Shown here: positions 1 through 64,000 of the stretch, in pieces
Layout: each line of letters opens with the position of its first letter
Position numbering within the stretch: the first letter of the stretch is position 1
Source of the DNA: Trichoplax sp. H2
Lineage: Eukaryota
NCBI GenBank assembly: GCA_003344405.1
Contig: NOWV01000128.1
Location: forward strand, 1 to 64,000
Direction of reading: 5' to 3'
Length of the DNA stretch: 64,000 nucleotides
Notes under the pieces: generated by a model
Database searches by the model: none
What the model was told of the DNA's origin: nothing
Seen by the model: only the letters and a program-made list of their open reading frames with translations
Program-made: the position numbers and the translations under genes

Positions 1-1403
1 TAAGACTTCCATTCAATGCTGCAAATTCATCTTTCATTGCATGAATGAGCAAATAAAATTATGAATAAAATACTTTTGATAAATATAACACCGATTGCAT
101 GAAGAATTCGACTTTTTTCCTAGTGACTTTTTGGTTATGGGGAGATCATAAAATGGTGGAACTCGTACTTGCTCAGCTTATATCAATTCAAGCAAGATTG
201 AGTAGCTGATTTCGCCCTGAAACTTGTAGATAAATAGAAAAGAAAGGCAGCACTATTATTCTCATGATCAATTCTTCGTGGATTATGCATCTTTTAAATT
301 AAAAGGGTGTGCTATGATAATAAGCTACTTTGAATCAGTATGTAAGCGTATATATGTTACGGCCAAAACCCGAAGTCCGGCCAATACGCGTATTGCCCTA
401 ATAAGCAAGTTAATAGTAAATTATAGTAAATAGACTTTATCTTGCCAACAATTACCCTCTTGGTTTACATTTCGGAAGTTTAGGAATAATTCAGACGTAG
501 CTACATAACATAATCGTAGTTGGCTATTAATCGCTTCGAATGTCAACTGTATTACTTAATTTATTATTTCATTGATAATTTTTTATATAGTTCATATCAT
601 TCATGTGTTATCTGAAAATAAACGAGTTCTAATTGCGATTGCAAGAAGATAGTTACCAATCTCCAAGCTCCAGGTAGCTGGGCTATAAAAAAGACTATGG
701 AATAACAACAGTATTTTTCAGCAAGTAACATATTGAAATCAGTTTTAGTATTTCAAAAGACTTCGTTACAGTGCCGCCATATCAGTACTAGTGAAAAATA
801 TCTGATGCATTTAGATCTACTTGTATAGTTAAATTTCGCTGTCACATTGCCTTATTCATTTTAGAATGAAAATCTCGACGAAATCCAAGGATTATTTTTA
901 TACTGGGCTTATTCAGGTAATGAAAAAAGAATAATTAAGGCTTGAAAATACGTATCTTAATAATGCTATACGCAGGCACGTATGATCCTCACAAAACACC
1001 TATCACTGGAACTAGCGTATCCATTTGAATTTAAAATACTTACATGCTGTAAATCTATCTTATCAATTAATAAAGCTGTTTTAATTATCATAGTCCATCT
1101 ATACTCAATAATTATTGTATTTATTTCATATTCACAGTCAGAATGCGCTATTTTGGATTCAGTAATCCTATAGAGTTAATGCTATGTCTTGTTATTTATC
1201 CATTTCATAATCTGCATACATTAACAACGTATTGCAGAATATCTGATTAGGGGCTAGGTACTAATAATGCATATGCATTAATTTCACATCATGCGACATT
1301 TGAAAGTGAATAATTTTTGGGGGCTAAATTTAAAGGAAAAAGTATCAAGTGTTTACCTTGCTTCATATGGTGAACATAAGTACATTGCGTTACCTATCAT
1401 GTG

Positions 1404-2240
1404 ATGTAGTAGAAATAATAAATACTCTTTCGAACACTTCCGGGAAGGATGTAATTATTATGTATTGAACAAACATAAACTGCGCAAGACTTTCGAATTG
1501 CTTTCTGTAAATATACCTCGTGCTATAAACTTGACTGCTGGCTACATGGATAGATTCTATTCGTATAGATAGCCAAAATAGAGTAGCTAAAAGCTTAGAA
1601 AAGTAGGGCAAATGTACGTAACGAAATACTTTAATACAACGTTGGATTATTTCTAGAATTAAAATTAGTGGTAATGTAGAAAATAAAATTTTAACTTTAC
1701 ACATATCAGCAGAAGTTGTTAATTACATTATTAAACACAAAACATATTAAATAGCCCGCATGATATACTTTATCAGTTTAATTAATATTCTCTTCAAAGG
1801 ATTATAGTCGATAATTTCTGTTGATATATTAACTCCTGTATTTCAAATAAGCTCTATTTTGTAATTAAAAATTTCGGTAAAGGTAATCCTAAGGCATGTT
1901 TTTAACCACGTTGCATACGAATGACGTATTTCCAGTTAGATTTTAGTCAAATATTATATGATTTAGTAGAAATAATAAATACTCTTTCGAGCACTCCCAG
2001 CAAGGATCCGTCCGATATATTATATTTATAAAAAACCCAATAAACTTCGCAAGACGTTTGAATTGTTTTTTTGTAAATATTACTAGTGCTAGAAATTTGA
2101 CTATCAACTATATAGATACGTTTAATCGTATAGACAGTCAGTATATAGTAGTTTAATGCTTGAAGCTGACGTTAATGCCTATTTTTACAACGTTAGATTG
2201 TTTCTGGAATGCAATTAGTTGTAATGCACCAGCTTAACTT
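1404..2240. repeat. Diverged direct duplication (~1404-1700 vs ~1964-2240)
   Basis: AGTAGAAATAATAAATACTCTTTCGA.CACT occurs in both copies, followed by alignable blocks (TAAAC..CGCAAGAC.TT.GAATTG; ACAACGTT.GATT.TTTCT.GAAT). Confidence 0.75.
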
Positions 2241-2564
2241 TTAATTGCTCATTTTCCCGACTACTTTCTGACTGGAAAGTGTTACTGCGTTTTGTCCTGC
2301 AGTGTGAAAGGAGACAGAAGTAAAATTTGTTGAAAATATCAGATATTGGTATAAGCTTGGTAATCTACGTCATATTTTCTCATTTTTCTAACTGAAACTC
2401 TGCTTACGCCTCGTAGAAGTAGTAAATGTTCTCTAATCAGCTAAATGTTCTTCACCTATACCAAGTATTAGAATTATAAAATGCAAAGAAATCGCTTTAT
2501 CAGGACAATATCTAGTGCCTGTAGTTTTAATCGATGATGGTGTTGACATGATGGTAGGATCACT

Positions 2565-5500
2565 ATGGGTCTAAGCCAGCGTGTTATCGACGTTATTACT
2601 AAATATTCAACAATAATTTGTGAAGAACTTCCTCTTTTGGACATTTTAGAGGACTTAAAATGTCAATGTGGCCTATCTGATCTTGAAATTTACCTTATAA
2701 CAGCTGGTCCTACTCGAGAAGAACGAAATGATACCTTCATACAAGTGCTACAGTCTCATAATGATACCGATTTTTATCACTTTTGTCTGCTACTTCAAGA
2801 TCATCCATACCAATGGATAAATGAATTGGGAATAAATTTAGCATGTGAAGGTTGTAGCGATGATCAAATAAGTAAGTAATCTATAGTAGAGGTTAATTAT
2901 CATGATATATAAATACGCTTATACGGTGCTTTGTAATGAACGCAAACCACTGTCAAGAAAGGATTCTTCGACATATTATGCAGTAGCTAATATAATTTTT
3001 GATCTATTACGCTATTACACTATTACTTCTATTCCAATGGTCTTTAATCAAAATTGATAGGGGTAATGTAATTAGTGTATAGGCGGAATTTAGTGTTGGA
3101 GATGTATCGATGAAAGATTTGGCTATAGTATTATTTACTTTTGATATTTATAATCGTGATAAACAGACTTTAAAGTTCATTGATTATGTTTTATGCATTG
3201 AACAACGTTTCAATTGTGATCAAAGTTATTGCCTTATTGGTATCAATTAGTTAAGCTTGATTATTCTATTGATAGGCATAAATGATTCTAGGAAAGTACT
3301 ACCAGTAGCGGTAGTACACGCTAGTGATGGTATTACCCCCAAATCCTCATGTCTAATTAATTCGTTCTTTTTGAATTTAAACTCAATTCAGGCACGGAAT
3401 CTCAAGAAGTAAGAGCCAGTAGTGAAATTGATGACAGTGCTTTGGGCGCTGTTGCTTCCGGCAGAAGTTCAACCACTTCTTGTTAGTGTGTGATGGAGCT
3501 AGTATAGCTAAAACTGGCGAATATCTTCCATTGCTTAGCTACTGTATTGTAGAAATTATAAGAAATCATGATACTTGATATAAATTACCATCTTTGTATA
3601 TTAGTATTTGGTAGTCTTTTTATTATTATGCTATAGATATTTTTTAAAGTGCAACCGCTCCGTACTTTATGTCACTCAAAGTAATAGCCAAATTCAGTGA
3701 GATCTGCACCTATGACCTGCATTATGTATAGTCGAGCTATATACAGTTTGTACTGATTCTATAATAAAGCACGAAATTAAGCATTGCCTGTTCATTTTAT
3801 TATTTAAAAGGTTTAAGGGATGCAAGTCTTGAAAGTTCGAAATCAAGTAGGATTAAGTTTTCAGACTTTTTCGAAGAACTTCAAGGCATCGACTCTTATG
3901 ATGACGCAGATTTGTATGGTAAGTTGATCTTCAATTGCAATCTTTTTTGATTTCATTGCTGATACTGTACCAGGTATGTACTACAGTTTATTGGATAAAC
4001 TAGGTTTTATATAATTATGATATGAAAATTAGACGTTGTTAGTTTATCATTCAGCAGTATTCCTTCCGCAGTGTAAGCTTATGCCTTAAACTTAGTGTAA
4101 AGATGATATGTAATGCATATGCGGTGCTGGTTATTTCACTGAACAGGGTTTTATATAATTATGACATACATTAGACTTTATTAATCTATCGTTCAGCAGT
4201 GTTTCTATTCCAATGTGAATCTTATTTTCTTAAACTTAGTTTAAGAATATTACGATAATGTATAGGTAGAACTGATAATTCCGTCAACTGAGAGTAACAC
4301 TAATACAATTATTTGACATATAACACTGGCTTTTGATCTCTAGGATATATGACCGATAAATGATGCTTATGCATCTAAGGTTTATAGATAGGCCTAAGAT
4401 AGCTAAATAAATGTTGAAATAGGCTATTCTAAAACTCTTTTATTGAGTATTTAATATTGAGATTTTAGCATGACCGATACTAAAGCTTAAGTAACATACC
4501 GTGAGCAAGCAGTATAAAGCTACAAATTAAGTCTGTGTTATCCACAATATTTATGCTTTCTGTTTTACTGCTATTAAACTTAGTTGTGCGAAATTAGTTA
4601 CGTTTGATAGCAATTGTAGCAACTTTACCGACGACTTGTAGGCTATGATAGCTGTATAAGTAATATTTCCTTACTGTCAGTTTGAAGAATGATAGCAATT
4701 AATAGTTTCATCGATATTGATCAATATGAAATAACGGTACTAATTTTAGTTTATATTTATAGGCCCTAGCCAAAGCCAAGAACAGGTTGATCCCTCCTTG
4801 GTCATCGTAGATACTAGCAATGGTAACGCAAATTTTCAATATTTTAGATTTACTAGTATTTGAGAAATAGAACCAAAAAGCAACAAACGATATGAAACGT
4901 CGATTTAATATGTCGTGCTACAAATGCTAATTTATAATATATGATTATAATTATAATATATTATCGACTTGATTCTGAATTTGTTTAGGTTTAAACAGTA
5001 TTAGAAACTTAATTCTACTGTCTGAAAATCATAAAATGATTTTAGAAGACAACTATGAAAAAATTGTCGATCATTGTGCATCTATTTCTTTGCAAATATG
5101 CATAGAATTACGTACAGTAAATACCTTTAAGGAATTTGAAATGGAAACGATAGAAAATATGCCAAATGATTCTCTGTAAGATAGTTAAACTCTAGCTTTG
5201 TGGCTTTATTGTATATTGGAACACTTTGTTTAGATGTATGCACCTGTAGTGTAATACTTTCTTCTTCTTATAATGTATTCAATTCGTATTACAGGAGAAT
5301 GAGTACATTATTAGATATACTAATTGCTGGCACCAAGGATAGCTTTGATAAATTCTGTAAATGTCTGCAATGTATGAAACCGGAAGTTGCAGAGCTTCTA
5401 AGAGCTAATAATATCGAGGATGATGTACTGCAAGTCCAAAGAAGGCCGAAAGATAGTGCTGAGACAATGAAAAAGTCTCAGCTCCATAGCATTGGTAATC

Positions 5501-5601
5501 AAGAAAGTTCAGAAAGACAAAGTGAGAACAAAAGTTATGGTGAGCGAACAAGTTATAGCCGTAATAGGAATGACGAAATAGATCCTTGTATCATTTTATA
5601 G
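2565..5601 (+). CDS. Protein with two CARD-like (death-fold) domains, 6 exons, ~352 aa
   Basis: Exons 2565-2871, 3392-3481, 3811-3918, 4763-4822, 4989-5175, 5295-5601. All introns are GT-AG and phase-compatible; total 1059 nt with no internal stop. The N-terminal segment (VIDVITKYSTIICEELPLLDILEDL...PTREERNDTFIQVLQSH..DFYHFCLLL) and a second segment (HKMILEDNYEKIVDH...EMETIENMPNDSLRMSTLLDILIAGTKDSFDKFCKCLQCMKPEVAELL) follow the CARD helix pattern by eye. Confidence 0.7.
4002..4250. repeat. Two-copy diverged ~145-bp tandem duplication in intron 3 of the CARD gene
   Basis: GGTTTTATATAATTATGA...TTCAGCAGT...CTTAAACTTAGT at ~4002-4105 and again at ~4146-4250. Confidence 0.7.
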
Positions 5602-6767
5602 ATTCCTATATATCGTCGCCTCTAAAATCTAAATCCTTCTGACTAATGTAGGGTGTATTATTCACCTTGGGAACTTGATTCAACGCTGTACATATAAAAG
5701 TAATAGTAGAGTTTTATGCTAATTATTTGATATCAAGATTTTTTAATATACAATTTGCTATATGGCTGCTAATGATTAGGGAATTATTTCAAGTAATGAC
5801 GTAGATGCATTCACATGTCCTATACTATTAGTAGTAAATGTTAGCCATACTAGATCTACAAGTTTGAAATCCTAGTGGATTTTGTAGCGGCTAATAAATC
5901 TTTACCAATTGTATATAAGTCAGTGTTAAAATTTATAAAATAAATCAATAAAATAGTGCGAAGCAGAATCGATCTGCTTGGACTTTTAATAAGCTGGATT
6001 AATAACTTTTGCTAACTTATAATTTTTAACATTGCTATGTTCTGGTATTTATTGGTTAATAAATATATGCAATATATTCAGGTAAGATATTATTTATTGC
6101 ACTCTATCTAGTGGTGTTCGAGCTACAGATTAACTTCTTCTACTCAATTAGAGGAATTAAATACTGTAAAACCTGTAAAAGCTATAAAAGTAGCTTCCAT
6201 TTCGGACTGTAAGCAGTCAGAAAGTTAGCTCAGGCCGAGTGGAATTCTCATGTACAGCTCAACGGAAAATCATTAAATATTGTATGTAATGCAGCATTTA
6301 ACTTTCACTCACTCTCGATAATAAATTATCGATTTACCATAATACTGATGCATGTGACCTAATAATTCTAATAGCTATTAAAATCCGGCATACTTAATTG
6401 CATACGAGTATGCTCGTTCAATTTTTAAATTGAATTTTAAAAGCCGTTATCAGCTAAAAATTTAAATTGCGTAAAAACTTCATACGTAAAGGATATTGTA
6501 GCGCAGCCCCCAAATTAGTTCTATGTTACAACTATAAAATTGTGTAAAAATAGGTCAATTGGGTATTAGATTGTAAGATAGAAATGGATTACACTAAGTA
6601 TGAGAGAACGACCAGATTTGTATTGTGACGCTTTAATTAGAAGTAATAGTACGAATTATGAATTGATCCTACGATAAAAAACTTAAAACTGATCTTGCCA
6701 CTTAATTGGTAGGGCAGGATTATGTTGCTAAATATATCACTCTGTAATTAGATGACTATTACCGTGA

Positions 6768-7590
6768 TAATTTAGATAGTCTGATTGCAGGTAGGTAGTC
6801 TATGGTCGTTGTAAGATAAATCTAAATTTATGTCAGAAAGTGAAGAAGACAAGAAACTGTTGTTATTTTATTACTTTGAAGATAATTTATCGCATTTGGT
6901 TAAGCAAAAATTAATAATGGCCATTAAAGCCTGGCGTATGTCATTACATACGGTTGGGCTCGTCTACTTTCCCATTAAATTTTAAATAGCAACGAGTCCA
7001 CGACCACCAATAATATTGAATTGTACAAAACTTTATTAAAAATAATGTAATGTGGTCCCAACTTAGATTAAGATTATAATTATAAGATTGTACAAAAATA
7101 GATCTATTGAATGTTAGATTTAAGATAGAAATAGGTTAGGCCAAGTATGATAGCATTGTCAGATTTATATCGCGACGTTTTAATTATATCTAGATAGAGG
7201 TACAAATTGTGAATAGATCTTAAGATAGAGAATTTAAAACTGATTTTGCAACTTAATTGGTAGGATAGGATTACGATGCTAAAAATCACGCAGTAACCGA
7301 AAGTATATAGACAATGAATTTTGCTGTAATAATTTAGATAGCCTGGTTACAGCTAGATAGTTCTTAGTAGATTATTATATACGAAGAACCGAACTAAATT
7401 GATGTGTAAGTTTGTAACCAATTGCAGTTGTTCTATTATCATGAAGAGAATTTTACACATTTCGTTAAACGAAAAAATAATAATGGCCTTTAAAACCCAG
7501 CCTACGTCATAAAATACGGGTACACTTGTCAATTTTTCAATTAAATTTTAATAAACACGACCACCTATAATACTAAATCGTATAAAAGTC
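6768..7590. repeat. Diverged direct duplication (~6768-7030 vs ~7328-7590)
   Basis: Shared blocks TAATTTAGATAG, AATAATGGCC.TTAAA, ATTAAATTTTAA and CACGACCACC.ATAATA in the same order. Confidence 0.7.
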
Positions 7591-10500
7591 CATAAGCCAA
7601 TACATCACAGTAGCTTGTTCTCCACTGATTCTTTCCTACATTCTATAAGAACTCATTCTCCTGTCCTTCCGACGGCGTAGTTGTACATTGTTCGGAGTAT
7701 GATCAAACAGTTTAGTGTACATAGTATGTTCTAACTCTTCCTAATTGGATATGCAAGTAGATGAATAGCATTTCAACAACGACATTATTTAAGTGATAAT
7801 AATTAGATGTAGTAGAAAAATAATAAGCTATAGTTACTTTGATAAGCCTACTGTTTTTGCGAACGAGATGGGCAATAAAACAATTTTCTGTCCTTCTATA
7901 ATACATTTTAATTAATGATTATTTAATATAGTATAATGCAGTTATGCCTTAGAGTAAAGTAAATTAACTAGGCACATTTGCGGATGGTACCAAATTAAGA
8001 GGCGTACACTTTTACATTACGATATAGGAGTCGAAATTTAGATAATATTTAATACTGGGTTGTCATGTAAATGGATACTATTAGATGAAATAGAGACTGA
8101 AAAGAACTTTTTGACTTCCCTTAACCCGTTACGCAGTAGTAGAACTTTCTGTTCTTCTATCCAGTATTACATATGATATAGGTTTAAATCGTATTCATTA
8201 CACGTAAGGCCCAAGGCGAAGCAACTTCTGTTTCAAAATTCTTTATTCGTGGAAATAATAGATGCTGATCAAAGATTAACTATAACAGGATTATTATTAG
8301 GGAATTAAAATATGCATTTTTCTGAACATTTAGCATACAAATACTGCTTAAAATAGCATTTTTGAAAAACCTTTATGGTTGATATGATTATTCAGTCGAA
8401 GTAACTAATTAGCGATGAATGAAGCAATAGCTAAATATTAGTGAGAAATTATGTAATAATATACCATTCATTACTTGACCCCCCCCATTTTGCTGTAATT
8501 AAAATAAATATATCTTAAAAATATTCTCTATGAGTACAATAAATATTGAATTTATCGTAAATTAGTGTCTATTAAGAGGGACGTCCATCCGCATCTAAAA
8601 TACAGATATTACTCTATGCATATAGTATCTAGTATGATCAGAAACAGCTGGGGAAAAGTCTGATTATTACAAATCAGTTATCAAGTATTTTATCTTGAAT
8701 ACTTGATTTATATGCGAAATTTATTCAGTTTTGACATCTAACGGGGAATTTGGAAATTAATTAAATAACCTTTAAATTCTAGTAATTTTAATAAATAAAG
8801 AAAACATTATCGACGCAGCCCAAGTGTGGCTTCACGTAGTATCGTCACAGTTACTCAGTCCAAAATAAAAGATATAAAAGCAAATCGGGAATCATCGTTG
8901 GATGATGAATTTAACGAGCAATAGAGAAATTTACTGAAACAAATAGAATTAGCCTTTGCAAAGTATTTTGCTAAATCTATCCTATTAATGGCATACACGT
9001 ATGATATTAAAGGTAGAAGCAACAGACAAATTTTTTACTCTATTTCTAATAATTCGTTTTATTCCATAACAGTTCACACGCTGATGTTAAAAGAAATCAT
9101 AGAATCATATACTCAAAGCAGAGGACATATAGGTTATTGGCATTCTTTGGCATCAATCAAGAACTAGTCGATATCAGTCGATATGATGAAGATAGAGATT
9201 AATACAGAAAATTAATCTACTGTAATGGTGATTCGATTTTATTTGTTTTACCGACGTATTTGACAGGTTTATTTACCATTTCTCAATTTGAGTTTACTTT
9301 TATATTATCGCTTTAAACAGTCGTGGCCTTAAAATTTTATTTAATGTACAACTGATCGCTTTTTAAATTCAATTGCGGTCATTAACGTAAATAGCATATA
9401 AGTTAACGTCTTTCATTTGGAATACTCTTGCAAATTTAGTATATGGTATTGGATTGCTAGAATATCATTTAAATTACTACCTATAACAGTTGTGGATGAA
9501 TGTGCCTTAAATTTTTCGAGTTAGATTAGATATCAATGCCATATTATTTTATACCTATTTAAAATTGTATCCTAGATGATAGGCACCAGAATTTTTCAGT
9601 CTGTTTCTGAGTAGACTTATTGATAAATATATGATAAATACATACGAATGAACAGATCTAGACTTTAAAGCTATCTTAAGTATACTTAAAAATATATCCA
9701 AACTAAACGAAAGCTAATTAATTTACGGATTATTTCTCAATCTTTTTCTGTTTTTAACTCTATTCGAATCTTAGTTTATAGTAACTAACCATAGAAAACT
9801 TAGTATAGAAGACAGACTTACAAATATCGATAATTTTATTGTAAGTTACTGTATAGTTATAAAATACGAAGATTCTACAAGTAGAAGAAATCTAAATCGG
9901 AGAATAGCAGCGTAAAGTAGATATAATAGAATAAAAACTCGAAGTGAAGCCACTTTTTATTCATGAAATTGCTCTCATGAAGACTCTTTATCTCAGACTT
10001 GTAATAAATAAAGACGGATAAAAATTGCCTATTTCCAAGTCTTCCACTGTTGATTATTGCAAAAATAAATTTCTTTCAAAACATAAATGATATCGAATGA
10101 GCTGCCTTTAAATTTTACTCTATTAACTCATTCCAAACTTCTAATCGTAATATATAATATTGACTGTGATATTTCGCAAGATTATGTATTCGTCATAACA
10201 GCAATCTATTACAAGGGATAAATTAAAGAAATGATAGTCTTTTTCAGCTTTTGCTAGAGAGAAACCGTGTAAAGTTACAGCATGAATGAAAGACATAACC
10301 TGGTAAAGTAGGAGAAGCTAAGCAAGCAGAACCAATTAACGATGTAGATTCATAAAAATTACTTTTATAACGTAAAATATACAGTAAGAGTGAAAAATTT
10401 TAAGAGAGATAAGAATAATTTACTTCTATGTCGGGGTATTTCGTACGATCGAACTAGAGCCTAATTAGAATTGAATAGAATAAACCTTTTAAGTATAGAT

Positions 10501-13500
10501 CGTACTTGTATGGAATTATGCTACGTTATAGAAAAAATTGACTGGAACTAATAAAGAAATATCCGGTTAATACTATGCGATCATACTAGAACATAATAGA
10601 ATTGCACAGAGTAAATTTTTAAATACAGATTATACATGCTGTAGATAGAATAATGTCAGCATGTAGTAGAAATCGACTTGAACCAAGAAAGGAATATATC
10701 GTACATAAAATCATACATTAAAACTAATAGTGCTTTAAATAAGTACTTTGATTAAAAACAGAATTAGGTCGATAAAATTGAATACAATTTTCCATAAGAT
10801 ATTGTTATTACTGTAAATGCAAATATATGAAATATTAGATTTAGTCTCTTTTGTTAATATTCGATTGAAACTACTACTAAATTAATTATCTATATTAATA
10901 TTGGTTTTTTTACCTTGTACGTTATTGGTCATTAGAAGTGGAGAAATGTGAGAATTAATAAAGAAATCATTTAAATATTCCAATTAAAGCTATTAATTGA
11001 TAAGTGTGTTTTCCTCTTGAATTTGCTACTAATAATTACTGCGAAATAATAAACGTGCAGTGACCTAATCAGATGCCAAATTTTGATTCAATTAAAGTGA
11101 ATAATAGACAAAATTTATTTTTATTTAGATACAAAAACCATTTGTTGGATGTTACCGTAATTGATTAGGGAGTATCTTCTCTAATCATAAATCGAAAATC
11201 TGTAACTATTTTCGTATTGATAATCAATTAAAAATGGAATTGCAAATATTGATCGATAACATTATACTTTGTGTTTGCTTCTCCCTGAGAAATAAAGCAT
11301 TTATCGAAATCACATCAATATTCTGCTGCTACTATTTGGACAATTTATTTATAATTTTTGATAATCATTTAAAATTGACGAGTGCTTAATACTGCTATAT
11401 GATACACTTTACTAAAGCATTATGTAGAAGGAGCAATGTATAAATTTAACAGATTTTAGCGATTCTTCACTTGATGCACTCGTTTGTTAACTTTTTCCGA
11501 GAATTTAGAAACTATTGATAATTTATTGGAGGCGTGAATTACGCAGCTTCATGTTTATAATGGGTTCCCCTCCATACATGAATTAGCCTATAAATTTATA
11601 AATACCGAGGAAAATAACCCTTCATCCGTTACTAATCCGAAGTTACTATGATACTTTGGAAATGGAACTCTTTATGTTGCTCCAGTCTCATAGCTTATTC
11701 TTAAGAACATATTGTAGAAAGAAATATATGCGTAATATTTAAATCGTCATCAATATTTTGTCATTGCTATATTATATCTCGAGGTTGTATTATTCGCGTT
11801 AATACAAAAAAAAAGTAAGAAGTTTAGTTCATTAAATATCAGTTAACAAATAATTATTGAACTGATCTCCGATTGGACGTTGCCGTAATTTTGAATCACT
11901 TGCCTATTTCTATGATGGCTGATAAATGATCCAGCTTAGATTGAAATGAAAATTTAACCATATCCAGTAGGTCATAACCAGGAGCCAATTGAATAGCCTT
12001 CTAATGATGGGAGATATATTTATTGATGACTAGTAGGAGCCAGTCAATGAGTAAAGAGATAGACTAGCTATTATAATTATAATTACTTAGATACTGATTG
12101 GAAATTCTCAAGACAGTTAGGCATTTTGAATTAATTACTTTAGATAGATCCAGTTCAGATGTTGGAGATGCATTTCGCATATTATACGATTATCAGAAAG
12201 TTTGTTGGACAATTTCACAATTGTTGCCTTTACATATATTCCTTTATCCCAGCTGAAAAGTGTACAAAGCATATGTTAAATAATGCTTGAAATTGAAATC
12301 ATTTAGAGATTCTACTAAGAATTTATTTGATCACGGTAAAAAAGCCAAGTTAAAGAATTAAATCAGATTTCATAGTATTATATCACAAATTGAAGATCGA
12401 TTAGATAATCTCATACTATTTATTAGCATCGGTACTATTTATTAGTATATTTTTCAATTACTCCAAAAGAAGAAAGAGCTCATTATTTTGTACATTACAT
12501 CGATAGTTGAGTCAACATTCCTATTAATTTACATTAGCATATTTCATTGATTGATACGAAAGAGACTGATTGAGAAATAAATCGTGGCTATACTATACCT
12601 CTTCATAGAATCTTGAATATTATGAGTAGAGTCAAAACTGGGCCAGCATTTTAAAATTGTATATGAAAGATATTCAATATCTAATTTTTATATACTGCTA
12701 GCCAATCTAGTTTAAAATTAGACTGTATTTGACTATTGGAAATCCCTAATAATATTAATTCTCGTAGCTTGCTCATATGCCTGTCTTGGTAACAAACGAA
12801 TAAAGTTTATTCCAAATTATAATACTGCATATCCGTAAATATACTAGCCAAGCCTACATACTGTGATGTGCAAATAAGATTTCTGAAAACATCAATTGAT
12901 GTTATACTTAGCATTCACAAATTAGTCATCTAATTCATTCTTGTGAAAAGTTCTATATCATTACATTTTACTAAAATGAAATGAGATTTTTCTCTTATAT
13001 TAATAAGCTGCAGCATCGTATGCTAACAGAAATAGGTTAATAAATGTGGTATCGCTTTTCGCTTGATTATTCTTTACTTAGTGAAAATTTTGTCAACATC
13101 ATCATCGAATGTACATGACACGACCAATCTTAAATATAATTAATATTCACACATTGTTTCAGTCATTCAGCTAGCTCTTCAGTTTAGTCTTTAATACTAA
13201 GTCAAAGGCATATAAATCGCCAAGATTGCTCAAAACTAGAGACAGCTATGTCCTGAACAGACTTTATTGTCCTGATATGTAGTCTAGAAGAAGATTTGTA
13301 GATTTGACCTTGCTGTTATCTTGTCACAGAGTTAGTTTATGACAGCATAATTAAGTTTATTGTTTCTCTTTCATCCTGTTTCTAATTTTACCCTCACGTA
13401 GGCGTTATCTACTTTATTTTGATCATTGTTTATTTGGAAAGAAAAAATTTCGTTTTCAAACATATCTTAAAAAATTGTTTTGATGCAATGACAAAGAATG

Positions 13501-14435
13501 AAAAATATTCGCCCAAATTAGATCTTGTAAGGTCTTTTTAACGCAAATTAATACCAAATGAAATAAGCTTCACCCTTATAATTCGATGAACGCCGCTACT
13601 TATGTAAAAAGTGAGCTCATAATCTAATGATTTGATAAGAAAAATATCATTTTATAAGTTTGACCTTGAATGTAAGTCAAGGTAAGTGAATAATTAATTT
13701 AATTATAATCTATAAAGAAATTGTTGTCGAAAAAATTAACAATGTTCAAGTGATAAATAAGCGTAGCGACACAAATAGTTGAAACTATAATCGTCATTAT
13801 CAATAGCTGTATTATTATGACAGGAACACGTTATATTTTAATATTGACTATTGCGTACTAGCTATAATAGAGCGTTTCAAATGATTAGATAATTATTTCC
13901 TTTATAATAGATAGAATGGAACAATTTGTCCTGTTTTCAATAATTTTATTGGTGTCATAAATAATTTCATAGTATTAATGAGTATTGGAAATGATACTTA
14001 ATCTTCAATTTTTGGCTTTGTCTTACTAAATATAATAGCGGCTAGATAATTGAAAAAATTATCTAGTGGTAGAATAGACTCTTCTTGAGTTTTCAAATTT
14101 AATTGGATGTCTTTGCTTTTTAAAGTTTTTAATAATTTATGCGACCATTACACTACATTATCGGTAATTTTGGTTAGAATAATATTACAGGTAGAATATT
14201 TGAATCAAATTGATTAGCATAATTAGATCAATTATAGAATATTACTTAAATCTATGCTCACAAAGTTGGAGTGAATTAGATTTGTATAATCTAGAAAAGC
14301 AGTAAAATTAATATTGAAGTCCTTGGTAGACATTTCAGTAAATGATATCTTAATATTAAAGCAATAGAAATAAAGTATTTCGTATCCAAGTCAGTTAGAG
14401 AGAAAACATTTCATTCAGGAAGTAAAATTTTCACT

Positions 14436-15569
14436 ATGGCCGTCAATTTATTGGATAAGTCTTCGATAAATCAAAGTCTTCTTAGTGATGAAGACCAATT
14501 TGGACGTGATTGGCATGTAAAACGTTTTATGCATATACTTTATGGCGTGTTAGCTTCTTTGGCCATCTTAGGTAATTTTATGGTATGTTTCGTTATCGTA
14601 ACAACAAAAAATGGGAGAATGATGAAGTCTGGATTAAATTTGCTAATTTTAAGCATGGCTATGATGGATGCAGCTACAGGAATAATGATGTTTGTTGTCC
14701 CTTCATTTGTTGTTCCAGCTGCAGATTACACCTATCCGAGTAATAATATCTCGGGAACGATATTTTGCCGCGTATTTGCTTCGCAATATGCAATTTTTTA
14801 TTTTGGTTTTGGCTCAGTTTTTACCATTACCGCTATTGCTATCGAAAGGTGGATTGCTGTCGCTAGACCATATACATACCGAAATATTGTAACTATAAAA
14901 AGAACTAAACGATTTTTAGTCGGTCTATGGGTATTCAATACTGTTATATCAATTGATATCCTGCTTCAACGAGATTATGATAGCAATGAGCAGCCTCCAT
15001 GCAAATGGAATTCTTTCATTCGACATCCACCAGGGCAATATCTGTTCATTGTAATGGAAATTCTACGTTTATTTCTACCGTTTATCATCATTATAGCATG
15101 TTATATTGACATAATAAGGAGAATTATTACAGCGATACCTGGATTATCGGTGGCCAAGGCCAATTGGAACCGAGCCTCATCTATGTTGGTAATAGTAAGG
15201 AATCCCAGTTCAATCAGAGCTAGACGTAGAGTAACTATCATGGTAGCAATATCAGCTTTAGCTTTTATGATATGTTGGTTACCAAACGAATTCTATTTTA
15301 CGCTATATGTTCTCAATGTTATACCTTATAATATTGATGTCATTCGATTTACCAAGACACTGATTGTAGTAAGCTCATGCTTGAGTCCTCTAATCTATTC
15401 TGCCACTAATGAAGACTATCGGCAAGGTATCTGGGCGCTTGTAAGCAGTTGCAAATTTCGAAAATCACCGCGAATAGATACGAAATACCCCCAAAAAAGT
15501 ATTTTAAATGTAGAAAATAGTAGGAATATTGTAACACAACAGACTCACGAAACTGAAGGAAGCAATTAA
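14436..15569 (+). CDS. Intronless class A (rhodopsin-family) orphan GPCR, copy 1, 377 aa
   Basis: Seven hydrophobic segments; GN in TM1, D in TM2, C at top of TM3, ERW (DRY variant), W in TM4, CWLP in TM6, SPLIY (NPxxY variant). Confidence 0.95.
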   Translation: MAVNLLDKSSINQSLLSDEDQFGRDWHVKRFMHILYGVLASLAILGNFMVCFVIVTTKNGRMMKSGLNLLILSMAMMDAATGIMMFVVPSFVVPAADYTYPSNNISGTIFCRVFASQYAIFYFGFGSVFTITAIAIERWIAVARPYTYRNIVTIKRTKRFLVGLWVFNTVISIDILLQRDYDSNEQPPCKWNSFIRHPPGQYLFIVMEILRLFLPFIIIIACYIDIIRRIITAIPGLSVAKANWNRASSMLVIVRNPSSIRARRRVTIMVAISALAFMICWLPNEFYFTLYVLNVIPYNIDVIRFTKTLIVVSSCLSPLIYSATNEDYRQGIWALVSSCKFRKSPRIDTKYPQKSILNVENSRNIVTQQTHETEGSN

Positions 15570-18500
15570 GTTTATGGGCCGATGTAATTGAATTATGCAT
15601 GCAGTTCTTTTAAAAGCAGTGCTGGCGTAAGAATCAAATATTTAATATTGAAAAGAAAGAATCTTATCACATTGGTAGGAGTGAATCTGATCAATGATTG
15701 CTTTGCTGGCAAATTATGCAATAATCTAAAATAACTGATCTTTACTGTGCGATAGCACTATTATCCTTTGATAAATGCTTGCATAATAGACTCTCATAAG
15801 CACGAAGAAATTACTAATAGAAGTAGAAAGTGCTACTTGTTAATATTTACGGTAATTAAATTACAATGCGAAATTGATGCTTGAAACTGATTTCTGCTAC
15901 TATTCGGAAAAGCTGGTCTGCTAATGCTATTAATTTTAAAGATTTCTAATGTATAAGTACATAAGGTAGATTACACTTTATATCTTCACATTTTAATTCA
16001 ATCTCATTAGCCTTTAATTGTTAGTCAACTAATGATGTGAGATTGAAAATTTTGATGTTACTCTCCTGGTACTGGTAGTTTGAATATTTGGCAAATTTTA
16101 CCAAAACAATATGAGCGATAGAAAGAATTTAGGTTATTACTGAAGTAAGTTAGCTCAGTTTTTGCATTTGGTGACCGTCCATTTCTATAACAACGCCTCT
16201 TGTTTAAGGTTCTAAATGCTCTTACATGTAAGTCTATAATATCCTACCGAGGGTAAAATATACTTATCAGCTATACGTATATCGATATAGCTTTTGAGTT
16301 TTAATGATATTTCCTTGCATTAATTCTATTGGCAGCACTTGGAATTGACCAATGTGAATTATTTGTAATCTTTTCAAGGGCATCCTTCATATGTGATGAT
16401 CGTATAATAAAACATTCTATACCTTATTCTACGCTATTATCTGGGCAGTCTTAAAAATTGTATTTTAAATATAAAATAATTCTTGTAGAACTATTTAACG
16501 TTATTTTACTTTGATTCCTATAGTTCAACGTGATATAACTAAATCTTGAAGGTGAAAAATGACAATAATAGTAAAAAATAGATGCTTGTGTTGATAGGGA
16601 TTGATTCTGTTTATTTTTACTGCATCCTAGAAGTTCGCAATGTTCTATACAGAATTCATGAATTACAGTCGCTTTGATTTTAAGACGCTCTTTAGAATAA
16701 AGTTATCTGATGCAATATTTATAACTACATTAATAAAAGATGTCCTAAATTGATATTTACGAAATTGAAATTGATGCATTTGCGTAAAATCGACTTTATT
16801 ATTATTCTTGATGGGGTTCATTTGCATAAGGTTCTAAGGTTGTTTTCTCTAAGCGGAAAATTGCTCTTCGGGTAAATCTCAATAAATTGTGGTAGAATTT
16901 ATGCGGACACTTAACTATGAGATCGGGTAACTTTTATAAATCGCATTTCAGTCTATCTATAGTAATTATAGTAGCATCCGTTGTAGTTTTTGTAATTTCT
17001 ACTGGATTCTTGATCCCAGTTTTTGAGGGCCAAATTATTCATTACAACTACTAATATATTGAAACAGATTCAAATTCAAAGATAGTATAAAGTTACCGTT
17101 TTGATCCGCTGGCTTTATCCAAGTATCTATGAGCAAATATATATTTGATTAAATTTATCAAAATTATAGTCTAGTCTTAAAATTCTCATGCTTGTAGATT
17201 GATATAAATGGACAAAAAAATTCCATAGCAACTATGGATTTTATACGTTAAAATGCGTTCATGTTTAGCTTTACATGAGTGAAAGAAAATGCACAAATTG
17301 AACTTTACAGTAAAAGCTTTCAAGGCTTGATATCGAACCTCTGGCAGATGTAAATTATAATATTAACTAGCATTCCTTATTTCCAGCAATATTTTCAAAA
17401 GCAATTATTCGACGTAGAGATATCAAAACTATAAATAGCTGTAACATAATTAAAAAAGATACACACTATACAATGTGTGAATAGCCTGTTTTTGCTAATA
17501 TTGCTAAATAACTATTATTTCCTCTCAACGGTAAAATTTCGGAAGTTATTTAGAGTAGCGTCTTTATTCTGTCCTTAGATGCTAAAATAAAATGAGATGC
17601 TTTTGATGTCTAGTATAGAAAGTACCATTAAAGGTTTAGACTCAATATTTATAATCTGTGTTGTATTTAGAAGGTAAAAGCTGATAAAATTAAAGATGAT
17701 GTATAGATATATCGAGGGGAATTTACGAGATCAGTCATATTATGAAACGCCTAAGAGTTATCAGGCAGTGTGGCCTTTAAATTATGTATAAGCTATACGC
17801 CCCTTAGTTACATTGTGGATCTAATAATTAGTTGTATAAGAGTATTGTAGATTGGATATCCCATATATTCCATTCTAAATCAAATATATGAGTTTACTGA
17901 TTTCGAAGATTGGCAATAGTGGTAGCTAAAATTTTCACAATAGCTGCGTGATCTTTTAACTGTTCTTGAGATCTAAACAACAACCTACATCTTTTATTTT
18001 GCCTCGAAGGGGTGCTGCCTAATAGAACAGTAATACATTGCCACGAAATAATTTTAGTATCCATGAGTTTAGCCAATTTTTTTGCCTTCTATTGTCGGAC
18101 AACATATGGCTTTAATGACCTTTAGATTAGTAATAATCGAATGATATTTATGGCTAAAATACCATATATTAAAAAAATTTATTACAAGGTTCAAATTTCT
18201 AGAGATTGTAATCTATTTTACGAGTATTTTAATACTATATCACAGAATAATTAGGTTCTATAAATGAAGTTTATTGCTATAGCAACGACTAGAGTATGAC
18301 TTCTTTCATTAATTAAATTAGTTTATAATATAGGAGGGAGTAGTATACCTATGATTTATCATTTTACATCAATTTTCATCATCTAGCGTGATCTACCTCA
18401 AATTTTCGTGGTATAATATATTGACTATGAAGAAAATGTGATTTTTTACGTAGATCTTCTTAAATTTCTATAGTTTGTGAAAATTATGCCATGTCATATC

Positions 18501-21500
18501 GTTTCTAACTTTCTATGATTCTATTTGAATCTCTAAAGTTTTTACCGTTGTGTCATCGTATTTTATTTTACGATTGCATTTCAATACTTCTAGACAAGTA
18601 AAAGGTATTTTGAAATATGATTATAAATATATCACCACTCAAAATCTATATGTAGTCTAAATATGTAAATTATCCTAAAATGATGGGAGTCAATATTTGA
18701 ATGCGATTATACCGTCGGTTTTTCTATTTTTACTTTGATATAAATGCTCGAGAAGATTCAGATGATTAAATAATATTTAGCGTAATTAGATCCTATTCAT
18801 TGAGCTATTCGCTTAGACCGAATGATAAAGATTTATCTATTTGTTTAATTAAGATTTAGAATTAATAATCGTTCGTTTCCAACGCTTATTTGTATAATGT
18901 GTAAATTGTTTATTAAAATCGCCAGTTTGACACCGCTTAAAATAGTTTACTAGTATTAACAATAAATGAAAAAATGTAACTATACAGGCTAATTGATCAA
19001 AAATTCCCGTAAATAATAACCCCGAGTTACCGTTATTACCTCATTTTCTTATGATCACTTTTTTTCAAAGCAATCACTGTCTCCTAACCTTTATACAAGA
19101 ATCTTTGCGCCCGTACAATAGCATGATATTTAATATTATTAATTAGAGAGATAGTTAGCTATTCTTATGTTATATCATTTCTATTTAAATTTATATATAT
19201 GCACGGCACGATAGCTCACAAATGATGTCTTGGCTTCACCTTCTCGATAAAGTGATACAATACTTTCATATGATGGAATACCTCATCACAGATTAAGAAG
19301 CGACCAAACATAAGTTTCTTTGTAAAGGCGAGCATAAAATATTTTCCCATTTTTTAGCGAAATAAATTATATCTGTTCGCCAATGACGGCAAATTGAACT
19401 CGAAAATAGCTTGGATAATATAGCTTGCAAGGTGATAGACGTTTGCCATGATTGACTACATCTTCAGGCTAAAAACTAAGTAAGAATGTTAAGTTTTTCT
19501 GCTTGGAATAAGTTAAAGAAAAAAAAAGCTTATTAAAAATGTTAAGGGTAGAGAAGAAGCACTGAAATATATCGAGTTTTGTTTAGCCAGGCTAAATTCC
19601 GAAATTTACGATAGTACAGAATATTATTTATTGCAAAGAGATTGGAAAGGGAGAATAAAGGTAAACCACATTAATTAATTAAATATATTGGATACTAATG
19701 GTTATTTTATTTGTACAGAAAACAGCTAGAATATCTAGGCCAATTCTCTAGTAGACGAAGTACTTAATATTACTATCTAGTTAGGTAATTTAACTTTAGA
19801 CTTTTTAAAGTATCCTTTCTAGTGATAGATACTGCCGTCATTCAATTGATTAAGGACAATAGTGACAGAAATAAAAATATTGGAAAATGCAAAGGCCGCA
19901 TAACCATTGGCTTTTTAAAATATCTTTTATAGCTATACATTGCTTCTATTATTCAATTGCGATCTTGATGGAGATGACATTATTGTAATGCACATTAGTA
20001 TTTTCCGGTTTTAATTATCTGCTAAGAGTATATTATTCAATAAATTCTATGCTGTAAGAGTTTCCTCTTCGAACACTTTATTCGATGTAGTATTTATTTT
20101 TTGCCCAAATGAAATGATCGAACGAATTTTCCAGCACAATAAATGACTATGGAAAAAGCAATGTAGCAAAATGAACTGAACACTTGCCTTGGCGCTATCT
20201 CACCATAGAGAACCACAATTTTAACAATTCTTAGTGACATAGTTTTATATAGATTAGGAGATACTGTAGTTCATACTGTGCTTTACAAAACTTATGCTGT
20301 AATATTTGATTGTGACTAATTTACATTGAATAACATATAAAATCTAGATGTTTATGTTATTAGAGGTTTTGTAAAATAACTGATTTTCATAATGACGGTA
20401 ACAGTACTACCTGATTTTATAAGCGCTTTTGATACTTTTTCACAATACCATCATTATTTTAAAGTATAAATCTTATAATTTTGAACATTAAAACGTACTT
20501 AAGTAAAAATAGGCCTTAAAATAGGACTTTTATGCTTTTAGAAAATCGTTAGAAAAAGTGAGATATCGTAGGAAAATCTGTTTACATATTTATTAGAGTG
20601 ATGAACACTAAATTAAGAAATAGAGATAGCAATAATATATTTACTCATAGACGTTTTCTATACAACCAGAGTTTCTCTTAAAATAAAGGTAACTGTTGGG
20701 AACGACTTTAGTTCAAAACTTGACTTTGTTTCTTAAGCTAACTTGTACTTTTCTTGATCCTACTACTGAGTTGAGACAATATTATTAAGAACCTTCTTGT
20801 TACTACTGTATAAAATAGGTCTATAAGGCCGGCGCTTTGTATAATAAAGTTAGTTCATAAGTGCAGAGCTTAACGTAAAAATCAAAGACGTACAAATCGC
20901 TAGAAATCGATAGGATTAGAGATAAGTGCTCTCAAGTGTTTCTTAGACAGATTTTAGTACCCTGATACATGGTCCAAAGGGAATATATGTAGAATTAGTT
21001 TCTTGTTATCTTATTAAAAATCTGGCTTGTGACTGCAACTTTACGCTATCATAAATCTTTAGTGAGATTGGTAGTTATTAGTCTTCAAATAGCGATATGG
21101 AAAGCTATGGAATTCAGGTACATTTATTATAATAATTTTTAAACCGATCTGTGAAACAAGATAAATCTGTACGTAATGCTAGATTAACCTATTTAGTTAT
21201 TCTATGGCGTCGAAATATCTCGCTTGCATTATTGAAAACTCGGATAGCAACCATTACTCAAATTACTCAGATTGCTTACTATTCCGCAAGCATAGTGTGC
21301 AAATTAATGGTAACAGTAGGATATTTTAGGTCATAGTTTATAGGCTACCGATCATCATTTACGTATTTATTGTTCGCTAAAAAATTCGGTGTACAGGTTA
21401 AATAGACAGTGATCTATTAAATTTAGGAAATTGCTTCCATGAAGATCCTGTTGTTTCTGTTTTATGGTAAGCAAAATCATTTCAAATTAGCAATTTGCTT

Positions 21501-21868
21501 ACCTGTTACTATAGATGATTGCATTTACAAATTTCTTTTCGACATACCAAGTACTGATTTCGCTGCTTTTGTAATGTTACTATATCATATCTGCTAAGCT
21601 TCTGATTGTCGCTAATGATAGTAACAGAACATTTAATAATTACTTTAAAATAGCACTAGATCAATAACAATATAATAAGAATTTCCTCGCTAGCTATTTT
21701 ATTACTATAGATGCAAATTATGAGAAATTCATTAAACCTCTCTTATAAATATTGGGTTAAAATTAATTTTGAATGAATTCTTCCTATTTACAGCGTTTGC
21801 TTTGCCCTCTATAGCATTTTTTGGTAGATGTGAAATGACCAAAATTAATAAAAGCTTCATTTTGAATG

Positions 21869-23153
21869 GTTAGTCCAAATTATTTATTGAATATATTATT
21901 TTTATCTACATTGGTCGCTAAAAATTTTCGCTCGGTAGTTAATGTCCAGTAAGCAAATCAAATGCCAAATTTTGATGAGTTTAAACCGGTCATAGGCAAA
22001 ATTCTTTTACTTCGATACGAAATGGCATTCGTCGAATAGTAGCTTATTAGGCATCAGTCTCATGCCGCAAATCAAAATCTGTTGTTTCTTGCCATGCTGG
22101 TAAGCAATAGGAAATGGATTCCTAGAGACCTATCAATGTTATGAATCATATTCACTTCTCTACAGAAGCAAAGTATTCGTCAACACGGCTCTACTAGATT
22201 TTGGATATCTTTATTTACAATCTTTAAAAATCGTTTCATGTTAGCTAGCATTTAGTACTGGCATATGATATCCTTCAATAAAGTGCTGTNNNNNNNNNNN
22301 NNNNNNNNNGTTAGTCCAAATTATTTATTGAATATATTATTTTTATCTACATTGGTCGCTAAAAATTTTCGCTCGGTAGTTAATGTCCAGTAAGCAAATC
22401 AAATGCCAAATTTTGATGAGTTTAAACCGGTCATAGGCAAAATTCTTTTACTTCGATACGAAATGGCATTCGTCGAATAGTAGCTTATTAGGCATTGTAA
22501 TAAAGTGTCTATCGAAACGCAACGACTTCCACAACTTGAAGGAAAATCACTTTATTACAATAATTACGTCTTCTACCAAGGACTAGATTATCTATGGCTA
22601 CTCTGTCTTCGGAGATAAAATCTCCTGCTTATATACAATTGTGTACAGAGTATCTTCGTGACACATAAATCATTATCTGCCTTAATAAGGCTAACATCAC
22701 ACCTCTAGCGTACCTGGAGGTGCCAAGCAGTATGACTAATAACTTTTACAATCCGTATTGCAATTACTAATACAAATCCTCACATATTTAATCTCACTCT
22801 ACGATCTAGCACTTATACAAGGGTATCTATCTTAATTAGCCTAGTAATTACGTCATGCACGATATTCACACATACTGTATATAATCTTAAGCTATATTTG
22901 GGCTGCACTACAGGCATCAGTCTCATACCGCAAATCAAAATCTGTTGTTTCTTGCCATGCTGGTAAGCAATAGAAAATGGATTCCTAGAGACCTATCAAT
23001 GTTATGAATCATATTCACTTCTCTACAGAAGCAAAAGTATTCATCAACACGGCTCTACTACATTTTGGATATCTTTATTTACAATCTTTAAAAATCGTTT
23101 CATGTTAGCTAGCATTTAGTACTGGCATATGATATCCTTCAATAAAGTGCTGT
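21869..23153. other. Two haplotypes assembled in tandem across a 20-N gap (21869-22289 vs 22310-23153)
   Basis: Sequence right of the gap restarts at GTTAGTCCAAATT and repeats the ~420 bp left of the gap. It differs by about 5 substitutions or indels plus one 417-bp insertion. Confidence 0.8.
22496..22912 (-). mobile_element. Solo-LTR-like insertion (417 bp) with 5-bp target-site duplication GGCAT
   Basis: Begins TGTAA and ends CTACA (TG...CA termini). Flanked by GGCAT at 22491-22495 and 22913-22917, and the empty site has a single GGCAT at 22050-22054. On the minus strand a TATATAAG (~22635-22628) precedes AATAAA (22556-22551) near the 3' end. Confidence 0.85.
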
Positions 23154-26100
23154 GGAATAGGAAGTATGTATCATTGAATAGATCCTAGCAATATTACACT
23201 TGCATGATTGTTCTGCTAATTTTTTTCCTAGAATTCAGATGCTATTTATAATCTGTTTGATATCTGAATTGCAATATTTCATGTTTACAATAGGTTCGAT
23301 TTCTGTTAATAAATTAGCTTATAAGAATTAAAAATACGGAGAAAAGTAACCATTATCTGCTGTGATACGTTTAAAATTGTGCCCTTCATATTCCGATGTC
23401 CTCAAAATTTTCTTTTAAGCATAAAATGTAGAGATATAAACCGGCGCAAGAATGAAATTTTTAACATTTATTCGATAATAGTATATTATTAAGACTCGAA
23501 GTTGCATAATTCGTATGATTACAAAAACAGTAACAAGTTCAATTCAATGCCAGTCGGGCAATCATTATTGAATGGGCCACTGATCGGATACAGCACTGTT
23601 GCAATTTTTAATCACTTTTGCATATTTTAAGGATAACTGATACATGATTCAGTTTAAATAAAGACGAGGATCTAACCGTATTATGTCGAAAACCGATTAG
23701 CCGACTAAGTATTCTGCTGGTTGCTAGAATATTTATTGACTGCTGGTTGGATCCAAGTAAGGAGTGAAAAGCGGTATGGGTACACTAGCCGTTGTGATAT
23801 TCGCTGATCGAAAATTCTTACAGTTGTTAAACATAAATTAATTACAAACAACAGATCGGTCCATTTAAGAAAGTGAAGAATTATTTTATATAATGAAGGA
23901 TAACTAGAAAATTTTTTGTAATGATGTTATAATTGCTACTGTTGCTACTCTATTTATCAGCTTCCACCAGCTAAAATAGTTCAGAAAAAAATATGTTAAA
24001 CAATGCTTGAAATCGAAATCAGTTAGAGATTTTACCTAGAAAATGATTCGATCACCACAAATAGACCAAATTGCGGGTGGATTTGTTGTATTATACCATC
24101 ATACTGAGAATCCATTTTATAATCTTTCGCTGTTTGTTGGTGCATTAATTCAATTACTCCGATAGAAGAGCGCACAAAGAGCTCATTTCTTTGCAAAAAT
24201 AATTGTATTGATAGTTCAATCGATATTTCTGATAATTGTCACCACCATATTTTTGCTGATCGCGATGAAATAGTCTGATTGAGAAATGAGCCAAGATTTT
24301 ACTATATCTTTTTATAAAATCTTGCATATTATGGATGAAATCTAAACTGAAATAGTATTTTAAAATCGCGTATAAAAGATATTTTAAATAATATCTTATT
24401 GTCTAAATATTGCCTATAGGCAATTAACTTGAATATCATCTTGAAATGTACTTTTAGGAACTTATAAAATATCAACCATGACTTGTTCACATACACGCCT
24501 CGGTGAGAAAGTTATATTTCATAATATACATAGAAAAATGTTCTTGCTAAATATTGATGCTAAGTTTATAATGCATCGATAATCCCTATCGATTAATTGC
24601 TTATACCCAAGGTAAATAAAACTATAGTATAAATTCGGTCTTTTTAAAGCTAGAGAATTATATTTCTATTATCGAAATTTATAAATAACACAAGTTGCAG
24701 AAGGTGACTGTTGCTGTCTGTAATAGTAAAATTACGTATTTTGACTATTTACTTGCTGATACTATTATAAAAGTGGGCTATAGAAAATTCAGTAACGATG
24801 TGACTATGAAAGTTATAATATTACTTTTGCACACTCCATTACCCATGTTCACTTCCAATTTAATCTTTATTGAAAACTGTGACTACATAGAGTTATAAAT
24901 GGTGGAATTTGCAATAATTGAGTAAATAAAGTTAAATACTAGGGAATATCTTAATCAATGCAATTGCATTTAATATTTTATTAACTGCAATATCTCTGGT
25001 CTATGGATTGTTGCAACAATACTTTATAGTGTAAATTACTAATTAGAGTCTAATTTCTAGAATTTAATTCGATTAGGCAATTAATTTCTCTTTGTATTGT
25101 TATATTTCTACAGCTGTGATGAACTTGCGCCATTTGAAATTTATTTAAGATGATATATAATGGCACTAAATAATGTATTTAGATCCAGTCGTGGGAATAA
25201 ATGCTTTCCTTTTTGAACGAATGAAACTTGGCTTTAGTATTTGAAAGAAAGAAGTTTTCTTATTTTACATGGAAGAAATAAATAGTAGTAGGTTGTATAC
25301 AGTACATTATCTTATATAGTTGTAATTTGATATACTTCGTATGATATAATGCACACTTAACTGAGCTTCCGAATCAACAATTTTCAATGAAAGCTTGATT
25401 AAGTTTATTCTTTCTCTTTTATCGAGCTTGTGATCTTATTTCGAGCAGATGTTATGTACTTTATTATGATATCGAGTTGCTTTAAAAGGAGAAATTTGTT
25501 TCCTACAAATATTTTTAAGGGTAAGTCGTTCTACTATACGAATGAAATAATTGACGTTAAAATGTTATCCCTGACGGCCTTTATAATTAATATCAATAAT
25601 TAACAACAAGGGAAATAAACTTCATCATTATAACTTCATTAAACCTATTTCTTACCCGTGCTAAATATTATTATAATATAATGATTCGATAAAGGATAAA
25701 GTCCTTCTTATATTCTAGCGATGAAGATAGTCTAATAATGCCAGTCACGACTCTAAGTACCTGAATAGTTAATTTAACAATAAAAGATTCCGTAACTGTG
25801 ATTGGTGTCGAAAAAAATAACTAGCATTTAAGTGATAACTAAGCGTGACGATACAAATAATTAAATTCATGATCGTCATCGCAAATAGCTTTATTTTAGG
25901 GTGGGAAAAAGTTGTATTTAATGAATGTTAACTATTTTTTATAAGCAATAATAAAAAGTTTTGATAGACTGAATAACTATTTCCTGAATAATAGATGGAA
26001 CAAAACAATTTGTTCTATTTTCAATAATTTTACTGATACTATTAAATGCTTTAATAATATTGAGTTTTGAAATGATACTTAATCTTCAATTTCTGGCTTT

Positions 26101-26496
26101 ATCTAACTAAATATATTAGTGATTCATTAGAGGTTGAATAATCCCTTCTTGAATTTAATAATTAAATTAAGTGCTATTGATTTTTTAAACTCTTAAATAT
26201 TTTGTGCGGCCATTACATTGCAATAATAGTAATTTTGTAGAAAAGTGTTGCAGTTAGAATCTTTGATTTAAATTCTGTAGCATAATTAGGTCAATTATAG
26301 AATATTACGCACATTTTTACTCGCAAAAGCGAGGATAGATTAGACGTATATTGTCTAAAATACAATAAAACTAATATTGAAGTCCTTCGCAGACTTTTCA
26401 GTAAATGATATCTTAGCAGTAAAGCGATCGAAAATTAAGTATTTCACATCCAATTTAGTTGAAGAAAATTTTAATTCAGAAAGCAAAACTTTCACT

Positions 26497-27627
26497 ATGG
26501 CGGTAAACATATTGAATAAGTCGATGAATCAGAGTCTTCTTGATGATGAAGATAAATTTGGTCGCGATTGGCATGTAAAACGTTTTATGCATATACTTTA
26601 TGGCGTGTTAGCTTCTTTGGCCATCTTAGGTAATTTAATGGTATGTTTCGTTATCGTAACAACAAAAAATGGGAGAATGATGAAGTCTGGATTAAATTTG
26701 CTGATTTTAAGCATGGCAGTGATGGATGCAGCTACAGGAATAATGATGTTTGTTGTCCCTTCATTTGTTGTTCCAGCTGCAAATTACACTTATCCGAAAA
26801 ACAAAATCTCGGGAACAATATTTTGCCGCGTATTTGCTTCGCAATATGCAATTTTTTATTTTGGTTTTGGCTCAGTTTTTACCATTACCGCTATTGCTAT
26901 CGAAAGGTGGATTGCTGTCGCTAGACCATATACATACCGAAATATTGTAACTATAAAAAGAACTAAACGATTTTTAGTCGGTCTATGGGTATTCAATACT
27001 GTTATATCAATTGATATCCTGCTTCAACGAGATTATGTTAGCAATGAACAGCCTCCATGTAAATGGAATTCTTTCATTCGACATCCACCAGGGATATATC
27101 TGTTCATTGTAATGGAAATTCTACGTTTATTTCTACCGTTTATCATCATTATAGCATGTTATGTTGACATAATAAGAAGAATTATTACAGCTACACCTGC
27201 ATTATCGGTAGCCAAGTCCAATCGGAATCGCGCACCAGCTATGTCAATAGTCGGAAGGAATCACAGTTCAATCAGAGCTAGACGTAGAGTAACTATCATG
27301 GTAGCAATATCAGCTTTAGCTTTTATGATATGTTGGTTACCAAACGAACTCTATTTTACGTTATATGCTCTTAACGCTATATCTTATAATATTGATGTTA
27401 TTCGATTTACCAAGACACTGATTGTCGGTAGTTCATGTTTGAGTCCTCTAATCTATTCTGCCGCTAACGAAGACTATCGACGAGGTATCTGGTCACTTGT
27501 ATGCAATTATAAATTTCGAAAATCCCCACGAATAAGTACAAAATACCCCCGAAGTGTTATTTTAAATGTAGAAAGTAGTAGAAATTTTATAACACAACAA
27601 ACTCCCGAAGCTGAAAGAAGAAATTAA
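26497..27627 (+). CDS. Intronless class A orphan GPCR, copy 2, 376 aa
   Basis: Paralog of 14436-15569 with the same motifs. Start placed at ATG 26497 (TTCACTATGG context, equivalent to copy 1) rather than the upstream TTG of the ORF track. Confidence 0.95.
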   Translation: MAVNILNKSMNQSLLDDEDKFGRDWHVKRFMHILYGVLASLAILGNLMVCFVIVTTKNGRMMKSGLNLLILSMAVMDAATGIMMFVVPSFVVPAANYTYPKNKISGTIFCRVFASQYAIFYFGFGSVFTITAIAIERWIAVARPYTYRNIVTIKRTKRFLVGLWVFNTVISIDILLQRDYVSNEQPPCKWNSFIRHPPGIYLFIVMEILRLFLPFIIIIACYVDIIRRIITATPALSVAKSNRNRAPAMSIVGRNHSSIRARRRVTIMVAISALAFMICWLPNELYFTLYALNAISYNIDVIRFTKTLIVGSSCLSPLIYSAANEDYRRGIWSLVCNYKFRKSPRISTKYPRSVILNVESSRNFITQQTPEAERRN

Positions 27628-30600
27628 ATCTTTAGATCCATCAGATCAAACTTTACAGTCCTTTTGAAAATCACAACAGCAAAAATTGATGATATAGTAT
27701 AAGATTGAAAGAGTCTTGTCCTATTAGTAGACGAAAATCCAATCCGAATGGCTCTACTTGATAAATTATATAATTAGTTAAAATAACTGATCTTTATGGT
27801 AAGATACCCTGTACCTTGTGTTAATAATCTTTGATAAATGCTTACAAGTCCGTATATAAAAGTAAATGTGGATAGATTAAAAAATGCTAAATCATAATTT
27901 CTGTACTAATCCAATTAAATTATGAAATTGATACATGCAGTTGATTGTCGCTACTGGTTGCAAAGGTTGCTCTAATAATGCTACTAATTTTAGGATAATC
28001 TATTTCATTGGTACATTAGATTGATCGTACTTAATCTCATCATGTTTTAATCCAGTCTTAAGAGCGTTCAATTTTCACTAATTTATGGTGTTGTATGATT
28101 TATAATATTAATGGTATTACCCTCGTACTAATAGCTTGAATATCTTATAAATTTCAATAATTAATGTAAGTAATAGAAAGAAGATAGACCATTAATTAAC
28201 GAAATATGTTCACTCAGTTTCTGAAATGCAAGGAGGTAAATACTCAACACAACAGCTCCTATCTAAGGCTCCAATAATGCTCTTGCTTACAGAATTTATT
28301 GTTTGACCTAGGGCAATTCATGTTTATCCACAATGGGTATATCTATATTAACTTACGAGCTTCAATATTCTTTCTCACTAATTCTGTTGCTATCATTTAA
28401 AATTGATAATGAAAATTATTTGTGATTATCTCAAAGTGCATCCTTCATACGTGCTGTAGCATGGTACGGCATTATATATCATATTCTATACTTTCTATAC
28501 TTTTTTCTGAATAGGGCTTCATAAACATAGCATCAACGGTAAATATTCACTAATAAAGTATTTACTGTTATCCCATTCAGATTTTTTCAGTATGGCATGG
28601 CATTGCTAGATATTTAACATGGAAAGAAGGGAACAATAGTGTAAAAAATGAATGGGTAGACAGGAAGTAACTTTGTTCTTATTTACTTTATTGCTAGTAG
28701 TTAGCAATATTCAATCAAGAAATCGTGCTTTACTATAGGTGTGCTATTATGATGCTCTTTAGAATAAAGTTATCTAAAATTCGTAACTGTATTGATGAGG
28801 GTATTCAGAATTGATACATGTAGGACTAATACTGATGTATTTGAGTAAAAATTTATTGTGATATTATTCTCATTCGGCCTTACTGCGTAAAATTTTAAAT
28901 GTTTTCTCTCTCTACGTGGAAAAATTCTTTTTCAAGTGAATCTCAATAAACTGTATTAAAACTTATATAGATGCATAAATATGAGATCGAGCAACTTTTG
29001 ATAGGTCGTATTTTAATCTGTATCTAGTACGGTTATTATAATAGATATGACTCCAGTTTTTATAGTTTCTAATAGATTTTGGATCTAAATTTTTAGGAGG
29101 TAAATTATCCTTAACAGTTGCTGATATATTGAAACAAATTCCAATTTTTAGATAGTAGTACAGTTGTCGTTCTGATCCGATGACTTCATTTAAGTATCTT
29201 TATGTTTATTGGATTGAAATTAAAATCATAGTCTAGTCTCAAAATTTTAATGTTCATGGATTGATGTAAATATGTTATATTTTATAATATAATTGAATTT
29301 ATGCATTAACTTAAATAGATTTTTAACGCCTCATCATATAAAAAAGTGTAGAAATAAAGCATTAAAAGCCTCGAAGACTAGGTATCAATTCTCTTACATG
29401 TGCAAATTATGGTATTAACTAATATTCATCTTTTCTAGTAATTTTTCAAATATAAATATTTTCGAAAATAAAAATACGATAGCTATTAACAACAATAATA
29501 TATTTTAAGCAGATCCATAGCGCATAAAGCATAAACTGCCTAATTTTACCAATATTACTAAATAAGCAGTTTCGCTCAATAATACCTAAGCTGTGGAATA
29601 TTATTATGAATAGCGTATTTATTCTGGCATTAGATGCTGCAATGCAAACGAAATTGTTTCGATTTCTAGTTTGTAAAGCGATAGTAAAGGTGTAAATACT
29701 CCTAATCTATAAAATATCTGATACAGTAAAAAATTAGTGCAAATAATTAAAGGCCGTGCACACTTGCATTTCCTTGAATTTGCGCTACGTCAGAAAATAG
29801 TATCATAATTAATAACGAAGTTGCGAATTATGAGTTTTATTATTCCAATAAAGACCAATTCCTAAAATTTTGTAGAAAACTCGTACGAACATTATCTGAT
29901 GTTGTTTCTCTGACCTATCATTAAACTGACTATCAAAGCCAGAATTTATCCAGGGTCATTTACATGCTCATATTCAAAATTAAAGAATTGCTAGCAATTA
30001 TGGGTTGTTTTACTGCAACTATAACATTGATAAATATAGAGCAACAAAGAGTTGAGCTTACTGAAAATTTAAATAAATTCGCAATTTGATGAATGTAGCA
30101 ATCCTCAGGGGTTTATGAACATTATGCGCCTCCAAATTATAAGTAAACGATTCACTACTGAAATACTTTGAGGTGCCTAATAAGTATTTTCCACAAGATT
30201 ACTGTCAATTAAACATCCTAGAGATTTCATTTTAAAATCAAATATAATGTATTGATTGCAGTGATAGATTATAATGATGCTAAAAATATCTATAATATGT
30301 GTGTAGTTGTTTAACACGTCTAGATATCTGAATAAATAGGCTATATCTTATTTTTTTTATCTCCAGGAGATGCTGCCTTTTACGACAGCAATATACGGCT
30401 GCGAAAAGATTTTAGCATCAACCAGTATAGTAATCTTATTTTGGCTTTATATTGATTGACAACCTTTAGCTTTAGTTACTTACGGATAAATAACAATCGA
30501 ATGACGCTGATGGCTAAATAGCTACATGGTAAAAAATTGCTATTAGTGTTTAAAGTTTTGGCCGACTGGTTGTAAATAGATTGCAATAGATTTTAGGAAC

Positions 30601-32681
30601 ATTGTAATATCACATCATAGGGTAATTAGGTTTTATAAATGACTGTGTTGCTACGAATTGAAATACCCATCAATTAAATTAATTCATAAAACTGGAAGTA
30701 GTGACATATCTATAATTCACCATTTTAACTCAGTTAAGCGTGCTCTGGGGTAATCATCTAGAAGTTTTATAGCAAGAACTATTCACTACAAATAAAAAGT
30801 TTCACTTCAAGCAGATCTTTTTAAATTTGTATAGTTTGTGAGAATTGTGCAAAATCGCATGGTTTCTATGGCTCGATCAGGACTGTATTTAAATATCTCG
30901 GTGTTGCTGTTTTATTATTCTTTTTCAGTGTATGTGCATTTGAGTACTATTTGATAAATAAAAGATGCTTTGAAATATGTTTAAGAACAAATCATTCATT
31001 ACTCTGCATTTGCGTAAAGTCTAATAACGCACATTATCATAAAATGACATACATGATTCGATTTTTGAATGTGATTGCTTCGATTCAATTTTTAAAATAG
31101 TATCTCTATTTTTACTGTAGTATCATACCATGAAAGATTTACCTGATTGACTAATACTGTACTTAATTCAATTATATTCATTAATACTCTTTGCTCACAA
31201 TGAATAGTGAAGACCTATCTATTTATTTAAGATTTATAATCGAAAATGGTTTGTTTCCAGTTCCAATCTGCATAACAAGAGGTCATCTGATTTGATGCTA
31301 TTTTGATCATGGCCATATGTTGTATACAGCTATTATTGAAATATCAGCTAGATACTAGTCAAAACTTTTCATTTGTATTAACAATAAATAACTAGATGCA
31401 ATTACCTAGTGTATCAATGCTCCAGGCTAATTGTCTAAAAAAATCTCGCGAACAATAACCCTGAGTTGCCGTTATTATCTTAAGTTCTCGTCATCTCCTC
31501 CATTAAAACAATGGTCGTCTCTTGCCTTTTGTACTACAATCTTTAGGCCTACATAATAGAATGATGCTTAATAAATTGGGAGGTAGTGTTGCATACTCAC
31601 GTTATATCATCGACGTTGAAATTTACATGTATAGACCGTAGTCTACAATTGGTGTCTCGAAATTTTCTTAATTCGCGACTGCTTTGCGGCGAGTAGATAT
31701 ACTACACAATCCCATTTCTTGTAGCCAATTCTACTTATTGCACATACATACATTCTATTGCGTTGAGTAAAAATCAGCAGCGGACAGGCAGTTACGTGTT
31801 TTGGTAATTTATTCACATGATTGCTAACCTCGCAGTAGCTTATATACGTAATTCTGGTCACTTATCGCTATCATTTTCAGTTTGAAAACCTTTTAGGAAA
31901 GATACTGTAGTCATAAAGATAGACAAATGTATAGCATGGTTTAGATAATGGGTATACTTAACAAATTAGATTTTAATAGTAAATTAATAGAAAATTAAGC
32001 AAACTATTTACTAGATAGTGTTAATGTAGCTGCGTAATGATATTGTATGAGGCGTTTAACGGTAGTGTTGTTGTAATTGTTGCAGTATAGAATTTATAGT
32101 ACTGTATAAAGTAATGGTGACTGAAAAAAGTAGTAGGTTAATGGAGTCATTAAAGATAGTGATACTTGCTAGCAAGTGCGATTAATTGGCTTTATTTAAC
32201 TTCCAGATAAATTAATTTCCCATTTGTAAAAAGCTACAATGTGATCGATAGAAAAGGAAAAATTTTAAGTAAAAATTATGAAATCATGATTACATTAAAC
32301 AGACCAAAGTAAAACGGAATCATACACAATTTCAATACACATCCTAAAAATAGTAGGCAGGTTGGATATATAATATTTTCCTAAATTAGCTAAAGTACAG
32401 GAGTTAGACACAGACTGTACAAATTTTGTACGGCTGCGATTAACGGCTGCAGAAAGACAAATTAATTAATCAGCATTAAAATGAGACGTCAGACCACGAA
32501 TCATATTCCTAATACCCTCTTCAGAGTTGATTGGTACATAAAAAAAGGCCATTTGAAATTTAAAGAAATCCCATTAGACTGATTACAATTACATTACAGA
32601 TTTTGGAAAGAAAGGTTTAACTCTACGTAACAGCCTATTAGTTAACATTTAGTAAGGTTAGTATATATAGCATTGCTACAA

Positions 32682-35600
32682 TTAGATAGATTGTAGTTCA
32701 GCCATGGCATTAGCTAATTCTTCTTCAGCTTTTTTCAAATTTTCTTTTTCCTCTTGTAGTTCATCTACAATTAAAATTATACGGACATTAACTCCTGCAA
32801 ATGCAACTACGGTACTATCACTGGTAGCCAGGAAACAGTGTTCCATTTGCACTAAAATACGTTATATCCTATCTTCATGACATTAAGCCATGTAACTATA
32901 CATTATGTACATGAACTCTTGCATTACCTTCACGCTCATCTAAAGTCTTTTCAAGTTGTGTTACTGAATCTTCGGCATCACGTACTTCCTGTTCAGCCTA
33001 AAATAAATTATTTCCAATCAATAAATTACTAAAAAGAGTCCATTTAAGTAAAAGAATGATGCAATGGTTGACAAGCTATACCTCAGCACATTTTTCCTCC
33101 ATCTCTGCTAATTTAGCTTTAGCCACTTCTTCTCGTTCTTGAGCCTAGGAAATGTTTATAGTTAATACTAGATTCCTTTAAAAACTTGCTAAAAAATAAG
33201 TGATTCATTTTATCCTGAAATAGATATCGAAACTCGTCAGGATAGCTTGAAATTGAACAAGTCGCAGGCACAACTTCCATACATACCTTCATCATGCTGA
33301 CTTCCATGCTCTTCTTATTATTTGTCGTTAAAATGAGATCGTTTTCCAGCTGCGTCGCGCGCCTGCATTAGTTCGATTAATTAACGAGAGATTAGTGATC
33401 AGAATCGTTGGAAATATAATCCAAAAAAGGACGTACGCTTCTGCCGTATCAGCTTTTTCTTCTTCTTCTTCCAGTTCTTTTTCTAATTCTTCCAATTTCT
33501 CGGAAATCTAAAAAGTATGTTCATGTCAATACGTATTTGCCGAACCTTTACTATTCTATTATAGAGGGCGAAACACAGACTATATACTATTCCGTTCGAT
33601 GTCATATTAAACAACCTCTTTATATTTGGTTTCTGCTTCTTCTCGAGCAGCAAGTGTTTCGTTCAATTGTCGCTCCAGTTCCTCCAACTGATGTATCATA
33701 AATAAACAGTAGTAACGACAGAATTAAATTAATCATAATATAATTATTAAAGTATAGAAGACTACCGCTAAATTACATTTGGTGTTTGCTATAATGTTAC
33801 CTTAGTATTGCTTGTGTTAGTTCTACTTTCTAGAACAGCTCGTGCCCTATCAGTTGATATAGATTACAATAGCCATGCATGAATCATAAAAATAAAATAA
33901 ATCGTTCCATTTCTACGAAATTTTTAACACCAGCATTGCGTGCTGAGATATATAAATAATGTTACAATTTCATACCTTTCATGTTCATCTGTTTTAGTTT
34001 CTGCCTCTAGCAGAGATTTAAGGGTTTCTGCCAGCTTACTTTCACGATCATCTAATTGTTGTTCTGTTTCTTCAATCTCCTTATTCAATTCATCAATTTT
34101 TTCTTTAACCTATAATCGCACATCAAAATTAATGTACTTGTTGTATAAGTATCAGCGATACGAAAAACTGATGTTGGCGGTATGGTTCTGGATAGAAATT
34201 ATTAACGAAAACGATAATGGCATATTACTACAGCGTTAGTCTAGGAGTTACTAGCGATCGCAAGTGAAGTTAGAATTGGAGGAACTACGTCAATGGGTGG
34301 ATTTTTAACAGTAATCACTTTTCAGTAAATTGTCAAAGTCTTGTTTATTAGTCTTCGGTTTAAAGGGCTGTATTTCAATTTGAAGAAATGATTTCAAAAT
34401 GATGCTGCCGATGTTAATCGTATGTTGTTTACTCTTGAATGTTAACTAACAATTCTATAATTTGTTCTCCGATATATTTTTATTCACCTTCCGTAATCAC
34501 TATGGAATATACTACATATCAAATTTAAAAACCTTCATTCATGCATCCCGTAGGTAAGATCCGGTGTTTGAATTAGATACGATTTCATTATTGTTAATAA
34601 ACAATATAACACCAACCGCTACGCCTGGGTGCCATGCGTATCATTATGAATCTCCCCAAATTTGTTTGAAAGTATATTTCTATAATAGTGGTTCAAGTTT
34701 TACTCTTCTCAGGAGGCCGTTTTCTAGGAAGCATCGCGTACATTAATTACTGGCACTTGCGGCTTTGTTAAAAGGAACCAGTATAATTCCCCCCAAAGTC
34801 ATGATGTACACGTAACAGCATATAGTACCATTGCAATTTGGTGCGAGCTCAAGCTTTATTTTAAATAGAGCGTAATAATAGCTGTAGCTTTTCATCTTCT
34901 CTTTTCATAGCTAAGTAGTGAATATTTTGTTATTTTGTAAAGCATTGTAGATCATAGTTTTAAGTACAGTATTATATATTATTCAAGCGTGTACGCCGAG
35001 TCAATTTTTTGACAACTTTATAAAGTTCTGATAAGTACAGTTTGCAGAAGTTGAAGTAAAAATAAAGTACACGTCAAAAGCTTCTCATTTCAATTCATAT
35101 TAAATCATAGCATTCTACTTGAAGGTTAGTCATTGTACATTCGAAATCGAAGTAAAACAGGTATGCGAATGTCCAATAGCACTGATTAATACCTTAAAAT
35201 AAAATAAATACCGATTCGCTTGTTTCAACACACTTATCCATTCGAACTCGAGATGTATTGTTCAACTGGCCGTTCAAATATTGTATCATGAAATTGCTTC
35301 AATTTCGTTCACTTTAATGGGCAAGAGTTAATAGTATTTCAAATCAATACTACTGTGCCATGTAATTCCATGTTCAAGGGCACTATGCATGGCAATATCA
35401 GGAAACTGCGGTACACGGTCTATAAATTAAATCCTTTAGGATGAGCAAAAGTTTGATGTAGGGTTTCTCATCGCCTTTAGAATAGCTTTGAATTGTATAG
35501 TATTAGACCACCACGTCAGTTATAAAAGTGGTACGATTTTTGAAATTAAGTAGGGCGGTCAAAGCTGATACCTTTCAATATAGAATAACATGAGATTTGG

Positions 35601-37843
35601 GCTTTTTTAAACTAAGAATCGACCCTAAATATCGGTATTTCTATGGATATTCCATACATTGGCAATTACACGATTGCATAACGTAAGATAAAAAGATAAA
35701 ACTTGCAACAGGCTAGTCCATTGAAGTCATCCGTCGAATGAATAAGTGCAAAGGTAAAAACTACAAGTCAATGCGCCGTGATTCATAGTCAACTGATGGA
35801 AAAAATAGTATATCAAGTTAATCCATTAATGAACTCATATTTAATTGACTTTATTCTGCTTCTATAGTATTCATTCAATGAATTAATAAGTAAAATTCGA
35901 TTTTAATCAAGACACCGCTCACTGTATTAAGTTATTTCGTAGTAGGTGTGGAAGTAGAATTTCCACTACTACTCTCAGTGCGGCACCATCTTGCAAGTCA
36001 AAAGTGTAGTGCTGCAGATGTAGAGACTCTAATGTACATATTTACTATTCAAGGGTATCTGCTATTTGTATAGTGACTCATACACTGGATGTCAGAAGAA
36101 GTCCAGTATCTCGATCACGTAACCATTCGTGTCTAAACGACTGCCACAAAATTAGACTATCGTGCTATGCCGAAATCGGCAATAACACACCGCGAATGAC
36201 CACCATTGACTAATATCGATGATCACCATGTGCATTTTAACTGTTTTATGGCTAATTGAATAGTGCAAAGACTGAGTACATATCATTGATAAAATGTTAG
36301 AATTAATCCGTACTGTCTGTTGCAAATTGGACAGTAGTATGTTATCCACGCATCGTCGTGAATCACAGGAGTACGCTTAGGAAGATACGAGGAAAATTTG
36401 GAGAAGACCGTCGAGTTCATTTTCTCCATCATTCACTGTTGTAGAAACTGCTGACTGAATTTAACCTTAGCTCGATTATACAATTGATCAAGCGAAGAAG
36501 ACTTTGAAATGACATTTCTACTTCTTTTGCCCTTGACGATAGGCAACGGTTTATCGTGGATAGTATGCCTTCTTCAAGCACTCTACTCTTTGATTGTTAA
36601 TTTGTTAAATATGGAATTTTGATTAGGCTAGATAAGATTAAAGAATCAGTAATGGATATTATTCTTAATTGACGGAGGAATTTGGATTGTCGAGTACAGC
36701 ATAGTAATCCTATTCTAGCTTATAGGATCGATTGCTGGATTTTACGCATGTGTTGTACTTTTCAATCAGTGATGACTAAAAAATGATACACCGTTTGTAA
36801 TATTGGATGCGATTTTGAACAGTTGATGGTAAAATGTAAAGGAAGTATTTTGACTGTAAGTAGTCGTCATGATTGAGCAAGGCGTTGGGTGCACTGCATG
36901 TGTTCAAACGAATACTAATTAATGAATCATCATCCTTTACGACTCAACTTGAGTTGGTTAAGAAATGAGTGGCAATGTAGCGCATCATGGAGTTTAGGCT
37001 AAGCTACTATTCAAAGGCGTTAGGCTATCCGTGACGAGTTGAAGACAAGCTCTTACAGATTGAGCGAACAGCTCTACAAGGTGTAAGAAGAGAACAAAGG
37101 CAGCTTCTGTTTATTCGAGTAATCAAGGACTTGTACTAAGCAGGATGGAAGAGATAGGAGAGTACGGCATTAGCGTCGATTGCTAAAGAAGTTGCTCACC
37201 CGTATGACTTAATAAAATAAGTTTATTTTTTGACATGTTGGCAGCAAGACGGATAGAATTTTGGATGGGTCAGTTTAGTGGAGAAGGGTTTGACTTGCAT
37301 GCTATCGACGTGTAAAGTAAAACTGGGCCAAAAGCAAGAATTGGAAAAAACAAAGAAGAAATGTTGATGACTGTCAATACACTGTAAATGGAAGGGCAAT
37401 GAAAGTCTTTTGACTACTCTGCAACGGCAACATAAGAGAGTTGTCGGTTGGAAGTGATAGACGATAGTGAAATGGATTGGAGAAAAACAATTTATGACTG
37501 CATGGAGTCGATGGTACAGTAAGGACTTTGAAATGGCGGAGAAGGACACGCCTGATGAGAAAAATCAATTCAAAGCGTTGGTAGGATATAAGAAAGGATA
37601 TTGAATTTTATCCATGCTGCAGGTGCCAGTTTGGATTGAAAGCTTTGTACAACAAGGCAGCAACAAGGATAGTCAAGGGTATTTTATGAAGCTATACTAG
37701 TGGATTTTAGCGGAGATAAACTAGTTTACCTCTTCCTCTCGTTGCACAGTGTCCCTCAATTGGTCTTCACACTGTTCAGCTCGCTGCAAGGCATCTTCCG
37801 CCTCTTTTCGCAAGCCTGCCATCTTCTTTTTCACAGCTTCCAT
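32682..37843 (-). CDS. TPM: Tropomyosin, 9 coding exons, 242 aa
   Basis: Exons 37843-37730, 34109-33976, 33846-33801, 33687-33616, 33507-33437, 33362-33287, 33144-33082, 32997-32928, 32764-32682 (729 nt), all GT-AG and in phase. Starts MEAVKKKMAGLRKEAEDALQRAEQ (tropomyosin MxAxKKKM motif), is acidic coiled coil throughout, and ends ELANAMAELQSI*. Confidence 0.93.
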
Positions 37844-37949
37844 TTTGTACTTGTTTTGGATTGTATTTTCAACTAGGATTGCTTGAAAAATTGACAAAAT
37901 TCACTGCAGTCAAAGTGGAAAGATTCAATTTTTCCAAGGTAAAATGCAA

Positions 37950-38950
37950 TCGTCCAATGTCAAGTTGGCCAAGAATGGAGATGGGAAGATCTTTGAGGAA
38001 TGTGTGACTGGGTGACCTGACCCAACGTCTGACTTGGAAAGCAGACGACGCTACCTACAAGCAACGACCTACTGGGTGTCACTCGGGGCGTTTCAACCGT
38101 CATGGATTGTTTTGACATGCAACTGCACAAGTGCACATGCCAGCAGTCCACTGCCGCCTCCAGCGCTGTTGTTTCAGTCCTAACACAGAGAATACACTGC
38201 AGTCGGAGTAGTATGAAAGCGGAAGGCGCTGCCGGCCTTTGTGTCTGTGTGCGATCGACAGGACGTTGGTGCGTGTATCGTACCCTCTCCGCTTCACTCG
38301 ACAGCACCTCATTGAAGATGAGTGCTGACACTATTTGTTATGTTCACGCGTCGTCAATGACGCACATCGAGGACGTTTCTCGCCGCTGGAAGCTCAATGT
38401 GCAGCAGAGTAGAGTACATAGTAGGGTAGAGTGTACAGTGTATTGTACTGTACACCACCGGACTGTATCGTGCAGTGAAAGCCATCTACAGTACAGTACA
38501 CTAGTACGGTACTGTCCCCGGGCTTCAATCGACTCATCGTTGCTTTGTCATGTCAGTACACCAGTGTACGGTTCAAGTGCACGTACTGTAGGGTCACTTT
38601 GTCCCTGGTCGTGTCAGATAATACTGTACACCGTACACTAGGACAGCATACCTCAATCGCCACATGATCTGCACAAAAGATGTCACCCGTGGCGATTCAG
38701 CTACACTACGCCAAACGCTCACCACGTGTACTACACCCACTTCAGTGTTCGACAGGTGTACGTACAGTACGGTACTGTCAACCGTCCGCAGACGATTGTT
38801 GTGCAAACTGCCAATACACTACTCTACTGTATGGTGACGCAGTAACGATTCACACACGTCCACCACGGTAAGCGTGTCTGCGCGATAGCACTGACTGTGA
38901 TTTCATCTTCACTCAATGACTGAGTTGGTCATCAGATTGACCTGGAAAAG
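37950..38950. promoter_or_regulatory. GC-elevated upstream/promoter region of tropomyosin with clustered ACTGTAC/GTACAGT
   Basis: Clear rise in GC just upstream of the ATG exon. Motif at 38433, 38447, 38491, 38623, 38762. The overlapping ORFs here have no recognisable protein. Confidence 0.5.
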
Positions 38951-41800
38951 CGGTAATGGCTATGCTTACCGCTTGTAAAACCAAAAACTGATTGCAGGGA
39001 AATTCTTCAATATCCTTGATATACTCATTGGATCAACATGGATATCCAAGCTTATTCATTATAAAAATAAAAATGTCACCAATAGCAAATTCAATACCGT
39101 CATAAAGCTCGTAACGCTCGCTCGTTCAACTCCTTGCAAATGATGTTGCAAGGAATAAATCGTTCTTCCAATTTCTTTCCAACTGTGTACTACCATGGAC
39201 TCCTAGAAGAAGTCGTGGGCTTCACAGTTTCAACAACTGCGCCACCCAATGATAATAACATCAATCAAATAGGATCACAATTCTTCCTCACACCAAAAAT
39301 TCGGGGTGCAGTACAGTACACTGCACAGCGGGCCAGCAAATGGTCCAAACATTATTGCATAAAGTCGATCAAATTGAATAATTCATATTTTCAGTTAATT
39401 TGTAATGGATACGATCATCTGACTTTCCCACGTTAACCAAATTAGAGTCAGCGAATATTCCCTGACAGTGCAAATGTCCCTCAATGAAGCATCCCTATAA
39501 AGTAGGCTTCCAATTTGCTTGCTATAATGAAAGCAACCATCACAAGATAGGAATATTCATTCCAGTTTTAATAAGGGTTCATTTTTACTGTCAGGGTTGA
39601 TAGTCAATGAATCACGTTGTCCCACTGGCTACTCTATAGCGTGTATTAGAATCAGCTCATATATTCAATAGTCAAAATACGATAAAGCTGTCAATATCGT
39701 ACAATTAACCGAGAATGGCTGTATATCTACTAAGACTACACAAGGGTAATATGAATTTTATATATCTACGGAAATACTCCATCCATGGATGCCGATACAC
39801 GTACAATCTGGACAAAACTGATAACAAGAAAGAGAGATTGACGACCAACTTAATTGCACGCTGTTGACAACCATTAAGTAACAAAATAGGCTACAGAATA
39901 GGGAACAGTGTCTGCAAGAAGTTCTCCAGCAAATGTAAAGACAGCGCATTAGCAAAGCATAGAACCTTATTAAGACTTGTACATGCGAACTAATAAAATA
40001 GGACAGCAACGCTCATATTTAGAATCGATCATGGAATATTCTAGAACTTATTAGTAGTTATTACCACATAGACATACAATGAGTATTCTACAAGGTTCTA
40101 CATGCATACGAGGCTCAAATACTTGCGCATCTAAGACTGAGCCTTACGAAATCGCTCTACTAATACGATGGCAGTTGCCAATTTAAGCATACTGTATTTC
40201 GACTTTAAATACCATAATGGAACTTATAATTCAATCAATTATGGTGATCATTGCCATTGCTATTGACACAAAATCATAATTCAACATTTGCAAATCAACT
40301 CATTTAGTCCTTCTCTTGACACTGTAGTATTGAAAAACTGGGATTACACCATGATTATAAAGCAAAGTGTACGCGTCATTGGCAATACTGAAATATAAAA
40401 AATGAATAGCGATTAAATGGCGTGGCGTCATTATTTGCGTTCATAATTTTGAATCATCAACTAATAAATATTGGATAACGAAATAAAACTTGATATTAAG
40501 TAGGAAGAGTTAGAATGTATCCACCATTACAATTGTATCGCCTGTTGTTACAGGGATAATAAATAAAATTGCTGACATTTCTCTTTTCATTTTTTGATAC
40601 TTGCATTTACAAGAGGAACATACGAGTATGCTATACTGAGCGCCAGAAATACAACTTTTCTGCTAGACTTAAAGAACCTACAAATAGAAAATGACTATAC
40701 CTACGCCATGTTTCCTATTATTCAACTTTCCATTAGTATACCTGAAATGGACCAGCTGTCAAAATGTGCAACAAGGATATATTTCATAAATGCGCTATAT
40801 AGTCCCTTTACATACATCAACCACGATCCGAGTCAATCAACAACATTTTTCAATTGAATAATTGGCTCCTCAGTTTTAAGGCAAGTTATAAAGTAAGAAC
40901 TAAGACTTTCTCTTAAGGCTAATGAATCCTAAATGAATAAGACTTGGTCAGAAATGCTTCTGTCTTTCTATTAAAATGTCAGCTTTAAATTTAAATCACA
41001 CACATATACGAGAGGTACTGTGCTCTAAAATAGAGAAAGAACTAAAATCGATGCAGCTTTCTAACAAAGGAATTAGAATTACTACTACAGTATTTACGAT
41101 TTGTTGAGCTAATGGTAGCTAGTTAAAACACCACTAATCATTTAATTAATGAATCACCTTAGCAATGATGTTATTAGTATGTTTTGACAACGGATTTTCA
41201 TATTAATAATATATTACGTAAGCGTGATTGATGCATAACAATGATCCCATAGTCTCTTTATTTGTTACTAAAATGTTTAGTGATCTAGAATAATGCAACC
41301 AGTCAGCTATTTAGGATAAATCAATTTTACATACGTACAGTAGATTAACTTTTCATAACATTGCTATAAAATTGAATTCCAATTAAAAGAATTCTATTTC
41401 TAAAGCAGTCATAACGAGCTTATATTACTGATACTGCATATAAATAGATAATGGGCCAACAATAAAAGAAAAACTCCATTTAAACTTTATTAAGCTATTT
41501 TAACTAAAAGAATTTAGCTTTAAAAATTCAGTTGAATTTTGTTACTTCGTAGAAAATTATCAGCATTTTATTCTCACCATTACTTCCGCAATTAGGAAAA
41601 ATTGATTACATAACATATAGTATTACTATTATAGGCTACAGTTAAAGTCCAAACCGCGTACGGCATGGTTAACCATCAACCGCTGAATTCAATTATCAGG
41701 AAAGATATATGCAACCGTTACTTTGTATAACAAGCTTAGACGCTGGGTATAACGAATCAGCAATCATCGCTTTCAATTTTATTGATCTGCATACACAATC

Positions 41801-42847
41801 ATGCCTGTAATTGTCCGGCATGCCATCAACTTAACAGTTTCAAATAATAATTTTAGTTATCATTCTAATGGCATTGATTACAATTTAATCCACACGTATG
41901 CTTCTATGGGTGCAATTCCGATCTTTTTACTCGGAGCAGTTGCTAATATTTTCATTTTATATGTCATCGCCATTTATTCCAAATTTCGGAAAAGAATTTA
42001 CAATTTAATATGCGTTACGGTAATATCTGATATACTATCAACATTGATATGCAGTATTAGTTATATTCTAGTAGTAGCAATCAATGTTCAACACTTGCTT
42101 GGTAGAGTGCTATGTAGAGTACTCGTATTTATAGTCATGACATCCTATGGTATCTCTATCTTAACGCTAAGCGCTATTGCTTTAGATCGCCTTCAAGCTA
42201 TCACAAAACCGATTACTTTTATTTACTGGAGGCGTAAATATAAAATCATGATCATCTCTCAAGTATTAATTTGGACTATATCGATAGCCGTATCATCACC
42301 CTTTTTAATCTTTATTGATACTTACCCAGATGAAGGAAAATTTTGTGATTTTCCAACTATTACAGCAGTTAATAGTCTCTTTTTTATTATATTAACATTA
42401 TGCTATTTTGTTGTTCCTTCCACTATATTCATTGTTTCATACAGCAAAATTATCAAATACATGAAAAGTTATACTCCACCGGGCCAATTAAACTTTAATC
42501 AAGACCAAAGTCAGAAAAAGAAAAATTTTATTAAAATGTTGATACTAATTACTGCTTCTCATCTTCTTATTACTTGGCCATATTTTGCTACTAATATTGG
42601 TATGGCCATCAATCGATATTCCTTAAGACAATTGCGTCAAAATCATTTTGTGTACTATTTGTTAGCCTTTTTCTCTTACGCAACAACGACGGCAGTTAGT
42701 GTGGCCAATCCATTCTTATTTTTGAAATTTGATGCGAATATCCGGGCAAAATCTTGGGAAATTATCAAACGACTTGCAATCGCTAATTGCTGCTATCCAT
42801 CAATTTCAGCAGTTACACCTATTACAGAATGTCCGGTGCCCTCATAG
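41801..42847 (+). CDS. Intronless class A orphan GPCR, 348 aa (not closely related to the duplicated pair)
   Basis: Seven TM segments; N-glycosylation sequons in the N-terminus (NLT, NFS), AN in TM1, SD in TM2, C-R at TM3, DRL, W in TM4, TWPY in TM6, NPFLF in TM7. Confidence 0.93.
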   Translation: MPVIVRHAINLTVSNNNFSYHSNGIDYNLIHTYASMGAIPIFLLGAVANIFILYVIAIYSKFRKRIYNLICVTVISDILSTLICSISYILVVAINVQHLLGRVLCRVLVFIVMTSYGISILTLSAIALDRLQAITKPITFIYWRRKYKIMIISQVLIWTISIAVSSPFLIFIDTYPDEGKFCDFPTITAVNSLFFIILTLCYFVVPSTIFIVSYSKIIKYMKSYTPPGQLNFNQDQSQKKKNFIKMLILITASHLLITWPYFATNIGMAINRYSLRQLRQNHFVYYLLAFFSYATTTAVSVANPFLFLKFDANIRAKSWEIIKRLAIANCCYPSISAVTPITECPVPS

Positions 42848-45800
42848 TATTAAGTTCAGGAAAATTATTCTTGCCTCTTTTTCTTAATTTTTCATTTCAA
42901 GTTCTACTGTAACATCAGCTATAAGTACTTTGTGAAATTAGTACTGAATAAGGTATTGTTACATAAATATAGAAAATAATATGGCTATTAAATTCTAGAA
43001 AACAATTATTTTTCATCTTATTATATTATGGTTAATATTCGATGATTCCGACGCTGACTTCACTGCCCTATTTACAAGTAATTGGCAGTCTACTCAATCT
43101 CAAATCGTATATTATACTGCATTACTTTGATAACATGATTGGAGATTAACCCAATCACGTCATTAATTGTGAAGAAATTAATCAGGCTCTTATTAAAGCG
43201 AAGTAGTTGAATGGATACTTTCTTTGTTATGTTTAATCAAAAAGTTCGAGTAAATTGATGCGAGTTACATTGATACCTAGAAAAATGAAATATACTGTGA
43301 CAAGTTAGATTAATTCAATCAAATTGTGAAATGTAACCGTTTTCATAGAATAGCTCTGCTAGCTATCTAGTGCGTCTTTTTTTATAATACTCAATAAAAT
43401 TTACTTTAAATTGGAGATGGAATTATTTTTAATCATTTTGTACAGTTTTCATTAGTGTCTTTAAACGTATTCTATTACATCAAGCAAAGATAATAATTAC
43501 TACATAGAATTATCTTAATAAGAGTTCATCATGATTGCTGTAACAGTTAAATGATGTTTGTTAAATCATAGTAGTACAAATAATTGGACCACTTGGATTG
43601 AGCTTGTTTTGATAAAGTGGAGACGAAAAGCCTTATGACCTTTTCATGCTTTCGTGTTACTCACGCATAACGCGATAATCATCGATGATTTCAAATAGCA
43701 ACATTATAGATTTAAAAGTAGTAATTTAATGTATTTGATTACAAGTAAGACGTTGGTGAGGCTAAGCTCATACTCTTATTTCCTAAATAGCTTGTAAGCA
43801 ACTTCAGAATGATCTACTAATCCAAATTATATTTTTTTAAATTTAGATTGATTTCAAGGGTAGCAAAGCAGATTAATTAATTTATCAGTTAGACTTGACA
43901 TCTTGATGTTAATGAAATTCATAAAAATCAATAACAATAAAAAGCGTTATGATTACATTCATGATGCAGATATTTCTCGAATGTCTAAAATCAGATTGTC
44001 ATTTCTGATTCTTGCAACCGATAAATCAACCATTTTAAGAGAACTTCCGTCGGGTACCATTTGCCGGTATCGATAATATATCGTTTGTTGCAAAAATACT
44101 GTTACCTTTCAGATTTCTAGCTAAATATCCTGTGTTGTCTATTTATGGGTCTCTTTATATTATATTTAATTACTAGATTGTATAAGACGATCATTAACGG
44201 ATATAAGCTGAATTAAATCTCGTTAAGACCATAAATACGATCGATATGATTAAAAATTAAGGAGTTTATTATCCTTTCTAAGAATAATAATAATAATTCA
44301 TTCTATGAGCGTTAATATTTTTACTGAATATACAAGTAATTACAAGTTTTTAAGAAGCGCTAATATTTGTAGTTAAAGAGTTTTCGAAAGTAACTGGAAA
44401 TAAATTGGATAAAATATTTTCATAAAGTGATGGGCATCTCCAGCAGGTGCATTCTATAGCATTTTTAGTCCTATAAACTTAACTGCCATACTCACTATCC
44501 AAAAAAATGTTACAGTATTTATTATTGAAATGGTTTTGTATTTCGAATATAAATTGGAATTGTTTGCGTCATTAGCGTTAACATACTGTAGAGTTGGTAC
44601 AAGAAGGATGGTAAAAGTGATAGATTTTACTGTAGTAAAATGAAAGCTATATAGAGACAGACAGCACAGATTAAGCATGTGTAGTCGGATAGTTACTGCG
44701 AGTTAGGTTTAGCGCGGATGCTTATGGTGAGACTGGTGAAAACTTGCTATCTAAGTATACGTTAGGTGCATCATTTTTACACCGTTCGATTATTATATAT
44801 GCGATAATATCATTGATCACTATGAAATTAGATAACAGCTACAATGTAGAATATGACAATCATGGCAAAATATATAGGTGTCATAATCTAGGAACTAATG
44901 ATACTTATATAATGTATCGTACGTCTATGAAAATATATTCTGCAGTATAATATTAGAGCAAGGATCATACTCCGTTTAAAGCATACAATATAAAGTTTTG
45001 CGACATAATGCAAACAATCCGCGTATAACTTATGACGATTACTATATCTTTATAAATTTATCGAAGCATATGAGAATTATTAGTAATCGCAGCTCGAGTA
45101 ATTAATGTGATTGCAATAAATTCTACAATTAAAACGTGCATAGCGCTAAAGTTGTATTAGTTGCGTATTTTCGTTTGCAATAAGGTTAGTTGTACGTCAT
45201 TTTCTTTGCTTTTTTATTTATGCCTGTGAAATAAAATAAAAGAAAGCCTACGCGTTTCTAATAGCAATGATTGAGATTTTTATAGAAAATCCTTTGATAG
45301 CACTACAAGCCCTCTGTCTTGTGTCAATTATATAGGGTTTATGATTTTAATATACGTATATTTGTAAATACGAAATTTTTTGACTTGGTATTAGAAGTGA
45401 ACGCTTAAAGTGTTTTCATTATATTTAAAGTTTCTACAAAATATTATTCATTAACACTCTGGAAAAATAGTAGGGCTGGGTAGCACTTACCACTGTTTCA
45501 GTACGTACATTGTACCCTAGTGTCTTAATTTAAAAGATGAGTAGCATAAAGATAAATTACATTATGTAGTAACTATGTAATTAAATGCTATAGGATAAAT
45601 TTATAAGCAAAGGCGATTTCTTTGCTTTAGAAATGATTTCCGTTGCTGCATCCTTTCCCACGAAAATTAATGGCTACCATTACAATCGCATATAGCAAAT
45701 AGTTTTATAGTCAAAAAAATAAAAAATTTAGGCTACTTGAGTGCAATAACACTAGTAATGACCACAGTGTCTTATTTGTTTTCTATTATATTCAATTACC

Positions 45801-46665
45801 AGCTGGATGAAATCAAGTTAAGTGAATCTCCTTAATGTAAGTGTAGTAAGGATATAATTTAATACCTTATCACTAATTGCTATCGTAGCATTACTTTGTG
45901 ATGTAATCGTAATTTTAATGGCGGGTACGAAAACCAATTCTATTATTTCATTTTATTGATTTTACCAAATGTAATCATACGTGCTATACCTTTAGTGCAT
46001 TTTGTCCGCTGACAATATTAACTTTTCTAAGTTAATAATTTATGATAAGAGAAATTTTCCGAAAGCGGAGACAATATTTAACTTAGACAACCAGTGGTAG
46101 CCTGAATAGATTGTATATTAATGTATTAAAATATTGACAAAGATATAAATATTTTATTATCCTTTATTAACAGGATTTCATAAATATAACAACGGCAATT
46201 GCTAGCATTGTCGAATGAAGCTATGCATCGTATCCTTATCCATTTGTCAGCTAACCAATAAACATTTACTATTCCAAAGGATACTAATACCGTAGCTGTA
46301 ATATGCACAAACAAAATCTCAAAAAAAGACAGGTTATAATTACAGTGCTGAAAGTCGAAATAATCATCATTCTTTCAGTACTATTCATCCTAAAAACGAC
46401 TGCAATACTATTCATAGACGTCATTAATATTATACAGAAAAGTAACACTATACAAATTAGCCTATTTTCTTTGTCGTAATTATAGTATAAGAACGCTATC
46501 ATTCTATTGCAGTCTGCGACGATCAATTCGTTTAATCATTACAAATGGTACAGAAACGCCTAATTAAAGAATTAATAAACCAGTCGTTATTATCTTTAAG
46601 GTAAAGAAGTCATTTAGTAATCTATAAGGTGTAACTGCCTAACAGCAGCAATAATTTATTGGTAC

Positions 46666-49533
46666 TTAGATAAGTTTTCTATTATATTCCGGTGGTGCTG
46701 TTTCATATTCCGAAGTTAGAAATGTAGATTCATTTCGATGTATATACCTAAGGTGACGAAAATGTATACAGAATTTCAAGTTACTATTTTATCATAATAA
46801 CTACTACATATGCAAGTCCATAAAGGCAGGTGTCGATTAATAAGCATTAATTGCATAGATAATGTAAAAGTAAAGGTCTCGCTAAATTTTTCTCTACGTA
46901 CTGTGATGGATAAACAATTTACTTACATAAGTATATCATCGACGAAATGCTGTACAAGGTTTATATTTTTTTCATCTAACGTTGTATATGTCATCACATT
47001 ACCAAGCTTGACTATAAAAGGTAAAGACATTGCATAATAATATGAGTAATGCAAGCTTATCAATTCAAAGTGCTATAATCTGATCACTGATAATTCTATC
47101 CATCATTGGTTATTTAACTATCATATTACTATCGCAAGTAATCTTAACATACCAAACAATCTTAGAAGGTGCTCTGCGCCGTAAATCTGTGACAATGACG
47201 TATCTTTAGAGTTTGTCTTTAAAATCTAAGTGTAAAACAAAATAGCGGTAAATTTTTGTAAAACTTGTCGAATATTTACCGAAAAGTATGTCAGATTAAA
47301 GACTAACCTCTGCATATTGCGGACGTTCAAATTTATATAGCAGTTGGGATCCTAACATGGAATTGAAATAGGTTCGAAGTCCAAGAGTAATCTCTCTTGC
47401 TAAGCCACTACGCACAAATAACGTATTAATCAAAATATTACATCCATAATATTCACGAAATTATTATCAAGGACATAATAAAAAGTCGAAAAATTTTCAT
47501 GTGTATCCTGACCTTACAGCAGCTGGTGATCCACGCTTTTCCTTTATGTAACTGTCAAGAATGTCATCAACTGCAAATTTTCTAGGCAACTTGATCAGCT
47601 AGGTTTTAAAATATCGTATTAAAAAATTGATTGGAGTAAAATGAACGTTAGCAGAGAGCTTAAGCAACCTTCAAGAGTCGTTTTCTTACCCGTTTCTGTC
47701 TATTAATGAAATCATAATCATCGATTAACCAACGTTTCATTTCTTCTGGTAGTTTAATTTTGATTTCGCCTTTCGCTGTTACCCCGTCCTCCTGCAACAT
47801 AAATAGTACGTACGATATATTTAGTGTTTCAGTTAGGATATTATTAAGCTATGTTTACAGTTATACTATTAGCAATACGGTATATATAGATATCAAGATT
47901 TTGTAAAAATTAGTCTATTAGAAGATGAAGCACTGAAATGTAAAAATATAATATCATAATACCACTTTTTACACAAACACCAGTAAAAAAACTATTGAAC
48001 GTGAACATTACCGATTCTATGGACTGTTCATTTCTTCCTCGTTTTCTTCTGGTTGGCTCCACTCCTGTTAATAAAGTTATAAATATCTTTAAACATTACA
48101 ATATAATTAGTCATTTACTTTTCTACAGTTCCTGTAAAAACGTGTAATAAACGTCATTGGTACGGCATACTGGATGTAGCTTTATCGATAGCGGACGGTG
48201 TAGAGGCACCTTTCTCCTTTTCGCCCATCTTTTTCCTTGTTCTTCTAACATTACTGTATAAAACACATGAAATATATTGCATATAGATTATACTGTGACG
48301 GCGGTTATGGATTTCAAACTAAGCCATCGATCTCTATAGTTAACGCTAGTCAATGGACAAACGATAGTGTAACCTACGATGTCCTCGTTTTGCCTTATAA
48401 TTTACAAAGCTACACATTCAGTATTACGGATTCACAGCATAACAAGCCACAGTTAAAAGCATTGACTTACGGATAACGTAATTTTAAATCCTTCTGAAGT
48501 TGTAAATTTTCGTCGTTGTATTTTAAGACACGATCTTCCGGCACCCATTCGTCCCAACTGAAATGGGATCATTAAAAGCGTAAGCTAAACTGATACATTA
48601 TACCATTGACATTTAGCAGCTACTACACTGAATACTGGACCGTAAGTAGGGTAGTATTCTAGCGGAGACTGTATTTTAAATTTTGCACAATATCTTTCCA
48701 TTGTAGAGTTACCACCTCGTCGACTTACGAACTGTGCAAGACTAAATAAGGTAAGATGATGCGTTATTTTACTCTGGCAGTCAGGCAATATATTCAAGTT
48801 ACAGTTAGGGCAACGATTTAGATTAATGTTGTATAGAGCATATTCATCGACTCAGTCTATAGGACGGTAAATATCATGTACGTACAGCATAAGCTATCGC
48901 AAGAAACTGATAATCTAGCAAGCGTTCCATAATATTACACGTTTACATCATCCATGTTATACTGAGTCATTGTACGCGTACTGTCCAATCCTATAGAATA
49001 GACTGTCAAACTATGTGGAAAATGTGAACATGCCTAGCAGAATCAATAGTGGTTTACAAGTGACTGCAGAAATTACAACATGTATTCAAGAATGCAAGGC
49101 AATCTGACTAAGTAATCCATTTCATGATCCAATTGCAGGCATAGGGCTATACAGTATTACTTACTTTTTATTCCAACCATTGTAATGGATCAAGTATTTC
49201 ATTTTACCATTATTGTCGTCGATTTCAAATTTGATACACTAGAAAAAAGATGAAGGATAACATCATTCAATAGCAGTAGTTGATACCATGAAGGTATTCC
49301 TTTTCAAGTTGTACATGATTATTGCGCCATATTACTGTACAGTATATATCCATCATTAACCGATCAAAACTGACAACGAATCAATTCAATTCACCACCAT
49401 CATCCAGCTGCATGATACAGTCTATCAACGATAATGAATAGAGTTACGTTACCTTCGATTCATAAAGAAGCGGCCCATGATAGCATAGCACTCGTTCAGA
49501 ATCAGCAAACATTGGCTTCCCGGTGTCGGCCAT
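46666..49533 (-). CDS. MORF4L1: MRG15 / mortality factor 4-like 1 (chromo-barrel + MRG domain), 11 exons, 301 aa
   Basis: Exons 49533-49453, 49238-49165, 48557-48471, 48253-48171, 48064-48012, 47791-47690, 47598-47513, 47407-47308, 47225-47153, 47011-46927, 46747-46666 (906 nt). Motifs ERVLCYHGPLLYESK, HYNGWNKNWDEWVPEDRVLKY, YFNSMLGSQLLYKFERPQY, IYGAEHLLRLFVKLG, EYETAPPEY. Confidence 0.96.
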
Positions 49534-49539
49534 CCTGGA

Positions 49540-50020
49540 GTGCAGCTAAATTCAAAAAGTTTCGCTAACCTGCCAACCAGTTGATTACGACCTAACTAAG
49601 GGTACAGCAGTTGAAATGGAGTTGGCCAGCGGTCATCTTGTACGTGATACCAATCCAACTACTGTACTCTACGGAATCGGACTGTGTATCTTCAATGTGT
49701 ATGGAGGTTGGACTTTTCTCTTTCTGGCTTAATATACCAATGTCCAATTATCCATACTTCCGTACGATCTTGGATAGATCTTGACCAGATCTCTTCACCA
49801 TGGAGACACAGTCTGATTTTTCGTGTAGTACTGTACAAGAAACGCTTTCTACTGTAGCGGGACGACAGTAGACTGTACCTGTAGTCAACATTGTACAGCA
49901 TTCGCGACTGCGCGTTGCTGCATGAACTATTTTCCTGTTTCAGATGGCGGATATGCGATATGGCGTTATAACGCGATGTGCTATAGTCCGATTGGACATA
50001 AACTAGAGTACAGTTTATAT
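49540..50020. promoter_or_regulatory. GC-elevated upstream region of MORF4L1 with ACTGTAC cluster
   Basis: ACTGTAC at 49661, 49830, 49872 and GTACAGT at 50008. Confidence 0.45.
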
Positions 50021-51997
50021 CACCTAAAATGGATCATGAGCCAATGGACACGATAGTCATTGCGGTTTGCAATGGATACTTGTCAGTTGTTTTCCATCGC
50101 TAGGTCGTAATGAAGAGCTCGCTGATTGGGCATGATTTGTTATTCAATATTGGCACAAACTAAGTTATAAGAGAATAAGACATAGACTCGTATAAGCGTA
50201 TATTTATTAGAGGTGATTCGAGATCCATATTCTGAACTAAAAAATGAGGTACGGTATCGATGGAGGCATAGGTAGCAATTATTTATTCTGTAACTTTAAA
50301 GTATGAAATGACTCATAATAAATTCCTCACTTGCACCAAGTCCGTTGCTGCACCATGTACAGTACACGATTTTGCCTTTATGATTTTTAAAGTTATCTAA
50401 CAGTACAAGATTTTAAAATCAAACCATCAATAGCAGAGGACCAATTACTCGTACTACGAATGGCAGTCTTCCAAATAATCGGTAGAACGAATATCGTAAA
50501 ATCAATCATATATCTGATTATATTGCATACGGACTGCTATCTTGCACTGCAGAAAGTATGAAAATGGTCACTGCACACGCATAAATAACAGTCCGCTGAA
50601 AAATGTTGCGGCGCTTTTTGAACCACGACGATAGACACAGTCACAAAGAACTGCTTTGGAACGTTAAACGTTATAATGAGTAATCACTAGTTCATTCAAG
50701 CTCTGCACCACTTATTGTAGATCTACGCTCGAGGCGAAAGAATGTCGCTCTAGAGTTTAACAAGAGTAGAATTTGACTTTCAGTTATTAGACACATTACG
50801 TCATGTTATATGCAGTACTAGTGGTACCCATTTAGGTTTTAGGTTTTCTACTGAGGACGATATAATGAGTAATAAATACACCAATATCAAGCATGAAGTA
50901 AAACCTTCTCAGGGTGTGGCATAAATAAAACTCTAAGAGTAGTAGTGAATGAGGAGAAGACCTCTTCCGTTTACTTAAAGGAGACTTGATGATGAGTCAT
51001 TAAACTATTGTATAATTATTATATTATATTATATTGATTTATTATTCATAAAATACAGTATTACTTTACCGACTATAGTATATTGTACTCAGTGTCATTC
51101 TGTAATTACTATTATTATTTGGTTTCCCGGATACAGAAACAAGATCGAGTATTTTCTCCTTACTTGTGGTAGCAACATAAGCTTCTGCATAGTAAATAAT
51201 AACAATATAATACAGTAGAACTATAGTATGTGCGGGAACATAGCTTAGGTCTGTCGATCTCTAGTCCCGGGGTATCACGAAGTACTTCCTACGTATACTG
51301 ATGTACATACACTGGAGGATTTGGACGGCCCATTCTATATCATATACACGCACACATGATTTGTCCGTAATTTGACGTAAATTACAGTCATTGCTGGTAG
51401 ACGTGAATGCTGGAGGGGTTCGATGGAAAAGACTGTTAATTCGGCTGACTACTAATTTGAGTGAAATATACAAGTTGAAAATGATGCTAGCAATAACGCC
51501 ATAAACCTTACGATGTCGATATTATACTAGAAATAGACAGCAACAAGTAATTTAGCGGTAAGAAGTAATTTGGGATAAAATAGCCGCGTACGAGTGCAGT
51601 ACTGCACAAGTCACGATAGAAGAACACGATCATATCGTGAATGATTATCGCACTGTACGAGAAATAATGAGCACTACGAACATCAGTCTTGCGATTATCA
51701 TCATATAACATGAATCGTTTTGTTATTATTGCATCTGCATTTTTTGGGATTTTGTAGACTAAATTTACTTACAGTTGGTCTAAATTATTTTTAAATCAAA
51801 TGAAAACAGACTCGTCTTAGTTTTATTTTATTTTATTCGTTTGGGATCAGAACATTTAGACTAGAACACCATTTTAATACAGTATACGATATTCTGCTAT
51901 TCTAAATAAGTTGATGCTATACTATGCTGAAAAAAAACATGTACTCTTATTTGCATAATTTTAAGTCCGGTTTAAAACGTCGACTGGTACCGTAACT

Positions 51998-54524
51998 ATG
52001 GGATCAACACCATCGACAACCGTAAAAGTGATCAAAAATAATCATAATACCAATCATAATGGGTAAGTTAGATAATTTTAGACATAATTGTCATATTTAT
52101 CAGTATATAATATGCTTAGATAGACGTACTTTAATATTAAAAACTCAATAAAGTGGTAATGTCATTAATACATCGGTGTGTACAGTAAAGTATTGCATAC
52201 CAGTATGCACATATGGTAGTCGTAGCTTCGATTGTATGGATTTATAGCTTATCAAATCAAGCTTGGAATAAAATTACAATTTGATTATACATTCATTTTT
52301 TATCTTCTATTTAGAAATGGTGCTTCGGAAGATAAAGCTAAGAATACTTTGCCATTTGAGGTACCAATAATCAGACCAATTAATCTGCCTTTCGGTATAC
52401 TGTATATATAACATAGTTGTCATGTTATTGATATTTTTGGATAATGAAATTCTAAAACTGTTATGAACACCTGTTGCAATTTTATATTCAAATTCTCGTA
52501 GAGACAAGCGGATTGGCAGATGCGATTAGTAAGTGCAGAGGTAGAAGTATCTGAAAAACAACTTGATCGACTGGAGGTGGATGTAACTCGTCTTAAATCT
52601 CAGGTACATTAATTACTCAAATAGGAATTTAAGTCAAACAACGTATACAGTGATATCTTAAGCTACGAGGCATTTATATGAAGTTTTGGAAATATTTCTT
52701 TATTTTCTTGAATTAAGTTCAAGAACTTTGCAATAATTTCAACTCTAATTCGATTCTTAATCTATACTGCTAGTCAATCAGTGTTTCGATTAAATTGCAA
52801 CATACTAGTTTCTATTTATATCGCGTAATCACAAGGTGATTTTTCTTAACGATCCAAATAAAAATCGAAGACACTAGTCCAAGGGGAAACTATCATCTAT
52901 ATTGTATCATAAAATTGGAGCTTGAGCAGAAAGCTAGCGCATAATAAAATATACTTTGAGTCATGATACTCCTCTAATATAGTGCTTTTGTTACTACAAG
53001 TACTTCACGAAATAGGTAACAGAATAGTGATTTTAACGGTCTATCTGTATGCATATATTATTAACATTTTACTGGCAGTAGCAGAATTTAATCATAAAGT
53101 AATAGTTGATCAAAGAGTATACCGGCTATACCATTCAATTTTAATTTTAACCGTATTGAAAACATAAGAATAGAAGAAATAGAGCTAAATTTTGTATTGT
53201 TCATTTTATCCCAGGCTTAGAGTACCTTATTGCTTCTCAATTGATTAGAGATGATCAAGATATAATGCGATCTATTAAAATTTACTCAAATTTATCATTA
53301 TTAGAATTTTTCTTCGCTAAGATATCAATGTATTTTCGACTGTTAGATAAATTGAAAGTTGATGTTTACGTCTTTTCCTTATTAAAATTCACATTCATGA
53401 TATGATTAATGAGCCATCAATCCGAATAAATTGATCTAATTCAATTTAAAGCTACTATGTATTACCTTATAATTTCTACATTAATACCTGGTAGAATGTA
53501 GAATTACAAGTTGAAAACGAAAATTTACGGCAAGCTCTAGCCAATGCTGAAAGGCAACTTGAAATTGTCAAAGATGAAAATAGTGACTTCATTTTGGAAA
53601 TCAAAAGAAAATATGAACAGCAAATTACTAATAAAAATCACGTAAGAAACAGCATTTCTTACTTTGAATCGTATTTTCATGCCATAAAGTGCTGTATTCA
53701 TTGTTCCGTTCATGATTCTTTGATCTTATATAATTGCAATCGAAATGAAATTAACCCATATGATTGTTCATCTCTGTCTTTCAGAAAATAGATACATTGA
53801 CAGAGAGTTTACGGCAAGCTGAATCAACCGTAGTAAAACTTGTAGGGATACTATTTAGGCTTCTATTCGGCTTTCAAATTATCTTGCAATTAATCAATTA
53901 AATAATAGTTTTCATGGGGCATCATTTGTGCTAGTAATAAGTGCCATATATTGGCATTTTATTATATATTTAGAAAGAAAAATATTCAAAAAGGATTGAC
54001 AAGATACGAACGAATTCCGCAAAAAGCAGACAAGAATCAGCGCTGCAATTAATGTCTAGTAAAGAAAAGGTCACTCGCTTAGTTGAAGATAATAACAATT
54101 TGCAAGGTATGCTATATATAGCAAATTTAGAACTAAATTTATTAGTGAAATAAATTATAGTATGAGATTCAGTACGGTACCTTATTACTACGTGAATAAG
54201 AAATATGGGATATCATTAAATCGTTGAAGGTGTATTGGGCAATGCTTAAAAAGTTAAATACAAATCGTACGATTTAATTTTGTACTTATTTTTGGGTTTT
54301 TAGAGCAAATCAGACAGTTGATTTTACACGGGAACAGTAATGATCCGGCAGAATCAGGTAGTGATCCTTATAAAGATAGCATGATTATCTTGGAAGAGAA
54401 GAGAAATACCTTGGTATTGCAACTGTCTGAACAAATTTCTGCGCTAGAAGATGAGAAGAGATTACTATCATTCGATTTGCGAGCAGCTTTAAATAAAATT
54501 AAAGATTTAGAAGTTGAACGATGA
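51998..54524 (+). CDS. Coiled-coil protein, 7 exons, 256 aa, N-terminal MGxxxS motif (weak resemblance to CCDC192-like proteins)
   Basis: Exons 51998-52062, 52315-52360, 52502-52603, 53495-53641, 53785-53841, 53974-54106, 54304-54524 (771 nt), GT-AG and in phase. Heptad-rich E/K/Q/L sequence (EKQLDRLEVDVTRLKSQNVELQVENENLRQAL...LVLQLSEQISALEDEKRLL). Confidence 0.78.
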
Positions 54525-56635
54525 TCTTAAAGCTACAAGGAGATATAATATTACTGCCAATAATTTGAAACGAAAAAATATCTATATCAGCTAATTAACA
54601 CATTCAATTGGCTTATTTGCTATTTTTAACATTTTATGATAAGGCTCTCCACAATTAATTCAATTTTATGTATTAAAGACTGCTGCACTTAGTGTTCATA
54701 ATATAACGATAAATAATTTAATTTTTAAAAGATTTTACAAAGAGATAAGCTAGTTACTTCTTATTTTTTTTTATTATTCATCGATCACTTTCAATGAGAA
54801 ATATATAATTAAGTATGATATTCTTCGCAAGTGAAATATCAAACCACGAAGTTATGCTTGGAAACTTACTCAATGGATTATAATCTGAACTTTGCACTGT
54901 AAAGTCTTGCATATTCGTATCTATCAATTTCTATAAGTTATCAAAGTTACTATTGCTGAGGCAACTGTGCTTAGATATTATCTATCTGTGCTCCATATAG
55001 GTAGCTAAATAATGGAACTTTGTCTGTATAGGTGTATGATTCCAGTTACTTGCCATCTTAAAACGAGTTGCATTTACTGTACGACTAAGTCTATTTTAAA
55101 CTTAATCAAATCAAACTTGGGTAAATGCTTCCATTTTAAGTTGTCAAATAAAACAAAGATTTCTATTATGTAAATGTTGCTATATCGATAAAAATGCAGT
55201 ACAATTGCAACAAATAAATTTGTTACGAGATAAATGCAAATGGTGACTTATTTCATACATCGAAGGAGATGATAAGCAGAGCGGACTATTTCAGATTATC
55301 TCGCTATCAATCAGTCGTAAAACCGTTATATACCGAAGTTAGGTACGATTATTTAATTATAATTAGTTACCATACTAATCGATCGGACTGTAAACAGAGG
55401 CTGTTTATGATTCAATCCAAATATGTTACATTGAATGGTGGACGGCGGAAATGCATTGTTAGTTATACCATGGATTACTAAAAATATTTCTTTAGCAGTC
55501 CATGATTATATTTAGACCTAAGTAAGATTTTCGAAAATCTATTCATTGGAGCTTGCTCATTTCTGAGCACATTATGAGAAGCAATTCGATTTGAAGTTCT
55601 GTTACCTTGCAAGAAAACGCAACAAATTACTTACTTTATTATTGAATCTTCAAGGTAAGGATGATGGTTATTTATTAGGATATTATTTCAGTGTAAATTA
55701 TTAATTAAAAAAAAATGTAACATTCAACCAGAAGAATAATTGCTAGCTATTTGTTAATAGTTCGATCTCAGATAAAAATTGTAACTAAAAATCAAACCAT
55801 TTTATAAGTAATAAACCCTAACTACAGTGTCGTGGAGTCTTCGAACCAATGATTGCTCAAGCTTGCTACTAAAATAGATGGATCAATGTAAGTATTAAAA
55901 GTACAAGGATTTGCACTCGAGCAAGGTTGCAGTAAAAAGTTATGCACTATATACGAGTATATCGAAAGAATCTACCAAATGCACACGTGAATGGTAGAAT
56001 CTTTCAAATAAAAAATTTATTTCTGTTATGCTGCTTATTGATACACAGGACAAATAACCAAATCAGTACTCATTTATATTGCTCACAGATTATGCCCAAA
56101 TCATAGCTTTTTTTCTTCTTCTGAAATTATTCGTAACACTACTTCCTAATATATGCACAACATGTATTATAGCATCGCCTTTGACAGCAGCAAAATAATA
56201 AGCAACATTCGATATCATGCCATCACATTACACTTAACACTTTTTAGGTCATGATTACACTTTATGGTATATAACTTGCGGTAGCACGGAAGTTAGCTAT
56301 CATTTATCAACATAATTAGCAGTGTGTTGTCGCATAATTGCTGTTACCAATTACAATGATGTTATGAACAAGGGGATTGATTTGTGAATTTCAATATTGA
56401 AAGAAATACTGCATTTGGATTAAAAATAAATTGAAATAAGCAGAAAGCAGAACTATCCTATGAGCTATAGTCTTGCCTCGTACGTATTGTCTACTGTGCC
56501 ATTCAATTTTTTACTGTGTATAACGAAATCGTGTTGATTATACTTAATTTTAATATTCCACTCTATACAAGGGCTATCGTTTTCGCAACCCGTTCGATAG
56601 TGCCGTTAGAGTAATTACTGCATTAGCTGTACATA

Positions 56636-57820
56636 TTAATTATAATGACCATCTAAAAATTTGGACAAAAATTCTTTAGGCCTTTCCGGTTTAGTTTCTT
56701 CAAAGTATCTCATAATATGAGTCTTAGCTTTCCATATGCTGTTTATTTCCTGTAATTCCATACGACCCTATAATGGAAAGTATCAAAACCAATTACAGTA
56801 AGGGATGTATAAACTTGGCAACTAACTTGATAGCTACTTAAGATACACGTTACATGCCATTAATGATGGATGAGAGCAAAGTAAAGTATCATAATGAAAC
56901 ATTGAAATAAAATGTAATGGCGCGAAGTAATTCATGAAATAATATGAATCTGTATGCTCTCAGTAGTGAACTGATCGGTTAGAAAACATTCAATTGTTAT
57001 TTGATTGATTTCACAAACCTTGATAATCAGCATGTCGATTTTTCGCAAGTCATGAATTCCAGCATTTCTCAAAAACATTTCCCTAACCTTATTTCTGCCT
57101 TCATCCACTGTAATATCAAGTTTATACGTTTGTATAGCCCGTGGGACCTACAAAAAGTGCATCGCAGGTTAGTCAATGAAACAGTGACCAATTCTATTCT
57201 GAAATGTTACTTCAAATACAGCAATACTGATGCTGAAGCGGAGTCAACAACACTCAGTGATGATCTATCTTTTCTGACATTGATATTTTAGCTGTCTCTA
57301 CTGTATAGTCTTATGAATGTGGAAGCGTCATGATCAACTTCGGGTAAAGAACTAACTGAATGATGCATGCTATCTTACGTGCACGACAGCCATTGGCAAC
57401 AATGTTGTCAAGACCTTACGGTCAATTAATATGACTCGAGACGACAAATATAGATCATTAGAACAGATGTAAGGAAACAAGCCGATCCTATACCGATCCA
57501 TTGCATAGCTTTACCATATCATTCTAGTTACACTATGAAAAGGTTGTGCTTCGACAGTAAACTGGATACTAAGCATTATTATGTGATTGAGATGGCAAAT
57601 GATTGATAATTATTATGAAAGAATCTCCACTGTCTACTTAAGCAACTCCTGTTCAATTTTGGGCATGATGTGTTTCCGGCATAACATTTAGACTAATTTC
57701 ATCTGTAGACAATTTTACCTCTCTATACCATTCTCTGTAGAGATTAAAGACTCGTCTTCTAGCTTCGATAGAGGTAGATGATAATAAAGGTTTGACTTCG
57801 GCTACAGCTCTGGCCGCCAT
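56636..57820 (-). CDS. NDUFA6: NADH:ubiquinone oxidoreductase subunit A6 (LYR-motif protein), 3 exons, 120 aa
   Basis: Exons 57820-57719, 57147-57019, 56767-56636. Sequence VKPLLS...[18 protein letters not shown]...[18 protein letters not shown]...[11 protein letters not shown]...[12 protein letters not shown]. Confidence 0.96.
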
Positions 57821-58228
57821 CTTGGTGGGGAGATCAACGCGATCGACGTGAGTGTACAGTACAGTGCGAGTGGTGCTTTGAATTTGTATAGTAAAACACA
57901 CGTTGAGCGTCCCTGCCGCAGGTTGGTACTGTACACTCGGTGCACTGTACTTCGTGTCCAGCGTCCACTGTCCAGTACGTACAGAACAGATGTCGCAAGT
58001 TCAAGTAGTATTGTTATGCAATGTGAAGACAAACTACGACATCTGTTAGACACCTCTAGGGAATGGAAACTGGACTGGGCAACTTCTCACTCCAATTCCA
58101 TTTCTTGTCTTGCAGTTTTCTCTTGGACCATCGCAGTTTCAACTCGTTTTCAACCTTAATAATGACGGTGCAATGTAGTCGGTGAATGTATCTTATGGTA
58201 CATACGATATGAGGTAGAGACGGGTAGT

Positions 58229-58961
58229 CAAAAAGCCTCTTGTACAACCAGCAACTTGTAAAATGACCAGAGTGATAGTATGGAGCCATGGACTACTGCG
58301 ATACCGTATCTAGTAGTCGAAGATCGACGATCTACTGTACACACAAGATGCAAAACATTGCATAGCAGATATTCAAAAAGTCTCATGTGCAACCAGCAAC
58401 TTGCAAAAAGACGAGTGATAGCATGGAGCCATGGACTACTGCGATACTGTATCTAGTAGTCGAAGATCGACGATCTACTTTACTATACTGTACACGCAAG
58501 ATGCAAAACATTGCATAGCAGATATTCAAAAAGTCTCTTATACAACCAGCAAACTTGCAAAAAGACGAGTGATAGCATGGAGCCATGGACTACTGCGATA
58601 CTGTATCTAGTAGTCGAAGATCGACGATCTACTGTACACACAAGATGCAAAACATTGCATAGCAGATATTCAAAAAGTCTCATGTACAACCGGCAACTTG
58701 CAAAATGACGAGTGATAGCGTGGAGCCATGGACTACTGCGATACTGTATCTAGTAGTCGAAGATCGACGATCTACTGTACACACAAGATGCAAAACATTG
58801 CATAGCAGATATTCAAAAAGTCTCATGTACAACCAGCAACTTGCAAAATGACGAGTGATAGCATGGAGCCATGGACTACTGCGACACTGTATCTAGTAGT
58901 CGAAGATCGACGATCTACTGTACTGTACACGCAAGATGCAAAACAGTGCATAGCAGTTATT
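58229..58961. repeat. Tandem repeat, 5 copies of a ~143-153 bp unit
   Basis: Units start CAAAAAG at 58229, 58374, 58527, 58671, 58814, with near-identical core GGAGCCATGGACTACTGCGATACTGTATCTAGTAGTCGAAGATCGACGATCTACT. Confidence 0.97.
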
Positions 58962-59914
58962 ATCGCGGAATCTGAAAGAAGTTTTGAAACATGCATAAAA
59001 AAGGAATTCAGTCTAACGATTGATTTATTAATGTAGGATTAGGGTAATGGAGGGCATCAGTAAGACTAATAATAGTATGAAGTGATAAAGAGCTGTGGTA
59101 ATATTTGTCTCGACAAATTGACTAGTTGAAGGCCTAAAATTGCTAAACTTGGACGTAGACCGGTGCCGAGTGCATGCATGTGTTCTAGCCCCATGCACGC
59201 TGATAATATCGCGTATCGCTATAATAAAACCGTTGGGAATGGACTGCAATTGGATCGGCTGGCAATCAATGAATTGGATAGCTTTCTCGTATAATCCTTA
59301 TTCTAGTTGAAATGCATTGATACGCATACATGCAATTATAGAAGTATGGTACTGTAAAGAGAAGCAAGTACATTAACATTCTACGCGTATTTCAAGTTTA
59401 TACATATATAGTCATATACGTTGTAAGACGAAATCAGCTCAATACAAACGCTAAAATAGAAGAACTGTTGAAAAAATGAAATAATCCAATGCGACGTTAG
59501 ACTGCAAGTGATGATTAATAGCTGACTTTCGAGAACTGTTGTTTAAAATGTACTGGATAATGCATACGAAGTTCTAATGTACAATCTATTCAGTTTTGGC
59601 TCGGTATGCCTTAAAGTAGAAATAAGGCTTTCAGTAGATCAAATGATAAAATCCACCACGACACCGATATCTGAACTTTGATAACTATTAATATATAATT
59701 AACACCGTATAAAAATTAAAGACATTGCGATATTTATAGCTAAATCTCGAAAAGCATACAAAAGCACATGGTTTCAAAATTGAAACAAACACTGGTTACA
59801 ATTCTTTTTTTTCTAGTATCACAACTACAACAATGATAAAGTGAAGCTATTTTTTTAACGTTATTTCTAAGTTAAAATAGGAATTTGTCTTAATCAACCA
59901 CGAAGTAAAGGCAT

Positions 59915-62900
59915 TTAAACACTGTTACTGTTGGTAATAAGGGACGGAAATAAGTAGGCGTAATTTAAATGCCCATCCGCTACGTTTTGTAGGTTGGTAG
60001 CAATTAGACTAGCTTCTAAAGTACTGGACTGAGCAGCAAAGCTGGTAACTAATGCTTGTGCTGGTGGGTCTTCAATGTCAGCTCCATAGTCAAGAAGGCT
60101 ATCATGGCGTAATGTAGTTTGCAAATTTGCAAAATTCACTTGAGTCTGTAACAAGAAATTGAATGGATGGTTTATCATATTCGTAACGTTAGTACGACTG
60201 CTACACATCAAAGTTTTATTGGTTACGCGTATAATCTCTTACATTCATTTAATCTTTATACTTACGATAGATTGCGAACCAGTAGGGAATCGTTCTGGCT
60301 GAAATCCAGCAACACCATCGACATCGTAATATTTTCCAGGCATATTAGGTACAAAGGATGCATACTCAAGCAGTGGATAATTGACAGCCGCGTGCTGACC
60401 AGATGCAGTCCATAAAATCAAGTGGATGGCATTGATCAGTTGACGTCTATTTTGAAACGCTGGAGGAAAATCTTTTATCTGTTCAATAAATTAAAACTGA
60501 AGTTGTTATTTAACGTAAAGGATAAAGCAAGAATTGAGCTTATAACGAAAATGGGCGCCTATTTACCTTGCCATTAGCGGAGTTTGGAGTGCCTGTTGCC
60601 TCATTGGACAACTCATCAGCCCAGGCTTGTAATTCAAAATCGTTGACAACATCCGCATCGCTATCATAGTATCTAACAAACGAAGAATATTATTAGAATG
60701 GCATGAATAATTTCAGCAATATCATATTTGATAGCATATGAATGTACAAAATAGGATACATATACGAGTATTTAGCTAGCCCGTTAGACCTACAGAATCG
60801 TAACGTATTATTAAGAATTGATAAAATTGAACGAAAGTAGACAACGTTTGCCAATTAATTGGATAAGTACGTTATGGCGTATGAATTTTCTTAATTAATT
60901 TTAAAGCTACTATTAATCCTGAATTATTTTTACTTAGCACTTTACTCAAAAATTAAATCATTAAACCAAAGATTTCGTCATTATCAAATTAACCGGTATA
61001 TCAGTATGCTATGATAATTCGCACTAGGCATCAATACATTATACCCGTATACATATTTATTAACATAGCACAAAGTGATAGTGTTATGAATTATAAATTT
61101 AAGAATATGAGAGAAGTATTGTACCATATACATCTTAAGTTGTAAAGTACTTTACGTATATATTAAGAACAGCATACTATAGCTAGTAAATAACTTACAA
61201 TGAAATATATTGTTCCGTAAAGTCTCGTAACAGATCAAAGACTTTCTTGCCGTCATCACGATATGGATAATAAGGTAAGATAGTTTCATCTGTTACACCT
61301 TGTTTCTGTATATGTCAATAAAGTACGGGAATCAAAAATTAGGATTTCCCTGCTGTAGTTACAAAAGCTGCTTCTACTTTGTTCATAATTTTAAAACTGT
61401 AGCATTCTATGTAGATGGAAGAAGGATGCAATACTCTGACAGCGGAAAGTAATATATGATACATTCTGTATATCTTACTCGTAAACGTTCAAATGTGTCC
61501 AAATCGTTAAAAGAGAACGAATTGTGTTGCTGATTTATCAATTCCGTAAAGCCTGCAAAGCCGGCAGTGGCTATATTGTCATATTGGCCAAATTGAGGGA
61601 TATGACTTAGCTCTACAAATTTGTTCAAGGTTAACGTGCCTACGCAATGACGGCGTAAAATTTGGCGTAACGGATGCTTTAAGGGCAAGTGTCGATTACC
61701 AACAACGCAGACTGGATCCATTAAGAATTGAGTTTTTAAGAGATGTTCAACAAGTTGACTAGAGACATATGTCGCTAATTGAGCTCGAGTTTTAGCAATA
61801 GACCAGTTATCGCCATCAGCAGGGGTAAAAACTGAGGACGTTGGTGTGCTATCCATCTGAATTGCAACTGGCAGTAATTGACCATTATTGACATCGGGAT
61901 TAGATACGAATATAGCAATTGGCGATGAGGTATTTTGCATTGTTCTATTATCAGTGGGTACTTCGTTGATGTCAGGTCCTTGCGGAAGTGCTCGTAATTC
62001 TGGAAATTGCATTACGAAGATACGACCATCTTCCAAAGCCTAATTTATTTTATGTTTACACAATTTACACAGTTATCATCGATGACAATAATTATCCAAG
62101 GAAGCTCAATTATCACTACAATAACAGTAACATGATAAATAACTTTCTTACTTGATTTACAGTATTACCAAATGTTTGCGAATTCAATTTGGACTCAATT
62201 GCATTCTTCCAACCAAAATCAGGATTTAAGAAAGGTTTTAACTCAGAAACCTTAGTACCATCGAAAATAGCATCTAAGTAGGACCAAATGTTTATTAAAA
62301 AATTTAGTGCTGTAAAGAAATTGAGGCATAAATTTTTACTGCTATGGTTTTGTAACCTAACTTCGTATACTTGCATATCTGTGTTACGGTTTGAGCATTA
62401 TTAAAAGGAAATATTAAGAGATATCCATGTATGAAAGATGTAGTACGGTATATCTTACAAGTATTATTCGCTCCGTGTGGCTCTATCAAGTATATTGTAC
62501 AGGGTATATCAAAATGGAATTATTTATTTCTGTCTTACCTCTCTGACAAACAACTTTCCAGACAGGCTTAAAGCAGCTAGTATAAAACAAGCGCAAGCCA
62601 TATCGCGAAAAACGAGCTGATAAGCACTTTCGGAAGTAGCTTGGTGTGTTGTAAGAATTTTCAACGGTAGTACCATCCAGCCACTTACCATATTTTGCTC
62701 CCACATAGACACGTGAGTACCATGTTTTGAAGTACTTATTAACAAGTTTAGCTTCCGTAGGATCCGACAATATTGGTAAACGGCCATGATTACATTTGCA
62801 CTTATATTGAGCAATATGCCAGTTTGTGTAATGATATGGACGAAAGGCTTTATAGCAATGTTTACCAATTAATTTCCAACCCTGTGGACAAGCTACATGT

Positions 62901-63174
62901 ACATACAAGATTTAATATTTTGGTTGCTTAATTCAAGTTACCATTACCGGTAATTAAGATCTGATTAGCAGATCGGGTAATTTTGGAGAACGTGTTATTA
63001 TTAACAAATTACTCATAAATAATGTGATTAAAGCTACTTCAACTTACATGATTTGAAAACTCTGGATAGCTGCAAGGGATGTAATCCTGCCAAACGCTGC
63101 TCTGCAAAGACTTTATCATCCGAGAAATTATCAATGATTAGATCACTAGGCATCGTGAGTTGATTTCCTAGTGC
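59915..63174 (-). CDS. Lipoxygenase-family gene (5' exons not resolved) with an internal C-type lectin-like exon
   Basis: Exons 63174-63048, 62892-62539 (CTLD), 62273-62152, 62039-61479, 61305-61199, 60672-60567, 60478-60266, 60145-59915, all in phase. LOX motifs DKVFAEQRLAGLHP, LLPVAIQ, WSIAK, HLLKTQF, RHLPLKHPL, YPYRDDG, DFELQAW, TASGQHAAVN, FVPNMP, and terminal YLFPSLITNSNSV*. Confidence 0.9.
62539..62892 (-). CDS. C-type lectin-like domain exon (354 nt, phase 1-1) within the lipoxygenase gene
   Basis: CPQGWKLIGKHCY...W..AQ.KC....GRL...VYVG...WLDGT...KC...TSC......VC is the long-form CTLD pattern. Flanked by an AG acceptor (plus-strand CT at 62893-62894) and a GTAAG donor. Confidence 0.88.
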
Positions 63175-64000
63175 CTAAAGTAATGAATTTACAAAGCATG
63201 AATAGGTTTAGCTAAGTTTGCTATCAGTAAAAATTTCTTGATTGATAGTATGCTCTTAAAATAATTACATAGTATATGATTATACTAAAATATAGCATCC
63301 TATCAAAGTCGCTAAATCCAATTAGCTGACTTATCCATTTTTACCAATAAATTTCGTGGTGCAGCTAATTACGATCACTGCATAAACTTATTTTAGCATG
63401 ATAAATTATAACTCAGTATTATAGCAGTATACCATTGTATGTAATTATGACTAAGTCTAATAGTATCAGAACTAATATCTATGTTGTTTCTTTATCTTTG
63501 CTTGCATTCAATTCACATTATATGATGCTTATGTACTTTATATTTCTGCATTGCATTTGTACTATCCTTCACATAGGTTGCACTCTACTGTTGATTAGTA
63601 TAACAGTAACTCACATTCCCAAATTACAGTTTGAGACTCAAAATTCTTTGAGTTTACCATTAATTCATTACAGCCTGTCATCAATTGATTTCAAGATTTC
63701 AATCTTAGCTGTATACTAACTTAGATGAATTTAATCAACAAAAAAATAAAATTAAAATTAAATTAATAGCCTGATCGACACTCGAGGGCTTAGCCACACC
63801 CGAGGTCATAATTCGAGGACAATTTAGTATGCTGATTATTTTGACGCATGCGTCCATTAAGCGGAAGGTATATTTCTTTTCACGATATAGTTCCGCAAAT
63901 TTTCCTTTCTAGATATTATTTGCCAGCCGGACTAGAGATTTCTCCGCCTTTACCACTCCCATCTATTATTTAAAACTAATATTGAATGCGATCTGCTTTT

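What the first reader, a model, noticed from the sequence alone, without database searches (positions are those of the whole stretch)
62152..63174. C-type lectin domain exon inserted inside a lipoxygenase catalytic domain
Seen in sequence: the exon at 63174-63048 encodes the LOX motif D..FAEQRLAGLHP...RVFKS and ends in phase 1. The next exon (62892-62539, 118 codons, phase 1-1) is a complete CTLD. The following exon resumes LOX sequence (DAIFDGTKVSELKPFLNPDFGW...ALEDGRIF). Established: the F..QRLAG.(N/H)P motif and the G.(L/I)F segment both belong to the catalytic domain and are normally joined by a short variable region, and known animal LOX accessory domains (PLAT; the catalase-like AOS of coral AOS-LOX) are N-terminal, not internal. 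Inference: exon shuffling produced a lectin-lipoxygenase chimera that could couple surface recognition (food, microbes, membranes) to lipid binding or oxylipin chemistry. Because the exon is symmetric, skipping it keeps the frame, so isoforms with and without the lectin are possible.
Basis: partly seen in the sequence, partly recalled or inferred. Interest (0 to 1): 0.88.

Follow-up and report, generated by a model that had tools for sequence, protein, structure and literature searches.

The report
C-type lectin-like domain inside placozoan lipoxygenase
A Trichoplax lipoxygenase-family gene really does carry a whole lectin-like domain, encoded by one exon, spliced into the middle of its catalytic domain, an arrangement not described for this well-studied enzyme family.

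Summary
The window is Trichoplax DNA. RNA contigs from three studies carry the joints 63048>62892 and 62539>62273, with GT..AG ends on the minus strand. The 354-nt phase 1-1 exon therefore sits in frame inside a lipoxygenase (LOX) transcript.

The exon encodes a compact C-type lectin-like domain (CTLD). All 55 PDB matches I recognise as CTLD proteins, best E 6.7e-8. Seven Cys are conserved. No EPN, QPD or WND sugar/Ca motif is present.

A 50-53%-identical paralog, TRIADDRAFT_60389 and its Trichoplax sp. H2 ortholog, has the same insert. The nearest relatives are anthozoan LOX without PLAT that carry EGF, EMI-like, TSP1 or FN2 modules. They lack the CTLD and have exactly 118 fewer residues at this spot. 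One Montipora LOX has an FN2 domain in the same loop.

The window copy has Gln at the second iron-ligand His, unique among 154 aligned rows, so its catalysis is doubtful. No exon-skipping isoform was seen. Public gene models already contain the exon, but their precomputed Pfam lists show only LOX, and six literature searches found no description. I rate it a new variant of a known kind.

The parts
63048..63174 (-). LOX exon with the F.EQRLAGLHP motif; ends in phase 1. Its 5' neighbour exon lies beyond the window end.
   Evidence: Joint 62892/63048 and loose end at 63175 in X12, X6 and X7.
62893..63047 (-). Intron, 155 nt, GT..AG.
   Evidence: skips 155, CT..AC on + strand.
62539..62892 (-). 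CTLD exon: 354 nt, 118 codons, phase 1-1. Compact long-form C-type lectin-like domain with 7 Cys and no EPN, QPD or WND.
   Evidence: Both joints in three RNA runs.
62274..62538 (-). Intron, 265 nt, GT..AG.
62152..62273 (-). LOX exon resuming after the insert (DAIFDG..LNPDFGW..).
61479..62039 (-). Large LOX exon (ALEDGRIF..). Carries the iron-ligand helix EHLLKTQ, with the Gln codon CAA at 61730-61728 where relatives have His.
61199..61305 (-). LOX exon.
60567..60672 (-). LOX exon.
60266..60478 (-). LOX exon with the QHAAVNY ligands (His, Asn).
59915..60145 (-). Last coding exon. Ends ..TNSNSV followed by the stop codon. RNA contigs run on through at least 59300 (3' UTR).

Best explanation
Exon 62892-62539 is a regular exon of a Trichoplax lipoxygenase-family gene, present in the only spliced form that the RNA contigs show. 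It places a compact, disulfide-rich C-type lectin-like domain (CTLD) into a loop of the catalytic domain. The loop lies between the QRLAG.NP segment and the strands that lead to the G-R-I-F segment.

Origin. The insert arose by exon shuffling of a phase 1-1 module. This happened before the duplication that gave the two placozoan copies, TRIADDRAFT_60387 (this gene) and 60389.

Family. The host belongs to a clade of LOX-like proteins from sponge, placozoans and cnidarians that lack a PLAT domain. The members read in full start with a hydrophobic signal-peptide-like stretch and carry extracellular modules: EGF, EMI-like, TSP1, FN2 and, here, CTLD.

Inferred mechanism. The protein is secreted. 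The CTLD acts as a Ca-independent binding module for a protein, surface or particle rather than as a sugar lectin. It docks the LOX body on an extracellular target such as prey or microbial membranes or matrix, which is the job PLAT does on membranes in classical LOX.

This copy. It has Gln at the second iron-ligand His, so it probably has weak or no dioxygenase activity and may act as a lipid-binding pseudo-enzyme. The paralog keeps all ligands.
For: Shown:
- Splice joints and single contigs across the CTLD and LOX exons in 3 of 3 RNA-like runs from 3 studies.
- An open 606-codon frame with GT-AG borders throughout.
- CTLD identity: 55 PDB hits, all recognised as CTLD proteins, best E 6.7e-8. 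In the paralog this region hits NKG2-D at 1.4e-5.
- The paralog has the same insert at the same place, 47% identical, with 7 of 7 Cys conserved.
- None of the 150 best LOX representatives matches the CTLD segment.
- Spacing is 142 residues in placozoans, 22-24 in 24 cnidarian or unnamed rows, and 81 in Montipora P0012 with FN2, PF00040 E 5.2e-16.
- In the tree the two placozoan rows are sisters (SH-aLRT 99) inside a 17-row set with cnidarian LOX (96).
- The paralog model has pLDDT above 90 on both sides of the insert and TM 0.82-0.83 to CspLOX2, a LOX without PLAT.
- No PLAT hit in P0004 or the cnidarian relatives. EGF, EMI (weak), TSP1 and FN2 hits are found instead.
- The second-His column reads H in 151 rows, Q in 2 (both this gene) and D in 1.
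- Strain differences in the LOX exons are 8 synonymous to 1 non-synonymous.

Inferred: secretion, the targeting role, and the loss of catalysis.
Against: - The N-terminus of the window gene lies off the window, so its signal peptide is not seen. Signal peptides of relatives were judged by eye only.
- The CTLD fold could not be confirmed by prediction: alone it gave pLDDT 38, and inside P0004 its 10-residue blocks average 43-76. Its position relative to the substrate channel is therefore unknown.
- Pfam Lectin_C is 0.1 bit under its cut-off for the exon, 19 bits for P0003, and absent for P0004.
- Strain differences in the CTLD exon are 3 non-synonymous to 1 synonymous. The numbers are small, but this could mean relaxed constraint.
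- Gln can in principle bind metal, so loss of activity is not proven.
- No ligand, activity or cell type is known.
Confidence: 0.7

Rival explanations
1. The CTLD exon is a cassette exon. Isoforms with and without the domain are both made, and skipping regulates targeting.
For: The exon is phase 1-1, so skipping keeps the frame. The Montipora protein with the FN2 insert is labelled 'isoform X2' by its source, which hints that inserts in this loop can be alternative.
Against: No joint 63048>62273 is listed in any of the four runs laid. Three RNA-like runs all show the inclusion joints. Contigs cannot show rare isoforms, so this is weak evidence.
Confidence: 0.15
2. The CTLD is a true Ca-dependent sugar-binding lectin that recognises glycans on food or microbes.
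For: Homology to CTLDs of lectins and receptors.
Against: EPN, QPD and WND are absent in both paralogs, and WIGL is degenerate. The domain is short, and the stretch between the WIGL-like segment and the third canonical Cys is too short for the usual long-loop Ca site (my reading of the sequence). Many of the best PDB matches, as I recall their biology, are protein-binding CTLDs: snaclecs, KLRG1, NKG2-D.
Confidence: 0.1
3. The insert is an internal regulatory lid. The CTLD sits over the substrate entrance and gates lipid access, or replaces catalysis with ligand sensing, rather than targeting the protein.
For: The insert lies in the catalytic domain rather than at an end. It is kept at the same site in both paralogs, and another module (FN2) chose the same loop.
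Against: The position relative to the channel cannot be read from a low-confidence CTLD. The N- and C-terminal strands of CTLDs pair (recalled knowledge), which makes any exposed loop a permissive site. That alone can explain reuse of the loop.
Confidence: 0.15
4. The window copy is a decaying duplicate with no function of its own.
For: His to Gln at an iron ligand, unique among 154 aligned rows. C-terminal Val instead of Ile.
Against: The 606-codon frame is open and all splice sites are intact. The gene is transcribed in three studies at contig depths of about 50-240. LOX-exon differences between strains are 8 synonymous to 1 non-synonymous. Other clade members also end in T, S or V.
Confidence: 0.07

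Closest known systems
Coral 11R-LOX and 8R-LOX (PDB 3VF1, 2FNQ, 3FG1; the LOX half of AOS-LOX)
   Same: Best sequence matches among solved structures for the paralog's catalytic domain, E 1e-49 to 7e-47. Same helical LOX fold.
   Different: Those enzymes have an N-terminal PLAT/C2-like domain, plus a catalase-like AOS in the fusion, and only about 18 residues where the placozoan proteins have the 118-residue CTLD (alignment). P0004 has no PLAT or catalase hit, so the source name 'allene oxide synthase-lipoxygenase' is not borne out.
Cyanothece CspLOX2 mini-lipoxygenase (PDB 5MED)
   Same: Best structural match of the P0004 model, TM 0.82-0.83 normalised to the target. [quoted passage not shown] Its iron is held by three His, one Asn and the C-terminal carboxylate (PMC5437038, passages read).
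   Different: It is bacterial, has no inserted domain and no extracellular modules, and ends in Ile. The window protein has Gln at the position aligned with its second His ligand.
Anthozoan LOX-like proteins without PLAT (Nematostella P0159, Exaiptasia P0007 and P0175, Acropora P0010, Stylophora P0011, Oculina P0192, Montipora P0012)
   Same: Nearest relatives at 32-36% identity. They share the LN..F.W motif and C-termini ending in T or S. Those whose full sequences I read start with a hydrophobic N-terminus, and they carry EGF or EMI-like modules. P0012 has a domain (FN2) inserted in the same loop.
   Different: None has a CTLD. Spacing at the loop is 22-24 residues against 142.
Compact C-type lectin-like domains that do not bind sugar (NK receptors KLRG1 and NKG2-D; snake-venom snaclecs)
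   Same: Sequence matches over most of the domain (KLRG1 covers residues 2-111 of 118). Long-form N-terminal Cys pair plus the C1-C4 pattern, with no Ca or sugar motifs.
   Different: Those are free-standing or terminal domains of receptors and toxins. Here the domain is nested inside an enzyme fold and has one extra conserved Cys.
Secreted bacterial LOX of Pseudomonas aeruginosa (PDB 4G32)
   Same: A LOX without PLAT that works outside the cytosol on membrane phospholipids (recalled). It is a structural match to the model.
   Different: It has no animal-type modules and is bacterial. The functional parallel is an analogy only.

Membership tests
Lipoxygenase (PF00305) | Profile match above the curated cut-off | tested here: met
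   Window exons E 6.6e-11 and 1.5e-8. P0003 4e-37 and P0004 2.5e-39.
Lipoxygenase (PF00305) | Metal ligands: His, His (helix HxxxxH), His, Asn/His/Ser, and the C-terminal carboxylate | tested here: not met
   The window gene reads H-Q-H-N and ends in Val. The second-His column is H in 151 rows, Q in 2 rows (both this gene) and D in 1. Paralog P0004 reads H-H-H-N. No RNA contig differs at the Gln codon 61730-61728.
Lipoxygenase (PF00305) | LOX helical fold | tested here: met
   Tested for paralog P0004 only. The model has mean pLDDT 79.9 with catalytic parts above 90, and TM 0.82-0.83 to 5MED. The window protein itself was not folded.
Lipoxygenase (PF00305) | Dioxygenation of polyunsaturated fatty acids | not testable with these tools
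   Needs recombinant protein, metal analysis and an activity assay.
Classical animal LOX (PLAT + LOX) | N-terminal PLAT/LH2 beta-barrel | tested here: not met
   No PF01477 hit in P0004 or in the cnidarian relatives scanned (P0007, P0159, P0010-P0012, P0175, P0029, P0014, P0017, P0025, P0034, P0192, P0221) or in Sycon P0037. PLAT is found in the more distant P0051 and P0115. The N-terminus of the window gene is off the window.
AOS-LOX fusion (name a source gives to P0004) | Catalase-like allene oxide synthase domain | tested here: not met
   P0004 shows only PF00305 and a weak CTLD-like hit at E<=0.1.
C-type lectin-like domain (PF00059 / CTLD fold) | Profile or sequence match to CTLDs | tested here: met
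   Pfam 22.5 bits against a cut-off of 22.6, E 2e-4, so marginal. By phmmer against PDB, 55 of 55 hits at E<=1 are proteins I recognise as CTLDs, best 6.7e-8. P0004's region hits NKG2-D at 1.4e-5 and UL45 CTLD-like at 0.0022.
C-type lectin-like domain (PF00059 / CTLD fold) | Conserved Cys framework (C0-C0' plus C1-C4) | tested here: met
   Cys at 2, 13, 32, 34, 90, 107 and 116 in both paralogs. The assignment to C0, C0' and C1-C4 is my reading. Cys34 is an extra.
C-type lectin-like domain (PF00059 / CTLD fold) | Predicted CTLD fold | tested here: inconclusive
   Exon alone: pLDDT 38.3 with 3 sequences. Inside P0004, 10-residue block means are 43-76, with a strand-strand-helix-helix...strand order that fits but is not reliable.
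Ca-dependent carbohydrate-binding C-type lectins | EPN or QPD motif plus WND motif | tested here: not met
   None of EPN, QPD, EPS, QPN, WND or WIGL occurs in either CTLD. The meaning of these motifs is recalled knowledge.

The most novel reading that the evidence does not exclude
Placozoans and cnidarians hold a clade of secreted, mosaic LOX-like proteins in which PLAT is replaced by extracellular binding modules. In this clade one loop of the catalytic domain took up whole modules by exon shuffling at least twice independently: a CTLD in placozoans and an FN2 in a Montipora coral. The window copy, with Gln at an iron ligand, would then be a lipid-binding pseudo-lipoxygenase that acts as a receptor or opsonin rather than as an oxygenase.
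Probability: 0.3. Interest if true: 0.72.

Novelty: new variant of a known kind. Interest (0 to 1): 0.6.

Why it matters
Lipoxygenases are a textbook family, and the accessory domains I know of in it (PLAT, the catalase-like AOS) sit at the N-terminus. Here a complete extracellular module is nested inside the catalytic domain, is transcribed, and is kept in two old paralogs. A coral relative has a different module in the same loop.

Three things follow:
- An early-branching animal lineage appears to have turned a lipid oxygenase scaffold into secreted mosaic proteins.
- It is a clean natural case of domain insertion by a symmetric exon.
- It names a permissive loop that could be used to engineer LOX fusions.

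The precomputed Pfam lists for both public proteins show only PF00305. A Pfam-based architecture search would therefore not reveal the arrangement.

Tried and rejected
- **Whole genome of the window:** not held, so the 5' exons and the neighbouring paralog could not be read.
- **Upstream exons:** tblastn of the P0004 N-terminus found no exon in 63175-64000. The RNA contigs splice from 63175 to sequence outside the window.
- **Word-index searches:** the P0004 insert region found only itself, and the CTLD exon found only P0003. These searches are too insensitive to say anything about rarity.
- **AlphaFold2 of the CTLD exon alone:** pLDDT 38.3, unusable, so I made no fold search with it.
- **ESM Atlas:** no usable hit.
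- **Earlier findings of this scan:** nothing.
- **Literature:** searches returned no paper describing a CTLD or any internal domain in a LOX. Their 'lipoxygenase' mentions, where I checked them, concern the PLAT domain name. Two searches for 'PDZ-like' LOX subdomain wording found nothing, so I name no subdomain for the loop.
- **Skip isoform:** none listed in contigs. This is no evidence of absence.
- **Run X4:** it crosses introns at a depth of about 7 and looks like DNA or unspliced RNA, so I did not use it as RNA evidence.
- **Nested separate CTLD gene:** rejected, because single contigs join the CTLD exon to LOX exons on both sides.
- **Annotation artefact:** rejected for the CTLD exon. 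However, the public model P0003 is wrong elsewhere. It starts at an internal Met, and it replaces part of exon 62039-61479 with a short unrelated stretch.
Full report
**1. What is there**

The window is placozoan DNA. The 210-residue frame 62039-61407 (minus strand) is 100% identical, over the 65% it shares, to TRIADDRAFT_60387 of Trichoplax adhaerens (P0003, 550 aa). It is 53% identical to a Trichoplax sp. H2 protein (P0004, 884 aa).

- 63174-63048 reads ..FAEQRLAGLHPLQLSRVFKS.
- 62892-62539 is 354 nt and open in the phase-1 frame.
- 62273-62152 resumes the lipoxygenase (LOX) sequence.

**2. Is the CTLD exon in the mRNA?**

Yes. I laid the contigs of four public runs on 59300-64000. X12 (RNA on record), X6 and X7 (RNA guessed) come from three studies. 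Each shows seven joints with CT..AC ends on the + strand, which is GT..AG on the minus strand:
- 62892/63048
- 62273/62539
- 62038/62151 (cut +1)
- 61305/61479
- 60672/61199
- 60478/60567
- 60145/60266

The listed pieces of single contigs (X6 record 16, 2118 nt; X7 record 20, 1298 nt) lie on the LOX exon 63175-63048, the C-type lectin-like domain (CTLD) exon and the large LOX exon. No joint that skips the CTLD exon is listed, although contigs cannot show rare forms. The fourth run, X4, crosses introns at low depth and looks like DNA, so I did not count it.

Joining the exons at these joints gives an open frame of 606 codons ending in a stop at 59915. All borders are AG/GT, and the CTLD exon is phase 1-1.

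At 63175 all three RNA runs splice to sequence that is not in the window. X6 carries 816 further nucleotides. Read by hand, the 30-letter loose end continues the frame with residues that resemble the stretch of P0004 just before its NDLIID segment. This is my own reading, not a tool result. So the gene's 5' part lies beyond position 64000. The Met at which the public model P0003 starts is internal. P0003 also replaces part of exon 62039-61479 with a short unrelated stretch.

**3. What the exon encodes**

- Pfam Lectin_C scores 22.5 bits (E 2e-4) for the exon, 0.1 bit under its cut-off. It scores 19 bits for P0003 and gives no hit for P0004.
- phmmer against all PDB sequences gives 55 matches at E<=1. 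I recognise all of them as CTLD proteins: mannose-receptor-family FcRY (6.7e-8), snaclecs, CLEC4, KLRG1 (covering residues 2-111), NKG2-D, CD23 and others.
- The paralog's insert hits NKG2-D at 1.4e-5.
- The two paralogous inserts are 47% identical. All seven Cys (2, 13, 32, 34, 90, 107, 116) are conserved. This fits the long-form CTLD framework plus one extra Cys.
- EPN, QPD and WND are absent and WIGL is degenerate. By recalled knowledge of these motifs, Ca-dependent sugar binding is unlikely. 'C-type lectin-like domain' is the accurate name.
- Structure prediction did not settle the fold. The exon alone gave pLDDT 38.3. Within P0004 the insert's 10-residue blocks average 43-76.

**4. The host protein and its relatives**

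A full HMMER scan with P0004 found 2620 LOX relatives, of which I examined the best 150. None of the 150 matches the CTLD segment at E<=10.

The nearest named relatives are anthozoan LOX from Exaiptasia, Nematostella, Acropora, Stylophora, Montipora, Actinia and Oculina. Next come a scyphozoan (Sanderia), a sponge (Sycon) and then bacterial LOX such as Nitrospira.

I built a quick maximum-likelihood tree of 38 rows that I chose: the named clade members plus a subset of representatives P0013-P0045. It puts the window protein and P0004 as sisters (SH-aLRT 99). They sit inside a 17-row set with 15 cnidarian or unnamed rows (96), and Sycon joins at the next node (98).

Features of the clade:
- No PLAT hit in any member scanned.
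- EGF in P0007 and P0221; EMI in P0159 (weak, below cut-off); TSP1 plus FN2 in P0034.
- Hydrophobic N-termini that look like signal peptides, by eye only, in the members whose full sequences I read.
- C-termini ending in T, S or V rather than the usual Ile.

The P0004 model has pLDDT above 90 across the catalytic parts on both sides of the insert. It matches the PLAT-less Cyanothece CspLOX2 best, with TM 0.82-0.83 normalised to the target. The LOX fold is therefore predicted intact, with the CTLD as an excursion from it.

**5. The insertion event**

Of 104 proteins carrying a QRLAG.NP-type motif, 28 also have an LN..F.W-type motif downstream. The spacing between the two motifs is:
- 22-24 residues in 24 rows (cnidarian or unnamed);
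- 142 in the 3 placozoan rows, which represent two genes;
- 81 in Montipora P0012.

142 minus 24 is 118, exactly the codon count of the exon.

P0012 carries a fibronectin type II domain (PF00040, E 5.2e-16, residues 195-234) at the same loop, within about two residues of the CTLD site. Its sister Oculina P0192 has no insert. So the loop took up a module at least twice.

The placozoan insert predates the duplication that gave TRIADDRAFT_60387 and 60389. Both lie on one 1.6-Mb scaffold, and their locus numbers are two apart. Symmetric phase 1-1 exons are the classical vehicle of module shuffling in extracellular animal proteins (recalled knowledge).

**6. Catalytic residues**

CspLOX2 binds iron with three His, one Asn and the C-terminal carboxylate (PMC5437038, passages read). 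In an alignment of 156 rows the four side-chain ligand columns are almost invariant. The window gene reads H-Q-H-N. At the second His, 151 rows have H, two have Q (the window protein and P0003, which are the same gene) and one fragment has D.

The Gln codon CAA at 61730-61728 shows no variant in the RNA contigs that cover it. P0004 keeps H-H-H-N. The EGF-bearing Exaiptasia subclade (P0007, P0221) has lost two ligands (K-H-H-T), so loss of ligands recurs in this clade.

From recalled mutagenesis of soybean LOX-1 and human 5-LOX, His-to-Gln at this position abolishes iron binding and activity. I could not check those papers here.

The gene is not decaying. Of 13 exonic differences between the window and the RNA contigs, the LOX exons show 8 synonymous to 1 non-synonymous. 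The CTLD exon shows 1 to 3, all conservative changes (A/V, T/A, S/T).

**7. Mechanism: what is shown and what is inferred**

Shown:
- A CTLD is nested in frame in a transcribed LOX-like protein.
- The insert is conserved in a paralog.
- It is derived relative to cnidarian relatives.
- The host clade lacks PLAT and carries extracellular modules.

Inferred:
- The protein is secreted.
- The CTLD is a Ca-independent binding module that docks the LOX body on an extracellular target, replacing PLAT-type membrane targeting.
- The window copy is catalytically weak or dead and may act through lipid binding. The paralog may be the active enzyme.

A role in attacking prey or microbial membranes outside the animal, by analogy with secreted bacterial LOX, is speculation.

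**8. Novelty**

The exon has been in public gene models since the first Trichoplax annotation, so the sequence itself is not new. The precomputed Pfam lists for both proteins show only PF00305.

Six full-text searches found no paper describing this architecture or any internal domain in a LOX. The library lacks most subscription journals, and supplements were closed. A mention in a LOX evolution review or a placozoan atlas table therefore cannot be excluded.

I rate it a new variant of a known kind, of moderate to good interest.

Noticed in passing
P0012 (Montipora capricornis LOX-like protein), residues 195-234: A fibronectin type II domain (PF00040, E 5.2e-16) is inserted in the same catalytic-domain loop that holds the CTLD in Trichoplax. 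Its sister protein from Oculina (P0192) has no insert.
   Followed up: partly
P0007 and P0221 (Exaiptasia and an unnamed relative): This EGF-bearing LOX-like subclade has lost two of the four side-chain iron ligands (K-H-H-T), which suggests pseudo-enzymes within the clade.
   Followed up: partly
P0034 (unnamed, 912 aa): A LOX-like protein of the same clade with N-terminal TSP1 and FN2 domains. This is further evidence that the clade collects extracellular modules.
   Followed up: partly
window 58228-58961: A tandem array of five 143-bp units (91% matches) lies just downstream of the LOX gene. RNA contigs that cover the 3' end of the gene run on towards it (X12 record 1 has 551 nt beyond 59300).
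   Followed up: partly
window 14346-15569, 26359-27627 and 41786-42847 (+ strand): Three long open frames without internal stops encode rhodopsin-family GPCRs (PF00001, E 5e-31, 5e-33 and 3e-28). The first two are close tandem duplicates.
   Followed up: partly
P0003 (TRIADDRAFT_60387) compared with window 61479-61640: The public gene model is truncated at an internal Met. It also leaves out part of the large LOX exon that the RNA contigs include, replacing it with a short unrelated stretch.
   Followed up: yes
window 62656, 62725, 62847: Three of the four amino-acid differences between the window and RNA contigs of other strains fall in the 118-codon CTLD exon. This could mean relaxed or diversifying selection on the insert, but the numbers are too small to judge.
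   Followed up: partly
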